From NCBI RefSeq assembly GCF_006345805.1, contig NC_043000.1:14012001-14076000 (forward strand): DNA of 64,000 nucleotides, in the 5' to 3' direction. Made by a program: the position numbers and the translations under genes. The DNA is from Octopus sinensis (lineage: Eukaryota). Below the pieces are notes generated by a model. That model saw only the letters and a program-made list of their open reading frames with translations, was not told where the DNA came from and ran no database searches. Below, piece by piece: positions 1 to 64,000 of the stretch; the first letter of the stretch is position 1, and each line of letters starts with the position of its first letter.

Positions 1-420
1 TAAATAGATTTTCTGGTCTTGCAGAGCAAGTCTTGTCCAAAGTGTGCCATTTTTGTTTTAAACTACAAGTGAAAGCTGATAATAGACTAGTTAATATGGT
101 TTTAAGTTGTGTGCTATTTCTGAGTTGATGCAGTGTAGCAGTGTATGCTTTGATATATTTATTCATGAAGGTTGTGTGTGGCTATCAATGTATGATAAAT
201 AATGCAGGAGTTGTGCTATTTATATAAAACCATCATAGACTTGATTAATTAAATTTTCTCTTTGAACACCTAAACATATTTCTCTATCTGCCAGGTAATT
301 TGTATCTTTCTATCACCGCTGGCGGAATATTCCATATGCGTTCTACAAATCCTGCACTAAAATTAAATGCTCCATTCTTTTGGTGAACTGGTATGTTTGG
401 TTGCCTCAAAACACTTAGAC

Positions 421-606
421 AAACATCATCATTTAACGTACACTTTTCCATACTTGCATGGGTCAGATGGAATTTGTTGAGGCAGATTTTCTACAGCTGA
501 ATGCCTTGGTTCTAAGCACGGTAATATTTTCCCATGGCTAGACATAGAGAGGACTGAACCCAAGACCACATGGTTGGGAAGTAAGCTTCTTAACCACACA
601 ACTACA
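421..606 (-). mobile_element. Degraded SINE: family-C tRNA-like head joined to the (ATG)n-type tail
   Basis: Plus strand shows the catcatcatttaacgt...catggg tail remnant and the reverse complement of the head GGTGTAGTTGTGTGGTTAAGAAGCTT..., which recurs at 3115 and 58730-58860. Confidence 0.5.
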
Positions 607-1342
607 CCTGTACCTATACATCTCTGGAAAATATTTGTTTTAAAAAAAAAATTGCTACAAAGGAAATTTTCACATTAATTTTAAAAAGATTTGAATTTTG
701 TGATGACTTGTTGATGTTTAGTCCAAGGTCAGCCATAATCATCTTAACTATCCAGTTTACATTGTCCAGTATGTCTTTCCATTTTATAAAGCAGATGATT
801 TGAGAGAGAGTCAGAGAGCTGGCTTTTATCTGAAAATATCAAGTTACCATATAAGAAGCTCCTTCAGTTGGCTGATTAGTATTCATAAAAATTGTAGGCA
901 ATGTAGTGAAATACAACCTATAAATTTGCTGCTTGTTAAGCAATTTTTCCAATCACACAACCCTATTTGTAAATATATCATTCAGTAAAACACAGGTGAG
1001 GAAGTGTAAATATTAATAAATCCATAACAAACTAAATCCTAAACACTTTGAATGTCAAAAGTATGGCTGTTGCCAACATGACTTTAACCTTTTTGATACT
1101 AACCTGTTTGAGACTGCTCCTGGTTCTATGATACAACCTGGTTTTAACGTGATCGAAATTAAAGTCTAATGCCAAAATTTCATGTTAATTGATGTTCCAA
1201 ACACTAGCTTAGTAATGACTATTTGTATTCAACAGAAATATGGTAACAAAATATTTAATCATTTATCTGCTGAAAACCTGGTTTTGGCAATAATTATATA
1301 AAGATGAAAAAATTTTTAATGCATAGAGTTACTAAGTTTTAA

Positions 1343-1530
1343 CCCTTTAGCATTCAGATTACCTTATTTAATATTCATTCACATTGTTTTAAATTGATCG
1401 TGCATTATTTCGTAGCTTCTAGATTTTGATGATGTGATTGTTTATTTTTAGAATGACATTGTATAGTAGGTATGTGAAGCCAGATTTGGCTGGAGGTGGC
1501 CAATTTAAATGCTAATTAGTTTAAACATCA
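1343..1530. mobile_element. Degraded piggyBac-like MITE, family B
   Basis: Starts TTAA|CCCTTTAGCATTCAGATT like the intact copy at 32195; the right end is decayed. Confidence 0.45.
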
Positions 1531-1889
1531 TTTGAGGGGTAGGAAATGAAAATGGCTTTTTTTGTAAGAATCTTAATTGTAGTCAGCAGATCTAATTGGA
1601 GACCATACCTCTATGATATAATAGGATGGAAACAAAGTGCCAAAACCTAATCAATATAGAAGCAGTAAAATTTTTAAAAACCTCCATACTAATAGCTTTA
1701 CTTCCAAACTTATTTTGTCTTGTAATATTCTGAAAATGGTAAATATTTTATGAATTTGTGTTGCAAGACTCTTGATGTGAAACTCTGAGTTGAAACAGAT
1801 ATTGTTATATTTTGGGAGCCCCTACCCACAATAAACACTTATGTACTACATATTAATTCTTCACTCATTTATTACTGTTCTCATTTCAT

Positions 1890-2046
1890 CACATCTTTGG
1901 CTTCCTCTGCGACACTTTTCGTCCTCGTGTGTACGCCTGCTCTACTTAGTCCATTCTGTTCTTTTATGATCATAGAACAGAATGGACTAAGCAGAGCAGG
2001 AGCACACATGAGGTCAGAAAGTGTTGCCGAAGAGGTCAGAGATGTG
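1890..2046. repeat. 157-bp imperfect palindrome (fold-back)
   Basis: Arms align ungapped except a 3-nt bulge; 13 mismatches (10 transitions) by manual alignment; centre TATGA|TCATA at 1969/1970. Confidence 0.85.
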
Positions 2047-2194
2047 TGCTGAAAGATTTCCGGGCAGTGGACATGAGTTAAAATAAAAGCAGTAACAAAC
2101 AAGTGAAGAACAAATATATATATATAGTGTGTGTGTGTGTGTTTATTTGGCAAAAAAAAAAGGGTAAATATTTTATCGTTTACTTTCTTCATCA

Positions 2195-2530
2195 TTTGAC
2201 TGCAGCCATGTTGGGCTACCACCTTGAAAGGTTTATTTGAACAAATCGACCCCAATATGTATATTTAAGTCTGCTTTGTATTCTATCAGCCTCTTTTTTG
2301 AACTGCTAAGTTAAAAGGATGTAAACAGACTAACACCTGTTGTCAAACTGTGGGGTGGTGGGGATGACACAAAGACTCACACATACATATAGTGGGCTTC
2401 CACATAGTTTTCATCTACCAAATTCACTCACAAAGCATTGGTCAGCCCAGAGTTATAGTAAAAGATGCCTAATGTGATGCACTGTGGAACTGAACACAAA
2501 ACCATGGTGTTGCCAAGCAAGCTCCTGAAG
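2195..2530 (-). mobile_element. tRNA-derived SINE, family C
   Basis: Reverse complement of the 3115-3490 copy (tail ...gcagtcaaatga, body ...cttgacaac..., head ...ttggcaacaccatggttttgtgttcagttcc). Confidence 0.7.
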
Positions 2531-3114
2531 TTTATAAAATAAATCAAACGCCATCTTATTTCAGAATTTTCTCAAGGAACCCTCTTTGGAAAACACTGCC
2601 TTTCATTAATAAAAGAACCAGCTTGTATTGTGTGACAAACTCCACCATAGTGTAATAATTTCTGTGAGGTACAATAAGAAACAAAACTCCATTGCTTTGG
2701 GGAAGTTGTTGCACCATCACAATTCTCCTTTTTTCATATGTGAAGGCCTTAAATTTTGGCTCTACAGAATGAGAAGTAACAATCATTAAAACTAAATGGT
2801 TTGGTTTATCTGCTTAATTTCATACAAACGGTTTTGTTTTGTAAGTGGATACTCTCCCAGAAGAGACTTATTTGCAAGTAATATATACTTTAAGATACTT
2901 TAAAAATAAGTATTGCAATGAGACATAAAATATGAATATGAACTACTAGTTTTCATAACTAAGCTTTATTAACTAACTACAGCTGGTGGTGAATACGCTA
3001 TAACTTGAATGATATTCTTGAGAGACTAGCACTTTAGCTTTAAAGGTATGCAAAATATATTCTACTGTATGTTTTTCTTTATTTTTAAGATCATATTTTT
3101 TTCTGTTCTAAACA

Positions 3115-3490
3115 ACGTTGTGTGGTTAAGAAGCTCACTTTGCAAGCATGTAGTTTTGGGTTCAGCCTTACTGTACACCACACCCAAGCTGACTAGTGCC
3201 TTGTAGATGAATGTGGAGGCCTGTTTTTGTGTGTGTGTGTATGCATATCGTGTATTGGAGATGTGGGTGTGTCTTTGCATCTGCTTGTCCCCTGCTGTCA
3301 CTTGACAACCAGTGTTGGTTTGTTTATGTCCCCATAACTAAGCAACTTGGCAAAGAGATCAATAGAATAAGTATGAGGTTTGATAAAGAATTAAGTAGTG
3401 GGTTAGAGTTTGGTTTAGGTTCTATTTATTGGAACCCTTCAAGGCAGTGCCCCAGCATGGCCGCAGTCCAATGACCAAAAACAAGTAATG
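3115..3490 (+). mobile_element. tRNA-derived SINE, family C, near full length
   Basis: A-box-like GTGTGGTTAAG and B-box-like GGGTTCAGCC head; body and tail (cagcatggccgcagtccaatgacc-aaacaagtaa) shared with 2195, 34270 and 59695. Confidence 0.75.
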
Positions 3491-4762
3491 TGTAAGATGG
3501 CAAAATAGCTGTTCTAATGGATTGACATTTATTGTTAACATACATTTTAAGAAATCATCTTATTGCGGGAATCAGAAAGCAGAACTTTGTAGAATTTTGT
3601 ATATAGATATAACTGACATTAAAATGTTTGTCTCATGATTTGTTTTTATGGTGAATTTGAACAGTTTCTATTTATATTTGTTAACATAGATTGAACATGT
3701 TCACAAATTGAGTTATAGGCGAAAGTTGTTGGGAAGTAGTATACCTTAGCTTTATGGCTGGCTGACTTCTAGCTTCACGTTTGAGTGGTTCTTATTCTTG
3801 TCCTTCCAATTTTAGCAATGGTGTGTGTACGTGTGTGAAACAATATTTAAAAGTCTTTGTTGTGCTCAAAGAACAAAAATTGAACCTTCTTATATCGCGA
3901 CCTATGTTGGTATTTCTAGAGTGAATTGGTGGCTATAAAGCCATAACCTGCATAGTTACTGTGGCAGTTGTTGGATCCTCTCTAAATATACTAATTTTTA
4001 GGGAGTCTGACCCCCTACTGTCTTTCTGCTTCTTACTATTTGCTTCTAATTACACTTAGTAAAAACATTATTTAACATAATAGTTTTGCATCAACTCTTG
4101 GTAAACCAAAGGCCATGTAAATGGATGAAAATAGAGCAATCTCATCTGTCCATTTTAAACAGCATTTTCCACAATATATAATTAGAAGCAGCTAAGTTAT
4201 CCCTTTACCCCCCTGCCCCACCCTCTTATCCACATGGATATTTTAAGCCAAGGTTTGCTACACTCAATAACCTTGATAGTTTTTTTCTTTCCTAACTATT
4301 AAACATTAAACCTGTTCTTTGAAAGAGAAATTGCTCTATCAATGTGGTAAGTTAAATTAGCAGAAAAGATACTTAATTTCTGGAAGTGTGTGTTTTCCAT
4401 CCTCTTGCCATTTTCATTTGGCCAAATAAAAGCTACTTCAAATTATTATTGATTTATTGTTTTTAATCAGTTTTGTTGAATGATTGATTGCCCTATTGAG
4501 TAAGCTTCTCATTTCTGATTTTCATTGAGCAAAATTTATGTAATTTGACTCAATACTTTTACTTAGTATCTTAATAATCATATGCCTCTCTCTTTCTCTC
4601 TCTCTCTCTCTCACACACACACAGATATATATATACATTAGTGATAACAATAATATTTTACTTGGTGATTAATTTCACTAGCTTGGTTATTACTGAATTA
4701 CTGGCTAATTCTTAATGGCTTGCTTAGCTCATAAAAGCAAAATAAGTGCTCCATTCTACTTT

Positions 4763-4795
<33 letters not shown>

Positions 4796-5570
4796 AGCAG
4801 AGCAATTGAGAAGATGAAAGTAGAATATTAGAGTGAATTAATGCAATGGCTTAGAGAATGTGTCACTTTTCTGATAGCTATTTTTGACTGCATAAGTACT
4901 GTTGGTGCATGCTAGATTAGTAATATCCAAGCATAAGTACAGTGTTCTTTCATTTGTAGTACTGAAGGATAAAGATAGCTTGTGCTTGTTTTCTACCCCT
5001 CTCCTACCTACATTCGTCAGCGAGATGGAAGGTAGAAATTAGCTATGATAAGTGAACTGCTGGCTGTGTGTTGCTTTATACTAGTGTTCTATTGACATAT
5101 GCAATGCTCGTTTCCTACCTTACTTTAAATTACAAGTTTTGTGCAGTTTCACATGGTTATATTTCTAAGTTCACTAAACTGCAACAAGACTGAAGGTAAT
5201 TAAGCAGTTATTATGTAGGAGAGTATATAAATTTGCTATCTCTTCACATTTGATAATATAGAATTATTTAATTTTCTTTTTTTTTTCTTTTTTTTTTTTC
5301 TTTGTAATTAAAAAATTATTTAGTGAGATTAAGTAGAATAGTTGTAAATTTTTTTATTTATTGGAACGTAATTTCAGAAATTCTTAAATAAAAGCATGAA
5401 ATTTTTTGCATTGTTTTACGTAATTTGATTTTCCATTTTGATATAAACATTGTGATGGGTAGTTTCAGATGGGTTGGTTATTTGGAGCTTGGAATGATTT
5501 TAGATGCAGATGATATCTAGAAGATTAATTTAATATTTTATGCTGTTGTTAGATATAATAACTTTACATA

Positions 5571-6177
5571 AAGGCGGTGAGCTGGCAGAAACGTCCGCAT
5601 GCCAGGCGATATGCTTAGCGGTATTTCGTCTGCGTTACGTTGTGAGTTCAAATTCCACCGAGGTCGACTTTGCCTTTCATCCTTTCGGGGTCGATAAATT
5701 AAGTACCAGTTACGCACTGGGGTCGATGTAATAGACTTAATACCTATGTCTGTCCTTGTTTGTCCCCTCTGTGTTTAGCCCCTTTAGGGTAATAAAGAAA
5801 TAGGTATTTCGTCTGCGTTACGTTGTGAGTTCAAATTCCACCGAGGTTGACTTTGCCTTTCATCCTTTCGGGGTCGATAAATTAAGTACCAGTTACGCAC
5901 TGGGGTCGATGTAATAGACTTAATACCTATGTCTGTCCTTGTTTAGCCCCTTGTGGGTAGTAAAGAAATTGGTATTTCGTCTTTATGTTCATCACCATCA
6001 TCGTTTAACGTCCGTTCTCCGTGCTAGCACAGGTAATTCTGCTGAGGTTGACTTTGCCTTTCATTCTTTCGGGGTCTATAAATTAAGTACCAGTTACGCA
6101 CTGGGGTCGATGTAATTGACTTAATCTCTTTGTATGTCCCCTCTATGTATAGCACCCTGTGGGCAGTAAAGAAATAA
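5571..6177 (+). mobile_element. tRNA-derived SINE family A with tandemly triplicated body
   Basis: Head AAGGCGGTGAGCTGGCAGAA, B-box GAGTTCAAATTCC, core GTCGACTTTGCCTTTCATCCTTTCGGGGTCGATAAATTAAGTACCAG present three times. From memory the core resembles the Meta/MESC SINE domain (needs a database check). Confidence 0.85.
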
Positions 6178-6329
6178 TAACTTTACATAGGTTTCCCTGT
6201 AAGCACTTTTTCATTGTTGAGTGACAAAAACTTTAGGTCTTGTTAATCATTAGCTTTTCAAGTAAGCTATCACAGTAGTCCATGTATTTGGTATTTTGAC
6301 AAATTCATATTATCCCTTTGTATGCTTAA

Positions 6330-6554
6330 TCTTTTAGCATTTAAACTAACCATATCTGGCCTAAATGTCTCACCTGTTTTGTGTTCAGACTAGCCAGATC
6401 CAGCCTCTCACACCTACCCTACAATGTAATTCTAAAAATAAACAAATTCCATCAGTAAAATCTCAAAGCAACAAGATTAATTCAAAGCATGATTAATTCA
6501 AAAAATGTGATAGATAAGCATTACATTTGACAAAGTAATCTGAATGCTACAGGG
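6330..6554. mobile_element. piggyBac-like MITE, family B
   Basis: Ends ...AATCTGAATGCTACAGGG|TTAA; internal sequence matches 40220-40430. Confidence 0.65.
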
Positions 6555-9249
6555 TTAAACAAAATGCCTACCCTTCATTTGAGTTCATACTAGTTACTCA
6601 GTACTATTTCATTCATTACTTTATTTTGCTATGAAGATCACTAGCCAAAGCTTTTATTTATGATCATAGTACCAATACTTGATGCTAATTCACAAGACAT
6701 TGGTAATGGATTGAAATATTCAAAACCATTAAAGGCAATGTAGATTGTACTTTCTTCCTAGAATGAAATTGGCAAGAAATATTAAAACAAAAACCTGAAG
6801 GTCATATCCATAATTTCTTAAAAGGTTGGTGTTGAGATCCTTGGAATATAGTAAGCTTGATGATATTTTATAATTTTATAATAGTGCTTGTATGCTTTCG
6901 CTCCCTCTTTCTATCTCCCAAATACACTGTCGAAAAATGTATCATGATAATTTGGTATTTAGGAAATACTGATCAAGGTTGGGCTTTGGGCTAAAGATTG
7001 AGTTCAGAGCTTTTAATTCGCTTTTTTTTTTTTTTTTTTTTTTGCTTTTTTTTTTCATTTTGGTTTGCTTTTGCCATGCTGGAGCACTATGTTGTCTTTT
7101 GGAAATATATAGCTACTTAGTACCAGCAACACATGATTCTTTTAATCACCATTAACATATGGAATTTGACTTATAGAGCAGTTGGACGTCTGACATCCTA
7201 AAAATTATTAAAAATTCCTGGAGAAATCTTAACTATAAAACTACAATCAAACTTATGTCTGTCTAGGAATCTGTAATGATTTTCTCTTTGAGCTGAGTTT
7301 ATGTCCCAGTGTTAATTCATTGGTCTTGGAAATCATAAATACATCATTATTTTCCATTTTCTTCCTTCAGCATTTCAGTTCTTTTCATTCATTATGCACC
7401 AAATCTCTATATTCTGTATTAATAGATAATAATTTGCCCTTTGGGCTCTGATATCTGTTAGAAAATGAAGCTACTGACATGATGCATGGCAACAACTGAA
7501 AGTTATTTTCGTTAACACCCTCTCTTCTCTTCTTTGGTATTTAGGTTGTGGGACATTTTGGTGAGAGTTTTTAGCTAAGTGGCTTTAACTGCACCTCAAC
7601 AATTTCTTGCATTCTACTTATCTCATGTGAAATACTATATAGAGTAGGGTTTAAAAGTAGAAAGAATACTTAAAAATAAAGGTACATATGGTTATGTTAA
7701 TGATTAATGATCTTCATGAGCAGCATAATTAACTTGTTTTTCCAAATTGTAATTTGCTGTAGTAAACTTTGTACATCAGAAATGAAAGCAATAACTTAAA
7801 ATATCAACCAATAGAATTCAATATGGCTATAGTCACTCCCAAACAAGTGCTCATGCATTTTCTAATATTAAGTCTTATTTGTATGTAAACTAAGTGAAAC
7901 AGCATATAATATTTAAAAATAATTTACATGGCACAGGCATTGCTGTGTGGTTAAAAAAACTCGCTTTGCAACCATACAGGTTTGGGTTCTGTTCCACTAC
8001 ACAGCAATTAAAAGTAAAGTACGTGTATAAAATTTTTAAATGCCACCACTGTGCTAGACAATAGGAAGGATAAAGACTGCAAAACAGGGCCTACCAAATG
8101 CCATAACTAGAAGAGCAGGTCCTGTATTTATTTTTTGTAACTACTCTTCTGTGGATATATTTCTTAGTTGATTGACAATATTATGTTTTAAATCTTCAAA
8201 CAAAAGCATTAGAATTTATTTATTGGTTCCTAGTCAGGATGTTTTACAGTGACACTAATGAATTAGACAAGGTTTGGGCTAAGTTAATAGTATCTAATGG
8301 TGTCTTTGGATAATATTGGCTGAAATCTAAGTTTGTCAATTACATGATAATTAAATAGTGCTGTTGAAAGTAAAGATGGAATTTAAATAGCTAACACTAC
8401 TTTTTGTTTTAAAACCAGAACAACTGTTTTTCTTAAATAGGTTGTATTATCAAATTTCATGGTCATTTATCTGGTGAATTTTATTTGTGGTATAACCATA
8501 AGCACCAAAGGGTAATAATTGCCCTCAGTGAACTACAAGCTTAGTAATTACAAGAATCAAATGAATATTGTCAAATTAGGTTTTAATATGTCATCTACCT
8601 CTCAGATTTGGATTATCAATTCTATGACCCTTGTTTCATTTTGGATTCAATAGTTACTGGCTAATTAAGTTAGAAATTAGTTGTCAGTGCTAACCAGTGC
8701 TTACTTGAAGTGTAGGTTCAGTAAGTCCAATGGATTTGATGTTTCCTAATTACAAGAAATGCACTGCTCCTACCTGGTCACCCAATTCTACTAGCTTGTA
8801 AGGTCATCAAGCGATGGCAAGTAACTAGTTGTTTATGAGTAGGTTTGTGATTCCAACTAACATTAGTACAATCAATAAAGAAAATAGCTTTCTCTGTGTA
8901 GTGGACAGCTTGACAAATATGTGCACATACTGATAGAGTATATAAATGAAATTTATGCTGCTAAATTTTCCCCACAAGTATTGTTTGTATAAATAACATG
9001 AATACATAATGCCTTTAAATAAATAAAAAATGTTAAAGCTGTGTAGTGTTATGACATGGCAGTTATATAGTTTAGCCCATTAACATTTAAACTGGCAATG
9101 TCCAGCCGAAATATTCTTCCTGCTTTATGTTCAAACTAGTCAGATCTGGCCCCTCATACCTACTCTACAATGTCATTCTAAGAATAAATTACCACATCAT
9201 CAAACTCATGAAGGTACAAGAAAATGCTGGATTAATTCAAAACAATGTA

Positions 9250-9904
9250 AACTAGAGCACTCAGAGAGTGCAAACCTCCACCAAGGCAACACCAACGTCC
9301 TCTCAACGATTAGCCAGAGATGATTTTTAAAATGGGAATATCTGAAATAGACTCAACTGCTCTCACAAATGAGAATACTAAAAATGAACCCAACCGCTTT
9401 CAAAAATTAAGTGAAAAGAACAGGAAAAATAATCCAGAATCCTTGTGTGGATTGATCCCAAAATCTAATCAGTTCATGCCAGTCATGAGGCCAAACATCC
9501 CTGAAAGTTTTATCCAAATCTGCCTCGTGTTGGTGGCACGTAAAAAGCACCCTCCAATCGTGATCGCTGTCAGTCTCGCCTGACCCCTGTGCCGGCGGCA
9601 CGTAAAAAGCACCATCTGATCGTGGCCGTTTGCCAACCTCGTCTGGCACGTAAAAGCACCCACTACACTCACGGAGTGGTTGGCGTTAGGAAGGGCATCA
9701 AACCATAGAAACATTGCCAGATCAGACTGGGCCTAGTGCAGCTTTCTGGCTTCCCAGACCCCAGTTGAACCGTCCAGCCCATGCTAGCATGGAAAGCAGA
9801 CACTAAACGATGATGATGATCCAGTGATCCAGTGATTCTTGAGATATCTTGTTCACAAACAAAAACATATAAAAACAATAACTCCACCAAGGCGGAGGTA
9901 GTAA
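9250..9904 (-). mobile_element. Non-autonomous Helitron/Helentron-like (HINE-type) element, interrupted by a SINE-like insert
   Basis: On the minus strand the 3' end is hairpin GCACTC-TCT-GAGTGC followed by tCTAGtt; subterminal inverted repeats CCTCCGCC...GGTGGAGG; 5' local hairpin CTCCGCC-TT-GGTGGAG. Confidence 0.55.
9526..9820 (+). mobile_element. SINE-like family D (GC-rich ~60-bp internal repeats, (ATG)n tail)
   Basis: GTGGCACGTAAAAAGCACC units followed by the conserved body and tail GCATGGAAAGCAGACACTAAACGATGATGATG; homologous to 53441-53860. Confidence 0.75.
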
Positions 9905-11298
9905 GTATTATAATTTGAATACTAAAGAGTTAAGCATATATCTGTCCAGGCTACTTCCAAACCTTTTCTAAATTTAGGGAATTTCAATTAACATCTCGTA
10001 ACAGGCCTGATCTCTGTATTGAACTGCTTGTCAATTGATAGAATACAGTACAACAACTATTTAATAGTTACTGAGGTTTTATAGGTTTTGATTGCTGACT
10101 ACACACTTAATCAGATGTTCAAACATCATTACTATGACCACATACATTATCACAGAGACTATAAAGAATACAAACTGCTAAAGTTCAACATTGATGTCAA
10201 CTTGCGCAGTACTAAAACCACTGTTCAATTTCATTTACTCCAAACATACTTCCTCTACAGCAAGACCCTTGTTTCTTTGGTGTTGTGAAAGGCATCCAGC
10301 TGTAAAAGTCTTGCCAAAACAATCACAGAAGTCTGGTGCAGGTTTCTGCTTGGCTGGCTCTTGTGAAACTCCCTCCCATGGTAGCATGGAAGACGATGAT
10401 AATGATGATAGTAGTAGTGTTTCAACTTTTAGAGCTCAGGTTAATGTAGTGATGAATGCTAAGAAAGCAAAATTGACCCTAGTTTATGATTCTTGCTTAG
10501 ATCTGTGTTTAATGTTGCATGATTTGTCTTGATGGAAACAATAATTAGTAATCAACAATTCATTACTAGTGAGATAATTACCACCAAAGTGTTGTGCCAT
10601 GTCATATCTGCAGAGACAAAACTAAATCAATAATATTTAATAGTTTAAGAAATGTCAATGGTAGTTTCACCCCATACTAGCGGAGTTTGTTTGATGGGGG
10701 TGAGACAGACATTCTTTCAAGTATTAACAATTTATTAACGTTAGTGTCATTCAACTGTGACCTCTTTCTTTTTGCGAACAGACCAGGAAAGAATTGACCA
10801 TGGATCCAATGATGGACAAAGGAGCTTCTGTCTATCCTGTTTCACCAGCATTCCTCCTTTGATTATAATAGACTTATTCCAACTTAAATGGGAATTGCTT
10901 GTGTATTGGATATATAACCTAAAACTGAGTATCACAATTGTGCTATTGTTCACTGACAAATATTGATAGGTACTTCTTGAAGTGCTTATAGAATGGATAG
11001 GATGCTGGTCACAAAGAATATTCTCGGGACCTGGTATCTATTTCCAAACAACTGGATGAATTGTGGCAATGTACTTGTAGTAGATTTGAAGTCACAACTT
11101 ATCAGTTGGTAGAATAATACCTTACCCATTCAACCTATCTTTGACTTGGCTAAGATCAATCTGATATTACAAAGAGTTCATGTAATTTTGGCACAAGGTC
11201 AGCAATTTCAGGTGAAGGGAAACTAGATAGTAATGACATGAAATGTTGCTAAGCATTTTGCCCGGTGTGTTAACAATTCTGCCAGCTCACTACCTTAA

Positions 11299-11507
11299 CC
11301 CTTTTGTTACTAACCCGGCCGAAACCGGCTATGGTTCTGTAGTACAAGTGTCTTGTTTTCATAAGTTCTGAATTAAAATCTTCCACCAAACCTTAGTCAC
11401 AATTTATGTTCCTAACACTAGCTGAATGATGACTAAGTTATTTTACTAAATTCTTTGTTATATTTAAAGTAATTGAGAGAAACACAGAGCATCTCAAAAT
11501 AAAAGGG
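11299..11507. mobile_element. piggyBac-like MITE, family A
   Basis: TTAA|CCCTTTTGTTAC...AAAGGG|TTAA; internal sequence matches 57837-58057 and 59020-59241. Confidence 0.8.
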
Positions 11508-12301
11508 TTAAGTGTATATATAATTTTGGTAAAAGGATTTGGAATCAGTGCATAGGATTTGATGCTGTGGGGAGTTGACAAATGTAATCATCTCAATTAT
11601 GTTTCTTCAGAAACCTATCACACTAAAACATTGTTTTTATATTGTTCTATACCATAGTAGCGTTATCAACAGAATTTAGTGCTGTTTCTTGTGGTTAATT
11701 TGTCATTGAAATAGATGGTGTTGTAATATATTTGTGAGAAGGACCAGGCTTTTTTTTTTTTTTTTTTTTTAATTTGTTTAGTTCATGATATGGGAAGCTT
11801 CATAATCTGAGGTGGGAATAATCCTTCAGTTGACTAAGCTAATTTTAATGTGTGTTGACTAAAAAGACTCTAGGTGTAAGTATAGGTTTTATAAAGATGT
11901 AAGGAAAATTTGTCTTATGATGATTGCAAATGTAAAATTCTAAAGTTTCTAATCCCTAATATTCATGGTAGAATGCCTATTTGGCAAGTATATCAAACAA
12001 AAAGACTGGTGCCTTTTTACCAGCTCATTGTTTTGTAGAAAGACTAATATAATTTTTATGATTATCACCATCATAGGCAGATTTAGATCTACAAAGATGT
12101 GATGAAACGCAAGTAAGTGCTTCTAAGTGTAATATTTGCACCTGTAATGGAAATATTATTGAAAGGCAAAGATTTAAAACATTTACATTGATTTCATTAT
12201 TAATGCTCTAAAATGAAAATATTTATGTATAAATTGTTATTATATGATGCATTGAAGTTGAAATTAATTTTCTTTTACATTTTTTTTTCTGTATTTTTCA
12301 G

Positions 12302-12360
12302 AACTGAATGGTTACTTATGATAATATTGTTCTTGTGACTAGGGGTCATCCTCCTGTGAA
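12302..12360 (+). other. Probable 5'UTR portion of the zinc-finger coding exon, after a splice acceptor
   Basis: Polypyrimidine tract and acceptor ttttttttctgtatttttcag ending at 12301; an in-frame TGA at 12319-12321 supports ATG 12361 as the start. Possible upstream non-coding exon 12077-12112 with a GTAAGT donor at 12113. Confidence 0.55.
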
Positions 12361-15165
12361 ATGGATTTACCAGGTTCTAGTGCCTTTCACCAAAGTTTCC
12401 TGAACACCTCCATGATTTCAGATGATAGTCCAACTGTCCAGAAGCGAGTCTCATATGGTGGTGAATCCTTTCCTTATGGAATCAGTGGTGTTGCCATGCC
12501 CGATTATGGCTATAGTGGCAGTGTTTATAATTATTCACGAAAGAGTTTTCCCCGAAAATCACGGGTATGTTGTTACTGTGGAAAATCTTTCACCAGGTCG
12601 ACAACGAGACGCTATCACGAAAAGCGATGTCCACTTCTACGTGCTGCTGGTAGTTTAGTGGAACAGAATGAACAACCTGTTGATAATGGAGCAACTGCTT
12701 CAACTGATCACAAGTTTTATGCAATTGGATCACAAAGCCCAGCGTCACTCACCAATTCAATTAGTCCGGCTTCTGATTCTTGTCGTGCTGGAGTTGAAGA
12801 TGAACTTTCAAAACAGCCTGTCACAAATCGAAGACGGTCATTTGACCAGGCCAATTTGGAAAGTGTGTTTGTTAAACAAGAACCTTCTGAGTTTCTCAAT
12901 ATGTATGTTAGGACTTCAACACCACGGACAGGTTCATCTGAAAATAACCCATATGTAAATTCTGACAGTAATAAACAGGAATCTTCAAAGCCATTGGTAA
13001 ACTTTCCGTCCCAATCCAGTAGCAGTAACAAAGATGTAAATGGCGAATCGGTCATTACATCTACACCTAGGTATGATCAGGCAGGAAATGTTGAATCACA
13101 CTCAAATTTGGAGAGTGATTCTCTTAGAACGATTAGAATTGAGAAAACAGAGACAGATGTCCCAAAAAATGATGGTTCAGAAACCAGTATATACAAAAAC
13201 CATTCTTCAACACATTTGGACCAAATGTTGCAAGGTGATGCAACCTCTTTGTCAGCTCGTCCTCATAAATCTTCACGTTTACAACAGTCAACTCAGGGAG
13301 CTTCCCATTCATCAGCTTTTAGAATTGAGCGAAGAGTATCTAAAATGATAAACAAACATCGATGCGGCTTGTGTGGCAAGCTGTTTGATACCCAGAAACA
13401 GCTTCAAATGCATGAGCAATTACATACTAAATTTAGGCCATATACTTGCCGCTTCTGTGGTCAGCGATTTACGAAATCAGCAATGAGAATTCGTCATGAG
13501 CGTTCTCATCTTGGGGAAAAGCCATTTATGTGTATTGCGTGTGGGTCCTCATTTACTCGAAACTATAGCCTGAAACTGCATGAGCAGCGCCGGCATTCTC
13601 GAGGTCCTTGTATCTGTACAGATTGTGGAAAGGTGTGCGAGTCTTTAAGCAGTCTCAAATTCCACACTCAGAAACATGAATCTTTTGATGCTTTTGCTGC
13701 TAAAGACAACAACAACAGCACCCAAATGGAACCTACAGCAACTGGCATAACCAGCTTTTCTTCAACTACACCCAAAGCTGCAGAACAGCAGGATAATCCG
13801 GAATCCCTTAAAAAGGAGTCTGATCCACCAAGTGATTCTGGATCTGTCAGCCAAACTAGCAACAAAAAACTGCCAGATGACAGTAGTAAGACTACTGTAG
13901 CACCAAGTACAGGAGAGGAAGATGATGCTAAGGCTAAGGTGAAATGTAATGATTGTGGTAAGGAGTTCACACGACCTTACTTGCTCAAATACCATATAAA
14001 GGTACATGCTGGCTTAAAACCATTTGAGTGTCCTATCTGTGGGAAAAGATTTGGATATAAAAATAACATGAAATCTCATCTGAAACTTCATGCTGGAATT
14101 AAACCATATCAGTGCTGTGTCTGTGATGCAAAATTTACACGAGGGTCTACGCTTCGAAGGCATGCTCGTAAGCATGGCATCATGGCTACATCAATATGGG
14201 ACCTGTTTTCAAACTCTGGAATATCACAGTCACAAGCATTCAGTGCCAGTAATCTAGCCAAAAAAGTGGCTGCTGCTGCTGCTTCATCACTACACACTAG
14301 TAAAACGAACTATGCTTCTCAAATCGGGGTCATTCCAGATAGTTCTGACCCAAATCGTCAGAACTATGATTCACATTCAGCCGAATCCTCCATACCTCAA
14401 TCTATAGCCAACGGCAGTATATACCTAAACTACAAACACTCAGCAACTCAACATACATACCATTCACCTTTAGCTACCTCAGCAGTCATCCAACCCACTT
14501 CTTCCGTTACCTCATACTCCCCAAACTCTCCTCCACTCACTGCCCTCAATCTCAGCATAAAAAACAAACCTGATGTGCAGTATCAAAGCTCAGACGTGCT
14601 GAGGACATCCTGGAACCTGCAGCGGCCTACCTCCTCATCTACAAGCATATCTTCCAATTTGGAAAGCAAAATGTCCACTCCATTACTTTTACAAATAAAC
14701 AACAGTGAACTACTGCCAACCAAGCATTCTGCTTATAAGGTCTCTCAACCCAAAGCTGAATATCGTGATTTCGAAGCTCAAACTAATTTGTGTGATTGTA
14801 GCCGTACAATTGAAGATAACGTCCAGGCCAACATGTATGGCGCTCACTTGCCAGCATCCCGTTTGATTAAACAGGAGAGCAGCTTACGTTATAGTCCAGT
14901 TACAGTGTCAAATGGGACATCACCGGTGAAATTTGACAAAATAGGAAGCTCGTTTAATGGAGAAACAGTTTCTTCTTTGCTCACAACTGGACGTATGTTT
15001 GTCTGTGAATACTGTGAATGCTACTTCAAGGAATATGCCATGTATCGCATCCATCAAAAGCTGCATGTTAAAGATGAGAGCCGGCCCTATCTTTGTCCAG
15101 TCTGTAATGAGGACTGTCATGATAGGATATACTTTAGTTTGCATATTTCAGAACATTTAAAGTAG
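12361..15165 (+). CDS. Multi-cluster zinc-finger transcription factor (934 aa): C2HC finger, 4 C2H2, 3 C2H2, and a C-terminal Ikaros/Hunchback-like finger pair
   Basis: Uninterrupted 2805-nt ORF. C2HC finger 12568-12630; C2H2 fingers 13363-13677 and 13945-14175 with H-LGEKPF, H-AGLKPF and H-AGIKPY linkers; terminal pair 14998-15156; SUMO-type VKQE and IKQE motifs; ALNLS motif. Confidence 0.95.
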   Translation: MDLPGSSAFHQSFLNTSMISDDSPTVQKRVSYGGESFPYGISGVAMPDYGYSGSVYNYSRKSFPRKSRVCCYCGKSFTRSTTRRYHEKRCPLLRAAGSLVEQNEQPVDNGATASTDHKFYAIGSQSPASLTNSISPASDSCRAGVEDELSKQPVTNRRRSFDQANLESVFVKQEPSEFLNMYVRTSTPRTGSSENNPYVNSDSNKQESSKPLVNFPSQSSSSNKDVNGESVITSTPRYDQAGNVESHSNLESDSLRTIRIEKTETDVPKNDGSETSIYKNHSSTHLDQMLQGDATSLSARPHKSSRLQQSTQGASHSSAFRIERRVSKMINKHRCGLCGKLFDTQKQLQMHEQLHTKFRPYTCRFCGQRFTKSAMRIRHERSHLGEKPFMCIACGSSFTRNYSLKLHEQRRHSRGPCICTDCGKVCESLSSLKFHTQKHESFDAFAAKDNNNSTQMEPTATGITSFSSTTPKAAEQQDNPESLKKESDPPSDSGSVSQTSNKKLPDDSSKTTVAPSTGEEDDAKAKVKCNDCGKEFTRPYLLKYHIKVHAGLKPFECPICGKRFGYKNNMKSHLKLHAGIKPYQCCVCDAKFTRGSTLRRHARKHGIMATSIWDLFSNSGISQSQAFSASNLAKKVAAAAASSLHTSKTNYASQIGVIPDSSDPNRQNYDSHSAESSIPQSIANGSIYLNYKHSATQHTYHSPLATSAVIQPTSSVTSYSPNSPPLTALNLSIKNKPDVQYQSSDVLRTSWNLQRPTSSSTSISSNLESKMSTPLLLQINNSELLPTKHSAYKVSQPKAEYRDFEAQTNLCDCSRTIEDNVQANMYGAHLPASRLIKQESSLRYSPVTVSNGTSPVKFDKIGSSFNGETVSSLLTTGRMFVCEYCECYFKEYAMYRIHQKLHVKDESRPYLCPVCNEDCHDRIYFSLHISEHLK

Positions 15166-18100
15166 GAAGGCTAGCTCTTAAGTTTTATTTTGATGCATGC
15201 TATTGCAATAATGTTGGCACATCCTACCTCGACACATTTTTCGTCTATTCTAGATGAAGCATAGAATAAGAAAAATGGAAAGAAAATAATTTTTTTTTTT
15301 TAGTTTTTTTTTTGTTTATACATATATATATTTTTTAATCTAACATATTAGTTTGTGTATGTTTGTGTGCATGTATATATATATATGTGCGTGTGTGTTT
15401 TCATATAAACATAGACACACTCATATATCCATGCATGCACATACAGTCATACATATACATAAACATTTTTTCATCATAATTTTGCTAAAACATGTTAAGC
15501 AAGTTGGGGGACTATTTTGGCTTATTAGAAAGCTGATAACTAATTACAAATTTTTGGCTAAGGTTTTATGAAAAATGTCATTATTCATTTTGTATTATAT
15601 AATCCAGTTGCTATATATATATATATAAGAGATCTTTCCTTCTTCACTCTTCACATGCATCGACATCTCTCTTTCACTGTTTTGACTATTTCTCTGCAAT
15701 CTGCACAGCTGTGATCGACATCATCTTTGATTATTAGATCTTTCACTAGGACAGATCTCAGAAATTGGTCACTATAGCTTGACTTTATTTAGTTAAGGCA
15801 GAAAGGATTCAGGGATAATTTGTCTGCAAACATATTGGTTCCCTCCCCTTATTATTTTTTTACAACCCCCCTCCCCATTTTTGTATTTTTTTTCTCCTCC
15901 CCCACAACAAACTCTTTTTCCTCTTCCTTCCCTCCTCCTAACTCTTACTTTCTTTTTATTTCTGTACTCTCTTCTTTACTGCAATTCTATTTATTTAAGT
16001 AACACTTGGGATGTACAGTATTGTGTCTGTAACAATAACCTATAGTGGAGGTGTTGGTGGTGGTCAACTGTGCAGTGTACACCATTGCACTGTAACTAGT
16101 TACCATTTAATTGGCAGGGAGAATTCTAAATTAAATGAACAAAAGCACAAACCACTTATTGATTGCTTGTTCTAAAAACTACCTCTGTGAACTATGTTTT
16201 ATACTTACTCTATGTGATTTTCTGTTTTTATTTAATCTTATTTCCATTCTTACTTTCTTTCTCGTCATGACTGTGGAAGGGAATTTATTAAGTTTTTCTT
16301 TGTTCACACCAGACCTGGTCTTTACAAATATCACAGAAATGATTTTTGATAGCATCACACACACACACACATATTATTAAACTTTTATTTTTAAAATTAA
16401 ATCTTTATAAAACCAACCTCTTGTTTACTCTTAGAATATCTTAAAAAAAACTTCAGACTCTTCAACATAAGTCTCATCAACTACTAACAGAATTAAATAC
16501 AGATACACATACATAGAAATATACATGTGCACATGTATATAAAATATAAAAGTATCATTATGTGTGTGTGAGCATGCATTATATATATAAATATATATAA
16601 GCGAGAAAGAAGCAACCCCACATTATTGTATTGTTAAAACAGTATAAGTTTGTTTTTGGTGCATCTAAGTTAGGTACCATATTCAAGTAAATTCATTTAA
16701 ATTAACTTGAATCTTTATTGCTTTATAAATATATATATATATATATATATGTATTTTAATCTATAATTGTTAGTTAGACAAAATATATTCTATTTTACCT
16801 GAGTCTCATTGGAGGTTGAATATATTTTGTCAAATTAACAATTATGGATTAAATATTTTTGTTCATTCTCAGACATGTCTTTGAGTGCTAACTTGATTCT
16901 AAGTGTGGCCAGACATAGCTTCTTTTTGAACTTGAATCATTAGTCCAACAAAATATACTGTTTTGCCCATGGCCAAAGGTAAAACACAATATATTTTGTC
17001 AGATTAAGGATTAAATATTTGTAACTCTCAGACTTGTCTTTGAACACTTTCTTCTAAGTGGCTGAACATAGCTTCTTTTTGAATTCATCACACATACACA
17101 TTTGAATTTTTATTTTCATATATATATATACATATATTAAACCCTTTCTTTGTCCCACAAAAGTTGTTGAGTCAGCAAAACAGTTGAAGACGCAAACTAA
17201 ATACTTCAAAGTTTAGTTTCAATCTTTTACACTCTAGGTTCAAATCTCACCTGGGCTTTGAGTTTGCTCTCATTTATTTAGGGTCGTTAACATAAGCCTT
17301 CCCTATTAAAATTTTCTTTAACCTTGTACCTAGTTGAAAGAAATCAACCTCATTGATATAAATATCTCAACTATTTTATATATCATAATTCAAAATTAAC
17401 TGTTAATATTTTTTAAAACTGACCACATTTCTAATAATCCATATTAAATAAAATCATTTTCTATGTTAATTATTCTTTTCTCTTATTCTTTTTTTAATAT
17501 AGATTGGTACAAAATGCTGTTTTCATTTTTCAAATTTAAATTTGCATATTTTTTTTTACTCATTTTATATTAGTAAACCATTTCAAAGAAATGAGCAAAT
17601 TAACTATAGTTTAATTAGAAACTAAGATAATTATTGTGTGACACCCCCAGCCCTTCCACATCATTGGTTTATTTTTAAAAATTCTTCTGAAACTAACCAT
17701 CATTTACAGAATCAACATTGTTTTATTAACCCCATATGATGAAATCAGGACCCTCATTAGATTTCAAACCTTTCACAGTCATTTGTTATTATTATTATTA
17801 TCATTATTATTTATTTTAATTTTTAAAAAATTTTTTTATTTTGCATAAATGGGAACCAAGTTTTCTCGGTCTTGTCATGTTATCAGCCACAATCCAAATC
17901 AGATCTTTAAATCTCGTTTCTATGCCCCCCCCCCCGCTTACCCAACTCCTCTTATTCCCCCCCCTCTCCCAGTTTAAAAGGCACACAGTATATATATATG
18001 TATAAACACACACATACACACACGTGCGTGTGTTTGTGCGTGTGCAATTATACGAAGCTGATGATGCACGGCTTATTACTGATAATACTTTTGTGTTGAC

Positions 18101-19360
18101 AAACAAAAGTTAATTGGCAGGGTGAAACTAGGTAAATTGACATTTTACTTGTTATTGTTTATATAGCATTGAGAAAGGGCAGGTAAATCTCTCTCTAAGC
18201 ACTAGCAATGTATCTCAGCGCTAGAAGTATTGGGTTTCTAACTTTGGATTGTGGTTGGAAAAAATATGTCAAGTAAATGAAGAGACAGTGTGTATTTTTG
18301 TTATGTATTTCTATAGATCAATGTAAATTACTTAACACACCTTCTCTTCCAAATATACATATATATATATATGTATATTTTGTTTATATACATACGTGTG
18401 TGTATGTATATATATTTATATATACATACATATACATATAATATATATACATTTTTATTTTCAATAATAGAAGCAAACTGGGTATATTTAAATTTGTTTC
18501 TTAATTATTTCATTTCTTTTTCTCCCCCTTTTGTCATCAAGAATTTTTTTTTTTTTTTCTATTTTTAAAAAAAAAACTTAAGTTGCTTTACAATATGAAC
18601 AAATAAAATTTGTTTGCTATTAAGACAAAAAATGGAAAAGGAGAAAAAAACCCTCTTTGGAAAATGCTAATGAAAATTAATCTTAATCCTTATATATATA
18701 CATGTATATATGTGTGTATATATATATACATACACATATATATATGTATATATATATATATATAAAAATATTTTTAGACAGCTCTTGTAGCACTGAAAAT
18801 GTACGATTTGTTACTGAAAATTTAGAAATTATTTTGTTTTATGGCACAATGATGTCACTACTTGCCTAATCATTGCTATGTATTTAGGACTTGGCCTCCC
18901 CATTAGGCTGATGATTCTGGTGACTAATGCTGACTTTTATATATGTATATATGTGTATATGTATATATATATATATAAAATTATTCCGTTGGTTACCCCT
19001 GTCACTGGGAATGTGATTGTCATCCATCCTGAAAAATGTTTTCCAGATTATTCTGTTAATCAAAGGAGTTCTAATATTTTCTGCTTTTTATTGTGAATTG
19101 TTGCTCTTTTGCTTTTAACCATTTCATTTTCCCCTACCTCATTCAACTGCTAAAAATAAAAATAAAAAATTTTGAAAAAAAAAAAAAACAGTAAACAAAC
19201 AAGAATTTGTATTAGCATCACAGCCAGCTTTAGACACTGCCTTTGATGCTGTCTGTCAACTAACCATTTTTCGTTATTCCAGTTTAGAAACTTGCTCAGA
19301 ATGGTACTCTCAATGCTCTGTCTTATTCCCTCCCTCCTTATATTATATAGTGCATATAAT

Positions 19361-19445
19361 ACAGATATATATATATATATATATATATAGTGTATAGATA
19401 TATATATATAGTGTACAGATATATATAGTGTATAGATATATATAT

Positions 19446-19498
<53 letters not shown>

Positions 19499-19791
19499 TA
19501 CAGATGTATATATATGTTTTATATATATATATATATATATATAGTGTACAGATGTATATATATGTTTTATATATATATATATATATAGTGTACAGATGTA
19601 TATATATGTTTTATATATATATATATATAGTGTACAGATGTATATATATGTTTTATATATATATATATATAGTGTACAGATGTATATATATGTTTTATAT
19701 ATATATATATATATAGTGTACAGATGTATATATATGTTTTATATATATATATATATATATATAGTGTACAGATGTATATATATGTTTTATA

Positions 19792-19825
<34 letters not shown>

Positions 19826-19842
19826 GTGTTATATTATATATA

Positions 19843-19883
<41 letters not shown>

Positions 19884-19898
19884 TACAGATGTATATAT

Positions 19899-19947
<49 letters not shown>

Positions 19948-20004
19948 TACAGATGTATATATATGTTTTATATATATATATATATAGTGTACAGATGTAT
20001 ATAT

Positions 20005-20046
<42 letters not shown>

Positions 20047-20050
20047 TATA
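19361..20050. repeat. Composite minisatellite: constant GTGTACAGATGTATATATATGTTT units separated by variable (TA)n
   Basis: Ten intact units counted between about 19496 and 20010, with degenerate units at both ends. Confidence 0.9.
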
Positions 20051-22091
20051 TTATATTGTGTATGTGTGTATACATATATATATATATCGCGTAGATGTAT
20101 GCATGATATGTAATATATAACGTCTGTGTGTATTGATTTCGAAGACTTTCAATGCAACAATTTAAATCCGGATTAATCTTAAAAAACGAACTCTCTTCAA
20201 ATTTTAGTCTTGGTTAATAATGCTGTGTTACTAAATACTGTATAAATTGCCATTGTGTAGATGAGTGATTGTGTATGTGTGCATGTGTGGTGTAATTTAC
20301 TACTTGTTCAAACAAGGTGTACAGATTTCTAAACAGGCTATTTTGATGAGTCACATTTTTCTGAGACCACTTTCTTTTAGTCACGTTAACCTGCTCCTTT
20401 TTGTATTATTTGGCTTTTTGAAGTGCAAATGAGCTGATAAAATCAAATGCTGTTACAGATGTATATACTTAAAACTCTTCGCTAAAGAACCATGCTTTGC
20501 GTGACTGACTTCTTATTCTAAGCCCCTCCCTACCAATGATTTTCCATTTAAGCAACCGTCCACTCTGAGAAGAACCCAGCTCCACATGGAAGAGAATACT
20601 TGTGTTGATGAGTGGGCTTTCGCAGAGCTAGAATTTTGGCCAGAATCTGGGGAGAAAAAAAATTAACTGTTGTTGGTAGACTTTTTTTTCTATGCACATA
20701 AACGACATACAAACAAGTTTCTCAACCCTCCACTTTTAATTGAAACTCTATTTTAAGATGAACATTTCTACTGCTGACTAAAAGAGAGCAAGCCAGGGAG
20801 GTTGAACTGATCTCTCTGGATTCCAGGAGAAAATGCTGCAACATTCCAAACTTAACTGCTCTGTAAAGTAACAAAAAACAGAAAAATAGCATTTTTCCAA
20901 TCAGTATTTCACGTACAACAGCTGCTAATGAGACGTGATGGGGGATAATGTCCAGTGCAAGGGTCTCTTAAAGACTTGCCGATCCTTGCTCCTTCCTCCC
21001 TCTCATCTTCTCTAGTCTTCTCCTGTTGAGACAAACAAACAATAAAGGGTGTGGCTATTTCAGTGATCATTCTACTTTCTGCATGTATGTCTCTATATGT
21101 GTAGAATTGAAAATATATGTATATAGTGATATTTTGATATGAGACTCCTCTACGTATATCAAATGAAACTGCAAAATACAATGCACTTTTCCACTGCATT
21201 GCTATTTTCTATCATCCTTTGCTATTCCAGTTCATTGAAGTTTTTTTTTTTGTTTTTTTTTTTAAATCTTTAGTCGGGGGGTGTTGTTCACTCACTACCC
21301 CACTAATATATAGTCTTAAAAGTTGTGCAGTAAAGTAGTTTGGTTTGGTTTGGTATAATAGTATTGCTGATGCTGGTGACACTTTGCTGTGAACTTCGTG
21401 TGGAAAACGAGTTAGTTGAATTAGTGGCATTCAATGTGAATGCTACCAGGAGCTGAAGTTGTTTTTGGTTTTTTTTTTTCCTTATTAGGTTATACAACAG
21501 TCAGTTCTGGCACCAAAGTGTTTGTTACTTCCCCCAAAGTCACCAAATCTGTAATTGTACCCCCTCCCCATCCAAACTTATTACTGTTACCATTTTCAAA
21601 TGTGACCACATTTCTAATAATCCTTATCATTATTATTATTATTATTACAAACTTTTTACAAATAGATTTTATTTGCAATTCTCTTTTCAATGGTATATTC
21701 TGGGGTTTCTGTTTATTCTATGGTCATTGTTTAGTATTTTTATAGTTGAAATGCTAAAAGATAGGATGTGGATTTTTTTTGTGATTCTGAAGACAAGTTC
21801 TTTGATAGTCAATGAGCTGGATGGAACATGTGATTTCTGTAGCAATTTTATGTACACAATTTGTACAGTCTTTTTAAATCCCCTTTTTTTCACTTAACAG
21901 TTTCTCAGGTCATGTCTTAATTATAATACATGTGCATACACTACACTATGCTACTCTCTTTAACAATTACGTTTCTAATTATTATTCAGTTGATCATGTG
22001 CTTTTTTTTTCTCTTCCTATCCTTGCTAATCTTCCCACCCCTACAAATCATTTCATCCCCCCCACAACTATTTGTGTGTGTGAAATAAATA

Positions 22092-22136
<45 letters not shown>

Positions 22137-23150
22137 ATATAAATATATATATATGAGTGTATGTATGCATGTATTTGTGGGTGTATGAATATGTATGTGT
22201 ATATGTATACACACACACATATATATATATATACATACATACATATGCACACACCCACATTGATGCATGTGCATGTATGTATGTATATATATGAATCTAT
22301 ACCATGAGAGCTACAATGTACATTAAAAGCCATAAATATCATATTTTATCTAAGTTTATTAACATACCCAAGGCAGGAAGCTATAAAAAAAAAAAAAAAC
22401 TTTTTTCTTCCTTTTAATTTAATTTTATTTCATTATTGATTTCCAAGAAAGAATGTCTGCCTGCTGACTGAAATTTTTGTTTTCGTTTATCCAACCCATT
22501 TGTTTATAATTATAATTATTATTAATCATTATTATCATTTCTGAAATATATATACATATATATATATATGTATATGTAAAATACTTGAGATGGGAATGTT
22601 TATTACAATCAGGGATTACAGTTTGAACTCAGGGACCTTGGCACCAGTGTCACTCACCATCATCAGTGTCACATCACTAGTGTCACCATAACACATCTGG
22701 ATGCTATTATTGGCTCCATGTTATAACAAAAGAAAAACACACACACAAACACAAACAAAAGAATGCAATGCTAAGTTTATTATATTTGTATGTATTTCCC
22801 GACCCGTTTCACTCTTCACACTTGTATATCTCTTCACTGCTGTTCCAGTCCATCATCCATTTAGCCTACTATCCAGTCCATAGCTAAATAGCACCTCTCT
22901 AGTGCACAGAATATGTGAAACCTATGAATTGCAGGGCTTCCATTTGAATCCTTTGTTATTTTCCACCTGCACTCATTAACCAGATGAACTAAGATTGTCA
23001 CTTGCAATGGCTCTATAAAACTGTTTACATAGAGTTGGCTTTCCAAAGTAATGCAGTGTTTTGGTAGTTATCCTTTAATGCCAAAACCACTAAGTGGATT
23101 GGTCAAAAGAACGCACAGTTGTTATTGTTATTGCTATTAAGGTGATGAGT

Positions 23151-24705
23151 AAGGCAGCAAGCTGGCAGAATCATAGCATGCTTAGTGGCATTTTTCCCCA
23201 GCTTCGTGTTTGAGTTCAAATTCCACCAAGGTGAACTTTGCCTTTCATCCTTTAGGAGGTTGATAAAATAAGTACCAGGCAATTACTGGGGTCAGTGTAA
23301 TTATCTACACCCTCCACCCAAATTTTCAGGTCTTGTACCTATTTTAGAAAGGTTATTAGTTGGGGGGTGAGTTGCCAGAATCGTTAGTGTTGCATAAAAT
23401 ACTTTGCAGTATTTGTTTTACTTGTAGACATTCTGAGTTCAAACCCTGCTGACCCCACTCTTCTCAAAACTGCTGGCTTTGTGCCTAAATTAGAAACAGC
23501 TGTTATTATTTATCGGGTGGTGTATTAGCTGATTAGTTAGTGTCGAACAGATGCTTTGCAGTGTCTGTTCTGAGTTCAAATCCCACCAAGTACAAATCAA
23601 CTATTGGGGTTTGTGTAATTGACTAACCCTTCTTCCCTTCAAAATTGCTGGTTTTTAGCTAATATTAGAAATTAATTATTATTACATATCTTGAAGCAGC
23701 GAGCTGGCAGAATTGTTAGCACACCAGGCAAAAAATGCTTAGTAGCAATTCATCCGTCTTTAAGTTCTGAGTTCAAATTTCGTCAAGGTCGACTTTGCCT
23801 TTCATCCTTCTGGGGGTTGATAAAATAAGTACCAGTTGAAGATTGGGGTCAATGTAATTGACTTACCCCATGCCCTGAAATTGCTGGCCTTGTGCCAAAA
23901 TTTTCAATCATATATTTAGCTATCTTAGTTTTGTGAAGTTTTATGTATGTTCAAACTGTTTTGAATGGCCATTTTATAAACTGGTATATGTATGTGTGCA
24001 TTTGTCTTAGTACACACTCACACACACGCATACACATGCAAAATTCTAAACAGTACAATTCTAAGTGACCAAGTATCAAACTTACTACTTTAGTCAATAC
24101 GACCTCATGTAATTTTTTTCTTCAGTGTTCTTTGTCCCAGGAATCCACTTGAGTTATACACTGGAGTAACCCAACTGTAGTAATTACTCCTGAAGCTGCC
24201 AAACATGTGCTCTTTGTTGCCATTTACCTCTATAACAGACTTGTTTTCATTATTATTAAGGTAGCGAGCTGGCAGGATCATTAGCATGCTGGCAAAATGC
24301 TTAGCAGTATTTTGTCCATCTTCAGGTTCTGAATTCAAATGCTGCCACGGTCGACTTTGCCTTTCATCCTTCCGGGGGTTGATAAATTAAGTACCAGTGA
24401 AACACTGGAGTTGATGTAATTGACTAGTTCCCTCCTCTCAAATTTCAGGTTTTGTACCTTCAGTAGAATGGATTATTATTAAAGGCAGCAAGCTGGCAGA
24501 ACTGTTAGCATGCCAGGCAAAATGCTTAGCGGCATTTCATCTGTCTTTATATTCTGAGTTCAAATTCTGCTGAGGTTGACTTTCCCTTTCATCCTTTTGG
24601 GGTTGATAAATTAATTACCAGTGAAACACTGAGGTCAATGTAATCAACTAGACCCCCCCCCCCCTACAAAAAAACAATTTCAGGCCTTTAATAGAAAGGT
24701 TTATT
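23151..24705 (+). mobile_element. Cluster of about six head-to-tail family-A SINEs
   Basis: Repeated heads (aaggcagcaagctggcagaa and variants) near 23151, 23362, 23516, 23693, 24258 and 24481, each with the GAGTTCAAA or GAATTCAAA B-box and core; several are joined through (ATT)n tails. Confidence 0.85.
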
Positions 24706-26562
24706 ATTATTGAGCTTTATAATGGGAATCATGAGTGACAAATTTGATCCGCAGTCCTATTTCAATGATGGGTAGGGTATGCTTCACTTAAAGTGTCTAT
24801 ACCTTTGGAATGGACATGATTGACTCAGTTCTCCATTATCTCATCCATTTTACCTTTGTCTGTATTAAGGCTTTGTCTTATGACTTTTATTATTGGCAAG
24901 TGTGATAGTACAGTTCTTGGCAGTGGCCCTTGGGAAGAGACCGACATAGCTTCTTCCTCTTTTTTTTTTTATATCCTGAAGCTTAATGCCAGTATAAAAA
25001 TTCATTAATATTATTTTTTATTATTAGTTAAATGCCTTGAACTTTGTTCTCTAGTGGAAGGTAGCTTCAGTCTTCTGTATTAGCAGGTGACTTTTGTGTT
25101 GTGAAGGACACAACATTTTCCCTAAGTTGTGTGCCAGTAAAACAACCCTTTAACAGGTTGATGAAATTTTATTTTTTTACTATTAATTAACTTCTACCCT
25201 CCCTCCCTATTCATTGCCACGTCCACAAATAGAAAAGTGGTTTGTGAATTTGTCCATAAAATATATCTAGAAATAATTTGCATTGGATTATTTTTTTGGT
25301 AAAAAAATTTTAAAAAAACAATCTCTGGATTCTAAGCAACATGTAAAAGACACTAGACTAAAGAGAGAGATAGGTTCATTGCAAAAGACACAACTCTCTC
25401 TCTCTCTCTCTCTTTCACTACCAGTTTACAGAGTTACTGGTTAATAATTCCAATTTATAAAAAAAATAAATCAGAAAATACATTATTTTGTAATAGAATT
25501 TCTTGTGTTCCTTGGAAATTATCTCATTCAATGCTAAGGTACTTCACACCCTGCACTCAGATTTCTCTCCATATTTTTTAAAAATGACGCTTTTAGTGTA
25601 GAAATAACTAAATGTAATTTATTTGGTACTATCCTGGAAATATTAACAGAAATAGGGATTATTTTTTAAATAAATATTCTTCCAGAAAATATATACACAG
25701 TAAAAAAAAAATTACCCAAATGTTTAAAATATAAGAGAAAAGAACAATCTGTTGTTTCCTGATTCCATGTGCACAAGATTGAGGTATTTTCAATATGTAA
25801 ACATTATCATACCCTGAAATTATTCACCTGTTGTTCATTGTTAAAGACTACTTTTTGTTTTTACCTGATGGCCATGTGATGTGCATGTCTTCAGTTCCTC
25901 TGTACAGCAGTGCATTGCTTGCTGACAATTTTTGTAATATACCCATGCACTAGATGTGGGTGTAGATTGTATTTTCTTTATTCCACCAGAAAAGGTCATT
26001 GAAGGCAATGGATGATTTGACTAATTTCAGCCTTATTTTTTAGAGTCTGAAATTAGTTGGAATAAACAAAGAATAAAAATACATAAAACAAAATTGGAAA
26101 TCATTTTTTTTTTCTCTCAAATTCAGATATTGATTAAAAAATGGAAAAAGAAAAGCTCTAAGTGAAATTTATCCAAGTTTGTACTCTTGTTTTTTTGCCA
26201 ATAAACTACCTCATGAAGTTTTGAAACAGAAGCTGCTCTTTTTTTTTTTTTTTTTTTAAATTTCTTTTTATCTACTTTGCAGATGCAAGCCAACTTTGGT
26301 GGTGTATTTTTTTTTCTACTTCGCTAGTTTCCACTGGTCCAGTCTTGGGAAGATTAGTTTCCAGTGTGAAAAAAGTTTAAAAATCTTATGTAGTCTCAGT
26401 GAGAAAGGTTTTTTTTTTTGTTTTGTGGCATTTATGTAAGGAAATTAAGTGTTATGATGTTACTAGCTTCAGATGAACAGACTATTTCTATGGAGAGCTG
26501 CAATTGTCATCAATTTTGTAGTGAAGTTGGAAAAAGAATGATGTCTTATCTATGCCAATTAA

Positions 26563-26772
26563 CCCTTTCGTTACAGTATTTATTTTGGGATGCTCTGTGT
26601 TTCTTTCAATTACTTTAAATATAACAAAGAATTTAGAAAAATAACTTAGTTATCATTAAGCTAGTGTTAGAAACATAAATTGTGACTAAGGTTTGGTAGA
26701 ACCTGTTTATGAAAATAAGACATTTGTACTACAGAACCAGAGCCGGTTTCAGCTGGGTTGGTAATGAAAGGG
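26563..26772. mobile_element. piggyBac-like MITE, family A (opposite orientation)
   Basis: TTAA|CCCTTTCGTTAC...GTAATGAAAGGG|TTAA, 210 bp. Confidence 0.85.
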
Positions 26773-26814
26773 TTAAGGGTGAAAGTGCAACTCCTTAGTT
26801 TTCATTTCATCTAT

Positions 26815-27205
26815 GAATGTGTATGTTTAAGAGGTTTGCTTCCCACCACAAGGTTTGGAGTTCAGTCCCACTGCATGGTACCATGGGGCAATTGGCTTGT
26901 ACTATAGATCCAGGCTGATCAAAGCTTGTGAGTCGGTTACGTAAACAGAAACTGAAAAAAAAGCCCGTGTATGCATATTTCTGTCTCCTTGTATTGACAT
27001 CGCGTGGTGTAAATGAGTGTCACTGTCATACAGGCAATGTCGTTCATTTCCAATATTTTGTGAGAACACATCTTGCCATGGGCAAATATTAAATTACTTG
27101 GAAACAGGTGATTGTGACAGGAAAGGCTTCCGGCCACAGACAAATTTGTCTCACTATACTGTCTAACCCATACAAGCATGAAAAAGTGGATGTTAAAAAG
27201 ATAAT
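26815..27205 (+). mobile_element. SINE with family-C head and family-D-type tail
   Basis: Head tttaagaggtttgcttcccaccacaaggtttggagttcagtcccactgc; tail acccatacaagcatgaaaaagtggatgttaaaa resembles the family-D tail. Confidence 0.6.
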
Positions 27206-27529
27206 GAGAATGTACACTAATACAAGGTGGTTCTGGTTACCATAAAGTCAACTTATGTCAGTATTGGACAAATCCAGAAAATTGGAGTAATTAATGCATA
27301 GGATATAAAATTGTGCCATTGTTCAGAATATCTCCAACTGCTGATTGACTTAAAGGATTCCCGTTGGTAAGGTGACTAACATTGCATTACTGCCAATACT
27401 TTACATTATCATTGCTGTTTGTTTCAGCTAGCGGTCGTTTCTAGTAAATAGGGTATACTATGTGTGTGCCTTTTCAGTATGTAATCCGGCTTACTAAAAC
27501 TCCCTTTAAAAATAGATTCTGGTAATATA

Positions 27530-28375
27530 CAGGGTTTTTCAAAAAATTTGAGATGTAAATATCTCAGAAACTACACAAAGTAAATGAAACTAAACAGGCT
27601 TAATGTTGAGCAACATAAGAATTATTCCTCCAAATTTGAATGAGAAATTCAAATATATATGGATTCCATGAACGATTTCACAAATGTTCAATATGAGCAC
27701 CGCCTGAGACACGACAAACATGGTAGTCCAGCTCCTCTCCAACACGCTGCAGTATGTCTTGGGTAACAGTCTCCAGTTGCAGTAGTGATTCTCTGCTCGA
27801 GTTCCTCTAGGTTTGCAGGAATAGGAGGCGGGCATAGACCGGGTCCTTCGCATAGCCCCATGTTTGCACTTTCGCTTGTCATTTGCCGTTATAACCAGCT
27901 TGTAGGGTTTCATTAGCAAGCGTATATCCTCAGGAAGTGCCAAACTCATTGGAGGAATCTGGGTTTCCAGACTTGTTCTTCTTATGGACTTCTTGGGGCT
28001 TCGCAAGAGTTTTTGGCAAACCCACTCGACCGTCTGTTCCGATGTTAGTGGTCGTCCAGATCCTTTTGTCCTGCACAGATAGCCTTCCGCTTTGAATTTT
28101 TTGTGCCATGTCCAAATCTGCATTGCCATTGGTGACTCTTTAGAGAACTCTCTCATGCACAGTCTTGTTCGACTGTGTTCGAGCATACTCCAACACATAA
28201 AACACCTTTTCTCTTCCAGTGAATGCCATTTCTTTACCTGAAAAGATAAACATATCAAACATTACACATAAAATTTTGAACTGTTTCTACATATGCTGTT
28301 AAAATTTGAAGCCATTTGAACAAGAACTGGCAAAGTTATATTGCGAAATGATATCAAATTTTTTGAAATACTCTG
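27530..28375 (-). mobile_element. Internally deleted Tc1/mariner-superfamily DNA transposon (DUF4817-type N-terminal HTH)
   Basis: TA target duplication (27528-29, 28376-77); TIRs CAGGGTTTTTCAAAAAA / CAGAGTATTTCAAAAAA. Frameshifted transposase from ATG 28229: MAFTGREKVFYVLEYARTQSNKTV, then ...WHKKFKAEGYLCRTKGSGRP...RSPKKSIRR...MKPYKL, then the C-terminal PANLEELEQRITTA segment. The catalytic core is missing. Confidence 0.9.
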
Positions 28376-28380
28376 TATGT

Positions 28381-28750
28381 GGAAGCACTCCGTCGGTTAC
28401 GACGACGAGGGTTCCGGTTGATCCGAATCAACGGAACAGCCTGCTTGTGAAATTAACGTGTAAGTGGCTGAGCACTCCACAGACACGTGTACCCTTAACG
28501 TAGTTCTCGGGGATATTCAGAGTGACAAAGCCGGCCCCTTGAAATACAGGTACAACAGAAACAGGAAGTAAGAGTGAGAGAAAGTTGTGGTGAAAGAGTA
28601 CAGCAGGGATCACCACCATCCCTGTCGGAGCCTCGTGGAGCTTTAGGTGTTTTTCGCTCAATAAACACTCACAACGCCCGGTCTGGGAATCGAAACCGCG
28701 ATCCTACGACCGTGAGTCCGCTGCCCTAACCACTGGGCCATTGCGCCTCC
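28381..28750 (-). mobile_element. tRNA-derived SINE family B
   Basis: Head GGCGCAATGGCCCAGTGGTTAGGGCAGCGGACTCACGGTCGTAGGATCGCGGTTTCGATTCCC on the minus strand; closely matches 39649-40042. Reminiscent of the tRNA-Arg-derived octopus OR-type SINEs (from memory). Confidence 0.85.
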
Positions 28751-28784
28751 AGTATAATAATAATACTAATATGATAGTATTAAC

Positions 28785-28964
28785 AAGGCGGCGAGCTGGC
28801 AGAGGCATTATCGCATCGGGCGCAACACTTAGTGGCATTTCTTCCGACTTTACGTTCTGAGTTGGGTTCCATAAAAAAAAAAAAAAAAAGAACTGGGGGG
28901 GTAGTGTAACTGACTTGCCCTTTCCCTCGGAATTGCTGGCCTCGTTGCAAAATTTGAAACCAAT
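28785..28964 (+). mobile_element. Family-A SINE, internally deleted
   Basis: AAGGCGGCGAGCTGGCAGAG head; core replaced by an A-run; tail aattgctggcctcgttgcaaaatttgaaaccaat. Confidence 0.7.
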
Positions 28965-29655
28965 GTGAACAAGCATAAAATTTACAATCGAATACTTATC
29001 CCTTGGCCCTACTTTAATTTGTACACCTTCATCTTTGTTTACTAGAGTAACATAAGTATCCTGTTACAACCTTCGGTAACTTTGATGAAAAGTTCAGAAT
29101 TGGTAAATTATTGTTGAGGCATTTCTAAATACCAACTGGTTAAAGACAGCTTATTTCCCAATATAATAGGTTTGTTGTGCCCAGGAGACAGTCGCATAAC
29201 AAAACAATGCTTTTGGGGGCTTCAGGACACTCGAACACAAAGATTATTTTGATGAAAATAAACCAGCATTCCCACAATCCTTTGTTCGCCAGCCCAAAGC
29301 ATGTGCAAAAATGCATTCTGAAACGGAGATGAAATAGCTTCGAAGTGTTGATGGACCACCGTATTTCGTGGCATGAAAGACGCATCTCAATTTCAGCAGC
29401 ACTGATCCAGGAGTAAGTGAGCATCAGAGACGAAATTATCTTATGGAAGGCTCAGCTTCGCATCTATGACCCGTGGCAAATTTTTAAAAACTATTTGGGG
29501 AGAAGGGCGTCTTGAATGCCGTCAAATACGATAATGGATTTAGTTTAGAAATTCCTGAAAATAAGCTTCTAGATATCAAGCAAAAATTCAACCAGAAACG
29601 GCTTTATTTTAATTGATTTGAATTAGAATGGTTGAGGGCAGATAAATTCCTGATA

Positions 29656-30063
29656 CACTAATCACTCGCCATATCGTGGATTTTTCTGGCTAATATATAA
29701 TTTTATATGGCAGACTCCTCAGTATATCACGGGTTTCTGCGGCCGATAGGTATTTATATTTGTTTAGGTTTTCATTATTTCTGTGGTAAAATAAGCATTT
29801 TCATGCCTAAAAGTTAATGAATTTATAAATAAAAATACAGTACTGCTCTGTATAACATATTAAAGAATCGCACATACTGTATGGAAAATAAAACTCGGAA
29901 GGTGAGTGTATGGTGTTGTTTTGCATTTATAATTAAAATAAAATATATACAAATTATAAGAATAATATTAAAAAAAATATACAGTATTGTTTCTACTTCA
30001 CGGATTTTCACTTATCGCAGAGGGATCTGGAACGTAACACCCACGATAGTCAAGGGGTTACTG
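29656..30063. mobile_element. Probable Tigger/pogo-type MITE
   Basis: TA flanks and imperfect 23-24-bp TIRs CACTAATCACTCGCCATATCGTGG versus CAGTAACCCCTTGACTATCGTGG. Confidence 0.55.
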
Positions 30064-30214
30064 TATACCATAAATCAGTTATAGTACAGAGAAGTTAGGA
30101 CCGCGAAGATATGTCAGTTAAACATATCCGCGGATATTCATCTGGCTTTTGTGTTAACTGAAGTGCTATATCTATTGTTGCTGTGAATTTAGAAAAATTA
30201 GAGCTAAGAGTAAG

Positions 30215-30590
30215 CTATAGACTTTCGTCAACAAAAAGTCTATGCTACATCCTCAAGATCTGGTGGCCAGACAAGATTTCAAACAGAAGTCTGTGGTATA
30301 GAACGAACCAAACGCCCATCAAACAAGAAATTCTGAAAAGGGAAAGGGGCTAGATTGGTAATATTCTCAGGAAACTGCCAAGCAGCATAGTAAGACACGT
30401 GTTAGACTCGCAACTTGAAGGAAAGAAGAGATTTAAACGACCTAAGAAGACTTGGGAAGTGTGTATGGAGGATGAAGCGAAAGCAATCGGTCTTTCTTGG
30501 TCTGAAATCAAGAAAGTAGCCCAAGATCGCGTCCACTGGCATGAAATAGTCGCGGCCCTTTGCTCTTTACTGAGTAATATGAACTAACTT
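30215..30590 (+). mobile_element. RTE-clade LINE 3' fragment (decayed ORF C-terminus)
   Basis: Translates to ILKIWWPDKISNRSLW...IGNILRK...LEGKKRFKRPKKTWEVCMEDEAKAIGLSWSEIKKVAQDRVHWHEIVAALC, matching the RTE post-RT motif GxRxRGRPKxTW...AQDRxxWRxxVxALC. Confidence 0.8.
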
Positions 30591-30603
30591 GAGGTACAAT
30601 GGT

Positions 30604-30915
30604 GGAGGTGCAATGGCCCAGTGGTTAGGGCAGCAGACTTGCGGTCGAAGGATCGCGGTTTTGATTCCCAGACTAGGCGTTGTGTGTGTTTATTGAGCGA
30701 AAACACCTAAAAGCACGACGAGGCTCCGGCAGGGGGTGGTGGTGGTGACCCCTGATGTACTCATTCGCCACAACTTTCTTTCACTCTCTCTTCCTGTTTC
30801 CTGAGTAACGCTGCGATGGACTGGCGTCCCATCCAGCAGGGGGGGCAGAACACATATGCCACAGAAACCAGGAAACCGGGCCCACAAGCCTGGCTAGGCT
30901 TGAAAAGGGCGAAAA
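30604..30915 (+). mobile_element. Family-B-head SINE with an alternative 3' half
   Basis: Same head as 28750/40042 but ends GACTGGCGTCCCATCCAG...GGCTAGGCTTGAAAAGGGCG plus an A-rich tail. Confidence 0.8.
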
Positions 30916-32194
30916 AGAAAAAGAGCTACAATGAATCGTAAATGTAAGGGTATAAGTTATTTTCAAAATCTTTATCTCTGTCTTTCTACTCGTTTGCATC
31001 TGTTACAATCGAATATGTTGTCAACGTACATGCTGTTGATAAAGTGATTATATTTGGGAACGGTTTTGTTTTCTACGTTAACAACGTAGAATTCCGTGAA
31101 TGTGGAACAGAGCGGAGAACCCATAGAAATTCTGGGTTTATGGAATACATTGTGGACAGCAGAAGGAAACGTCAGTTGTGCGGGCCACAGGAAACATTTT
31201 TATAATCTGTCTTGGTACAGCAGCTGATGTTATTGTACGGTATCCAGATTTTGTTTTTAGTTTTCGTTATTGGAACGTTGGTGAAAAGATTTTGGCCATC
31301 AAACATTGATGAAATTGGTAAAATTTCCACCATGAGTTTCCCGTAGAATTTCTAAGAATTCATCAGAGGATCATATGCTGTATCTGTCTGGTGAGTACTT
31401 CCTTATCCTGCTGTGTACTTTTGGCAATTCTACATACGCCCATCCGCACACAGACACACACACATACACACACACATACACACATGCGCGCACACACACA
31501 CATACAAGCATGCATATTTTCACGCAAAAATATTATTGCAGCATCTGAGTTGTTTGTTGGATCCTTCAAAAATTCCATTCTTACCAAAATTCGCCAACTC
31601 TACCCTCTGCCATCATCTTATTCTGAGGATAGAGTTGGGTTAGTTTCGAAATGTTAATGGATTCATGGATTTAGAAATGCTAATGATTTATATCCAAAAT
31701 AAAAGACCAATAAGAAAATATGAAAAGTTTCACAAAATTTATAAAACCTGAAAATATTCGTGGTTTTCAAATCATGTTTGAAAGAGCAGCTGTTTATAAA
31801 TAAATATGTATGCATACATACATATTTTTTAATATAAATATGAGTATATACACATACAAATGCATACATATATATGCATATACACACAATCTCTCTTTCA
31901 CACACACACACACACACACATACATAATAAAGACCATTGACAGATCATTAAATACTTTGCAAGATAAATTCTCGAACTGTTGAAATTATCTTCCTTTCGA
32001 GAAAAAAGTAAAGAACTACTTCGAACCAACTGCTAAATGAGATAGTAAGATGATCTCAAGAAACAAGAGTTCTACAAAATTTTTAAGCCCTTGAAGAAAA
32101 GACAGTCTGATTGTCTGGAGACAAGAAGACAGCTGTGAATACGTGTTTCTGCATCGAGAGGCGTCAACAACACACCAGCAACTGTACTATTTAA

Positions 32195-32414
32195 CCCTTT
32201 AGTGTTCAGATTATTCTATCAAACATAATGCCTATTGATTCACATTGATTTTGAATTAATCATGCATTATCTCTTATCTTCAAGATCTTGATGGTGTAAT
32301 TACTTAATGTAGAATAACATTGTAGGGTAGGTGTGAGAGCCTGGATCTGGTCAGTTTGAACATAAAACAGATTAAATATTTTGGCCGGATATGGCCGGTT
32401 TAAATACTAAAGGG
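32195..32414. mobile_element. piggyBac-like MITE, family B
   Basis: TTAA|CCCTTTAGTGTT...AATACTAAAGGG|TTAA, 220 bp. Confidence 0.85.
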
Positions 32415-32429
32415 TTAAACTCTTGTCAG

Positions 32430-32875
32430 TTTGTAGTGATCTCAAATTCTATCAAACGGGTGATCATGTGGAAACTGAATATACCCTCGAAGAAATACAC
32501 GGAGGATGCTTATGAGCTGAAGCTTGCGAAATAGAGCAATGCAGAAATCGATCGGGGCTGGCAGGCATGTTGCGAGGCAATTGAGGTGAGCTGCCGAGAT
32601 TTTGTAGGGCGTGCATTCAGCAAAGCTTACACAGGGCTTGGAGTTACAGTTAAGAGAAAAACTATACATTCCATCACTGTAGCTGTAGAGAAAGCCACTA
32701 GACGGCCTTGGATAAAGAGGGCAGACCAGTGGTTTGCTACTATTGGGATGCAAGCTGGGACTCATCGACCCTTTCTGGATCAACTAAGCGAGAGAAATCT
32801 GACGTTGAAAGGCCCGGAACCCAATGAGATCCCAGAAACATCACTGACAATGCGTCTCAGAGCATCTGCGAGATG
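32430..32875 (+). mobile_element. HERO-like non-LTR retrotransposon 3' fragment (restriction-like endonuclease domain plus 3'UTR)
   Basis: Translates to KRVIMWKLNIPSKKYTEDAYELKLAK*...RGWQACCEAIEVSCRDFVGRAFSKAYTGLG...AVEKATRRPWIKRADQW, matching from memory the HERO C-terminus ELTVPWEE...EAYERKxxKY...EVGCRGF...AEKATRWLWIKR. Confidence 0.7.
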
Positions 32876-33429
32876 TCTCGTAAAACAAGATAAATTCTTG
32901 CTTTATTGAATTTATCTTCCCCATCAGTATTGCCTCGTCTTTAGCTTGAACTAGCAGAAATATATTAGCACCTATAATCACATAAGATTCTTTTTTGCTG
33001 TACAATCACCTTTGTAACACTTTCCCTCAGCACAGTAAACGCCATAAAAAGTGCATTGTCTACTGCACTAAAGCCTTCACAACGTCAGATCAAAATTCTA
33101 TATAAGTCCCACCGGGAATACTTTTAAGCACAGATACAAGCAGCACACTCATTCCTTAACACCAGAATATAAAACAAGAAAAAACTGTACATATAGTATT
33201 TGAAGGATAAGGATCTCTTTAGTCAATAATTGACACTATGCCTGCTGATAACAACAGCTTCGGATGTTCTCTTTGCCTATTAGGGAACAACATTACAATA
33301 CAGCCGCTACATCTTTCAAATTTGAAAATAAGGTTGGTTTCTTTAAGCTCTCCTCAAAGGAAAATAAGTCTTACGTTGAAGTTCCATGGGTAGCCTTCGA
33401 TTTTCCCATATATATATATATATATATAT

Positions 33430-33659
33430 ATATCATCATTTAGCGTCCGCTTTCCATGCTAGCATGGGTTGGACGGTTCAACTGGGGTCTGTGAAGCTGG
33501 AAGGCTTCGTCAGGCCCAGTCAGATCTGGCAGTGTTTCTACGGCTGGATGCCCTTCCTAACGCCAACCACTCCGTGAGTGTAGTGGGTGCTTTTTACGTG
33601 CCACCTGTACAAGTGCCAGACAGAGCTGGCAAACAGCCACAAACGGATGGTGTTTTTAC

Positions 33660-33660
<1 letters not shown>
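33430..33660 (-). mobile_element. SINE-like family D
   Basis: Reverse complement of the family-D body and tail (atcatcatttagcgtccgctttccatgctagc...cttttacgtgccacc). Confidence 0.75.
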
Positions 33661-33710
<50 letters not shown>

Positions 33711-33716
<6 letters not shown>

Positions 33717-34100
33717 CAAAATAAGCAACAAGGATATCCAAAGGTAGTGTAGTACAATCATTTCATGATACTTAATTAAACAATGTATTACATCAGTTTT
33801 AAAATGTAAAGCACTCTTCAGCCACATATGGAATTTTTTAATGAAATTGACAATGTTCATTTTTATACTTATTCCATTTGCCAAGATTACAAAGAGGGTA
33901 CATTTTAAAACTGATGTAATACTTACATTGTTTAATTAAATAAAGTAGTATGAAACGATTGTACTACACTACCTTTGGATATCCTTGTTGCTTATTTTGA
34001 TTATAATCACCCCATTTGATTTGTACGGATAAACCACACCAAATTCTGGTGCCTTTAACTTAAGTACCATATTCATCTGAATCTAAATTTTTGTTGAACT
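33711..34100. mobile_element. (TA)n-embedded fold-back element: long inverted-repeat hairpin plus a ~95-bp unique extension
   Basis: Inverted arms TATAATCAAAATAAGCAACAAGGATATCC... at 33711 and ...GGATATCCTTGTTGCTTATTTTGATTATA ending 34005; homologues at 51770-52705 and 53271-53420; TA arrays on both sides. Confidence 0.75.
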
Positions 34101-34269
34101 TATATATATATATATATATATATACGCACACATATTTATGTTTATTTCTTTGTCATCTCTTTTTCTCGTTACCACTCAATACTCAACTAATGGTTCATTC
34201 AGAAGCCTATGTATATCAAGTTCTTAGTATCACAATGCCTAAGAAATATATATCTTACCTTTTAATGGT

Positions 34270-34600
34270 TTCAGTCATTTGACTGCAGCCATGCTGGGGC
34301 ATCACCTTGAAGCATTTGTCAAACAAATCAACTCCAGGACTTACTTTTTAAAGCCTGGTACTTATTTTGGGGCGTCATTTTTGCTGAACCACTAAGCTAC
34401 AGGGACATAAACACCAATAGTGGTTGCCAAGCAGTGGTAGTGGTGGGGACAAACCTAACACACACACACGCTGAGCTTCTTTCAGTTTCCATCTACCAAA
34501 TCCACTCAAGGTCCATGGCTTTAATAGAAGACCCTTGCCCAAGGTGCTATGCAGTGGGATGGAACCCAGAGCCCTGTGGTTAGGAAGCTTTTTACCATGC
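34270..34600 (-). mobile_element. tRNA-derived SINE, family C
   Basis: Matches the reverse complement of 3115-3490. Confidence 0.65.
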
Positions 34601-35029
34601 AGCTACACCTGCACACACAAACATGTGTAGGTATGTATGTTTGTTTGTTTGTTTACATTCACACAGATACACTGATGGCATGCCAAAGATGTTACGACAG
34701 AAAAATAAGTCAATACAAGTTCTTCAGGAAAGTGAAATTAATTTATTAATTTAAAATCAAAAAAGAAATTTAAAAGAAAAATGGGGGAGGAGGAAAATCA
34801 GAAAAAAAAAAAGGAAAAAAAAAATCTTCAAAAAATTAATCTTTATAAATAATTTTTGTTTTTTGTTTGAATATTTTGTTAAATTTATTCATTTATTTAT
34901 TCATTCGAATCACAACTTAAAACCTAGAACTCTCTGATGAGGTAGCATTTTTTGAATGATGCCAAGAGCTAAGGCTAGTTTTGAACAAAGACATCACGGG
35001 ATGGGAAGGGATGTTGAAGAAGAGGAGGT

Positions 35030-35075
<46 letters not shown>

Positions 35076-35454
35076 TGTAAACATCAGTTCTTGGGTCAGT
35101 TGGTTCCAAACTCAAGTTTTTACACCGTACACTGCATACCTACATCCAACTTACTAATAAAGTTTTAAAGCTTTTTATTATATTTATTTATCGTTTTTTT
35201 TTTTTACAAAAATTTCCAAGCAGTTTTCTTGTTTTCTTGTCTAGAAATCCTTGCAATGACCAGCAACACCAACACCCATCAGCCACCTGAATGTTGGTAG
35301 GATCTAAAAAAAATCTAACATTTGTGGGCTTTGGGATTTTTTTTTTTCCAGCAGTAACTTGAAACAAAATCTTTACACACACAGTTAAAATTGGATGGGG
35401 AAGTGTGTTATTAAAAAAAAAAAAAAAAAAAAAAAAGTTGATAATAAATTCTAT

Positions 35455-37025
35455 CTACTATAGGTACAAGGCCTGAAAATTCATGGGGAGTTGGGGGCTA
35501 GTCAATTACATCAACCGGCACTTATTTGATCAACCTGAAACGATGAAAGGCAGAGTCAACCTTGGTGGACTTCCAACTCAGAATGTAAAGATGAATGAAA
35601 CGCTGCTAAGCATCTTGTCTAGTGTGTGCCACTGATTCTACCAGCTCACTGCCTTAACCCTTTCATTACCAACCTGGCTTGTTTTCATAAGTTCTGAATT
35701 AAAATCCTCCACCAAACCTTAGTCACAATTACTGTTCCTAACACTAGCTTAATGGTAACTAAGTTATTTTACTAAATTCTTTCTTATATCTAAAATAATT
35801 GAGAGAAACACAGAGCATCTTAAAATAAATACAGTAACGAAAGGGTTAAGTGTACTAATAATAATAATCCTTTCTACAGTAGGCACAAGGCCTGAAATTT
35901 TTAGGGGAGAGGATAGCTGATTAGATTGATCCCAGTACTCAACTGGTACTTTTTTTTTTTTCAATCAATCCCGAAAGGACAAAAGGCAAAGTAGACCTCG
36001 ACGGAATTGGAACTCCAAACATAAAGACAAACAAAATGTCACTAAGCACTTTGTCCAGCATGCTAATGATTTAACAATAAGTATATTAATTAAAACATTG
36101 ATCTCTAACTTGAGCACAAGGCCATACATGGGAAGAGGAAGGAGGCAGTTAATAATTGATTGAATCTATCCCGCACAAACCCCCAGTAGATTACTGGGAA
36201 GTACTTTATTTCATTGACCCAAGGGAGATGAGGGCAAAGTCAATCTTGAATAGAATTTCAACACAGAACATAAGGGTCATAACTAAATACTGCATAGCAT
36301 TTAGTTTAACACTAATATTTCTGACAAAATCATCCCACTGCCAAATAGTAGAAGTAGTAGTAGTAATAATGATATGATTGATTTTTAATATAAAGCGCAC
36401 ATCCCTGAAAATGTTGGAGGAGGGGAACAGTTGATACTAGTGACTCCTTACTTGACTACTTTTATTTTTATTGACCCTGGAGGAAATGAAAGATTTAACA
36501 CAATATATATATTAATTAAAACATTGATCTCTACTTGAGCACAAGGCCATACATGGGAAGAGGAAGGAGGCAGTTAATAATTGATTGAATCTATCCCGCA
36601 CAAACCCCCAGTAGATTACTGGGAAGTACTTTATTTCATTGACCCAAGGGAGATGAAAGGCAAAGTCAATCTTGATAGAATTTCAACACAGAACATAAAG
36701 GGTCATAACTAAATACTGCATAGCATTTAGTTTAACACTAATATTTCTGACAAAATCATCCACTGCCCAAATAGTAGAAGTAGTAGTAGTAATAATGATG
36801 ATGATGATGATTTTAATATAAGCGCAAAGCCTGAAATTTGGAGGAGGGGAACAGTTGATACTAGTGACTCCAGTACTTGACTACTTTTATTTTATTGACC
36901 CTGGAGGAAATGAAAGGCAAATTTGAACTCGGTGGGATTTGAACTCAAAATGTAGAGAGCCAGAACAAATACGGCAAGGCAGTTTGTCCAAAGCTCTAAT
37001 GATTTTTGCCAACCCACCGCCCTTA
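35455..37025 (-). mobile_element. Cluster of head-to-tail family-A SINEs on the minus strand (contains a MITE and a local duplication)
   Basis: Repeated ...gatgaaaggcaaagt...gaatt..aactc..aa motifs at about 35540, 35980, 36230, 36655 and 36910. Confidence 0.8.
35658..35845. mobile_element. piggyBac-like MITE, family A (small internal deletion)
   Basis: TTAA|CCCTTTCATTAC...GTAACGAAAGGG|TTAA. Confidence 0.8.
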
Positions 37026-37750
37026 ATAATAATAATAGTAATAATAACAGCAATAATAATAACAGCAATAATAATCTTTTATGAAAAAAAAGTCGTCAAA
37101 AACCAAGCATAATTTTGGTGGTAGCAAAAACTCGTTTGAAAAATCCAACATAGTAATTGAAGAAATGGAAAAGAAATAGACAACAGGGTCACTATTGTAA
37201 ATATATTTTTATATTTTTTTTCCATTCTACTGAACCACCAGAGACAGTATTTAGAGTCTATATAAACTGTTCAACTGTCTTCTGAATAGCCAGTGATACC
37301 CAGAACAAACATCCTTTTAACCAATCAAATTTCTATTAATATAAGAGATAGACCACCTATACACCCACACAAATTTGCAGTAACAGCACTCTGTAAACAG
37401 AAGGGGTCAGTCAGTAAGACCACTTTGTAACAGAAGATGAAAAAAAAAAAATCCTTCAAAAGTTAATTATATATACAAGCTAAATTCCTCACCCTAAAAT
37501 GTTTTGTAAAATAAACTCGATTGGTCCATGTCAGAATTAAAAACCAGTTCCGATCTGGTGCAACATTCCCATAATCCAAGACATTACAGTAAATTTATAG
37601 CCAACTTTCTGCAGAAGAAATCAAACAACATTGTGGCTTACTAATGTAAGAGCATTTTTATCAAACCCCCAAATTCATAAATTGCTAATCAAGTAATTGT
37701 TTTAATGAAGTTAAAAATATTTAAATGACCAGCTTATGTATGGTTTAAAA

Positions 37751-37784
<34 letters not shown>

Positions 37785-38962
37785 CAATTATCACTAACAA
37801 TGATCCCAATACAGGATAGGATCATTGTTGTTGTTGTTTAGCCCTAAGTAAGTCCCTAATAAGTAGAAATATGATGAAAGGCATAGCAGCTATGATGATA
37901 CTGTCTTTTTGTGTGTGTCCTGATGGATATTTGGCTGATATATTTAGCAGGTCTAGAAAACTATATAGAGGCTCCTTCATTGGATCACAGTTACTAATGG
38001 TCTCTTCAAAAATGATCACAAAGCAGTAATTAATGAGTATGCTCACTAATTAACAACCAAATTAATATTACAACTTCTAACCTTACCTTTTTTATACCAA
38101 CTTGCCTGAAACTACCCATAGTTTAATGAAAGTGTAATGAACTTAGGATATGAACCTAATTCTCTAAATTATCAGACCATCCCTATACATTTGTCATGTG
38201 CATGTTTTATTTACCAACTAATTGACTTGCAGGAGATTATGCCACTAAGTTAGAACAAAAGTGAGTGTCCTTGAGATTTGTGAGCTTTTCTCTAGTGATA
38301 AGCAAAGCCCTTTGAAGATCAAGCACACAGTGTTGAGGGCAATTTAAGAATGCAAACCAACTCTTGCCAAACAAGCCAGAACAATCACAGAAGTTGAGAC
38401 TCACCAGAGAGCAATACATGATTCTTGGTACTCGTGTGACGATGTTAGGAAGAATCATTTGACTACCACAGACTAATTTTCCTCAAGTCTCCCTACAGAG
38501 ATCAAGGGCAAAGCCTCGAGGACTTTTTGATAAACTCACATCTTGAATTTTGATTCAAGACCAATTTTTTCCTGTCCCTTGAGTAATGACCATAGAATTT
38601 AGACACTATGAAATGTTGATTCCTATATCCGAAGTTTCTCTACAAGTATCTGAAAATCCATATGTACACACACACACATTGCAATTTAATTTGTGTAAAT
38701 GTTAATACAGATATTTTTTTCCCCTCTATCCATTTGTTTTCTCTCCTCATTCCTTTCTGTAGTAGAGTGTAGGCTTGAAACGTCAAAGATTCTTCCATTT
38801 TTTCCAGAGTTCCCTTATCTAGGGAACAATAAACAAATGGAAAGAGGGGGGAAAAAAGTATCCGCATTAACGTCTGTATGTGTATGTATGTCTGTGTATA
38901 TATATATATATATATTTAATTTGTGCATACAAACATCCATACACACACATACATACATACAT

Positions 38963-39041
<79 letters not shown>

Positions 39042-39648
39042 TATATATATACAGACATACACACAGCCTTTCTTTAAATAAATATATTACAAAATGTTTG
39101 CAAGTTTTGTTCTTGTTAACAACAGCCCAAACCGTAATAATCTCTCACCACAACCAGGCAACTATTCATGAGACAAAGGTGGCCCATACAAACAAGCTAT
39201 CTTACCACAACATACTGGTGACCCCAACTAGAAAAGGATAGCACTTCACTGATGGATCAATAATTTCATGGATTATTCCTCTGTACAGACTGGAGAAAGT
39301 CCATGCTGCTAAAAATCTCCATGGAAATTCAGGAGGCTATAGAGGAAGCTGTCCATTTGATTGGATTTTCTCTTGGAAACATAGGTATTTCAAGCTTTTT
39401 TTTTTTTTGCTGTAGCAGTGGTAGGTAAATGATATTCAAGAAATCCTAACTTCAAAAGACTCATCACAGGAATACACATGTTTGTAAGAAAAATTCAAGA
39501 TGATCTGCTAGCTGGAGTCAGACCTGGCTACTTGTCAATAGGATACAAAGACTTTGTTACATTAGGAATACTGAGATTAGCTTCAAAGGTCAAAGGTTAC
39601 AGTCCCAAGACGATGAAGAGATACTTTTTTTCATAAGAACATCGTACT

Positions 39649-40042
39649 GGATGGATGGAAGCACTCCGTCGGTTACGACGATGAGGGTTCCGGTTGATCC
39701 GAATCAACGGAACAGCCTGCTCATGAAATTAACGTGTAAGTGGCTGAGCACTCCACAGACACGTGCACCCTTAACATAGTTCTCGGGGATATTCAGCGTG
39801 ACACAGAGAGTGACAAGGCCGGCCCTTTGAAATACAGGTACAACAGAAACAGGAAGTAAGAGTGAGAGAAAGTTGTGGTGAAAGAGTACAGCAGGGATCA
39901 CCACCATCCCCTGCCAGAGCCTCGTGGAGCTTTTAGGTGTTTTCGCTCAATAAACACTCACAATGCCCAATCCGGGAATCAAAACCGCGATCCTATGACC
40001 GCGAGTCCGCTGCCCTAACCACTGGGCCATTGCGCCTCCACT
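39649..40042 (-). mobile_element. tRNA-derived SINE family B with a 13-bp target-site duplication
   Basis: TSD AGAACATCGTACT at 39636-39648 and 40043-40055; (TCCA)n tail on the minus strand. Confidence 0.9.
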
Positions 40043-40219
40043 AGAACATCGTACTAGGAGTAAGAACAATCTTTAGTTCTGATGAGGAAATTGATATATT
40101 TGACTATTACTTACCATAATTTCAATCAATGGAAATAGAGTCATGTTCACCATTTTCCATCACAGAAAATAATTATTTTACAATGCAGATGTCCTTACAA
40201 GGGGAGAGAAGAGCCTTAA

Positions 40220-40430
40220 CCCTTTAGTGTTTAAACCAGCCCAATATATTCTACATGTTTTATATTCAAACTGGCAATATCTAGCCTCTCACTCCTAACC
40301 TACGATGTCATTCTGAAAATAAACAATCACATCATTGAAACCTCAAAGCTATAGCATAATGCATGATTAATTCAAAACAATTTGAGTGAAAAAGTATTAC
40401 ATTTAACAGAGTAATCTGAACACTAAAGGG
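40220..40430. mobile_element. piggyBac-like MITE, family B
   Basis: TTAA|CCCTTTAGTGTT...AACACTAAAGGG|TTAA with perfect 12-bp TIRs. Confidence 0.85.
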
Positions 40431-41272
40431 TTAAATGCAATCTAATTAGATGGAGAAGGTTATGAAATAGTGGTTATAACAATTCATCTACTAATAACAA
40501 CTGATTCTGTGAAAGGTGTTTCTCCAATAATGAAATAGAAAAGGAATTTACAGAACTGACTCAAGGACTTGAAATGACTGCTGATACAGACATTTTAGAT
40601 GCAGGTAAACCTTAATCTGGAGATCTAGAATTGGATGTAAATGAGATCTGGAGAAAGTGAAAGTCAATGAAAGTAATACTAAGACAAGAGGCAAAGGCTC
40701 TTTTACACAGGGTTTCATTAGGTAATATTCCAGACAAAAGTCGTTGGAAACTTCTTGGTCAAAAGTTAAAAGAGTTGGTTGCTTTTGCAGGAGATCACAC
40801 CACAAAATTGGAACAAATGTGAATGTCCTTGAGATTTGTGCACTTTTCTTGAGTGATAAGCCCTTAAAGATCAAGTGCAGAGTGTCAAGGGCAACTGAAG
40901 AACACAGATCTCACCTCTTGCCAAGCAAGCTGGAACAAATCACAGAAGTTGAGAAATTCTCTTGAGAGCAAAACGTGATTCTTGGTGCCTGTGCGACCAT
41001 GTTATGAAAAGTCATTTGTCTTCATCTTTATGTAAGTACCACAAACTCCATTTCCTCACCTCTTGCTACACACATCAAGGGCAGAGCATAGGGGAAATCT
41101 AGAAAAATTCACATCTCAATATTCATGGAAGACCAATTCATTCCGGTCTCTTAAGTAAACCACTAATGACAGTAGAATTTAGATACCATGAAAAGTCAAT
41201 CCCTATCCTGTGACTATGAAAAATCAATCCCTACCAGTGACTATCTAAAAATCTATGTATACTATATATGTG

Positions 41273-41329
<57 letters not shown>

Positions 41330-41429
41330 TAATTAAGGGTAGAAATTGATATTTATCAATTAAAACCAGTGGTCTAGCATATTAAAAAAGAATCCGAAGA
41401 TTAAAATATTTATATATACCAATTAATTG

Positions 41430-41504
<75 letters not shown>

Positions 41505-42747
41505 TGACTACAGCTGCATGGCTGAAATGAATAAAAGAATGTGTATGCGTGTGTGTGTGCACAGCCTATCTTTAAATAAATTTATTACAAAAAGGCTCAC
41601 AACTTATTTCCTGATAACAACACCTGCAACCCAACTCAATCTATATTAATCTCACATCATGACAACCCAATGCAAACAAGACATCATGACAAAAGAAAAC
41701 TGCCTGGTTTAAAATCATTATTTATACAACTTTCAACCCTTCTGATACCAACCTGCCTGAGATTTCCCCTAGTTTTATGATACAAAAACTGCCGGTTTTA
41801 ATGTCTTTGCTTAAATTTAAACCTATCATAATTGTATGTAAGAATCATATAAGCTGAAGTCCACAGAGAAAAGTTGGTTATTTTACTAAATGTTCCAAAT
41901 TATTATTTTTAAAATTAACTAAAACACATGGACAGTGTATTTTACAAAAGGCTTAATTCACCAACAATTATTGTACAAGCGAAAGTCAGTGATGGGAGGA
42001 AGGTATTGGCATTAATACCTGTTGCAGATATGTAGAGGAAAATGATTAATTAAAAGAGGGCACATGTGTGAGGAGGATCATTGCTGTTTTGTGTGGGCGT
42101 CAGAGAACCCTAATCTAACAGATTGGGTAGGCAAAAGTTTCTGTTCCCTTGTCTTCTTACCTTGAAATTGGTAATATCAAAAATTTATTTTATATGGAAT
42201 ATTTGTAAAAGAAAAAAAAAACAACCTAAAACAAATTATTCCGTTTTAGTTCCAGAGATGGGAGAGAAAAACTTGCACAGGGGCACAGAGATAGACAGAG
42301 ACACTTGGAATATGGAGGAAACAGAAAACAAAAAAAAAAGGAAAACTGAAATTTAAGCTAAAAAAATTCAAATTGATAAAAATAGAATTGGAAAGAAGAG
42401 GGAGGGAGATGACAATAAAAGTGGGACCTGTTTGTGTTAAGGATTTGTTTTTCTAAAAAAAAAAATTAAAAGTCAAATAAAAACAACATAATAAAGCTGT
42501 CCATGAGAAACACTGTAACAATTTCTCAAAAGAATAGCTACAAGTTATTTATAAACCTTAAAGAACTGGTCAGTCAGATGTCCAGAGTCTTGAGCGCTTA
42601 CCATAGGAAGCATATAGCAATCAAGGCAGATTGGTAAATGCAATAATCAATCACGTTACCAACATCCCACTGTGAAATCATGATCAAACACCAGCTGTGT
42701 TCTGTGTATTGCTGCTACGTGAGCGAACTATCAGATGTTAGACAATG

Positions 42748-45449
42748 TTAAAGAGTAAACTTCACCTCTTGATTAGAATTTTGTCTTTGAAGCGATTCAG
42801 TTTTGGGGAAATCTATCTCCACATAGGTCAGAGGTGAAACACTTTTTTCTTCAGCACCAGAAGAATGGCGACTTTTAATGGAATTTGGAGACTTCTGGTG
42901 AAGGTCTGAACATTCTGTTAGTGTTTCTGTTGAGCTCAGTTCAAGAGAAGCATAGTTCAGTTCCGTCTCACAGCTTGAGCTATGTTTTAAAGAAGACAGA
43001 GGGTTGCCTGCTATGGGTGGAATCAAACAAACTTCTGTATAGCTGTGACGGCCCTGCAGTCCCAAACTCTCAGACTTTTTCGGTTGTGCCGAGTCAGAAG
43101 CAATACTTGAACAACTGTTGTTTTTTGTCATGAAAGACTGTTCAGAGGAGTGGCTGTCACTTTTGGAGGATCTGAAACATTCCCCATCACTTTTCTTTGA
43201 AGGCCTTCGCTCAACGTTAACAAAACTTTCTGAATTCTCTGCCATGTGGTTAGACTGGTCTAATATTTTCATGTTAGACATCATTTCGGAGCACTGATCA
43301 ACATTTCTATCTTCCTGTCGGCTTTCATCTGAACCAGTTTCACTAACAATTTTGGGAACCTCAAAGAGTTTTTCTTGAGAAAGAACTTGATTGGAATTCT
43401 CCAATCTTGTCGATTCCTTTTCACTGGCAGAAATCTCATCTGTATCTACCAGCCAACTACTCTGCCTCAACGGTTTCTTATATATCTGCTCTTCTTGGCA
43501 GTTTGACCATGACATTGGGTTCAAAGGTTTCTCATTTCTACCTGGTGCTTGACTGAATGACAAATTAAAATACTCTGCATTTTCAGTTTCAGTTGGACAA
43601 CTGACAGGCGAGGTTGATGTTGAGGCAGATTTTGCATGCAATGAAGTGGAAGTTGTCTTACAAGAGTCTATGGAAGGTGCTGTATACTGGGCAAAACTAG
43701 ATGCAGCAGGTGGGGAGTAAAGGTCAGTTTTCACAGGCATTGATGAATGTCGTTTGTGAATCACTTTCATAATATCACGATTACATCTTTTTGTACTTTG
43801 AAGGTTATCGTTGCAAGAAGTGGAAAGACTTTGTATATATTCAATGCCCGAAGGAACAGTACATGGAGCAGATGAGGGCTCGTGTCTGTAATGCTGTCTG
43901 GGGTCAAACACAACGTAAGGCTCAATTTCAGCAGCTTTTGCTTTTTCACAGTTGAAAGGAAAAGAATTTGAGAAAAATGGATCAAAATTAGAACTGAACA
44001 TACTCTGAGGCCTTTTGGCATCAGACTTTCCCAATATAATGTCACTGTCAAATTTCTCTTTTCGAGAAGTGCAGCTATCATTTACTTTTTTAGAAAGTGT
44101 ATCATTGTCATATTTTTTCATGGCATTGCTTGCGTTGTAAGAGAGTTCAATATAGGCATCTTCTACATCGGAAGGCTTTTCTTTATGGTTTCGAAGCCCA
44201 TAAGTAGGGCAGGAAATGTTACTTTCATCATATGGGGGCCTGATCGGTTTGGGAAAATCCATGTTAAAATAAGGATCCCCAGCACTTTCCTGCTTACGAA
44301 GGGTTGCCATTGCCTGAGACCTGTTATCATGAGAGACACTCTTTGTGCGTCTAACACCCAAATCAGATGGGACCCGCTCAGTTTTAGAACGTAGACTTAG
44401 CCTTTCTGAAAACCCTGAGTGCGTACATGGTACATACCGATCGACATCTTTGTGCCAACTATTACTACCTGAGTCTGATTCATCATCAGAATTAGATTTT
44501 ATATGAGAAACTACCTTGTCAGGAACAGGTCCTGGTTTAAGAGAGTGATCAGGTTTCCTTTGTCCATAATACTTATCAAATGGGTAACATTGACAGCTGG
44601 AATATTCTCCCAGGCTCATTGACATCACGGGTGAGTTAGTTTTCATATTAATTACATCACACACAGGTGAATGTTTTGGACTGGATGAGAAACCAGTCAT
44701 CTCCAGGTAATTTGACATTTCCCCACCTGCATTTGACATGGAATTTACTGGAAGATGTGCGTGAAAAGATTTAGACATTCCCCCTTTATTCTTCCCCATC
44801 TCAATGGCATCGTTGTTCTTTTTACTGTGGTATTTCCAATGTGTGCCATCAGGGCCAGGTAAGAAAGCTAACGAGTAAGGATCCTTTTGTAAAGATTCCT
44901 GGGACATTTTGCGAAGAAGTTCTTCTGAAGTAGTCCTTACCGATTCAAAAGAGCTCCGTTTAAAGCACCTTGAGCTGTGACTAGACGATCTTGGACGATG
45001 ACCCTGAGTCAAAGATTTTCCCAAGCTGGACGCTCTTGGCCTGCATCCATAGCTATCACTAGCTGTGCGAGGACGACCAAATTCCAACTCGGAAAAATCA
45101 GAATCTTCCGACTTGTATGAGCCACAAGGTGGACTGTTGGAAGGAAGTGAGTGATTGGATGATGTGTTGGAGGTCTTTTGTTTCTGTGAGATCAGGTGTG
45201 GGGCACTGGAACATCGACTGTTATCCATCATTCCTAACATAGCTAGTTTTGCATCACAACCTTGTGGCTTCAACACCGTCTTTGGTTGAGGTTTGCATCC
45301 AACTGAATAAGAACGTTTTGGTATATCCTTCTCAACAGATATAGTCTCATCAGATATCAGATAACTGTGACCACGATTAGGACGTAAGCTGCTGCTACCT
45401 TTGGGACTGTGGCCAGGTGGAGTCATTTGGAGATAATGTTCTTCTGGGC
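42748..45449 (-). CDS. IRS: Insulin receptor substrate, last coding exon (2702 nt)
   Basis: Acceptor ttttctgcAG at 45451-45450, phase 1, stop TAA at 42750-42748. Encodes YLQM, YLEM and YFNM (PI3K YxxM), RPRxxS repeats, and the C-terminal SHP2-type pair LNYASLEL / LTYVEIDF (compare IRS1 LNYIDLDL / YASINF). Confidence 0.92.
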
Positions 45450-45534
45450 CTGCAGAAAATAAGAGAGAAAAGTCAGTGATGAAAGTTGTTCTGATGGTAG
45501 AAGGGACAGTAATAGGTTTAATGAAAATTAGAGA

Positions 45535-45658
45535 CACACACACACCACACAACACATAAACACATACAGATCACATAAACACACACACACACACACAACA
45601 CACACACACACACCACAACACACACACACACACACCACAACACACACACACACACCAC

Positions 45659-45700
<42 letters not shown>

Positions 45701-45730
45701 ACAACACACACAACACACACACACACACAC

Positions 45731-45770
<40 letters not shown>
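45535..45770. repeat. Complex (CA)n / CACACCACAA microsatellite filling most of a 388-nt IRS intron
   Basis: Directly visible; it is the source of several spurious VCVC ORFs. Confidence 0.95.
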
Positions 45771-45837
45771 TCATATAAACACGCATGCAAGCCCACAAAC
45801 ACAATTTCTTCCATAAAAAATACAAAATACCACTTAC

Positions 45838-46023
45838 TTCCACTTTCTTTAACAGTGGGTAAACTTGTGCCTGTAGGCCCCATATCAACATAGGGAGCAT
45901 CATTGACTGGGCTACTAGCCTGAGGGGAGAGTTGTTGTTGCTGCTGTTGAGGTGTCGGCTGTGGCACAGAAACCGCTTTACCTGGCTCCATCATCACATA
46001 AGAACTTACATCACCGCCATAGT
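45838..46023 (-). CDS. IRS: IRS coding exon (186 nt, phase 1-1)
   Basis: Acceptor ttttcttttAG, donor A|GTAAGT; encodes YGGDVSSYVMMEPG...polyQ...PYVDMGP (two YxxM motifs). Confidence 0.9.
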
Positions 46024-46309
46024 CTAAAAGAAAACCAGTAAAACTCACATCAGCATGGTTTAGTAGTACAAGAGGAAGGCTCATTGCTAGTTTCTTTTTT
46101 ATGCTAACACACTTCACTTAGTTGGAATATATCATTATTATTATTATTTAACGCCCATTTTCTATGCTGGAATGGGTTGGATGGTTTGACATAATCATGT
46201 GAACTGCAAAGCTGCTTTATGCTCCATTTCAGCTTTGGCATGGCTTCTATGGCTGGAAGCTCTAAGCCAACCAATTTACAGTGTACATGTGCAGAGGGTA
46301 CTTTTTTTT

Positions 46310-46560
46310 CATCATCATCGTTCAACGTCTGCTTTCCATGCTAGCATGGGTTGGACAATTTGACTGAGGACTGGTGAACCAGATGGCTGCACCAGGCTTC
46401 AATCTTGATCTGGCAGAGTTTCTACAGCTGGATGCCCTTCCTAACGCCAACCCCTCCGAGAGTGTAGTGGGTGCTTTTACATTCCACCAGCACGGGGCCA
46501 GTCAGGCAATACTGGCAATGACCTCGCTCGAATCTGTTACACATGCTACTGGCGTGGGTG
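46310..46560 (-). mobile_element. SINE-like family D
   Basis: catcatcatcgttcaacgtctgctttccatgctagc tail plus the conserved body. Confidence 0.75.
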
Positions 46561-46724
46561 CCAGTAAGGCGATGCTGGTGGCACAAATGAGATTACCAAG
46601 TAATCTCACTAGTAAGACAAAAGGAATAAGAAACAGGAAAAAGCTCTCTTGACTTAGTGGAGAGGGCAGGGAGGGGCTATGAGAGGGAGAAGAGACAGCT
46701 TTATGTCAAGGACAAGAAAAGATG

Positions 46725-47256
46725 TCTCCGTCTGGAAGCTGTTAAGCGACGTGCAACCAAAAGAATACCCTCCATCAGGCATTTGCCATATTCTGAACGC
46801 CTTACTTCCCTGGGCATGGACACATTGAAACTCCGACGTCTGGCAGCTGACTTGGCAGACACCCATAAAATTATCAACCATCGTACAAACAATAACTCTG
46901 AGCACCTTTTCAAACTCCACCCATCTAACACCCGTGGACATATTTACAAAGTAAGAAAACAGCACAGCTCCCATGACTTCAGGAAACATTTTTTCATGCT
47001 GAGAATTGCTGAAGCATGGAACAAACTGCCGGCATCAGTTGCTTGTTGTCGGAGCACTGCATCCTTCAAAACTTCCATGCTTCCTGAGATTCGCCAACTT
47101 GATTTTCTCTCCTCCATACACATGCAAGCATGTATCTGACTCATTGTTCGCTTTCCAGACATTTCTACATTACTGCATGTACTTTATATGCACTTTCTGA
47201 CAAATTGTGGTGCACCTGAGCACTGTATACAATAATTTCATTATTATTATTATTAT
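46725..47256 (+). mobile_element. CR1-clade LINE 3' fragment (5'-truncated) with 3'UTR and (ATT)n tail
   Basis: LEAVKRRATKRIP...YSERLTSLGMDTLKLRR...TRGHIYKVRKQH...RKHFFMLRIAEAWNKLP is the canonical CR1 ORF2 C-terminus; no internal stop. Confidence 0.9.
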
Positions 47257-47530
47257 AATGAAAGTTTAATTTAATGAGATAAGATGGTATTGATGGGGTG
47301 CCAGAGAAAACCTTAGTAAGAGATGAACAGCAAATAAAATAAATGTGACACTACAACATCCCTTTCTCTACATACTTCAAAATAAAACTAAGAAATTGAT
47401 ATGAGTACAAAGCCAGAGATGTAAAAAGTTTATTCAGGGGCCACAATGGCTTCCCCCTACCCCATTCCTTCCATCAGTCACAGGATCCCTGAAAGCACTT
47501 TCTTGCCTCTTGGCTAAAAGAAAAAAAAAA

Positions 47531-47565
<35 letters not shown>

Positions 47566-47783
47566 ACGCGCCTGTCTTTTATATACTTCTGAAATTGTCA
47601 CAGGATCCCATATTCCAAGTGAAAAGTACAGTCAACTAGATCTAAGCCTAATACTTCACAGATACCTATTTTATTCGCCCTGAAAGGATTAATGGCAAAG
47701 TCGACTTTGGAGGGTTTTGAATTCAAAATACAAAGGGACATAACTGAATATCACTAGAAATTTTGTCCAGGTACTCCAATATA

Positions 47784-47819
<36 letters not shown>

Positions 47820-48962
47820 ATGCACGTATTCATTTTTAGTGTCTCCTTTTCCATGTTCACATGGGTTAGCCACAATTTGTTGAGGTGAATTTTCCACAGC
47901 CAGATACCCTCATCTGTTCCCAAGCAAGGTAATACTTTATCCATGACCTCATAACCAGACATGTTTTCATGGAAGACTGGAAACTGTAGGACAACACTTG
48001 TATGGTGGTAACCACTTGTTTACAACTATTACATGATGCCAAAGCAAGGAGAAAGAAATGCACATACACATATGCATGTAAGATGGATTTCTTTTAGTTT
48101 CCATCTACCAAATCTACTCTCAAGACTTTGATTGGCCTGAGGCCATAGAAGAGGCTTTCCCCAAGAGTCACACAGTGGGACTCAAATCAAAGCTATTTCT
48201 GCACCTATACATATATTATTTAAAATAACTGTGACCAGAAGTGTTAAGACCAGTCTCTCTAGGATAAAGCACTTGTGGTAGTGTCATTTAAAAGTGCATG
48301 TGTGGTGCTACGTAAAAGCGCCCATATGGTGCCTCATAAAAGCATCAGTGTGGCACCTTGTAAAAGCGCCCAGCACACACTATAAAGTGTGTTGGCGTTA
48401 GAAAGGGCATCCAGCCATAGAAACCATGCCAAATCAGACTGGAGTCTGGTGCAGCTTTCCAACTTGCCAGCTCTGGTTAATCCATCCAACCCAATGAAGT
48501 TTATATGTGTGTAAAGGTACATGGCTCAGTGGTTAGAGCATCGAGCTTACAATCATGAGGTTGTGAGTTTGATTCCTGGACCAAGCTGCGTGTTGTTTTT
48601 GAGTAAGACACTTGGTTTTTTTATCTCATTACAAAAAAATTTTTTATATACATACGCTGATATATGATCTAGGTTGGACCCCTTATTCACATAATCACCG
48701 AACCTGGAACTTAACTATGGTCTATCCATAGCACTTATTCAGCATTACCTGACACCTTTGGGTCTCAATGACACCATTACCTCTAATAACGTATATATTT
48801 ACACACAGACACACACATCAGTGGCAATAACTTTAGTATTAATAATTTGTACAAAGAAGGGTGTACTCAATGCTAAGGTAAGCACAGTGCATTTATAGTT
48901 GAAATTCAAAAGACGGTCAACATGGGTCAAGTTAAGCAGACTTGTTATTAGATGTTAGTTAC

Positions 48963-49109
48963 CTCGTTCACTTTTCTGTGAGCCTGGTGATAGGTCCATA
49001 CATGCATCATAACTATCTGTCATCTCAGAGGCTGTGGTAGATGCACTCGGTTGGAAGTTAATATAATTTTCAAACTGTCCTGTTTCTCCCCAGTTAGAAC
49101 CAGCTGAAC
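48963..49109 (-). CDS. IRS: IRS coding exon (147 nt, phase 1-1), not in the ORF track
   Basis: Acceptor tttttcaattttctAG, donor G|GTAACT; open frame SAGSNWGETGQFENYINFQPSASTTASEMTDSYDACMDLSPGSQKSER with a YxN (Grb2-type) motif; phases fit both neighbours. Confidence 0.8.
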
Positions 49110-49193
49110 CTAGAAAATTGAAAAACATCAGTTACAACTGTTAGATAATACAATTAATGTTGGAGAGAGAAGGTGGGGCACAAACACAGTAAG

Positions 49194-49230
<37 letters not shown>

Positions 49231-49312
49231 AGCATGAACACATGCACACTCAGTGAGGGACAGCATGACAAAGTGATAGAGTGATGGAGACCAGGATGCA
49301 GTATGAACTTAC

Positions 49313-49434
49313 CATATTGTTCAGGTGTTGAAGGAGTAGAGGACTGGTCACCAGGATGCATTGGGACGTAGTCTTCTATATAACTGCCTCGTAAACTATC
49401 TGGTGTTGGGACACTACTGCGACAACGGTAAGAC
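49313..49434 (-). CDS. IRS: IRS coding exon (122 nt, phase 2-1)
   Basis: Acceptor ttcctcttatgtAG, donor G|GTAAGT; encodes SYRCRSSVPTPDSLRGSYIEDYVPMHPG (YVPM). Confidence 0.9.
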
Positions 49435-49560
49435 CTACATAAGAGGAACAAGAGAGAAAACAATACAAACCACTGCTGAGTGTACTTGCTTGTAACGTTA
49501 ACCATCGTGGATCCTATCAAATAAATAGTTGCAACTAAAGACTGTGACATCTCTGGAACC

Positions 49561-50060
49561 AATTAATTAGTTAGTTAGTTAGTTAGTTAATTTGGCTCAA
49601 AAGCAAATAGCAAGGCCATGTAGGGGGACATGGAGTTAAGTACAGGGTGGTGTTCATGTAAAGAGTTCAGGCCACTTGAGGTCCAGGGAGACTTTGAACA
49701 AAGCGGTCGTTGGCATCTTCACCATCTCGTCTGGCAGCTTGTTCCACGGATCTGCAACCCGGACGGAGAAAGCTCCTCTCCTTCGATTGAGACGAAATCG
49801 TCGCAGGTAGAGCTTTTCGGAATGACCCCGCAGCCGACGCTCTGGAGCAGGAGTGAAGAACAGCTCTTTCGAGAGGTTACACTTTCCGCTTATGATGTTG
49901 TGAGCGAGAATGAGATCACCACGGCGTCGTCGTTTTTCTAAAGAATAAAGGTCGAGCGTCTTCGGCCTTTCTTCATAAGACAAATTTTTGAGACTATGAA
50001 CCATGCGGGTAGCCAGCTTCTGGACTCTTTCGAGATGCTGTATGTCTTTAAGGGCTGTGA
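49561..50060 (-). mobile_element. Second CR1-clade LINE family, 3' fragment with (TAAC)n tail
   Basis: DIQHLERVQKLATRMV...LSYEER...LEKRRRRGDLI...LRGHSEKL...AFSVRVADPWNKLP; open frame; tail seen as (GTTA)n on the plus strand. Confidence 0.9.
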
Positions 50061-51507
50061 CACTTCTTGGAACGACTGTATTAAGTGATGTCATATTTTT
50101 GGGAAGAGCTAATAACAGTGATCGTGGTTTTTTTCAGTTTGGAACTCCTTATCCAATTTTTTTGTTTAAGAGAAATTCTATACAAACCTAGTTAAAAATT
50201 TTTTTTTTAATCTCCAGAAACTTGAGTGTGTGTGTGTGCGCCCGCACACACATCTACAAGAATACACGTTAAATCGAATCGATGAATAGAGTTATCTTCC
50301 TTGCAACAGCCAGGGTAGGTAACTCATGTAAAACACAGCTGGTTTACATTTCCTTCTATTTTTATTGCTTTTAGTAGTGGCATAGTTGTTTACTTGAGGC
50401 AATTACAGAGATAATAGAATTAAAATGAACCAGAGGAATTCAAATAGAAGGATCTTTGAAGTGTTAAGATATCCTACTAACACCGCACTAATTTAATCAA
50501 TACAGCCATATGACAACAATAAATGGCCCTACGGACATAAAAAAAAATATATGGTTCAGACAGGGAAGAGGAAATTCCATGACCGTTTGAACGGACTGTT
50601 TGAGGGAAAGAAAACATGATTGTAAGGTTACAGCGGTCGGCAGCAATACATTAATATAATGAGAGCTGGTCTGAATACGTTGCAAAAGAGTGGACTTCAC
50701 AAAAGGAAGTGGTGTTAATCTAGGCAGGGAATTAGATCACCTTAGAATATTTACAGTTATTTCGTTTGGGGATTTGGTTTGCAAGATTCTTTATATGAGT
50801 TCGTGTGTTGAAGCATATTCTATTGTGTCTGGGGAGAGTCATTTTCTTTTTGTACCTTATGATGTAACACATTCACTGGTAAAATTTTCACTTATTTCTT
50901 ATTTTTATTTTCCCGAAATTTTCGTTGCCTCTTGCAACCTTTTCAATAGTCTTGACTGTCCGTTATTTACACTACGTTCCCTTTTGTTTGTTTGTGCACA
51001 TGTGTGGGTCAGTGTGTGTGTGTGTACCTATACATGCATGCAGTTAACACAGCTTACAGTTAATCTGACAAAAACAGCTATGGGCCAGCCTATACAGCCA
51101 CTAAAAGACAACAGTTGTTGTTCAGCCAATATGATCACAAAAAGGCAGCAGCTAATGGTCATCCTGTAGCCTACAAAGAGAACAGCTATAGGCCATCTTG
51201 AACAGTCACATGAAGATAACAGGTTTGTCAGTCTATACAGACACACTAACACAAGAGCTTTGTATCAGCTTATATAAGCCAGACAATAAGTTATGACAGC
51301 TTATATAACCACATATACAGAAAACAATAGTATGAGGTCAACAAGAAAACCTCTGAATGTTTTGTTGTCTCAGGGAACGAATGTCACGTTAAAATATATG
51401 ACTAGAAAAACAAAATGAAATGGTCACAGCTGGATCACCTTTGATAAAGGCTGACCTGGGATAAATAGTTATATAAAAAAAATGATTAAAAAAAAAAATC
51501 TACTTAC

Positions 51508-51633
51508 CCAATAGGAATTTCCACAGCTGGACTTGAGGCACAACTTTCAGCGGAATAACTGCTACGAGATCCATGGGATTCGGTGCTGTCAGAACGTAAC
51601 CTGTGTCCTACATGTGGGTAGTAGTCATAATGA
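51508..51633 (-). CDS. IRS: IRS coding exon (126 nt, phase 2-2), not in the ORF track
   Basis: Acceptor ctttctcttttAG, donor GG|GTAAGT; open frame HYDYYPHVGHRLRSDSTESHGSRSSYSAESCASSPAVEIPI. Confidence 0.85.
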
Positions 51634-51769
51634 CTAAAAGAGAAAGAAGCAATGAGAATTTAACACCGATAAAATGTATGAAAGAAGTTGAGTGATTGTC
51701 TTATACAAAAACCAAGGCTATAATAGAATTTAGCATACATATATATCATCATTTTATATATATATATAA

Positions 51770-52700
51770 AGTTCAGCAAAATTTAGATTCAGATGAATAT
51801 GGTACTTAAGTCAACGGCACCAGAATTTTGTATGGTATTATCCATATAAATCAAACGGGGTGATTATAATCAAAATAAGCAACAAAGATATCCAAGCTAG
51901 TGTAGTACAATTGTTTCATGCTACTTCATTTTATAAGTAAATAAGAAAATAAATATAAGAATGTGCATTGTCAGTTTAATTGAAAAATTCTATATGTGGC
52001 TGAAGATTGCTCGACATTTTAAAACTGATGTAATACTTACAGTGTTTAACCCCTTACCCGGCAGAAACGAATATATGCGTTTTGACCGAAGTCGTTTTTT
52101 TCTATCTCTGGCGAGTTAACTCGTCAAAAGATAGACTCGCCAAAATCGACAGCAAACGAGTTCCTTTGTCTATTATAAACTCTTTTTTGACATATACGAG
52201 TATATTCGCTCACTTTATACGTCTGGCAGAGACGATTTCTGCCACCTTTCGCTTGAGTAAGGCATTGAAGACCGAGTATGATTTAGTCACTTGGAGACAG
52301 TCGAAGGGTTGGAAGGCACATTTTATGAATAGAAGTATTCACTTTGCTTTTACGTAGTTTTTTTTTATACCTTTATATTATAACCCCACCATGTCGATAA
52401 TCAAATAAAATAACATGATTTTTTGTAAAAGTAATATGATTTATGAAAAAAACCGGTTAACTCGTTTCTGCCCAAAGCGGTAATTTAAAATCAATATTAT
52501 TGAATTAAAATTCATAATAAATAAGGTTTGAAATATACCTCGAAATCACCATTCAAAACATAGTAAAATAAAACAATTAAAAAATATGTCTGAAAAAATA
52601 CATTTATTTTCAAAATAATTGTTGGGTAAGGGGTTAATAAAATGAAGTAGCATGAAACAATTGTACTACACTACCTTGGATATCTTTGTTGCTTATTTTG

Positions 52701-52705
<5 letters not shown>
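51770..52705. mobile_element. (TA)n-embedded fold-back element, reverse orientation, split by a TTAA insertion
   Basis: Homologous to 33711-34100; near-perfect inverted arms; right arm interrupted at TTAA 52046-52049. Confidence 0.75.
52050..52633. mobile_element. 584-bp piggyBac-like non-autonomous element nested in the fold-back element
   Basis: TTAA duplicated (52046-49, 52634-37); 10-bp TIR CCCCTTACCC / GGGTAAGGGG; internal inverted GCAGAAACGA / TCGTTTCTGC. Confidence 0.85.
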
Positions 52706-52736
<31 letters not shown>

Positions 52737-53164
52737 AATTTACTTGTGTTATAAACAAGAGCATTGTAAAAGGAAAAAGCTGAAACTAATATTAGGTATC
52801 TGCCTCAACAGTATACATTCCTTATATTTCATATAGGCATGCCACAACAAAAATATATTCCCCAACGAGACTCAGAACAAAGTCTACTCACCTGAAGTAT
52901 AATTTCTTAATCAATGTAGCATGCATTCCATGCATGTATACACGGTCACTCCCAACACAAATTTGTCATTGTCAGCCTCACTTTTGACTACATTGTCATC
53001 TACCTCAATTTTGTTATTGTCACCTTTAAATGACATCACTTAGGGATAGAGCAATTTTTTTTTTATGAACAAACATTAACATGAGTGGTTATCTGTTGCA
53101 GAATTGTAACAAAATGAAATCATCAAAAATTTTTGCATAATAAAAATTATTGTACCTTACATCA

Positions 53165-53420
<256 letters not shown>

Positions 53421-53440
53421 ATATATAAATAGATTGGCCT

Positions 53441-53860
53441 CCGTGCCGGTGGCACGTAAAAAGCACCATCCGTTCGTGGCTGTTGCCAGCCTCGCCTGGC
53501 CCCGTGCCGGTGGCGCGTAAAAAGCACCATCCATTCGTGGCCGTTGCCAGCCTCGCCTGGCCCCCGTACCGGTGGCACGTAAAAAGCACCATCCGATCGT
53601 GGCCGTTGACAGCCTAGCCCGGCCCCCGTGCCGGTGGCACGTAAAAAGCACCATCCGTCCGTGGCCGTCTTCCACCTGTGCGGGTGACACATAAAAAGCA
53701 CCCACTACACTCACGGAGAGGTTGGCATTAAGAAGGGCATCCAGCCGTAGAAACACTGCCAGATCAGACTGGGCCTGATGCAGCCTTCTGGCTTCACAGA
53801 CCCCAGTTGAACCGTCCAACCCATGCTAGCATGGAAAGCAGACGCTAAATGATGATGATG
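53441..53860 (+). mobile_element. SINE-like family D with four tandem 61-62-bp GC-rich units
   Basis: Units start at 53441, 53502, 53564 and 53626 (CCGTGCCGGTGGCACGTAAAAAGCACCATCC...), then the body and (ATG)n tail. Confidence 0.85.
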
Positions 53861-55353
53861 ATATATATATATATATTTAGTAATATATTAGCTGCAAAAC
53901 TACATATTATACAATATGTATGTATATAGCTGTGTAAAGAAGTGCTGATCTAACTGTGGAGGGAACCTGTGGAAGAGGTTAAAGCCAGGAAGACCTGGAA
54001 TGAGGAGGTGAAGTGAGATCTTTGGATGTTGAGTCTCACAGAAGTGATATCTAGTGACCAAGACCTTTGACACTTTGTTGTGCTTGAGAAGACATGCCAA
54101 GCCAAATGAAACTGGAGCCGTGGCTAGTGTCAGCGACATGTAAAAGGCACCCATTATACTCTAAGGGGTGGTTGGCATTAGGAAGGGTATCCAACGATGG
54201 TAACCAAGCCAAAACAGACTGGAGCCTGGTGCAGTTAACTGGCTTACCCATGCTCACATGGAAAACTAAATGATGAGCAATGATGTCTTTTATCATACAA
54301 AACTTGTAAACAAGTACAAAACTTTCTAATATCTACATTCTTTTACAATTATGTATCAAGTAATCACAGACGTTGATGTCTGTTCATAAAAATTCTTACA
54401 GTGATGACATTTAAGTCAACGATGATGAAACCAAAACAGGTGGCAACTGTGACTTAAGGAAACTGAGGCAGACAACAATGGTTGACATTGATAAGATTGG
54501 GGTTTGATATTGACAAATCTGAGTGGGGAAACCCTGTAATCTAAATATCATTATGACATGCCCTATATATATATCAAGCTATTACAATGCAACAAACACC
54601 ACAATATCCAAATTTTATTCAGTATATGTTTACTGTTTGTACTTCCTATGGTTTTTGTTAATGAATTTCCAATAAAATATATTGCATTTGTCATGTACTA
54701 AAATATATGTATTTGCAATACACACATATATATATATATATATAAATTAGAGAAAAAAAAACTAACTATTATGCAATTCAAACAATGATAGAAATTTAAT
54801 ACTAAATTGAATTTTGCCCTGTAAGTTTGGAGTTATACTCCCTAATATTATTATATATATATATAAAATATAAATTAGAGAAAATAAAACTAACTATTAT
54901 GCAATTCAAACAATGATAGAAATTTAATACTAAATTGAATTTTTCCCTGTAAGTTTGGAATTATACTCCCTAATATTATTATATATATATATATATATAT
55001 ATAAAACATACATTTCAAACTATGTACACAGACGTTTTATAGTTCATCATAATTGAGACATTATTTCATTGAGTTGATGATTTTTCTTTGCAAACATATT
55101 CTGGATAATTTTATATGTAGTTTGATGCTTTTTTATCACACATTTTGTGAAGAATCTGTTCCAATCAGATTTCTTTGATCATCATGTTCTATGTACAACA
55201 TCAGATTATACATGCACACACACATAACTTAATTATAGAAGTTAAAGGTATTGAATTTGAGCTTTCCATCATTAGTTTTAACCACTGAACTATGTCATTG
55301 CTTGTGTAATTTTTCTACCACAAAGAAAAAAAATATACATGAATACACAAGAA

Positions 55354-55399
<46 letters not shown>

Positions 55400-56664
55400 T
55401 AAAGAGACATACAGAGATACAGAAAGAGAAAATTGTGCATTTGAATCTCATTGCTATTTAAACTGTGGTGCAATGTTACATTATTAGACAACTATAAATT
55501 TGGTTTCAGATCATATTTAAAGTTTCCATCAGTAATTCTTTAGCTAAAGCCATCATTTCCCTACTGTTTTCTGAGCTAGAACTGAGTTTTTCATCAGAAA
55601 CCATGAGGTGTATGTGCATATGCATGCATGCACCAGAGTGTGTGAGTAGATATGCAAGAGAAAGAAACATTGTATAAGAGTAGATGCATATGCTTGCATG
55701 CGTGTAATAGATTATCATTTTACATCCATTTTCCCATGCTGGTAAGGTTTAGATACGTGTTTTATATCATCCTGCATGCACACAGCAACAGAGATAACAG
55801 ATTGCCTTTGTTGTAGTGCATGTCTGATACTGAAGTGAATTTTTATGTCTCTGGTATGATAGAAGATATCTCATATGGAAGAGCTAAAGGGTCCCCTTCT
55901 TCCCTCCGTTAGTTCTTATTTGATATTAGAGCCCTCTTAGGTGGTTAATCTGTGCTGTGACCACATTCTACTTGTATGTTATCTTTGGCATGGTTGCTAC
56001 AGCTGGATACCCTTCTTATCACAAACCACTTTATATTTTATTTTATGTGTGTATGTGTGTGTGTGTGAGAAAGAGTATGTATGCATGTGAGTGCATGTGC
56101 ATAAAAATGTGTACACACAAGAGTGTGCATATGCGTGTGTGTGTGTGTGTGTGTGTGTGAGTGAGTATTTATTTTCAATCACTTTATGACTGATGGTGTT
56201 GGGAGGGAGTAATTAAGCCTGTGACAATTCTATTGATTACTTAATCACTCAAGAATATTGTGGAGATATTTTTTTAATAGTGCTTACACTATAACTAAAA
56301 GGAGACTATAGGACCGTAACATACAATACTCCTTGCTAACAAAACACTCAACAGTTATATGGTGGTCCCACTTCTAACAGCAGTGCATTCCATATGATAT
56401 GACTATCAATGATCTGTTACTGTTAACAGAATGACTTGAATTGTTATTCTGTTAACAGTAAAACAGAGAAATAGTTAGGGATTCTTTAAGAATGTACATC
56501 GAGATTGGACAGTTATGTTCATTGCTCAGCACACAACACTAATATAGTGGCTGGCTGTATTTGTTGCTAGTAAGGGTTGAACATATAACATTCATGCAGC
56601 CAAGTCAGTAGTCCAGCACCTTAACATCACAGCCAACACACGAAATGTATCATGGCATTTTTAC

Positions 56665-56781
56665 CTGACGGGACTGGAACTGAGAGCAGATGTGCCTCCT
56701 GAAAGGGTGGAAGATTTATAGTACATGCTCTGAGGACGCATCTTCTCGTTGCCAAGAGGAATTATTCGATTTTTTCGAGGA
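56665..56781 (-). CDS. IRS: IRS coding exon (117 nt, phase 2-2), not in the ORF track
   Basis: Acceptor ttctatttcttgcAG, donor AG|GTAAAA; open frame PRKNRIIPLGNEKMRPQSMYYKSSTLSGGTSALSSSPV(S), resembling the SPVS region of IRS proteins. Confidence 0.8.
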
Positions 56782-57836
56782 CTGCAAGAAATAGAACAGT
56801 TTAGCTATTTTATGGCAGCGATTCATCAATGATATAGTTTTCTTTTTAATAAATTAATCAGTGGAGTACATGCAGTCTCCATAAGTTTTGCAGTCATTCT
56901 TAAAAGTGAAATTGATGCAGCCATTGTCTACTCCGAACATCAACAAGGTAACATTTACAGGTAAAGTATATACATGGGTGGAACTAGGGTCAGGTCAGAT
57001 TGCTTCCAACAGAGTTCAGTGTGCTAAAGGTACCCAAGAAGAGGACAGCATGCTAATTCCTATCTCCCTATTGGTTGGTTATATCCTTTCTGGAACATAT
57101 TTGTTTTTATTCTGAATCATTAACAAACCAACTTGAACAACTAAAAGAGGATGTGTAACATATTTGGTGTTGTATTATGGTAGAGTGAAGTTTGGTAATC
57201 TGCCAACCAATAAATACATTCACCTGTTTATCACTAACAGAGGATGTTTTATTAATTAGTAAATAAATAAAGAAACCCTGACTACCAAAATACAGTAGTT
57301 ACAGAACAACAGAAAAGAGAGATAATGAAGGAACTTAATGCACTGTAGTTCCTGGCATTGAAGTGCCAGCCCCTTAAACGAACCCTAATATTGGCTTGAA
57401 ATTTTGAAATAAAAAAAAAAAAAATGTTAAACATAAAAACAAGGTCTCAACATTTTAACAATTTTTGTTTTGTTTTACCAAGACGTTTTTTTTTTCTTTT
57501 TTTTGTGGATTTGTATCTTGTAGATTCTGTTCATCACTTATAGTTTGCAAATTTTCTGTACTTTTACAATATGGAGACCCATTACGTTTGACATTGCTAG
57601 CACTCCTCAGGGAGTAAAATGAAGCCATTGTCCACTAAGATGCACTGAAAAAATTTTTTAAACTTATTGAAAAAACAAAAAAAGAAGAAAGTAGTGTCCT
57701 TGATATCAGGAAATGAAGCACAAATTTAGATATAAATGAAGAGAAAGATAGTTATAAAAAAATAGAAATATAATTATAATAATTCCTCAGTTTTTTTGTT
57801 TTTTTAATATTCTGATTATGTTTTTGTTGTTATTAA

Positions 57837-58057
57837 CCCTTTTGTTACCAACCCGGCTGAAACCGGCTCTGGCTCTTTAGTACAAATGTCTTGTTTTCAT
57901 AAGTTTTGAATTCAACATTTCCACCAAACCTTAGTCACAATTTATGTTCCTAACACCAGCTCAATGATAACGATGTTATTTTACTAAATTCTTTCTTATA
58001 TTTAAAGTAATTGAAAGAAACACAGAGCATCTCAAAATAAATACAGTAATGAAAGGG
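57837..58057. mobile_element. piggyBac-like MITE, family A
   Basis: TTAA|CCCTTTTGTTAC...GTAATGAAAGGG|TTAA, 221 bp. Confidence 0.85.
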
Positions 58058-58886
58058 TTAAAAGGCAACAGACTGACAGATTTGGTAGATCACTAGACAA
58101 AAAAAAACAAAACCTTACAGCATTTAGTTATTTTCTCAATTCAGATCTCACCAGAGTTCACTTTAGTTTTTAATCTTCAAAGATTGATAGAATAATTACC
58201 AACCATTTACTAAGGTTGATGGCACGACACCCAACCCAGAACGTTTCTGTATCTAATGCCAATGTTAGAAAGAAATCTTTATTATTCTAAGAACAGTGAA
58301 TCTGCAGAATTGAAAAAGCATCAGACAAAGTTTTTTCTGGTAAGGAGTTAAGAACCTTTTAAAGATTTGATGGGATCAAGACTTTACCTTTCATTCTTCT
58401 GAGGTTGATAAAATAATAGTAAGTCATGAAAGTTAATCTAAAAATTCATCCCAAAATGTGTGGCCTGTGTTTATCTCCATCACCATTTCAACATCCACTT
58501 TTCTCTGCTCGCATATAGGTCAGAGTTTATCAAGGTAGATTTCTCCAGTTGGATGCCCTTCCTGTTGCCAACCCTCACCTATTTCCAGATAATATTTCCC
58601 CCATGGTTAGACAGGTTTTCAGAGAATATTGGAAATGAATTACATCACCTGCATGACAGCGACAATCCTTTATAACAGACACATGTATTACACATATTTA
58701 TATGCAACGGGCTTTTTTTTGTTTCTGTCGACCAAATCTGCTCATAAGGCTCTTGTCGGCTTGGGGCTTTAGTAGAGTACACTTGCCCAAGGTGCCATGC
58801 AATGGGACTGAATACAGAACCATGTGAAAGGGAACCAAATTTCTGATCCACACAGCCATGCCTGCATCTTAGAAAACATTATTATT

Positions 58887-59330
58887 AAGGTGGCAAGCTG
58901 GCAGAATCGTTAGCACTCTGGATGAATTGCTTAGCGGTATTTCACCTGTCGCTACATTCCGAGTTCAAATTCTGCTGATGTCAACTTTGCCTATCATCCT
59001 TTCGGGGTTGATAAATTAACACTTTCGTTACCAACCCGGCTGAAACCAGCTCTGGCTCTGTAGTACAAATGTTTTGTTTTCATAAGGTTTGAATTAAAAT
59101 CTTCCACCAAACCTTTGTCACAATTTATGTTCCTAACACTAACTTAATGATAACTAAGTTATTTTACTAAATTCTTTGTTATATTTAAAATAATTGAAAA
59201 AAAACACAGAACATCTCAATATAAATACAGTAATGAAAGGGTTAAGTACCAGTGAAACACTGGGGTCGATGTAATTGATTAGTTCCCTCCCACAAAATTC
59301 CACTTTTTGTGCCTATAGTAGAAAGAATTA
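58887..59330 (+). mobile_element. Family-A SINE split by a family-A MITE (59020-59241)
   Basis: SINE core GATAAA-TTAA-GTACCAG is interrupted at its TTAA, which is duplicated (59016-19, 59242-45). Confidence 0.85.
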
Positions 59331-59972
59331 TTATTATTATTATTACTAAGTTTCAAAGACATAGCTTTTAAAGTATCAATAAAAACTGTCTACAGTATCT
59401 ATTCCAGTTCTTTATACATGGAATTCAAATTCCTCTGCAGTCAACTTTGCCTTTCAACCTTTTGGGGTTGATAAAATAAAATGTTTGAAATAGGATCGAT
59501 GATCCTTGCAAAACAGCCTTCAAAAATTGCTGGGCTTGAGCCTTAATTAGAAACAATTATTGATATAAATGGACAGTATGGTTTTTGCAGATTGGCTTAC
59601 TGGAAGAATTTTTTTAGCTGGATACTGAACTAAGAGAGGAAACCTTTATTATTCTAACAGTAAGACGAGCAGAGTTATCTCCCTTGTAAAGGGTATTCTA
59701 TTTGTTTCAGTCAATTTGACTGCGGCCACGCTGGAGCACAGCCTTTAGTCGAACTAATCGACCGCTGAACTTATTCTTTGTAAGCCTAGTACTTATTCTA
59801 TCGGTCGCTTTTGCCGAACTGCTAAGTTACGGGGACGTAAACACACCAACTTCAGTTGTCAAGCGATGGTGGGGGGACAAACAAAGACACAAATACATAC
59901 ATTATATATATATATATATACACACACACCTATATATATATATATATATATATTTATAAAAACACATCTATC

Positions 59973-60010
<38 letters not shown>

Positions 60011-60027
60011 TCCATCCATCCATCCAT

Positions 60028-60060
<33 letters not shown>

Positions 60061-60064
<4 letters not shown>

Positions 60065-60255
60065 GTGTGATGAATTTATGGAATGAAGTTCCAGAAATCT
60101 CATCAATTTTGTTAAGAATGGAGGAAACAAGTTGCAATTTATAAGAAGTTTAAAAATTTACAAAAAGTTTATAAATTTCAACATCTTGTTTCCTCCATTC
60201 TTAACAAAATTGATGGGGTTTATGGAACTTCATTCCATGAATTCATCACACATTA
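60061..60255. repeat. Near-perfect inverted repeat (71-bp arms, 4 mismatches) between TA runs; probable MITE
   Basis: Arms 60061-60131 and 60185-60255 aligned by hand. Confidence 0.9.
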
Positions 60256-60587
60256 TATATAATTACTACTTTCATATCTTGGCAAATTTACACCTGTAAA
60301 CTCCCAGCAAAGTATGAAGAACCAAGTTTAGAAATCTTGTTTGAAAATCTCCATTTGAAGGACAAATCCACATTGAACCTTAATCTTAAACCCCAACACA
60401 ACCCAAATCAGGTCATTTCACAATGTAGACCATAGCACTGGTGGATAGCACTGAAAGATCTGTTTTTCACATTCTTTCTCAGCCTCTCCAGCAACTATAA
60501 AACCTGTCTCCATCGTCACCCAGCAGATCAGAAATTGTCAAATAAAGGATAAAAAAAAAAAGATGTTGACAAAAAAACTAGACTTAC

Positions 60588-60779
60588 CTGAGCTGTTGCC
60601 CTTCACTAACCGTACGGGACCTGTTAAACTGGAACTGATCAGAACTAAACATTGAGATACTTTCTGAGGAATGTTCATTATTACTCCAAGTTGGCATGAC
60701 AACTGTTTTACCAGAACTACTGCTGCTGCGGTTCCGGAAATTTCCACTGTCCGAGCTGCTGATGGGCATCTTCATCTCC
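60588..60779 (-). CDS. IRS: IRS coding exon (192 nt, phase 2-2), end of PTB and Ser-rich linker
   Basis: Acceptor ggtaattgcAG, donor AG|GTAAGT; EMKMPISSSDSGNFRNRSSSSS...FNRSRTVSEG parallels IRS1 EAMRAMSDEFRPRSKSQSSS...RSRTES. Confidence 0.9.
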
Positions 60780-60876
60780 CTGCAATTACCAACCATCAGA
60801 AAATTCAACAGGGTTCATTTAATTAGCAATATGAAAATCTCAATATCAGTTAGTCCTCACTACCTAACTTTAGTTC

Positions 60877-61183
60877 AAAACAGCACAGCTCCCATGACTT
60901 CAGGAAACATTTTTTCACGCTGAGAGTTGCTGAAGCATGGAACAAACTGCCGGCATCAGTTGTTACTTGTCGGAGCACTGTATCCTTCAAAACTTCCATG
61001 CTTCCTGAGATTCGCCAACACTACATTTGATTTTCTCCCCTCCATACACACACAAGCATGTATCTGACTCATACATTGTTCGCTTTCCAGACATTTCTAC
61101 ATTACTGCATGTACTTTATATGCACTTTCTGACAAGTTGTGGTGCACCTGAGCACTGTATACAATAATTTCATTATTATTATT
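60877..61183 (+). mobile_element. CR1 3' fragment, same family as 46725-47256
   Basis: Nearly identical to about 46957-47250, including the 3'UTR and (ATT)n tail. Confidence 0.9.
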
Positions 61184-61650
61184 AAACTGTAACAAGGTAG
61201 AATCGGAGTATGTCAGAAGAAAGAGTCTGGCTACTTTGGTCACTGGGCATAGCTGTACAGATTCAACTCAATCTCTGGAGTACAACTAATTGTTATTTAA
61301 CCACAGGTCAACATCCATTCATGACTATCTTTGATGATTGTGATGAGAGTAAGAAATTTGGCTGCTATTTCTAGCAAGTCAACCGAATTATAGAAACACT
61401 TATTAGCTTGTTGTTTAGCCAAAGGTCATACTTGAGTGCCAAGGTTCTTGATCACAGACACTGCAATCTTAAACATCACATCTTTGTAAAGGTATGTAAT
61501 ACCATATCTTATCTGTTTCCCAACTCAAAATAGTATGGTGTAATATGAGGGAGATTTGGCTACTATTTCTAAAGAGTAGAGCAACGACAGAGGTTCCCTT
61601 GCTGTTTGCATGTTCTTGTTGCAATTGGTAAAAGCTTACAGAACTCAGCG

Positions 61651-61835
61651 CCTAGAGTACAGCTGCACATGGTGAACTGAACCCCTTAGGCACAGCTGTA
61701 CATAACTCTCAACTCCTTGAGTACAGCTGTGTATAACAATTTCAACCTGTAGGGTACAGCTATACTCAGCAATTTTGACCTATAGAGTATAGCTGTACAC
61801 AGCCACCTTGTTTCCTAGAGTACAGCTGACATAGC
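61651..61835. repeat. Degenerate ~33-bp minisatellite, six units, core (A)GAGTACAGCTG
   Basis: Cores at 61660, 61693, 61724, 61757, 61790 and 61823. Confidence 0.7.
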
Positions 61836-61889
61836 CAACTTGGTTGATTGTGGTAACACAAAATATCACAGTTTCTACATCATCAATAT

Positions 61890-62290
61890 CATCATCATTT
61901 AACGTCCACTTTCCCTGCTGGCATGGGTTGGACGATTTGACTGAGGTCTGACGAACCAAATCGCTGCATCAGACTCCAATCAGATCTGGCAGAGTTTCTA
62001 TAACTGGATGCCCTTCCTAACGCCAACCACTCCGAGAGTGTAGTGGGTGCTTTTATGTGCCACCGGCACAAAGGCCAGTCAGGCAGTACTGGCAACAGCC
62101 ACACTCAAATGGTGCTTTTTATGTGCCACCTGCACAGGAGCCAGTCCAGTGACACTGGCAACAACCTCACTTGAATGTTTTTTCATGTGCCACCAGCACA
62201 AGTGCCAGTAAGGCGACGCAGGTAACGATCATGCTCGAATGGTGCTTTTTACATGGCAACGATCACGCTCGGATGGTGCACTTACTGTTC
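61890..62290 (-). mobile_element. SINE-like family D with diverged internal repeats
   Basis: Tail catcatcatttaacgtccactttccc...; repeated ggtgcttttatgtgccacc units. Confidence 0.75.
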
Positions 62291-62506
62291 CACTAGCATG
62301 GATGCCAGTCATCGAAATTGATTTCGATTTCACTTGCCTCAACAGGTCTTCGCAAGCAGAGTTTAGTGTCCAATGAAGGAAAGGTATGCATAAGTGGGCT
62401 AGTTGCACCAGTGGGCTATAAACAATACAACTGGTCTGAGAGAAGATCAAATTGAAATATGATATTCATATAATGTAATTTATCAATGTCAATATATTGT
62501 CAAAGC

Positions 62507-62723
62507 AAGGTGGTGAGCTGGTAGAATCATGAGCACACTAGGCAAAATGCTTAGTGGCATTTTGTCAGCCTGAATGTTCTGAGTTCAAATTCTGCTGAAG
62601 GCATCTTTGCTTTTCATCCATTCAGGGTCAATAAAATAAGTACCAACTGAGCACTGGACTTGATGTAACCAACTTAGACCCAACTCCAAAATTGCTGGCC
62701 TTGTGCCAAAATTTGAAACCAAT
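62507..62723 (+). mobile_element. Family-A SINE
   Basis: aaggtggtgagctggtagaa head, GAGTTCAAATTC B-box, core and tail. Confidence 0.8.
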
Positions 62724-62951
62724 GTACACTCATAGCATTGTATTTATTTGCACAGAATCATACATTTTCCTCCACCAAAACCACTTTGAAGTAGCTTTCA
62801 GTAAGTGTATAGTGAAACTCGAAATTATTTTTCCAAAAAATATACTCATAAAATAGGGGTACCTTTTAATATGCCAGGAAATATGGTATTTTGTTTCTGA
62901 AGACTCAACCAAAATCTTCAGCTTTGAGGGAGTGAAAATGAAAGAACTCAC

Positions 62952-63094
62952 CCTAAAATACAGTCATGCATATTGCGAGCTGTGGCTTGGTCCTCCACCT
63001 GCATCCACAATTCACCATGTCCTGTTGGAGCGAGACGTCCCACTTCCATGAAAAATAAGCAGTCTCGGTGGCCACACCGTCGAATATAACCAAG
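62952..63094 (-). CDS. IRS: IRS coding exon encoding the C-terminal half of the IRS-type PTB domain (143 nt, phase 0-2); coding frame not in the ORF track
   Basis: Acceptor ttttctttcacttcAG, donor GG|GTGAGT; LGYIRRCGHRDCLFFMEVGRLAPTGHGELWMQVEDQATARNMHDCIL aligns to IRS1 [47 protein letters not shown]. Confidence 0.95.
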
Positions 63095-63300
63095 CTGAAG
63101 TGAAAGAAAAGAGAATCAGAAATATTCAATAACTTATTTATATGTTTCTTCCATTTGTGTGGTGATGTGTGGGGTATATATATGTGTGTATACAAGAGTG
63201 CATACAAATGTATGCCCGTTCATGTACGTATATTTGAGCACCTGCATGTATATATGAGCATCTGATTACATGAATGCATGTCAAATATTCTTTTCTACCC

Positions 63301-63460
63301 TAAGCACAAGGCCCGAAATTTTTGGGGAGGGGACCAGTCAATTAGATCGACCCCAGTATGCAACTGGTACTTAATTTATCAACTCCAAAAGGATGAAAGG
63401 CAAAGCTGACCTCGGCGGAATTTGAACTCAGAATGTAAAGACAGATGAAATACCACTAAG
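63301..63460 (-). mobile_element. Family-A SINE (head-truncated)
   Basis: Reverse complement contains ctgagttcaaattccgccgagg...ctttgcctttcatcc...gataaattaagtaccag. Confidence 0.8.
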
Positions 63461-64000
63461 TATAGTGTACAACAGATCCTTCCTGAGTCATAAATAGACC
63501 CGGTCAGATTCCCAGTTTCTGCGGCACACATTGTCCTCCCACCCTGGATGGGATGCCAATCCGTTGCAGGATTACTCACTTTTTTCCAGCTGAGTGGACT
63601 GGAGCTATGTGAAATGAAGTAGTTTGCTCCAGGGCACAATGCATTGGCTGATCTGGGAACGGAAACCATAAACTTATAAGGAGCCCAACACCCTAACCAC
63701 TAAGCCATGTTCCTCCACAGTGTATAATAGACATGCTAAATAGCACAGTGCATTACAATCATGTGAGATAGTGTAGTATGCAGGAAACATTGTAACACAT
63801 AGAAGACATTGGAAATTTGTAACGTAGTGCTGTCTGTTGGAGTATTAAGTGTTGTTACAGAGCCCCAGGTCAGTCAAAGTGTAACATCCCTCTACAAGAC
63901 ATTCCAACCATGACCATCTCACCTTTTATTCAGTCAGTAGATTTAAGAACTTCCTTATCCAATCTGTGTCGTTTTTCTAAGACGGTATGTTGTAAAGGCG

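Follow-up and report, generated by a model that had tools for sequence, protein, structure and literature searches.

The window, a 64 kb stretch of Octopus sinensis DNA, carries a gene for a C2H2 zinc-finger factor that has its coding sequence in a single exon and is conserved across Mollusca. The last two of its fingers, 9 and 10, are probably homologous to the DZF of Ikaros and Hunchback and probably mediate protein-protein contact. DZFs are one of few instances of classical C2H2 fingers that have become a module for selective protein-protein dimerization. Our data directly support the gene model, the layout of the encoded protein, its conservation in molluscs and the specific relatedness in sequence of its terminal finger pair to DZFs.

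The open reading frame spans 12361..15165 on the plus strand, stop included, and encodes 934 amino acids without interruption. The ATG is preceded by an in-frame stop (7 codons away) and, at about 12301, by a polypyrimidine/AG acceptor, which together place the whole coding sequence in one exon; the use of this acceptor in splicing is predicted from the sequence. Gene calls in two octopus assemblies agree on an identical 934-aa product, and the coding sequence is also free of introns at two bivalve-like loci recovered in a metagenome scan. A six-frame scan of the 64 kb found ten C2H2/C2HC patterns, every one inside the 934-aa ORF, in a layout of 1 (C2HC) + 4 + 3 + 2 fingers. As had been proposed in a preliminary description of this DNA, the gene stands alone, outside any tandem C2H2 cluster, since all zinc fingers of the window lie within its ORF; membership in a tandem ZNF array is ruled out for these 64 kb. 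The AF2 models show four ordered modules with long disordered linkers between them. The features of the gene are the following:

12302..12360, plus strand: 5'UTR segment and start of the coding exon after the splice acceptor (ttttttttctgtatttttcag), read directly
12361..15165, plus strand: complete 934-aa coding sequence in a single exon, encoding the mollusc-conserved ten-finger C2H2 protein (ORF, two octopus assemblies and full-length orthologues)
12469..12651, plus strand: N-terminal conserved block, FPYGxSGVxMPxY...PRKSRxCxYCGKxFTRSTTRRYHEKRCPLLRAA, which holds finger 1 (nearly invariant in 16 molluscs)
12568..12630, plus strand: finger 1, C2HC, inside the N-terminal block
12871..12882, plus strand: VKQE, psi-K-x-E SUMO consensus at aa 171-174, predicted disordered with pLDDT <50 (16/16 aligned orthologues)
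13363..13677, plus strand: fingers 2-5, a cluster of four C2H2 fingers joined by Krueppel-type linkers and presumed to bind DNA (pattern scan, AF2)
13945..14208, plus strand: fingers 6-8 with the HGI..S.WDLF tail, the longest conserved block of the family, ordered in AF2
14542..14556, plus strand: ALNLS, invariant short linear motif, predicted disordered with pLDDT <50 (family alignment)
14779..14799, plus strand: QxNLCxC, conserved motif (QVNLCC in most molluscs), predicted disordered (family alignment, AF2)
14956..14997, plus strand: short conserved helix E-x-x-S-x-L-x-x-x-G-R/K-M/L directly before the terminal fingers (alignment, both AF2 models)
14998..15162, plus strand: fingers 9-10, the DZF-like terminal pair (translation, profile scores, AF2)
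15004..15066, plus strand: finger 9, C882..H902
15094..15156, plus strand: finger 10, C912..H932

Translation of 14998..15165 (+) ends the protein in FVCEYCECYFKEYAMYRIHQKLH-VKDESRP-YLCPVCNEDCHDRIYFSLHISEHLK followed by the stop, exactly as first described. The terminal pair stops 2 residues short of the end of the protein and is separated from finger 8 by ~270 predicted-disordered residues. In the AF2 monomer, the terminal 67 residues form a helix and then two classical beta-beta-alpha fingers, with a pLDDT of about 82. The pair hardly varies among cephalopods, gastropods and bivalves. Helix positions -1, 2, 3, 4 and 6 of finger 9 are E, A, M, Y and I in 39/49 family members, octopus included; the corresponding five-position signature ([DE], [VA], [ML], Y, I) occurs in 0/4652 background fingers, and the Y-x-I-H string in 0/4552. 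Finger 10 carries Cys at the position of the core Phe, D at -1, R/K at 1 and Phe at 4 in 46/49 members, and the combination of a core C/S with Phe at position 4 was seen in only 6/4652 background fingers. The finger 9 helix presents acidic or hydrophobic residues (E, A, M, Y, I) on the face that in DNA-binding fingers meets the bases, which makes protein-protein contact the most likely role of the pair.

We scored the pair with a DZF profile built from Ikaros and Hunchback DZFs. For both proteins the reference DZF is a provisional sequence; that of IKZF1 is corroborated by the database fragments P0242 and P0243 (84-90% identical), and that of Hunchback is uncorroborated. The octopus pair reaches 35.5 bits, which was equalled or beaten by 2/3790 background C2H2 pairs, drawn mainly from poly-ZNF proteins among the best 150 HMMER matches and including few other atypical finger pairs. 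The family median of 34.9 bits lies above the 99.9th percentile of this background, and in a comparison with PDB the best single stretch of any chain scores 28.1 bits, against 35.8 bits for the octopus pair. By BLOSUM62 against the Ikaros-family fragment P0242, the family median is 98 and the background maximum 95, with 36/49 members beating every background pair. Profile-profile comparison of the terminal pair with the DZF gave a probability of 98.8%, and hhalign to the DZF profile scored 73.7 for the terminal pair; the internal controls, namely the family's remaining four neighbouring finger pairs, scored 33-43. With profile scores, helix signatures, the PDB comparison and these controls in agreement, the claim that the terminal pair is specifically DZF-like holds, and at the level of sequence its DZF likeness is more than chance. 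The octopus pair is identical to IKZF1 at 22/56 positions (about 40%), as high as the identity between IKZF1 and the provisional Hunchback sequence (22/54). Aligned without gaps, the Pomacea orthologue matches IKZF1 at 20/48 and the provisional Hunchback sequence at 19/48 positions.

These similarities extend to position and to individual residues. As in F5-F6 of Ikaros (IKZF1-5), the two C2H2 fingers sit at the extreme C-terminus, the helix of the first finger of the pair reads D/E, V/A, M, Y, I (D, V, M, Y, I in Ikaros itself), and the second has D-R at helix positions -1 and 1 and Phe at 4. Ikaros also keeps its DNA-binding and terminal finger domains apart (PMC5393059). The octopus protein differs from Ikaros in its ten fingers in four modules rather than 4+2, in DNA-binding fingers that are not Ikaros-like, in the absence of HMGCHG, in an inter-finger linker of 9 residues (VKDESRPYL) instead of the 7 found in both Ikaros and Hunchback, in the H-x3-H ending of finger 10, where the Ikaros spacing is longer, and in its candidate cofactor motif, ALNLS instead of PEDLS. 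Caenogastropod orthologues have a 7-residue linker and align with DZFs without a gap. With CF1-CF2 of Hunchback (Drosophila Hb, C. elegans HBL-1) the pair shares Y-x-I-H in its first finger and, in the second, a Cys where the core Phe would be (CGExC), a position that is Ser in Ikaros; both comparisons use the provisional Hunchback sequence. Further points in common with Hunchback are a multi-cluster layout that includes a four-finger cluster and an occurrence in protostomes.

Full-length orthologues are found throughout gastropods and bivalves, at 33-38% identity, 96-99% coverage and E values of 1e-130 to 1e-145; the Argonauta orthologue is 89% identical. A cephalopod-specific family, which had been entertained from the octopus sequence, is ruled out by these orthologues. 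The family had also been taken to be distinct; in the databases, all names are automatic (for example 'zinc finger protein 236-like' or 'uncharacterized'). We found no paper describing the family, and a literature search with the DZF peptide string was empty as well. The gene encodes a mollusc-conserved, hitherto unnamed DZF-bearing factor; DZF-bearing factors themselves are already known.

We weighed homology with the DZF against the view that fingers 9-10 are an ordinary divergent C2H2 pair that resembles DZFs by convergence or chance, serving contact with DNA, RNA or an unrelated protein, in which case the whole would be a lineage-specific Krueppel-type ZNF. We grant this view a minor though still appreciable chance. 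It would account for the result of the reverse search, where the mollusc profile used as query places the Ikaros and Hunchback DZFs at 41-42 bits, within the top 0.2-0.5%, and the best generic pairs at 42-47 bits. It would also fit the structural comparisons: Foldseek with the AF2 model of the pair returned generic fingers (best E = 0.02), and PDB sequence searches with the terminal pair and the DZF profile likewise gave generic fingers only and found no DZF structure. The HMG[CY]HG end of DZF finger 1 is not present in octopus, which has H-x-K-L-H (H-Q-K-L-H) instead. Chance resemblance is harder to reconcile with several independent features that agree across both fingers, each rare in the background, with the extreme C-terminal position typical of DZFs, with the far lower DZF likeness of the same protein's other four finger pairs, and with the near-invariance of the pair in cephalopods, gastropods and bivalves alike.

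If the pair is a DZF homologue, as we favor, the entire protein could be an old paralogue or highly diverged co-orthologue of Hunchback or Ikaros that inherited the layout while its DNA-binding fingers diverged past recognition. This scenario appears quite improbable. In its favor, finger 1 is a C2HC finger with an H-x3-C spacing ending in RC, apparently like Ikaros finger 4, the intronless coding sequence behind a 5'UTR intron resembles Drosophila hunchback, and the 1+4+3+2 layout parallels that of HBL-1, with its nine fingers including four DNA-binding and two C-terminal ones (PMC12506653). The middle clusters themselves argue against it. Scored against provisional reference sequences, cluster A (fingers 2-5) lies at the 0.5th percentile relative to Hunchback MF1-4, below nearly all generic ZNF windows, and at the 32nd relative to Ikaros F1-4; cluster B (fingers 6-8) lies at the 6th percentile relative to Hunchback MF and at the 57th relative to Ikaros F1-4. 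The Hunchback-versus-Ikaros positive control reached at least the 99th percentile. The best PDB matches were generic poly-ZNFs and CTCF for fingers 2-5 and generic for fingers 6-8, with no Ikaros, Helios or Aiolos chain among the best 60 matches to the middle clusters. For the C2HC block, the best single PDB stretch belongs to CTCF (its C2HC finger 11, only 16.7 bits) and not to an Ikaros-family chain. The initial impression that the upstream fingers do not resemble Hunchback or Ikaros DNA-binding fingers is thus borne out, as they are no closer to these than generic fingers are. Finally, a bilaterian ZNF that already has a name could have escaped our searches and have this family as its molluscan orthologue, which would leave no distinct family; we give this a slim chance. 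No orthologue outside molluscs was found, in profile and short-query searches that were insensitive, being swamped by poly-ZNF proteins or limited to short fragments. The best 150 HMMER matches to the terminal pair, in a ranking by summed score, consisted entirely of giant poly-ZNF proteins, and both a chimeric query of N-terminal block and terminal pair and an Ikaros/Hunchback DZF query returned short fragments only. Since these word-index searches missed full-length IKZF proteins despite shared words, they provide no argument for absence outside molluscs. The full-length search speaks against a named orthologue: its non-mollusc matches, 23-30% identical, never span more than about 39% of the query and include neither the N-terminal block nor the terminal pair. 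On this coverage, orthology to ZNF236 is ruled out. All source names are automatic, and scanning metagenomes for the two peptides of highest conservation added only two further family members, both bivalve-like.

Outside the terminal pair, conservation is concentrated in a few modules and short motifs. In the AF2 prediction, aa 51-98 form an ordered segment. Within the longest conserved block, fingers 7-8 (KRFGYKNNMKSH / AKFTRGSTLRRH) are nearly invariant in the family and are presumed to form the core DNA-recognition module. In the linkers, two SUMO consensus sites had been noted, of which one carries over to the family: VKQE is kept in 16/16 aligned orthologues, while the second psi-K-x-E, IKQE (aa 836-839), is restricted to the cephalopods of the 16-member alignment. 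As a conserved consensus in a predicted accessible region, VKQE is a candidate SUMO site only. The ALNLS motif had been read as a PxDLS-like CtBP site. Its position at 14542-14556 and its invariance stand (A728, L729, L731 and S732 are invariant, and N730 is conserved in at least 90%), but the Pro of the CtBP motif is absent: position 1 is Ala in 16/16 aligned members, with the LNLS core kept. The CtBP motif is P-phi-D-phi-S or PLNLS, the latter being used by Hairless and Senseless (PMC6777938). With Ala at position 1 throughout, CtBP docking is only a guess. In the QxNLCxC motif, Q807 and C811 are invariant and C813 is conserved in at least 90%, as are L6 and G10 (alignment positions) of the helix that precedes the terminal fingers.

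A DZF-type terminal pair on a DNA-binding domain unrelated to those of Ikaros and Hunchback has a precedent in TRPS1, which binds DNA through a GATA-type finger. A pattern scan of the 934-aa octopus protein found no GATA-type C-x2-C-x17/18-C-x2-C, which rules out a TRPS1-like protein. The nematode HIL genes, which encode lineage-specific zinc-finger factors and are placed with Hunchback and Ikaros on the basis of finger organisation (PMC3962486, PMC12506653), provide a precedent for phylum-restricted members; they have different finger counts, and we compared them by description only, which carries no evidence of orthology. The two C-terminal fingers of the Hunchback/Ikaros family mediate homo- and heterodimerization (PMC12506653, PMC5393059). 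C. elegans HBL-1, however, does not homodimerize through its C-terminal fingers (PMC12506653), and sequence kinship is thus no guarantee of function.

Taken together, we infer a factor whose middle finger clusters, above all fingers 7-8, would read DNA in a sequence-specific manner and whose fingers 9-10 would homodimerize, possibly also pairing with other DZF proteins such as molluscan Hunchback. VKQE and ALNLS, both in disordered linkers, would probably act as regulatory or cofactor-docking sites, through SUMOylation or the recruitment of a corepressor, and repression would be the likeliest output. An extended version, which we regard as unlikely, makes the protein a second, so far overlooked DZF factor beside Hunchback in molluscs, either an ancient paralogue descended from one ancestral gene or a DZF fused to a different finger array, that heterodimerizes with Hunchback via fingers 9-10. 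If true, molluscs would possess a spiralian partner network analogous to that of Ikaros, Helios and Aiolos in vertebrates.

Known DZF carriers (Hunchback, the Ikaros family, TRPS1 and the nematode HIL genes) regulate temporal identity and lineage choice. Should the molluscan pair not dimerize, the protein would be just another lineage-restricted ZNF. A further carrier with an unrelated DNA-binding array would mean either that the DZF module was recombined or that it persisted in an old paralogue, and the family would contribute about 50 natural sequence variants of the dimer interface to studies of DZF specificity. The octopus factor and its molluscan orthologues would then be candidates to pair or compete with Hunchback during spiralian development.

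All zinc fingers in the window belong to one gene: scanned in six frames, the full 64 kb yields exactly ten C2H2/C2HC patterns, every one within a single 934-aa open reading frame, laid out as one C2HC finger followed by clusters of four, three and two. The gene therefore stands alone and outside any tandem C2H2 cluster, as the preliminary description had it, and the terminal-finger sequence reported there is reproduced by our translation. Because an in-frame stop lies 7 codons 5' of the ATG and a polypyrimidine tract with an AG occurs at ~12301, a single exon, preceded by a 5'UTR intron, appears to hold the whole coding sequence. Two chromosome-level octopus assemblies, GCA_006345805.1 (Octopus sinensis) and GCA_951406725.2 (O. 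vulgaris), annotate an identical product of 934 aa, and neither calls a further gene within 10 kb of it.

Features of the window
12361..15165, plus strand: ten-finger protein, 934 aa, C-terminus ...FVCEYCECYFKEYAMYRIHQKLHVKDESRPYLCPVCNEDCHDRIYFSLHISEHLK*
12469..12510: FPYGxSGVxMPxYxY, motif conserved family-wide ahead of the C2HC finger
14779..14799: QVNLCC (octopus QTNLCDC), motif conserved family-wide in the predicted disordered stretch that precedes the terminal pair
15300..15450, 21986..22342, 38900..39100 and 45520..46000: extended microsatellites of (TG/CA)n and (TA/CATA)n type, the zinc-finger gene having one immediately on its 3' side; they yield spurious Cys/Val- or Tyr/Ile-rich reading frames
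27590..28258, minus strand: 222-aa reading frame, no Pfam match, presumably a decayed transposase N-terminus
42748..45555, minus strand: uninterrupted Ser-rich reading frame of 935 aa without Pfam matches at E <= 0.01; an adjacent gene transcribed from the other strand probably has a large coding exon here
46657..47139, plus strand, and 49654..50094, minus strand: two reading frames, 146-160 aa long, whose ends are alike (...AWNKLP / ...PWNKLP), no Pfam match for either, presumably C-terminal remnants of a non-LTR retrotransposon ORF2

A full-length search with the octopus protein retrieved ~50 proteins of 890-1270 aa. The Argonauta hians orthologue is 89% identical, and orthologues at 33-38% identity over 96-99% of the length, with E-values of 1e-130 to 1e-145, occur in both gastropods (Haliotis, Patella, Gigantopelta, Littorina, Nucella, Pomacea, Aplysia and Bulinus) and bivalves (Mya, Dreissena, Mercenaria, Ruditapes, Mactra, Pinctada, Saccostrea, Magallana, scallops, Tegillarca and unionids). 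The family is thus not restricted to cephalopods, a possibility raised earlier. No non-mollusc match in this search extended over more than ~39% of the query, and none had the family's distinctive blocks. The database names of family members are all automatic ('zinc finger protein 236-like', '585A-like', '717-like', 'uncharacterized'), and no description of the family was found in these names or in the literature searched. Two bivalve-like loci from marine 'metagenome' contigs (L003 and L004) carry complete, uninterrupted (intronless) copies of the coding sequence, which indicates animal DNA in those assemblies. The metagenome family fragment P0238 is mis-annotated as 'phage FluMu protein Com', and other members of its cluster as 'rubrerythrin'. 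Conservation is confined mostly to a few blocks.

Conserved blocks and motifs of the family
N-terminal FPYGxSGV...PRKSRxCxYCGKxFTRSTTRRYHEKRCPLLRAA, including the C2HC finger
Four-finger cluster (fingers 2-5)
Stretch of fingers 7-8, nearly invariant
Motifs VKQE, ALNLS and QVNLCC
Terminal pair (fingers 9-10) with a short helix ahead

Since an exhaustive profile search with the terminal pair was dominated by poly-ZNF proteins and two short-query word searches gave fragments only, we tested its relationship to the Ikaros/Hunchback dimerization domain (DZF) locally. The reference DZFs were those of IKZF1 and Drosophila Hunchback; the former sequence is backed by two real database fragments (P0242 and P0243, 84-90% identical), the latter is uncorroborated. 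As background we used 3790 adjacent C2H2 pairs and ~4650 single fingers, drawn from 150 poly-ZNF proteins of the profile search and the generic matches of the full-length search. Family terminal pairs score a median of 34.9 bits on the DZF profile, against a background 99.9th percentile of 33.4; the octopus pair reaches 35.5 bits, a score attained by 2 of the 3790 background pairs. Across 177,635 PDB sequences the best single stretch on the identical profile scored 28.1 bits, a value exceeded by 47 of 49 family members (octopus pair, 35.8). In BLOSUM62 comparison with the real fragment P0242, the family median is 98 (background median 50, maximum 95), and 36/49 members lie above every background pair. 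The octopus pair matches IKZF1 at 22/56 positions, and the Pomacea pair (7-residue linker) gives gap-free alignments with 20/48 identities to IKZF1 and 19/48 to the Hunchback reference, matching the 22/54 between the two references. Helix positions -1, 2, 3, 4 and 6 of finger 9 read E, A, M, Y, I in 39/49 members, compared with D, V, M, Y, I in Ikaros and D, V, L, Y, I in Hunchback. None of 4652 background fingers shows this signature (E/D, A/V, M/L, Y, I) at all five positions, and 1.5% carry Tyr at the canonical Leu position. Finger 10 replaces the core Phe by Cys, like Hunchback, and has Phe at position 4 and D-R/K at -1 and 1, like Ikaros, a combination found in 6/4652 background fingers. 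Using hhalign, family fingers 9-10 score 73.7 against the DZF profile (E = 2.5e-16; a separate run gave a probability of 98.8%), whereas the four other adjacent pairs in these proteins, taken as an internal control, reach 33-43.

Run in the opposite direction, the comparison gives weaker support: scored on a profile of the mollusc pairs, Ikaros and Hunchback fall in the top 0.2-0.5% of pairs without exceeding the best generic ones. The terminal pair also lacks the HMG[CY]HG motif of canonical DZFs and differs from them in its inter-finger linker (9 residues in octopus) and its H-x3-H second finger. Judged on these comparisons, the terminal pair is probably homologous to DZFs. In P0054 (ENA, 1229 aa), a gastropod-like member, the N-terminal block is kept and the terminal pair is degenerate (YQCKFCDCQFSRESYYRTHQQLH...CFSCQKDCRTFTGYTDHIVQH; only 18.8 bits on the DZF profile); constraint may have been relaxed in that lineage. 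For the terminal pair, AF2 models two classical fingers preceded by a short helix (pLDDT 82); Foldseek with this model returned generic fingers only, and the DZF-profile search of the 177,635 PDB sequences revealed no DZF structure for comparison.

The resemblance does not extend to the other fingers. Scored against provisional Hunchback MF1-4 and Ikaros F1-4 reference sequences on a background of generic ZNF finger windows, the four-finger cluster falls at the 0.5th and 32nd percentiles, respectively, of four-finger windows and the three-finger cluster (fingers 6-8) at the 6th and 57th, whereas Hunchback MF against Ikaros F1-4, the positive control, reaches at least the 99th. PDB searches with both clusters placed no Ikaros-family chain among the top 60, the top matches being poly-ZNFs, CTCF and ZBTB proteins. 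These results agree with the preliminary view that the upstream fingers are unlike those of Hunchback or Ikaros. The C2HC finger, which may resemble Ikaros finger 4 (H-x3-C ending RC), has CTCF finger 11 as its best PDB stretch, at only 16.7 bits. Membership of the whole protein in the Hunchback/Ikaros family fails because its DNA-binding fingers are not homologous by this test with provisional references, and a TRPS1-like protein is rejected by the absence of a GATA-type finger.

Overall, the evidence best fits a transcription factor built of modules. Its middle clusters would bind DNA, mainly through invariant fingers 7-8, its terminal DZF homologue would mediate homo- or heterodimerization, and conserved linear motifs in disordered linkers may serve cofactor docking or modification. 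The full-length AF2 model is confident at residues 51-98, 331-442, 524-616 and 866-934 only; about two thirds of the protein is predicted disordered, including VKQE, ALNLS and QVNLCC. Two SUMO consensus sites had been proposed: VKQE (aa 171-174) is kept in 16/16 orthologues, but IKQE (aa 836-839) occurs in cephalopods only. The proposed PxDLS-like CtBP site, ALNLS, is invariant in the family, yet it begins with Ala instead of the Pro of CtBP motifs (P-phi-D-phi-S; Hairless and Senseless use PLNLS; PMC6777938). CtBP binding is one possible role, at the level of a guess, and recruitment of CtBP by the protein seems rather doubtful.

The 'recognition' face of the terminal pair is acidic and hydrophobic, which would suit protein rather than base contact. 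The C-terminal two fingers of the Hunchback/Ikaros family mediate homo- and heterodimerization (PMC12506653; PMC5393059), with HBL-1 as an exception (PMC12506653), so dimerization of the terminal pair is likely but not assured; we lean slightly towards it. DZFs joined to a different protein framework, and members confined to one phylum, have precedents in TRPS1 and the nematode HIL genes. In summary, the octopus protein groups, as far as sequence can tell, with DZF-bearing factors through its terminal domain and would work in a similar way, and the mollusc family is an additional carrier among these already known factors rather than a new class.
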